Source of the DNA: a virus
Lineage: Duplodnaviria; Heunggongvirae; Uroviricota; Caudoviricetes
Reading direction: 5' to 3' (one strand)
Virus record (IMG/VR): IMGVR_UViG_2623620506_000004
DNA length: 4,411 bases
Below the pieces are notes generated by a model, which was not told where the DNA came from, searched no databases, and saw only the letters and a list, made by a program, of their open reading frames with translations. A program made the translations under genes and the position numbers. How positions within the stretch are numbered: position 1 is the first letter of the stretch; every line of letters begins with the position of its first letter. Shown piece after piece: positions 1 to 4,411 of this stretch.

Positions 1-1400
1 GATGTCGCCCCTTTGAGTTTAGTCAGCAAATCCTGCGCTACCATCTGGATATGCTCACCGGCTGCGATCGCATAATGACCAGTAGTAATGTGTTCTGTCT
101 GGCCTGTCATCAGCTTGCTGGTTCCCAGAACGCTGGTTATGTCGTTTGCCTGTACTGTTGTTGTTCTGGTTGTTGTTGTGCGTTCTTCCTGATCGCTGTT
201 AATGGTTCGTCTGGCTGAATGCTCCCTGATTTGCTGATCGGTTTCTCTGTGCCAGCTTCCGTCAGTCGTGACGCGCTGAAACACTTCTGCGCGCTGTTGC
301 TGCAGCTGTTCGCCGGGCTTTACATCAGGCAGGTTATGGCCAGCGGGTAAGATTTGCCTGATAACGGGTTTGTCCGGACGTCCTTCAATGTTGGATATTT
401 CCACGATGGTGCCTGCCGGTGGGTAGGCAAAACATCCCGCCTCACTGCCAGCCATGGGGACGGGGAGCGGTACTGCCGGGTAAACGGGCGTGTCGCTTTT
501 ATCGTTGCCGTTCTCATCAAGCAACTGCACATCGACGGCGTAGCGTGGGCGGAAACTGTCGGCCACATCGCCCAGGGTGGTGGGCTCCGTTGGCGCAATG
601 ACGCGCGCCAGCCGGGTATGTAGCGTACCGCTGGCCAGTTCCGGGAACTGTGTTTCCATTTGTCTGCGTAATGGTGATTTGGAAACAGGGCTACCCGTGG
701 CGGTAAGGCGCTCCCATGTCAGGGTCATTTTCTCGTTGTTGAGGGCTACACGGGTAATGCGCCCGGCGGGAAGATTCACGCCCGGTCGCACAGTTTCCAT
801 AAACATGATGTCGATGCTGTTTCCGCCGCTTTGCCCGAGTGTGTACTGTTGCGGAATATCCGGCATGGTAATACTGGCAAACCGTGAATCAGCTGCGCTC
901 CCCACAAATACAGAACCGTCCGGCATAGGGTGCCAGACGTAATCGCTGATACTGAATGCTCGCCCCAGTTGGCTGAGCAGTTGTGCTCCACTGGCGCTGT
1001 GGGTGATGTAGGGAGTTGGTATACTGGCATAATCCGCATCCGGAGTGATAAAAACGATACCGCTTTGTCGCCCCAGATTATCGAGTACCCCCCGCAACGT
1101 CGGGTGTTGCATGGAGCAAGGGAAATCAAAATCCAGCACAGCAGCCGCTTCACGAATAAAAAGGCGACGTGAGCCATTTTCAGCAGGTTGATCGCGCTCA
1201 ATGTAGCCGGAGAAATAGCGCCATGCTTCACCGTCACGGCCGAGATCAATTTGTACCATTGCGCCGGCAAGGCTGTGTTCGGGTGACAGATTGTTAACAG
1301 AAATGAAGCCACGACCGGCAGCATTCAGGGTAAGAACAAGGCTTATATCGGCAATTTCCACCCGTTCGCCATTAATCATGCAGCGTTGTATCAATTTCAT
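1..1400 (-). CDS. Partial CDS (start codon at 1400-1398; 466 codons in window; 3' end beyond window start). Putative tail hub/spike protein: gpD/gp27-like N-terminal region followed by a gpV/gp5/VgrG-type OB-fold.
   Basis: Hand translation of the minus strand from ATG at 1400 gives an open frame to position 3 with no stop (MKLIQRCMINGERVEIADISLVLTLNAAGRGF...); I checked residues 1-370 codon by codon. The ORF track omits it, consistent with a track that only reports ORFs closed by an in-window stop. A strong Shine-Dalgarno (GAGGAAGGGA, 1405-1414) sits just upstream, and the ATG overlaps the stop of the preceding gene (ATGA). Residues ~285-352 (...RYAVDVQLLDENGND...PMAGSEAGCFAYPPAGTIVEISNIEGRPDKPVIRQIL) fit the pattern I recall for the baseplate-spike OB-fold (Pfam Phage_base_V-like). 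The N-terminal ~280 aa loosely resemble the P2 gpD hub family as I recall it. Family assignment is from memory and motif, not from a search. Confidence 0.75.
   Translation of the reverse strand, partial: MKLIQRCMINGERVEIADISLVLTLNAAGRGFISVNNLSPEHSLAGAMVQIDLGRDGEAWRYFSGYIERDQPAENGSRRLFIREAAAVLDFDFPCSMQHPTLRGVLDNLGRQSGIVFITPDADYASIPTPYITHSASGAQLLSQLGRAFSISDYVWHPMPDGSVFVGSAADSRFASITMPDIPQQYTLGQSGGNSIDIMFMETVRPGVNLPAGRITRVALNNEKMTLTWERLTATGSPVSKSPLRRQMETQFPELASGTLHTRLARVIAPTEPTTLGDVADSFRPRYAVDVQLLDENGNDKSDTPVYPAVPLPVPMAGSEAGCFAYPPAGTIVEISNIEGRPDKPVIRQILPAGHNLPDVKPGEQLQQQRAEVFQRVTTDGSWHRETDQQIREHSARRTINSDQEERTTTTRTTTVQANDITSVLGTSKLMTGQTEHITTGHYAIAAGEHIQMVAQDLLTKLKGAT
156..180 (-). repeat. Imperfect trinucleotide tract (ACA/ACC codons on the coding strand; GTT/TGT on plus) encoding a Thr-rich linker RTTTTRTTTV in the hub/spike protein
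   Basis: Plus strand reads ctgttgttgttctggttgttgttgtg. In the coding frame this is ACA ACA ACA ACC AGA ACA ACA ACA GTA. It is an in-frame low-complexity tract lying between the OB-fold and the downstream region. Confidence 0.6.
345..548 (-). other. OB-fold motif region (gpV/gp5/VgrG-like) inside the hub/spike CDS, residues ~285-352
   Basis: Directly verified translation ...PRYAVDVQLLDENGNDKSDTPVYPAVPLPVPMAGSEAGCFAYPPAGTIVEISNIEGRPDKPVIRQILPAGH. The pattern (aromatic/Pro-rich stretch, AG-x-G, hydrophobic beta-strand V-E-I-S, G-x-PD-x-P-V-I) matches the signature of spike OB-folds as I recall it. Domain boundaries are approximate. Confidence 0.5.
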
Positions 1401-1972
1401 GTTTTCCCTTCCTCTTTCACGCTCCCGATGCCAACAGCATCCAGACCAGAGCCAACGGCATCATTGATTTTTTTCCAGAACGAACTTTGCGTATTCATGC
1501 CTTTGTCTGGTGCCTGTTCGCTACCGTTCTGGGTCTGCTGTCTGGCGATGGTTTTCTGCGAACCGCTGCGTGCGGATGCTTTCTCTGGCACGCTTAATTT
1601 TTCCCTGAGAGTAAAGGTAACCTGCCAGTGCATTTTTCCCTGTTGTTCCGTGGCATCAATGCCACCAGAAAATACCCCCTGTCGCATATTGATTGCCTTC
1701 GCGGTAGCGTTAGCAATGCGATATGTTTTTTTAGCACCGTTGCTTTCTGTTGCCTCCGCAAGCTGAAAAATACGGGTCAGAATAGCTTCATCATTAAAAT
1801 CAATAACCCCCGACACGCGCAGCTCTTTAGCCTTGTTTCCCTGCTGGGCGCTCGTGGTGCTGGTTGACTGTCCGGACATATCTTTGTCCGGTAGTTGCAT
1901 GGTGGCGCTGACGGTGATGTTGCGCAGCAGAATGGCTTCCCCGTCAAGCGCAAGGACAATCATCTGGGTCAT
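1397..1972 (-). CDS. Hypothetical protein, 191 aa; position immediately upstream of the hub gene suggests a tube-like/tube-initiator or distal-tail (Dit/gpU-like) role (speculative)
   Basis: ORF track 1397..1972 (-). Start ATG at 1972-1970 is preceded by SD AAGGGAAG (1979-1986) with a 6-nt spacer. Its stop TGA (1399-1397) overlaps the start of the hub gene (ATGA). The N-terminus MTQMIVLALDGEAIL loosely resembles the start of Hcp/tube-fold proteins; the C-terminal third is polar and low-complexity (S/Q/K/G-rich). Function is inferred from position and weak motif only. Confidence 0.7.
   Translation of the reverse strand: MTQMIVLALDGEAILLRNITVSATMQLPDKDMSGQSTSTTSAQQGNKAKELRVSGVIDFNDEAILTRIFQLAEATESNGAKKTYRIANATAKAINMRQGVFSGGIDATEQQGKMHWQVTFTLREKLSVPEKASARSGSQKTIARQQTQNGSEQAPDKGMNTQSSFWKKINDAVGSGLDAVGIGSVKEEGKT
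1405..1414 (-). promoter_or_regulatory. Shine-Dalgarno / ribosome-binding site for the hub/spike CDS
   Basis: Minus strand reads GTGAAAGAGGAAGGGAAAAC immediately 5' of ATG(1400). The purine-rich GAGGAAGGGA is complementary to the 16S rRNA 3' end and lies inside the 3' end of the preceding gene. Confidence 0.7.
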
Positions 1973-2657
1973 GTAGTGCTTCCCTTAGTGATGAGAGATT
2001 ATCGCCGACGAACAGCATCACAGCTGTAAAAACCCACTCGGGGTGTGGGATGTTTTTTTGTATCAGCACTGCAGCCTGGCTAAGGGCTCCCTTGTAGCAA
2101 AAGCGCCACACCGGGCAAAATTTTTGCCGGAGTGCGGCCTGCTGAGCAGCGATTTCCTGTAAGGCTTTATCTCTCGCATTCATGAACTGATGCAGTGATG
2201 ATGACAATGTTTCCAGTGATGTGACGGCAGGAGTGGCTGCCTGTGCAATGGTTGCCGCCAGCGACATACTGCGAGTAGTCTGTGTCGACAGCATTATCGG
2301 TTCCGGAAGTGATGTTACCGGTCTGGCGGGGATTTGCATTCTGCTGATGGTCAGTGAAAGCTGGCTGGAGATCATGCGGGACATTCGCCCCACCTCTGGC
2401 AACGGAAATGCGCCTGAAAATTGCCTGGCGAGTGATAAAAACTCGCCAGCAGAAGGGGCGCAAAATAACAGCGCCACAATGTCCTTTTCTGTGTTTTCTG
2501 TCAGATATGGCAGAAGTGCTGATATCGCATTATCCGGGCTGAGATAGCGCCCTGATGGTGTGATATTCCCGGTATTTTCTGACCACGGATGAAGGCAGAC
2601 CACTGAACAGCAGATGTTCATGGCTGCCGGACGCAGAATAGCCTTTTCCCATTTCAT
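1944..2657 (-). CDS. Hypothetical protein, 237 aa, with cysteine clusters at both termini (C16, C17, C21, H23; C181, C187; C234, C236) and an S/T/L/A-rich central region; function unknown
   Basis: ORF track 1944..2657 (-). The start ATG (2657-2655) overlaps the stop of the upstream gene (ATGA at 2657-2654), and the 3' end overlaps the next gene by 29 nt, so it exactly fills the space between two better-supported genes. Codon choice looks ordinary for an enterobacterial gene (CTG, CCG, GCG frequent). The composition is unusual, so I rate it lower than its neighbours. Confidence 0.6.
   Translation of the reverse strand: MKWEKAILRPAAMNICCSVVCLHPWSENTGNITPSGRYLSPDNAISALLPYLTENTEKDIVALLFCAPSAGEFLSLARQFSGAFPLPEVGRMSRMISSQLSLTISRMQIPARPVTSLPEPIMLSTQTTRSMSLAATIAQAATPAVTSLETLSSSLHQFMNARDKALQEIAAQQAALRQKFCPVWRFCYKGALSQAAVLIQKNIPHPEWVFTAVMLFVGDNLSSLREALHDPDDCPCA
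1979..1986 (-). promoter_or_regulatory. Shine-Dalgarno / ribosome-binding site for the 191-aa CDS
   Basis: Minus strand reads AAGGGAAG followed by a 6-nt spacer (CACTAC) and ATG(1972); it lies within the 3' end of the 237-aa CDS. Confidence 0.6.
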
Positions 2658-3226
2658 TCTGCATTGCCCACCTGAAATGTGCGAATGGTCGCAAGGTTAT
2701 CCAGGGTGACCAGTGTGTTTTTCATCTTTCGCTGGCGTTGGTAAATTTCATCATTGCGATCGACAATGGCCCTCGCCATCTCTGCGGCCAATTCCTCAAG
2801 CGCCTGCATTGACAGCTTCACTTGCTGATTATTGGCATCACCCCACGTTAGTGCAGTGCGCGCAATGCCGGATTTCGACGCCATTACCACCGGAGAAAGG
2901 CGTGCCAGTGAGTCAGGGCCAGCGTTCCAGGTTCGACCGCCCCATTCAATGATGAACTGTTGCGATTCCTGCTGCGCGCGCCATGCGTTGATTTCCCTGC
3001 GCTTTGCTGCTTTTGCAGCTTCTAGCATTTCTGGTGTGGTGGCAAACGTGGCGATCTCGCCCCATTTGCCGCTTTGCAGCTCCTGCCAGATGTGCTGGCC
3101 TGTTTCGGCTGTATCTTCTGCCGTGGCTGTGTAGGGGATGGGGGTATCCATCCCTTCAAACAAAACTTCGCAGTCAATCGCACCGCTCTCGAGATAGCGA
3201 GGTTTTTTAATTTCCTGAATATTCAT
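2654..3226 (-). CDS. Hypothetical protein, 190 aa (start at ATG 3226, not the upstream in-frame ATG at 3280); alpha/beta protein, possibly a chaperone/assembly factor for the upstream structural protein (speculative)
   Basis: ORF track 2654..3280 (-), but the ATG at 3226-3224 is preceded by SD GAGGGA (3233-3238) with a 6-nt spacer and lies 10 nt after the stop of the upstream gene (TGA 3239-3237). The ATG at 3280 would overlap the upstream gene by 44 nt and has no SD. The product MNIQEIKKPRYLESGAIDCEVLFEG... has predicted helical segments (PEMLEAAKAAKRREINAWRAQQE; QALEELAAEMARAIVDRNDEIYQRQRK). It may belong to a phage tail fiber assembly or tail assembly chaperone-like family, but I cannot confirm this without a profile search. 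Confidence 0.7.
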   Translation of the reverse strand: MNIQEIKKPRYLESGAIDCEVLFEGMDTPIPYTATAEDTAETGQHIWQELQSGKWGEIATFATTPEMLEAAKAAKRREINAWRAQQESQQFIIEWGGRTWNAGPDSLARLSPVVMASKSGIARTALTWGDANNQQVKLSMQALEELAAEMARAIVDRNDEIYQRQRKMKNTLVTLDNLATIRTFQVGNAE

Positions 3227-3232
3227 TTGCAG

Positions 3233-3238
3233 TCCCTC
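3233..3238 (-). promoter_or_regulatory. Shine-Dalgarno / ribosome-binding site for the 190-aa CDS
   Basis: Minus strand reads TGAGGGACTGCAAATG. GAGGGA overlaps the TGA stop of the upstream CDS and sits 6 nt upstream of ATG(3226). Confidence 0.6.
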
Positions 3239-4411
3239 ATGCAGTTCTGACAAACAGACCAACCAGTGCGCTGTCGCCACGAGCGTTATCCGCTGCTCCG
3301 TTTAGTGCAATGTAAGCGCCTGGTAAACTCCATCCCCGACATCCTCTTGTCGTTATTAAAGGCGTTGCTGTGGCAACATTTTCCCTGTCACTTGGAATTG
3401 CAATGGACAGTGGCGTCAGAGACGACCCCGGGTAGGCATAACCGCGTGTCATGCTGATATTGGTGTCTCCGTCAGCGGTCCCCTGGTATGCTGCCAGAAT
3501 CAGTCCACCGACGTCCGGGTCTCCAAGACTTGTTGGAGCAATGCGTGCAGACAAGATGTCAGCAAAATCGACGCCTTTTAAATTCAGCTTTACCCAGCCA
3601 GAAAACTGGCTGCCAGCGAGTCGGTTATAGAAAATTTCTCCGTTAACACCGTAAAAAGTAACCACTTTACCCTTGTTATCAGGACTGGCATTGCTGGCAA
3701 CTGTATCGGGGATTTTGATATCAACTATCCCCGTAAAAACAACACCTTTAATAATTGGGTTATACCTGTTAACACTACCATATTGAGTTACCGCATATTG
3801 ACCTGGATTGGTGTTTTTGACCCACTCCAGAAACTCTGTTGGCCCGTTTCCGGAACTAAACGATTCTGATGAGCGGAAGATAGCTCCGTATCCGAATGCA
3901 CCGGGTATTGCCAGGCGGCCTTCGGTACGGTCGTAAATGTCTGTTTGCACATCCATCGTGGCGGCGCTTTTCAGTCCCAGATTATCGCGGGATTCCCGCT
4001 GAGCATCTTCCCCCCCTGCTGCAATTTCTGACAAACGGTTAGGGATTTTCAGCATTGATTTCAGCTCTGGGTAAAGATCTGTCTGCCAGCTCTGCGGAGG
4101 AACGGTAATTTGCGCAGCCTTAGCAATACCACTGTATATAATCGTGAAATTACGAATAAGTGACTCACCTGTTACTTTTTGTCGAACAGGTGTTTTTATT
4201 ACGCCACATAGTGTTCCACTGGTCTGATGGATGAGGCAAATCCAGTCATAGCTGAATGCACAGTCATCAGGAACAACTGCGCTACACACAATATTGTCCG
4301 GGCTTAACTGGCCGTAGGTCAGTTCATTCACAGCATATGTGATTTTTTCTTCCGGAACGGTATTATCTTCGCGTGTTGGTTCCCGCTCCATCAGGGCAAA
4401 AATAATAGTGT
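3237..4411 (-). CDS. Partial CDS (5' end beyond window end; at least 391 codons in window): beta-rich structural protein, candidate tail fiber/receptor-binding protein or major tail protein; role unresolved
   Basis: ORF track 3237..4391 (-) starts at an internal Met. The same frame stays open upstream to the window edge (codons 4392-4409 read ...TIIFAL before MEREPTRE) and no SD precedes the ATG at 4391, so the true start is probably outside the window. Stop is TGA at 3239-3237. The composition is rich in G/S/T/N/Y/V with few charged helical stretches (e.g. GQYAVTQYGSVNRYNPIIKGVVFTGIVDIKIPDTVASNASPDNKGKVVTFYGVNGEIFYNRLAGSQFSGWVKLNLKG), typical of beta-structured virion proteins. Confidence 0.75.
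   Translation of the reverse strand, partial: TIIFALMEREPTREDNTVPEEKITYAVNELTYGQLSPDNIVCSAVVPDDCAFSYDWICLIHQTSGTLCGVIKTPVRQKVTGESLIRNFTIIYSGIAKAAQITVPPQSWQTDLYPELKSMLKIPNRLSEIAAGGEDAQRESRDNLGLKSAATMDVQTDIYDRTEGRLAIPGAFGYGAIFRSSESFSSGNGPTEFLEWVKNTNPGQYAVTQYGSVNRYNPIIKGVVFTGIVDIKIPDTVASNASPDNKGKVVTFYGVNGEIFYNRLAGSQFSGWVKLNLKGVDFADILSARIAPTSLGDPDVGGLILAAYQGTADGDTNISMTRGYAYPGSSLTPLSIAIPSDRENVATATPLITTRGCRGWSLPGAYIALNGAADNARGDSALVGLFVRTA

Follow-up and report, generated by a model that had tools for sequence, protein, structure and literature searches.

A stretch of five coupled tail genes that very probably closes the late tail operon of an HP1-like prophage in Escherichia coli

Introduction

The late operon of the Haemophilus phages HP1 and HP2 (Hpunavirus, Peduoviridae) ends with orf31 to orf35, which are arranged in the order fibre, fibre-associated protein, orf33, orf34 and orf35. 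In HP2 a tape-measure-sized gene (orf27, 709 aa) is located upstream of the wedge genes, an arrangement shared by the relatives of the DNA analyzed here. Fibre, Tfa, orf33, orf34 and orf35 are the final late genes in HP2 and also in Yersinia phage vB_YenM_324 (gpH, gpG, gp033, gp034, gp035). Phage P2 and the R2 pyocin (gpT-gpU-gpX-gpD; gpV-gpW-gpJ-gpI-gpH-gpG) have a virion plan and head genes of like type. The P2 order places the hub genes behind the tape measure and the spike gene ahead of the wedge genes. The pyocin ripcord protein PA0626 is presumably a homologue of gpU.

A fibre gene with a DUF4376 gene of about 190 aa directly behind it is found in Alteromonas phage V22 (gp26/gp27), in Campylobacter CJIE1 (H-fibre) and in the stf/stf2 loci of phiP27, Rac-SA53 and SerU-LTIIb. 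DUF4376 proteins serve as fibre chaperones in Alteromonas phages V22 and A5, and the CJIE1 H-fibre needs a DUF4376 protein to function (PMC10579305, PMC7882524).

Here we analyzed a DNA stretch of 4,411 nt (the window), in which a fibre/DUF4376 gene pair is followed by homologues of orf33, orf34 and orf35. It very probably comes from an E. coli prophage, a temperate myovirus of the HP1-like type (Peduoviridae), and covers the part of its late tail operon that is most distant from the promoter.

Results

Direct reading of the 4,411 nt identified five ORFs, all on the minus strand and all intact within the window limits. Two genes are truncated by the window: gene 1 at its 5' end and gene 5 at its 3' end. 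Gene 1 (3237 to 4411, in-window ORF from 4391 to 3237) is predicted to encode a second tail fibre (fibre 2). A spacer of 10 nt (3227 to 3236) lies between its TGA and the ATG of gene 2 (3226 to 2654, 190 aa), and a Shine-Dalgarno-like GAGGGA overlaps the stop codon, the letters being read as CATGAGGGACTGCAAATG. Gene 2 is joined to gene 3 (2657 to 1944, 237 aa) by an ATGA at 2657-2654, gene 3 overlaps gene 4 (1972 to 1397, 191 aa) by 29 nt (1972-1944), and gene 4 is joined to gene 5 (1 to 1400, running from 1400 to the window end) by an ATGA at 1400-1397. A purine-rich Shine-Dalgarno-like stretch is present 5-10 nt 5' of every start. Strand and junctions were thus re-read exactly as in a preliminary description of this DNA. 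Relatives of about 91-94% nucleotide identity have identical junction types, and an orf33/orf34 overlap is seen in HP2 and vB_YenM_324 as well, indicating that the junctions did not arise by chance. A scan for sigma-70-like promoters gave no hit in the window, compared to 3.7 expected, and a terminator-like hairpin is located 40 nt past the orf35 stop. The tight coupling of the genes would result in co-translation of parts required for tail-tip assembly.

The window matches E. coli contigs L007-L010 over all 4,411 nt, without gaps and with 99.1-99.6% identity. Gene 1 had initially been taken as a protein of 384 aa; its frame, however, is open to the window edge. The codons upstream of the methionine at 4391 read TIIFAL, and full-length relatives read ...PDAIIFALMEREPTRED. 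In the 99%-identical contigs the true start is located 76 nt past position 4411, so that the full protein is 416 aa long and the methionine at 4391 is residue 33; in L007-L010 the 416-aa fibre 2 gene is called at 8171-9421. Gene 1 matched the PF12571 tail-collar family with 26.9 bits (cut-off 23), the match beginning at profile position 42 owing to the truncation by the window, and residues 106-383 matched the tail fibre family phrog_2636 (E 2e-73). The C-terminal part is similar to fibres of phiP27, Rac-SA53, SerU-LTIIb and Av-05. Judged by its sequence, fibre 2 consists of an N-terminal tail-collar anchor, which would dock on the baseplate, and a variable receptor-binding C-terminal part, which would contact the receptor. 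Gene 2 matched PF14301 (DUF4376; 59.4 bits, cut-off 25) and phrog_1141 (E 1e-79), and in the unrelated phages phiP27, Rac-SA53, SerU-LTIIb and Av-05 its homologues directly follow the corresponding fibre gene. These profile matches identify genes 1 and 2 as a predicted tail-fibre/chaperone pair, instead of the tube or sheath gene plus tail chaperone gene first proposed. The DUF4376 protein would act as assembly chaperone that folds and trimerises fibre 2.

In L007-L010 the gene order starts with an HP1-type tube, a holin, an M15 lysin, TAC (PF10963), DUF6890 and the tape measure (698 aa, PF10145). It continues with DUF2590, Baseplate_J, a gpI-like protein, fibre 1 and Caudo_TAP, and ends with fibre 2, DUF4376, the 237-aa protein, HP1_ORF34 and a 565-aa protein. 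In the 99%-identical contigs, the wedge proteins between tape measure and fibre 1 are gpW-like, gpJ-like and gpI-like, and the tape measure gene is located outside the window, about 4.5 kb upstream, with its stop about 4.4 kb from the fibre 2 start. The upstream TAC gene ends with GTA AAA AAA TAA, which contains a -1 slippery site (A AAA AAA), and its -1 frame stays open as far as the tape-measure start.

These flanks bear on the proposal that the window holds a complete tail-tip module in which the 237-aa gene 3, standing in the tape-measure position, is a very short tape measure, the product being a phage, or a particle derived from one, with a very short tail. Gene 3 has predicted long helices, and the statement that a long tape-measure gene is absent holds for the 4.4-kb window. 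It does not hold for the element, since the 99%-identical contigs encode the 698-aa PF10145 tape measure and its own frameshifting chaperone upstream, which refutes the assignment of gene 3 by a criterion that the preliminary description had itself set. Moreover, gene 3 matched none of the tape-measure families in Pfam, PHROGs and NCBIfam, genes 1 and 2 encode a tail-collar fibre and its DUF4376 chaperone, and in HP2, which shares orf33, the tape-measure position is occupied by a separate gene, the 709-aa orf27. We therefore rejected gene 3 as a tape measure and give the short-tail proposal next to no credence. Because the order is the normal HP1-type order with the tape measure upstream, the apparent lack of a tape measure and the very short tail are artefacts of the window edge. 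Tail length would be set by this ordinary 698-aa tape measure together with its frameshifting chaperone, so that the particle would have a contractile tail of normal, long type.

The flank of L009 is 100% identical to E. coli chromosome. Further genes are seen in E. coli prophages that share about 91-94% nucleotide identity, namely P2-type portal, terminase, scaffold, capsid, ogr and replication genes and an HP1-type sheath (DUF2586). Near-identical copies are present at at least three chromosomal sites (raiA-bamD, pgsA-uvrC and flk-fabB), implying recent mobility. This mobility, the complete complement of genes for head, packaging, lysis, replication and regulation in the relatives, and the five window ORFs that are intact as far as visible all argue against an origin of the module from a decayed prophage remnant or a domesticated tailocin instead of a functional phage. 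Such an origin would fit the splitting of fibre 2 into pseudogene fragments in one relative (L001), the restriction of the window to the tail end, and the lack, in the phage collection, of isolates whose proteins exceed about 50% amino-acid identity to those of genes 4 and 5; on balance we consider it quite improbable.

Gene 3 matched phrog_31292 and phrog_1677, both labelled 'unknown function', and no Pfam or NCBIfam family and no known structural family or fold was matched. It is homologous to vB_YenM_324 gp033 (E 8e-34) and to HP2 orf33 (BLASTP, 21% identity, E 7e-14), both in equivalent position, and its family comprises 149 cluster representatives in a library of 1.8 billion proteins. The database label of vB_YenM_324 gp033 is 'structural protein'. 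Homologues of gene 3 are located directly upstream of ORF34 in HP1, HP2, ESSI-2, SW3, SI7 and vB_YenM_324. Without a structural match, and as the least conserved of genes 3-5 among the E. coli relatives (93-95% vs 98-99% identity), gene 3 could be a moron, a non-structural cargo gene that entered between fibre cassette and hub genes. There is little to recommend this explanation, as the slot upstream of ORF34 is kept in all six phages, the overlap with orf34 extends to HP2 and vB_YenM_324, the GC content of gene 3 is unremarkable, and no promoter-like site precedes the gene, since there is none anywhere in the window; the label of gp033 also speaks against it. By its homologies, gene 3 is a conserved lineage-specific gene of the orf33 family. 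It is linked to the chaperone gene by the ATGA, and because it always adjoins and overlaps ORF34, its product would most likely be a baseplate-hub component or an assembly factor.

Gene 4 belongs to the HP1 ORF34 family of baseplate proteins (PF25759 HP1_ORF34; 182.2 bits, cut-off 27, E 1e-53, covering residues 2-175 of 191) and shares 37% identity with HP2 orf34 (BLASTP, E 5e-37). In the window it is flanked on the same strand by the orf33 homologue directly upstream and the orf35 homologue directly downstream. Its AF2 model, with a pLDDT of about 90 in the core (residues 50-125), shows a tail-tube fold (beta-sandwich plus helix) to which ripcord and tube-initiator proteins are nearest, and a BFVD search returned DNA-circularisation (Mu N), Dit-like and tube proteins. 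Model and matches bear out the earlier impression of a tube-like protein. Sequence homology to characterised tube-initiator or ripcord proteins (T4 gp48/gp54, P2 gpU, PA0626, Mu N class) was not found: hhalign gave a probability of 0.1% for P2 gpU, and a profile search against PDB sequences returned nothing relevant. The modelled fold makes it probable that gene 4 encodes a tube initiator or ripcord. ORF34 would then correspond in function to P2 gpU and pyocin PA0626, and probably form a ring sandwiched between hub and first tube/tape-measure layer.

Gene 5, of which 466 of 565 codons are inside the window, shares 98.5% identity over these 466 residues with E. coli prophage proteins of 565 aa. 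It matched phrog_2258 ('baseplate protein', E 8e-207) and HP2 orf35 (BLASTP, 42% identity, E 1e-125). Against PF04717, the gpV/VgrG OB domain, the window protein scored 16.1 bits, below the Pfam gathering score of 23.8, and the domain was matched by all 18 orf35-family members at residues ~310-347 (best E 7e-5). Weak matches to Gp5_trimer_C (6/18) and Gp5_C (2/18) were also found, and VgrG1 and Pvc8 chains weakly matched (E 0.06-0.7) the stretch of gene 5 shared with PF04717. An HxH motif is invariant in 18/18 full-length relatives at residues 532-534, outside the window. We take this apex motif to resemble the one in the literature on the P2 gpV spike, where it is presumably metal-binding. 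A comparison with P2 gpD by hhalign was negative. Gene 5 belongs to the HP1 orf35 family, and the family-wide PF04717 matches fit a predicted gpV/VgrG-like hub and central-spike protein, in agreement with its first description as hub/spike. The protein would have an N-terminal gp27/gpD-like hub region of roughly 300 aa, followed by a gpV/gp5-type OB fold and a VgrG-like C-terminal beta-helix with the HxH apex, and would be located in the baseplate.

Homologues of ORF34 and of orf35 were each found by tblastn in 75 phage records, all HP1-like Peduoviridae, including K139. The genus counts of the two sets match and the record lists overlap, and the ORF34/orf35 pair is present in K139-type phages.

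Discussion

The order fibre, fibre chaperone, gene of unknown function, tube initiator and hub, which the preliminary description gave as its second option, is right gene by gene. It is not unusual, since HP1, HP2 and vB_YenM_324 share it, and is the normal layout of the HP1-like lineage. Compared to HP1 and HP2, which are Haemophilus phages, the host of the element is E. coli, its fibre sequences are unrelated past the N-terminal anchor, and an extra, inserted cassette of fibre 2 and DUF4376 separates the Tfa gene from orf33; vB_YenM_324 also has a single fibre cassette. The closest isolated phages are vB_YenM_324 (Tresduoquattuorvirus), Salmonella SW3/SI7 and the Cronobacter/Escherichia ESSI-2-like phages, with identities of about 50% for gene 4, 49-52% for gene 5 and 30-34% for gene 3. 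Given this large divergence, the E. coli prophage lineage of the window is not represented by any isolate in the searched phage collection.

The comparison with P2 and the R2 pyocin extends to single proteins. The modelled fold of ORF34 is of the same class as that of the pyocin ripcord PA0626, and orf35 has a predicted gpV-type OB domain as in P2 gpV. Sequence similarity to P2 gpU, gpV or gpD was not detected (hhalign probabilities below 1%), and a literature search found no virion proteomics or structure of an HP1-like baseplate. Unlike in P2, the hub and spike genes of the window lineage come last, behind the fibres, the spike and the presumed hub are combined in one polypeptide, and no LysM gpX-like gene was seen.

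The fibre 2 cassette resembles those of phiP27, Rac-SA53 and SerU, with 68-74% identity for the chaperone and 38-42% for the C-terminal part of the fibre. In contrast to the cassettes of the V22, CJIE1 and phiP27 type, the one in the window is joined to an N-terminal tail-collar anchor of Peduoviridae type and takes second place, behind a conventional pair of fibre and Caudo_TAP genes.

A tape measure gene of ordinary length lies upstream of the window in near-identical contigs

We identified four E. coli contigs (L007-L010), retrieved with the exact protein sequence of the third gene of the window, in which the region from 12657 to 8247 matches the window at 99.1-99.6% identity over all 4,411 nt in a gap-free alignment. 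Near-identical sequences are already present in public assemblies. The chromosomal sequence flanking the prophage in L009 matches E. coli at 100% identity, and near-identical prophage copies occupy different loci of the E. coli chromosome (raiA-bamD, pgsA-uvrC and flk-fabB; L007-L010 beyond position 12955, and the more distant prophage relatives L001-L003).

The four contigs contain, upstream of the window, genes for an HP1-type tube protein (PF10772), a holin, an M15 peptidase, a tail assembly chaperone (TAC; PF10963), a 48-aa 'DUF6890' ORF, a tape measure protein of 698 aa (PF10145), DUF2590 and Baseplate_J proteins, a 211-aa gpI-like protein, a first fibre of 566 aa (fibre 1; PF12571 and PF03406) and a Caudo_TAP protein of 183 aa, in this order. 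The next gene encodes a second fibre of 416 aa (fibre 2) and starts 76 nt beyond the window edge. It is followed by the genes for a DUF4376 protein (190 aa), a 237-aa protein, HP1_ORF34 (191 aa) and a 565-aa protein, and a terminator-like hairpin lies 40 nt past the last stop codon of the operon. E. coli prophages with ~91-94% nucleotide identity carry P2-type portal, terminase, scaffold, capsid and head-completion genes as well as ogr and replication genes, and their sheath position, the slot of the tail-sheath gene orf23 in HP2, is taken by a DUF2586 protein. The cargo after orf35, the last tail gene, varies among prophage copies and includes Hok/Gef, Com with a DNA methyltransferase, the YafO toxin and an AAA-type ATP-dependent nuclease.

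The tape measure gene ends ~4.5 kb outside the window and its product is not short by comparison with P2 gpT (815 aa). The preliminary description, made from the window alone, had proposed that a canonical tape measure is missing and that the element may be a very short-tailed phage or phage-derived particle. It had itself named a long tape measure gene elsewhere in the module as evidence against this proposal, and such a gene is present in the near-identical contigs. The short tail is an artefact of the window edge: because the 4.4-kb window begins inside a fibre gene, an ordinary HP1-type tail operon seemed to be without a tape measure. The TAC, a -1 frameshift site and the tape measure, missed in the preliminary description, were all found upstream of the window in these contigs. 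The 3' end of the TAC gene (L009 1187-1668) reads GTA AAA AAA TAA, and the -1 frame is open from this sequence through the 'DUF6890' ORF, reaching the tape measure at its first codon. It is therefore probable that the DUF6890 ORF encodes the extension which frameshifting adds to TAC and is no stand-alone gene. The arrangement is the classical one of a frameshifting chaperone. The correction of the missing tape measure is the main value of the analysis.

Organization of the five window genes

The window contains five ORFs on the minus strand, g1 (4391 to 3237), g2 (3226 to 2654), g3 (2657 to 1944), g4 (1972 to 1397) and g5 (1400 to the window end), with coupled junctions exactly as described before. 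The g1/g2 junction consists of TGA, a 10-nt spacer and ATG, with a Shine-Dalgarno-like GAGGGA site across the stop codon. The g2/g3 and g4/g5 junctions are both ATGA and g3 and g4 overlap by 29 nt. A purine-rich stretch is located 5-10 nt 5' of each of the five starts. Both ends of the array required revision: g1 does not start at the ATG at 4391, which encodes an internal methionine, since the frame is open up to the window edge (upstream codons TIIFAL), and g5 is not a whole gene, its 3' end being cut by the window.

No sigma-70-like promoter site was detected in the window (3.7 expected from shuffled sequences), and scans of the window gave no tRNA, Rfam family or notable repeat. ORFs of up to 126 aa on the plus strand were taken for antisense shadows of g1 to g5. 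A hairpin inside g3 (CCCAC-N7-GTGGG, 2033-2049), ~60 nt before the start codon of ORF34, scores as terminator-like; it has only 5 stem pairs, and a T-run follows it on either strand.

The variable fibre 2 cassette and the tandem of two fibre cassettes

The N-terminal part of g1 contains a tail-collar fibre domain (PF12571, 26.9 bits, cut-off 23), which is matched from profile position 42 because the window truncates the gene, and the C-terminal part matches phrog_2636 'tail fibre' (E 2e-73). The product of g2 is a DUF4376 protein (59.4 bits, cut-off 25; phrog_1141, E 1e-79), and a fibre chaperone role has been documented for DUF4376 proteins (PMC10579305; PMC7882524). In the unrelated phages phiP27, Rac-SA53, SerU-LTIIb (stf/stf2) and Av-05, counterparts of g2 and of the C-terminal part of g1 likewise occur side by side and in the same order. 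Identity to E. coli relatives is 55-58% for g1, 63-72% for g2 and 93-99% for g3 to g5, and such variable genes beside conserved ones are typical of a swapped receptor-binding cassette.

Two complete cassettes of fibre and chaperone stand in tandem in the prophage (window 2654-4411; L007 5910-10004), fibre 1 (566 aa) with Caudo_TAP and fibre 2 (416 aa) with DUF4376. In the relatives, both fibres have a common tail-collar N-terminal anchor with ~34% identity over ~130 aa. With this double receptor-binding cassette, a single baseplate of the E. coli Peduoviridae prophage lineage may display two receptor specificities, which could bear on host-range prediction or on the engineering of tailocins and phages. 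In the relative L001, fibre 2 has decayed to pseudogene fragments.

A stretch of 465 nt in g2 (2721-3185) shows 80% DNA identity to 'Actinobacillus phage vB_Apl-pPE4', whose fibre/DUF4376 pair is similar to that of the E. coli phage Rac-SA53. The likeness points either to cassette exchange across families or to an E. coli-type phage filed under another host.

Predicted roles of the orf33-orf34-orf35 trio

The g4 protein is a clear member of PF25759 'HP1 ORF34 baseplate complex protein' (E 1e-53). The AF2 model combines a confidently predicted core with a beta-sandwich-plus-helix layout, and a BFVD search agreed with this tube fold. Sequence and profile searches against PDB chains gave nothing. 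The earlier suggestion of a tube-like protein is supported by these results, and from the model orf34 is a probable tube-fold initiator or ripcord. Homologues are labelled 'adenine glycosylase' in the records of vB_YenM_324 and SMHB1, 'nucleoid DNA-binding protein' in Pseudomonas phage phi3, or simply 'DNA-binding protein'; none of these database names is consistent with the predicted tail-tube fold.

The g5 protein matches phrog_2258 'baseplate protein' (E 8e-207) and is 42% identical to HP2 orf35. A gpV/VgrG OB domain was matched at residues ~310-347 in all 18 aligned members of the orf35 family and a gp5 beta-helix domain in six of these. The PDB chain searches with g5 gave weak matches to VgrG1 and Pvc8 chains at residues ~310-347 and no others. 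An HxH motif near the C-terminus is invariant in full-length relatives; a motif of this kind makes up the metal-loaded apex of the gpV spike in P2. The phrog_2258, OB-domain and beta-helix matches are in line with the initial hub/spike assignment, and we reason that orf35 would be a VgrG-like hub-spike. In the records of the HP1-like phages K139, Kappa, F108, SMHB1 and several from Vibrio, either the orf35-like region is annotated as two ORFs or the match covers query residues 1-389 only, so that some lineages may encode the hub and distal spike portions in two genes.

Homologues of g3 are present at the identical position in HP2 (orf33, E 7e-14) and vB_YenM_324 (gp033, E 8e-34), and a full HMMER scan gave 149 cluster representatives, mostly of 230-300 aa. 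Searches of Pfam and NCBIfam with g3 gave no family, the matching PHROGs (31292 and 1677) are both of 'unknown function', and neither fold relatives nor matches in sequence and profile searches against PDB chains were detected. Metal binding through C17, H23, C181 and H205, which are invariant in close relatives, was discarded, as their conservation falls to 7-64% across 104 sequences from the whole family. Longer relatives, searched with Pfam and PHROGs for extra or fused domains, contained no Pfam domain. One of these (P0188, 527 aa) combines an orf33-like C-terminal domain with an N-terminal region of ~300 aa that has Ala/Thr/Gly-rich repeats and no family match. Another (P0177, 323 aa) joins an N-terminal piece of orf33 to the C-terminus of orf35 and looks like a fusion through deletion across ORF34.

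The orf33 gene is always directly upstream of ORF34, and the two overlap in the window, HP2 and vB_YenM_324. A gene for a LysM 'glue' protein of the P2 gpX/T4 gp53 type was not seen here, and orf33 might stand in its place. The joint proposal, that orf33 is an unrecognised baseplate-hub component or hub-assembly factor of the HP1 lineage and, separately, that the two fibre cassettes provide two receptor specificities, is put forward as a speculative one that we consider rather unlikely to hold in full.

Comparison with HP1-like phages and P2

HP1-like Peduoviridae have a standard arrangement in which the late operon ends with fibre, fibre chaperone, orf33, orf34 and orf35, and it is seen directly in HP2 and vB_YenM_324. 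Homologues of g4 and of g5 were each found in 75 phage records; the genus counts of the two sets agree and the record lists overlap. These records include HP1, HP2, K139, Kappa, F108, phiO18P, ESSI-2, SW3 and SI7 together with Vibrio, Pseudomonas and Pseudoalteromonas phages. The gene order, considered unusual in the preliminary description, is thus canonical for this lineage, and the alternative offered there (fibre, fibre chaperone, unknown, tube initiator, hub) agrees with the gene identifications. The closest isolated phages have no more than ~50% amino acid identity for g4 and g5. In the literature library searched, HP1 orf34, vB_YenM_324, K139 and the Hpunavirus baseplate gave nothing relevant, and the roles reasoned here for orf34 and orf35 provide a functional map for the long-unannotated orf33-35 trio of HP1.

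Comparison by hhalign with P2 gpU, gpV and gpD gave nothing significant, so functional equivalences rest on fold and domain evidence and not on family membership. The layout also differs from that of P2, where the tape measure gene is followed by the hub genes U and D, and the spike gene V lies ahead of the wedge genes. HP2 and vB_YenM_324 have one fibre cassette only, whereas the E. coli prophage has two, and the fibre 2-DUF4376 cassette, inserted after the first Tfa gene and ahead of orf33, is the sole feature particular to the E. coli sub-lineage.

What the first reader, a model, noticed from the sequence alone, without database searches (positions are those of the whole stretch)
2654..4411. 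Beta-rich structural protein followed by a tightly coupled 190-aa alpha/beta protein: possible receptor-binding protein plus chaperone pair
The downstream gene starts 10 nt after the stop of the structural gene, with its SD overlapping that stop. This arrangement is typical of tail fiber/tail fiber assembly pairs and of tube/chaperone pairs. If gene 1 is a receptor-binding protein, this pair determines host range. Nothing in the sequence lets me choose between the fiber and tube interpretations.
Basis: inference. Interest (0 to 1): 0.4.

Follow-up and report, generated by a model that had tools for sequence, protein, structure and literature searches.

The report
Second tail fibre with DUF4376 chaperone
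This is an ordinary prophage host-recognition cassette: an accessory tail-fibre gene followed, 10 bases later, by a small fibre-folding chaperone of the DUF4376 class, in an HP1/P2-family E. coli prophage.

Summary
On the minus strand, a fibre gene (4411..3240, stop 3239-3237) is followed 10 nt later by a 190-aa gene (3226..2657), and a GAGG Shine-Dalgarno overlaps the stop. One correction: gene 1 is cut by the window. Identical database proteins are 416 aa and start 96 nt upstream of the in-window ATG.

Gene 1 is a tail fibre, not a tube. It has the N-terminal tail-collar domain (PF12571) and matches tail-fibre PHROGs. In full-length relatives the sheath, tube and tail-assembly chaperone genes lie elsewhere. 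It is the second fibre of the prophage; the first has its own Caudo_TAP partner.

Gene 2 is not Caudo_TAP. It is a DUF4376 (PF14301) protein, the family of Alteromonas phage V22 gp27 and the Campylobacter CJIE1 fibre partner. Published co-expression experiments show both are needed for fibre function.

In 57 of 58 distinct related loci, a gene 2 homologue lies -1 to 14 nt after a fibre. The fibre's distal two-thirds plus the first ~45 codons of gene 2 form one swapped DNA block, also found in P2-like prophages.

This is a new member of a known kind, of low interest.

The parts
3240..4411 (-). Gene 1: accessory (second) tail fibre, residues 27-416 of a 416-aa protein. The 5' end lies outside the window; the stop TGA is at 3239-3237.
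   Evidence: ORF and sequence. Full length taken from P0121, which is identical to the window in all but one residue, and from loci L003-L005. Alignment of the 5' end with relatives. Pfam PF12571 and tail-fibre PHROGs.
4068..4411 (-). Tail-collar (baseplate-attachment) domain of gene 1, residues ~27-140. This is the backbone-specific part.
   Evidence: PF12571 covers residues 3-123 of the full protein. It is 34% identical (E 2e-24) to the N-terminus of fibre 1 of the same prophage. Its DNA is 92-98% identical to other HP1-like E. coli prophages that carry different fibre tips.
3885..4040 (-). Conserved neck motif (residues ~150-201: NRLSEIAAGGEDAQRESRDNLGLKSAATMDVQTDIYDRTEGRLAIPGAFGYG). It lies at the junction between the anchor and the distal module.
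   Evidence: Conserved at 67-87% in many fibres whose N-terminal anchors are unrelated. It is the only stretch that aligns with V22 gp26 (43% over 42 aa, E 0.004). The DNA identity breakpoint lies at about 4050.
3240..3884 (-). Distal, putative receptor-binding, module of gene 1: residues ~202-416, two beta-rich sub-domains.
   Evidence: 96-98% identical to the C-termini of fibres with a different N-terminal anchor (PF08400) in P2-like prophages. AlphaFold2 gives two beta-rich blocks at pLDDT ~70-85. The weak Foldseek hits include phage tail, baseplate and fibre proteins, among them R1/R2 pyocin fibres.
3233..3238 (-). Shine-Dalgarno GAGGGA for gene 2, overlapping the stop codon of gene 1.
   Evidence: Read from the sequence. 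The spacing from GAGG to the ATG is 8 nt.
2654..3226 (-). Gene 2: 190-aa DUF4376-class tail-fibre chaperone, stop codon 2656-2654 included.
   Evidence: PF14301, E 5.6e-16, 59 bits against a cut-off of 25. phrog_1141, E 1.1e-79. hhalign to V22 gp27: E 2.9e-5 over 150 columns. V22 gp27 itself matches PF14301 at 3.2e-21. AlphaFold2 mean pLDDT 90.2.
3041..3226 (-). N-terminal beta domain of gene 2, residues 1-62: three strands plus a helix. It is the part that travels with the fibre tip and is the inferred tip-contact, specificity element.
   Evidence: Secondary structure. It is 84-100% identical where the fibre tip is 89-98% identical, while the rest of the protein stays at 56-80%. Mantel rho 0.44 (p 0.001) for residues 1-30 against the tip. 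DNA is 97-100% identical to L107 down to about 3090.
2711..3019 (-). DUF4376 domain of gene 2, residues 70-172: helix, hairpin, helix, hairpin, long helix.
3090..4050 (-). Horizontally exchanged block: fibre codons ~146-416, the 10-nt spacer, and the first ~45 codons of gene 2.
   Evidence: Windowed DNA identity is 97-100% to a P2-like prophage (L107) inside this block and 33-78% outside it (bins with partial alignment coverage included). Identity to the HP1-like backbone relatives (L001, L002) is high only outside 4050-2500.

Best explanation
Genes 1 and 2 are a host-recognition cassette of an HP1/P2-family temperate myovirus prophage of E. coli.

Gene 1 (416 aa in full) is the phage's second tail fibre.
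- Its N-terminal tail-collar domain docks the fibre on the baseplate. It is a paralogue of the same domain in fibre 1.
- A conserved neck motif follows.
- The distal ~215 residues form the receptor-binding end.

Gene 2 is translated straight after gene 1 from the same mRNA; its Shine-Dalgarno overlaps the stop of gene 1. It is an intermolecular fibre chaperone of the DUF4376 class.

By analogy with Alteromonas phages V22 and A5, three copies are expected to form a helical cap on the C-terminal tip of the nascent fibre. The N-terminal strands would pair with strands of the fibre head, nucleating trimerisation from the C-terminal end. The cap would then fall off or stay only loosely bound.

What is shown here: the gene anatomy, the family memberships, the conserved synteny, and the mosaic block that joins the fibre tip to the 5' end of gene 2.

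What is inferred: trimerisation, cap formation, which surface contacts the fibre, dependence of gene 1 on gene 2, and the receptor.
For: Gene 1:
- PF12571 and tail-fibre PHROGs.
- It sits after baseplate J, an I-like gene, fibre 1 and a Caudo_TAP gene in L003-L005 and in E. coli chromosomes.
- Its N-terminus is a paralogue of fibre 1's N-terminus.
- Its weak fold hits include phage tail, baseplate and fibre proteins.

Gene 2:
- PF14301 above the gathering score.
- It aligns along most of its length with V22 gp27, which matches the same Pfam family.
- V22 gp26 binds cells only after co-expression with gp27 (PMC7289586, read).
- The Campylobacter CJIE1 H-fibre needs its DUF4376 neighbour (PMC7882524).
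- AlphaFold-Multimer cap models exist for V22 and A5 (PMC10579305).

Synteny: 57 of 58 distinct pairs have a gap of -1 to 14 nt. The same cassette occurs on HP1-like, P2-like and Mu-like phiP27 backbones.

Chaperone rather than adhesin: the gene 2 family is conserved (mean 74% identity) while the fibre tips diverge (mean 38%).

The tip and the first ~45 codons of gene 2 move as one block.
Against: - No experiment exists on this protein pair or on any E. coli member that I could find.
- Identity to V22 gp27 is only 20%, and the hhalign probability is a modest 74%.
- Gene 1's distal part is not detectably homologous to V22 gp26 beyond a 42-residue neck motif.
- The gene 1 monomer model is poor (mean pLDDT 63.5), and no fold match reaches E 0.001.
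- The co-variation of gene 2's N-terminus with the tip decays steadily along the gene, which is also what plain physical linkage would give.
- PHROGs labels the gene 2 family 'tail fiber protein'.
Confidence: 0.8

Rival explanations
1. Gene 2 is not a transient chaperone. It is a permanent distal component of the fibre, a tip cap or adhesin as in Mu Tfa or T2 gp38, and takes part in receptor binding.
For: PHROGs annotates phrog_1141 as 'tail fiber protein'. The A5 gp9 homologue stays bound to its fibre in high salt (PMC10579305). The N-terminal 30 residues of gene 2 are its most variable internal part and co-vary with the tip.
Against: Adhesins are normally the most variable element. Here the gene 2 family averages 74% identity while fibre tips average 38%. 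V22 gp27 separates from the fibre on gel filtration, and the fibre still binds cells afterwards (PMC7289586).
Confidence: 0.13
2. The cassette is an inactive or dispensable remnant. The phage uses fibre 1 with its Caudo_TAP partner, and the second fibre set is decaying cargo.
For: In E. coli SC418 (L001), RefSeq annotates the region corresponding to gene 1 as two pseudogene fragments. My own ORF scan nevertheless read an open 683-codon frame just upstream of the gene 2 homologue there, so this evidence is not clean. In Shigella flexneri and one E. coli genome, many copies of the gene 2 homologue have no intact fibre upstream.
Against: In the window both frames are open, tightly coupled and preceded by a good Shine-Dalgarno. 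Proteins 99-100% identical occur in three separate metagenome assemblies. The exchanged block is 97-100% identical to a copy in P2-like prophages, which points to recent spread of an intact unit.
Confidence: 0.06
3. Gene 1 is a tail tube or other core tail protein, and gene 2 is its assembly chaperone.
Against: Tube (PF10772 HP1_Orf24), sheath (DUF2586) and tail-assembly chaperone (PF10963) are separate genes upstream in the same prophage. Gene 1 matches no tube, sheath, capsid or portal profile. Gene 1 has the tail-collar fibre domain.
Confidence: 0.01

Closest known systems
Alteromonas phage V22 gp26/gp27 and A5 gp8/gp9: tail fibre plus DUF4376 intermolecular chaperone (PMC7289586, PMC10579305)
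   Same: The partner protein is of the same size (190 against 195 aa) and has the same C-terminal PF14301 domain. It aligns over ~150 columns. It lies directly downstream of the fibre gene on the same strand, with 12 nt between the genes in V22. The fibre shares the neck motif R..LGL.SAAT.DV...GAFG.G.
   Different: Only ~20% identity. The fibre bodies and heads are not detectably homologous. Gene 1 carries a P2/pyocin-type tail-collar anchor that Pfam does not find in V22 gp26. The host is enterobacterial, and the phage is a temperate HP1/P2-family prophage rather than a lytic marine myovirus. No experiment exists for this pair.
Campylobacter CJIE1-like prophage H-fibre plus downstream DUF4376 gene (PMC7882524)
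   Same: A fibre with an N-terminal tail-collar (DUF3751/PF12571) anchor is followed by a DUF4376 protein. According to the paper, that protein must be co-expressed for the fibre to work. This is the same two-gene architecture as here.
   Different: The sequences were not compared here because I did not have them. That prophage is Mu-like, and its host is Campylobacter.
Caudo_TAP tail-fibre assembly proteins: lambda Tfa, Mu U, P2 G (PF02413)
   Same: Same position, size and presumed job. The prophage uses one of these for its first fibre.
phiP27 L56/L57 and the second fibre cassettes of P2-like E. coli prophages
   Same: Gene 2 homologues at 66-76% identity sit directly behind a fibre whose tip is homologous to gene 1's tip. 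Tip identity is up to 96-98% in L107 and L110. These too are second cassettes following a first fibre and a Caudo_TAP gene.
   Different: Their fibres use the 'prophage tail fibre N-terminal' anchor (PF08400) instead of the tail-collar anchor. They are annotated only as hypothetical, DUF4376 or tail-fibre proteins.

Membership tests
DUF4376-class tail-fibre chaperones (V22 gp27 type) | C-terminal PF14301 (DUF4376) domain above Pfam's gathering score | tested here: met
   E 5.6e-16, 59.4 bits against a cut-off of 25, residues 70-172. V22 gp27 scores 3.2e-21 on the same model.
DUF4376-class tail-fibre chaperones (V22 gp27 type) | About 190-240 aa, with an N-terminal strand region followed by a helical body carrying beta-hairpins | tested here: met
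   AlphaFold2 at pLDDT 90: strands 3-34, helices 65-88, 104-117 and 140-174, hairpins 92-101 and 125-139. hhalign covers residues 21-186 against gp27 residues 40-189.
DUF4376-class tail-fibre chaperones (V22 gp27 type) | Encoded immediately downstream of, and co-oriented with, a tail-fibre gene | tested here: met
   10-nt gap in the window. Gap of -1 to 14 nt in 57 of 58 distinct related pairs.
DUF4376-class tail-fibre chaperones (V22 gp27 type) | The fibre is functional only, or better, when co-expressed with the partner | not testable with these tools
   Needs co-expression and binding assays like those of PMC7289586.
DUF4376-class tail-fibre chaperones (V22 gp27 type) | Homotrimeric cap on the fibre tip; fold like the intramolecular chaperone domains of K1F and T5 | tested here: inconclusive
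   [not shown]
Caudo_TAP (PF02413) tail-fibre assembly proteins | Match to PF02413, or detectable homology to a member | tested here: not met
   No Pfam match at E <= 0.1. hhalign probability 0.1% against the prophage's own Caudo_TAP protein.
P2/Mu/R-pyocin-type tail-collar fibres | N-terminal PF12571 (DUF3751) baseplate-attachment domain | tested here: met
   E 3.9e-10, 40.4 bits against a cut-off of 23, residues 3-123 of the full-length P0121. E 5.5e-6 on the window part.
P2/Mu/R-pyocin-type tail-collar fibres | Gene placed after the baseplate J and I genes of a contractile-tail cluster | tested here: met
   In L003-L005, L001 and L002 the order is TMP, DUF2590, Baseplate_J, I-like, fibre 1, Caudo_TAP, gene 1, gene 2.
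P2/Mu/R-pyocin-type tail-collar fibres | Trimeric shaft and distal receptor-binding head | tested here: inconclusive
   The monomer model has mean pLDDT 63.5, and residues 125-203 are unstructured. The best Foldseek hits include phage tail, baseplate and fibre proteins, among them R1/R2 pyocin fibres, but none reaches E <= 0.001.
Tail tube plus tail-assembly chaperone pair | Tube-family fold or profile, with no other tube gene in the phage | tested here: not met
   No tube profile matches. Tube (PF10772) and the tail-assembly chaperone (PF10963) are encoded upstream.

The most novel reading that the evidence does not exclude
DUF4376 chaperones may be two-module proteins. A short N-terminal strand domain (about the first 45-60 residues) would be the tip-specific adaptor, inherited as one recombination unit with the fibre's receptor-binding end. 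The conserved C-terminal DUF4376 body would be a generic, prefoldin-like oligomerising holdase usable with many tips. If so, retargeting such fibres would need the fibre tip plus only the 5' end of the chaperone gene. The dual-fibre cassette would then be a portable host-range add-on shared by HP1-, P2- and Mu-like tails.
Probability: 0.35. Interest if true: 0.4.

Novelty: new member of a known kind. Interest (0 to 1): 0.18.

Why it matters
Fibre-plus-chaperone pairs set phage host range and are the parts swapped when phages or pyocins are retargeted. Knowing that this fibre's partner is a DUF4376 protein, not the Caudo_TAP type, tells an engineer which gene to carry along. The mapped exchange block (fibre codon ~146 to chaperone codon ~45) gives natural junctions for making chimeras. 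Beyond that, the locus is a routine prophage feature. Near-identical proteins are already in public databases, though named only by domain.

Tried and rejected
- Caudo_TAP membership of gene 2: no Pfam match, and hhalign probability 0.1%.
- NCBIfam: nothing for either gene.
- PDB sequence search: nothing for gene 1, only noise for gene 2.
- Foldseek of the gene 2 model against the PDB: only noise such as actin. The published likeness to intramolecular chaperone domains, or to Mu Tfa, could therefore not be confirmed.
- Foldseek of the gene 1 monomer: the best hits include phage tail, baseplate and fibre proteins, but all are above E 0.001.
- Homology of gene 1 to the V22 fibre gp26: only a 42-residue neck motif aligns.
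- Megablast against the phage collection: a single hit, an Actinobacillus phage, over gene 2 only.
- The co-variation test cannot separate functional co-evolution from physical linkage, because the signal decays steadily along gene 2.
- My first pass at locating start codons in related loci was wrong for copies that start with GTG, so I redid it.
Full report
**Observation**

All coding in the window is on the minus strand. Gene 1 reads from the window edge at 4411 down to 3240 and stops with TGA at 3239-3237. Ten bases further on (3236-3227), ATG 3226-3224 opens a 190-codon frame that ends at 2656-2654.

The junction reads TGAGGGACTGCAAATG. A GAGG Shine-Dalgarno therefore shares two bases with the stop codon and sits 8 nt before the start.

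One correction is needed. The ATG at 4391, which gives the 384-aa ORF, is internal.
- The frame has no stop up to the window edge.
- Two E. coli relatives continue the frame to a start 96 nt further upstream.
- Database proteins 99-100% identical to the window's product are 416 aa and begin MSALLTKAFEKWVAEC.
- In three metagenome contigs the gene is called at 416 aa, 6 nt after the preceding gene.

The window therefore holds residues 27-416.

**What gene 1 is**

- The window part matches Pfam PF12571, 'phage tail-collar fibre protein, N-terminal', from profile position 42 onwards (E 5.5e-6).
- The full-length protein matches profile positions 7-135 (E 3.9e-10, above the gathering score).
- PHROGs gives tail-fibre families for both halves. 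phrog_2636 covers residues 106-383 at E 1.9e-73; phrog_13714 and others cover the N-terminus.

The context settles the choice between fibre and tube. In contigs L003-L005 and in E. coli chromosomes, the gene order is as follows:
1. P2-type capsid genes
2. DUF2586 (the sheath position)
3. HP1_Orf24 (tube)
4. holin
5. M15 peptidase
6. Phage_TAC_10
7. tape measure
8. DUF2590
9. Baseplate_J
10. an I-like gene
11. fibre 1 (566 aa; PF12571 plus Phage_fiber_2)
12. a Caudo_TAP protein (183 aa)
13. gene 1
14. gene 2
15. a 237-aa protein
16. HP1_ORF34
17. a 565-aa protein

Gene 1 is therefore the second fibre of an HP1/P2-family myovirus prophage. Its first 145 residues are 34% identical (E 2e-24) to the N-terminus of fibre 1, so both fibres carry the same kind of baseplate anchor.

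The AlphaFold2 monomer is only moderate, with mean pLDDT 63.5. It has folded N-terminal and distal blocks and an unstructured stretch at residues 125-203. That is plausible for a protein that folds as a trimer. The best Foldseek hits include phage tail, baseplate and fibre proteins, among them the R1 and R2 pyocin fibres, but none reaches E 0.001. I use this only as the absence of any capsid, portal, sheath or tube signal.

**What gene 2 is**

Gene 2 matches PF14301 (DUF4376) at E 5.6e-16, over residues 70-172, and phrog_1141 at E 1.1e-79. A profile of gene 2 homologues shows no relation to the Caudo_TAP protein of the same prophage (hhalign probability 0.1%).

The literature search for DUF4376 returned nine papers. 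Three report experiments that matter here.
- In Alteromonas myovirus V22, the fibre gp26 decorates host cells only when co-expressed with the downstream gp27. gp27 has a C-terminal DUF4376 domain and separates from the fibre on gel filtration (PMC7289586).
- A follow-up paper models gp27 and A5 gp9 as homotrimeric caps on the fibre tip. The chaperone strands extend a sheet of the fibre head. The paper also shows that A5 gp9 stays bound in high salt (PMC10579305).
- In Campylobacter CJIE1 prophages, a fibre with a tail-collar anchor needs its DUF4376 neighbour to work when grafted onto R2 pyocin (PMC7882524).

I fetched V22 gp27. It matches PF14301 at 3.2e-21. It aligns with the gene 2 profile over 150 columns, residues 21-186 against 40-189 (E 2.9e-5, probability 74%, 20% identity).

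The gene 2 model is confident (mean pLDDT 90.2). It has three N-terminal strands and a helix (residues 3-52), followed by helix 65-88, a hairpin, helix 104-117, a hairpin and a long helix 140-174.

**Is the pairing systematic?**

I collected loci that encode gene 2 relatives from species-representative genomes and from viral contigs, then located the partner gene and the ORF ending next to it. I found 58 distinct pairs with an intact upstream ORF.
- In 57 of them the gap is -1 to 14 nt.
- In nearly all, the upstream protein ends with a region that aligns to the C-terminal tip of gene 1, at 31-89% identity.
- The N-terminal anchors differ: tail-collar in HP1-like prophages, and PF08400 in others (checked for phiP27 L56 and P0158).

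The same arrangement of first fibre, Caudo_TAP, second fibre and DUF4376 is present in phiP27 (L54-L57), in 'Actinobacillus' phage pPE4 (gp67-gp70) and in a P2-like prophage (L107). In L110 and L111 the second cassette instead follows gpD at the end of a P2-like tail cluster.

**Mosaic structure**

Against a P2-like prophage (L107), the window is 97-100% identical at the DNA level from about 4050 to about 3090, and 33-78% identical outside that block. Against the HP1-like relatives L001 and L002, it is 92-98% identical at 4411-4050 and again below about 2500, and much lower in between.

At the protein level, where the fibre tip is 89-98% identical, the first 62 residues of the partner are 84-100% identical, while the rest stays at 56-80%. 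That lower range is the same as in loci with unrelated tips.

A Mantel test over the 58 pairs gives rho 0.44 (p 0.001) for gene 2 residues 1-30 against the tip. The value falls steadily to 0.06 for residues 171-190. Overall, the partner family is well conserved (mean 74% identity) while the tips are not (mean 38%).

This fits a model in which the N-terminal strands contact the tip and the DUF4376 body is generic. It also agrees with the strand-pairing interface modelled for V22 and A5. However, a steady decay with distance is also what physical linkage alone would produce, so the specificity role of the N-terminus remains an inference.

**Mechanism proposed**

The two genes are translated in sequence from one late mRNA. 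Gene 2 trimers would bind the C-terminal head of three nascent gene 1 chains and nucleate trimerisation from the distal end. They would then be released, or stay weakly bound as a cap until the fibre meets its receptor. The fibre would attach to the baseplate through its tail-collar domain, either alongside fibre 1 or in competition with it.

Shown here: anatomy, family membership, synteny and the mosaic block. Inferred: oligomeric state, interface, dependence on gene 2, and occupancy of the baseplate.

**Rivals**

- Gene 2 as a permanent tip component or adhesin. The PHROG label and the behaviour of A5 gp9 speak for it. The conservation pattern and the release of V22 gp27 speak against it.
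- A decaying, unused second cassette. RefSeq annotates the gene 1 region of L001 as two pseudogene fragments, and many Shigella copies lack an intact fibre. However, my ORF scan read an open 683-codon frame in L001. The window's copy is intact, and the block is nearly identical to copies in other prophages.
- A tube-plus-chaperone pair. This is excluded by the context.

**Comparison and novelty**

The pair works like, and gene 2 is a member of, the DUF4376 class of fibre chaperones. Gene 1 is a member of the tail-collar fibre family. Its distal module belongs to a widespread enterobacterial prophage tip type with no characterised receptor that I could find. Near-identical proteins are already public, named by domain only.

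This is a new member of a known kind. The small added value is threefold: the partner is not the textbook Tfa family, this is the accessory fibre of a dual-fibre phage, and the natural exchange unit includes the first ~45 codons of the chaperone gene.

**Verdict**

Interest is low (0.18).

Noticed in passing
window 1947-2657 (-): A 237-aa ORF whose ATG overlaps the stop of gene 2 (ATGA at 2657-2654). It has no Pfam or NCBIfam match and hits only PHROGs of unknown function (phrog_31292, phrog_1677). Its first ~50 codons lie in the variable DNA segment; the rest is 90-100% identical to other HP1-like prophages.
   Followed up: partly
window 1400-1972 (-) and 1-1400 (-): An HP1_ORF34 'baseplate complex protein' (PF25759, E 9.7e-54) overlaps the 237-aa ORF by 29 nt. 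It is followed, with an ATGA overlap, by the first 466 residues of a 565-aa protein. That protein matches phrog_2258 (baseplate) and weakly matches gp5/VgrG OB-fold profiles. The two fibre cassettes therefore sit in the middle of the baseplate genes rather than at the end of the tail cluster.
   Followed up: partly
L008-L023 (Shigella flexneri CP182556.1 and E. coli CP178302.1): These two genomes carry 7 and 9 copies of the gene 2 homologue. Most copies start with GTG, and many have no intact fibre ORF upstream, which suggests prophage remnants with disrupted fibres.
   Followed up: no
window 2721-3185; L007 (Actinobacillus phage vB_Apl-pPE4, PP818812.1): The only megablast hit of the whole window in the phage collection is 80% DNA identity over gene 2, to a phage recorded as infecting Actinobacillus pleuropneumoniae. 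That phage has the same double fibre cassette. This could be exchange between bacterial families or a question about the recorded host.
   Followed up: partly
phage records AF151091, AF151674-AF151676 (P-EibA/C/D/E): 'ORF-191', at the start of four records of the immunoglobulin-binding Eib prophages, is a gene 2 homologue (32-36% identity over the full length).
   Followed up: no
proteins P0154 and P0161 (relatives of gene 1): Longer relatives repeat the unit that begins DIYDRTEGR.A.PGAFGYG. This gives fibres with two tandem copies of the first distal sub-domain, reminiscent of the 'knob duplication' described for Alteromonas phage A5 (sequences).
   Followed up: no
[not shown]
   Followed up: partly
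window 3227-3280 (-): An in-frame GTG at 3280 would give a 208-aa version of gene 2 overlapping the end of gene 1. Some database entries use it (P0042, P0070). Homologues and the Shine-Dalgarno support the ATG at 3226.
   Followed up: yes
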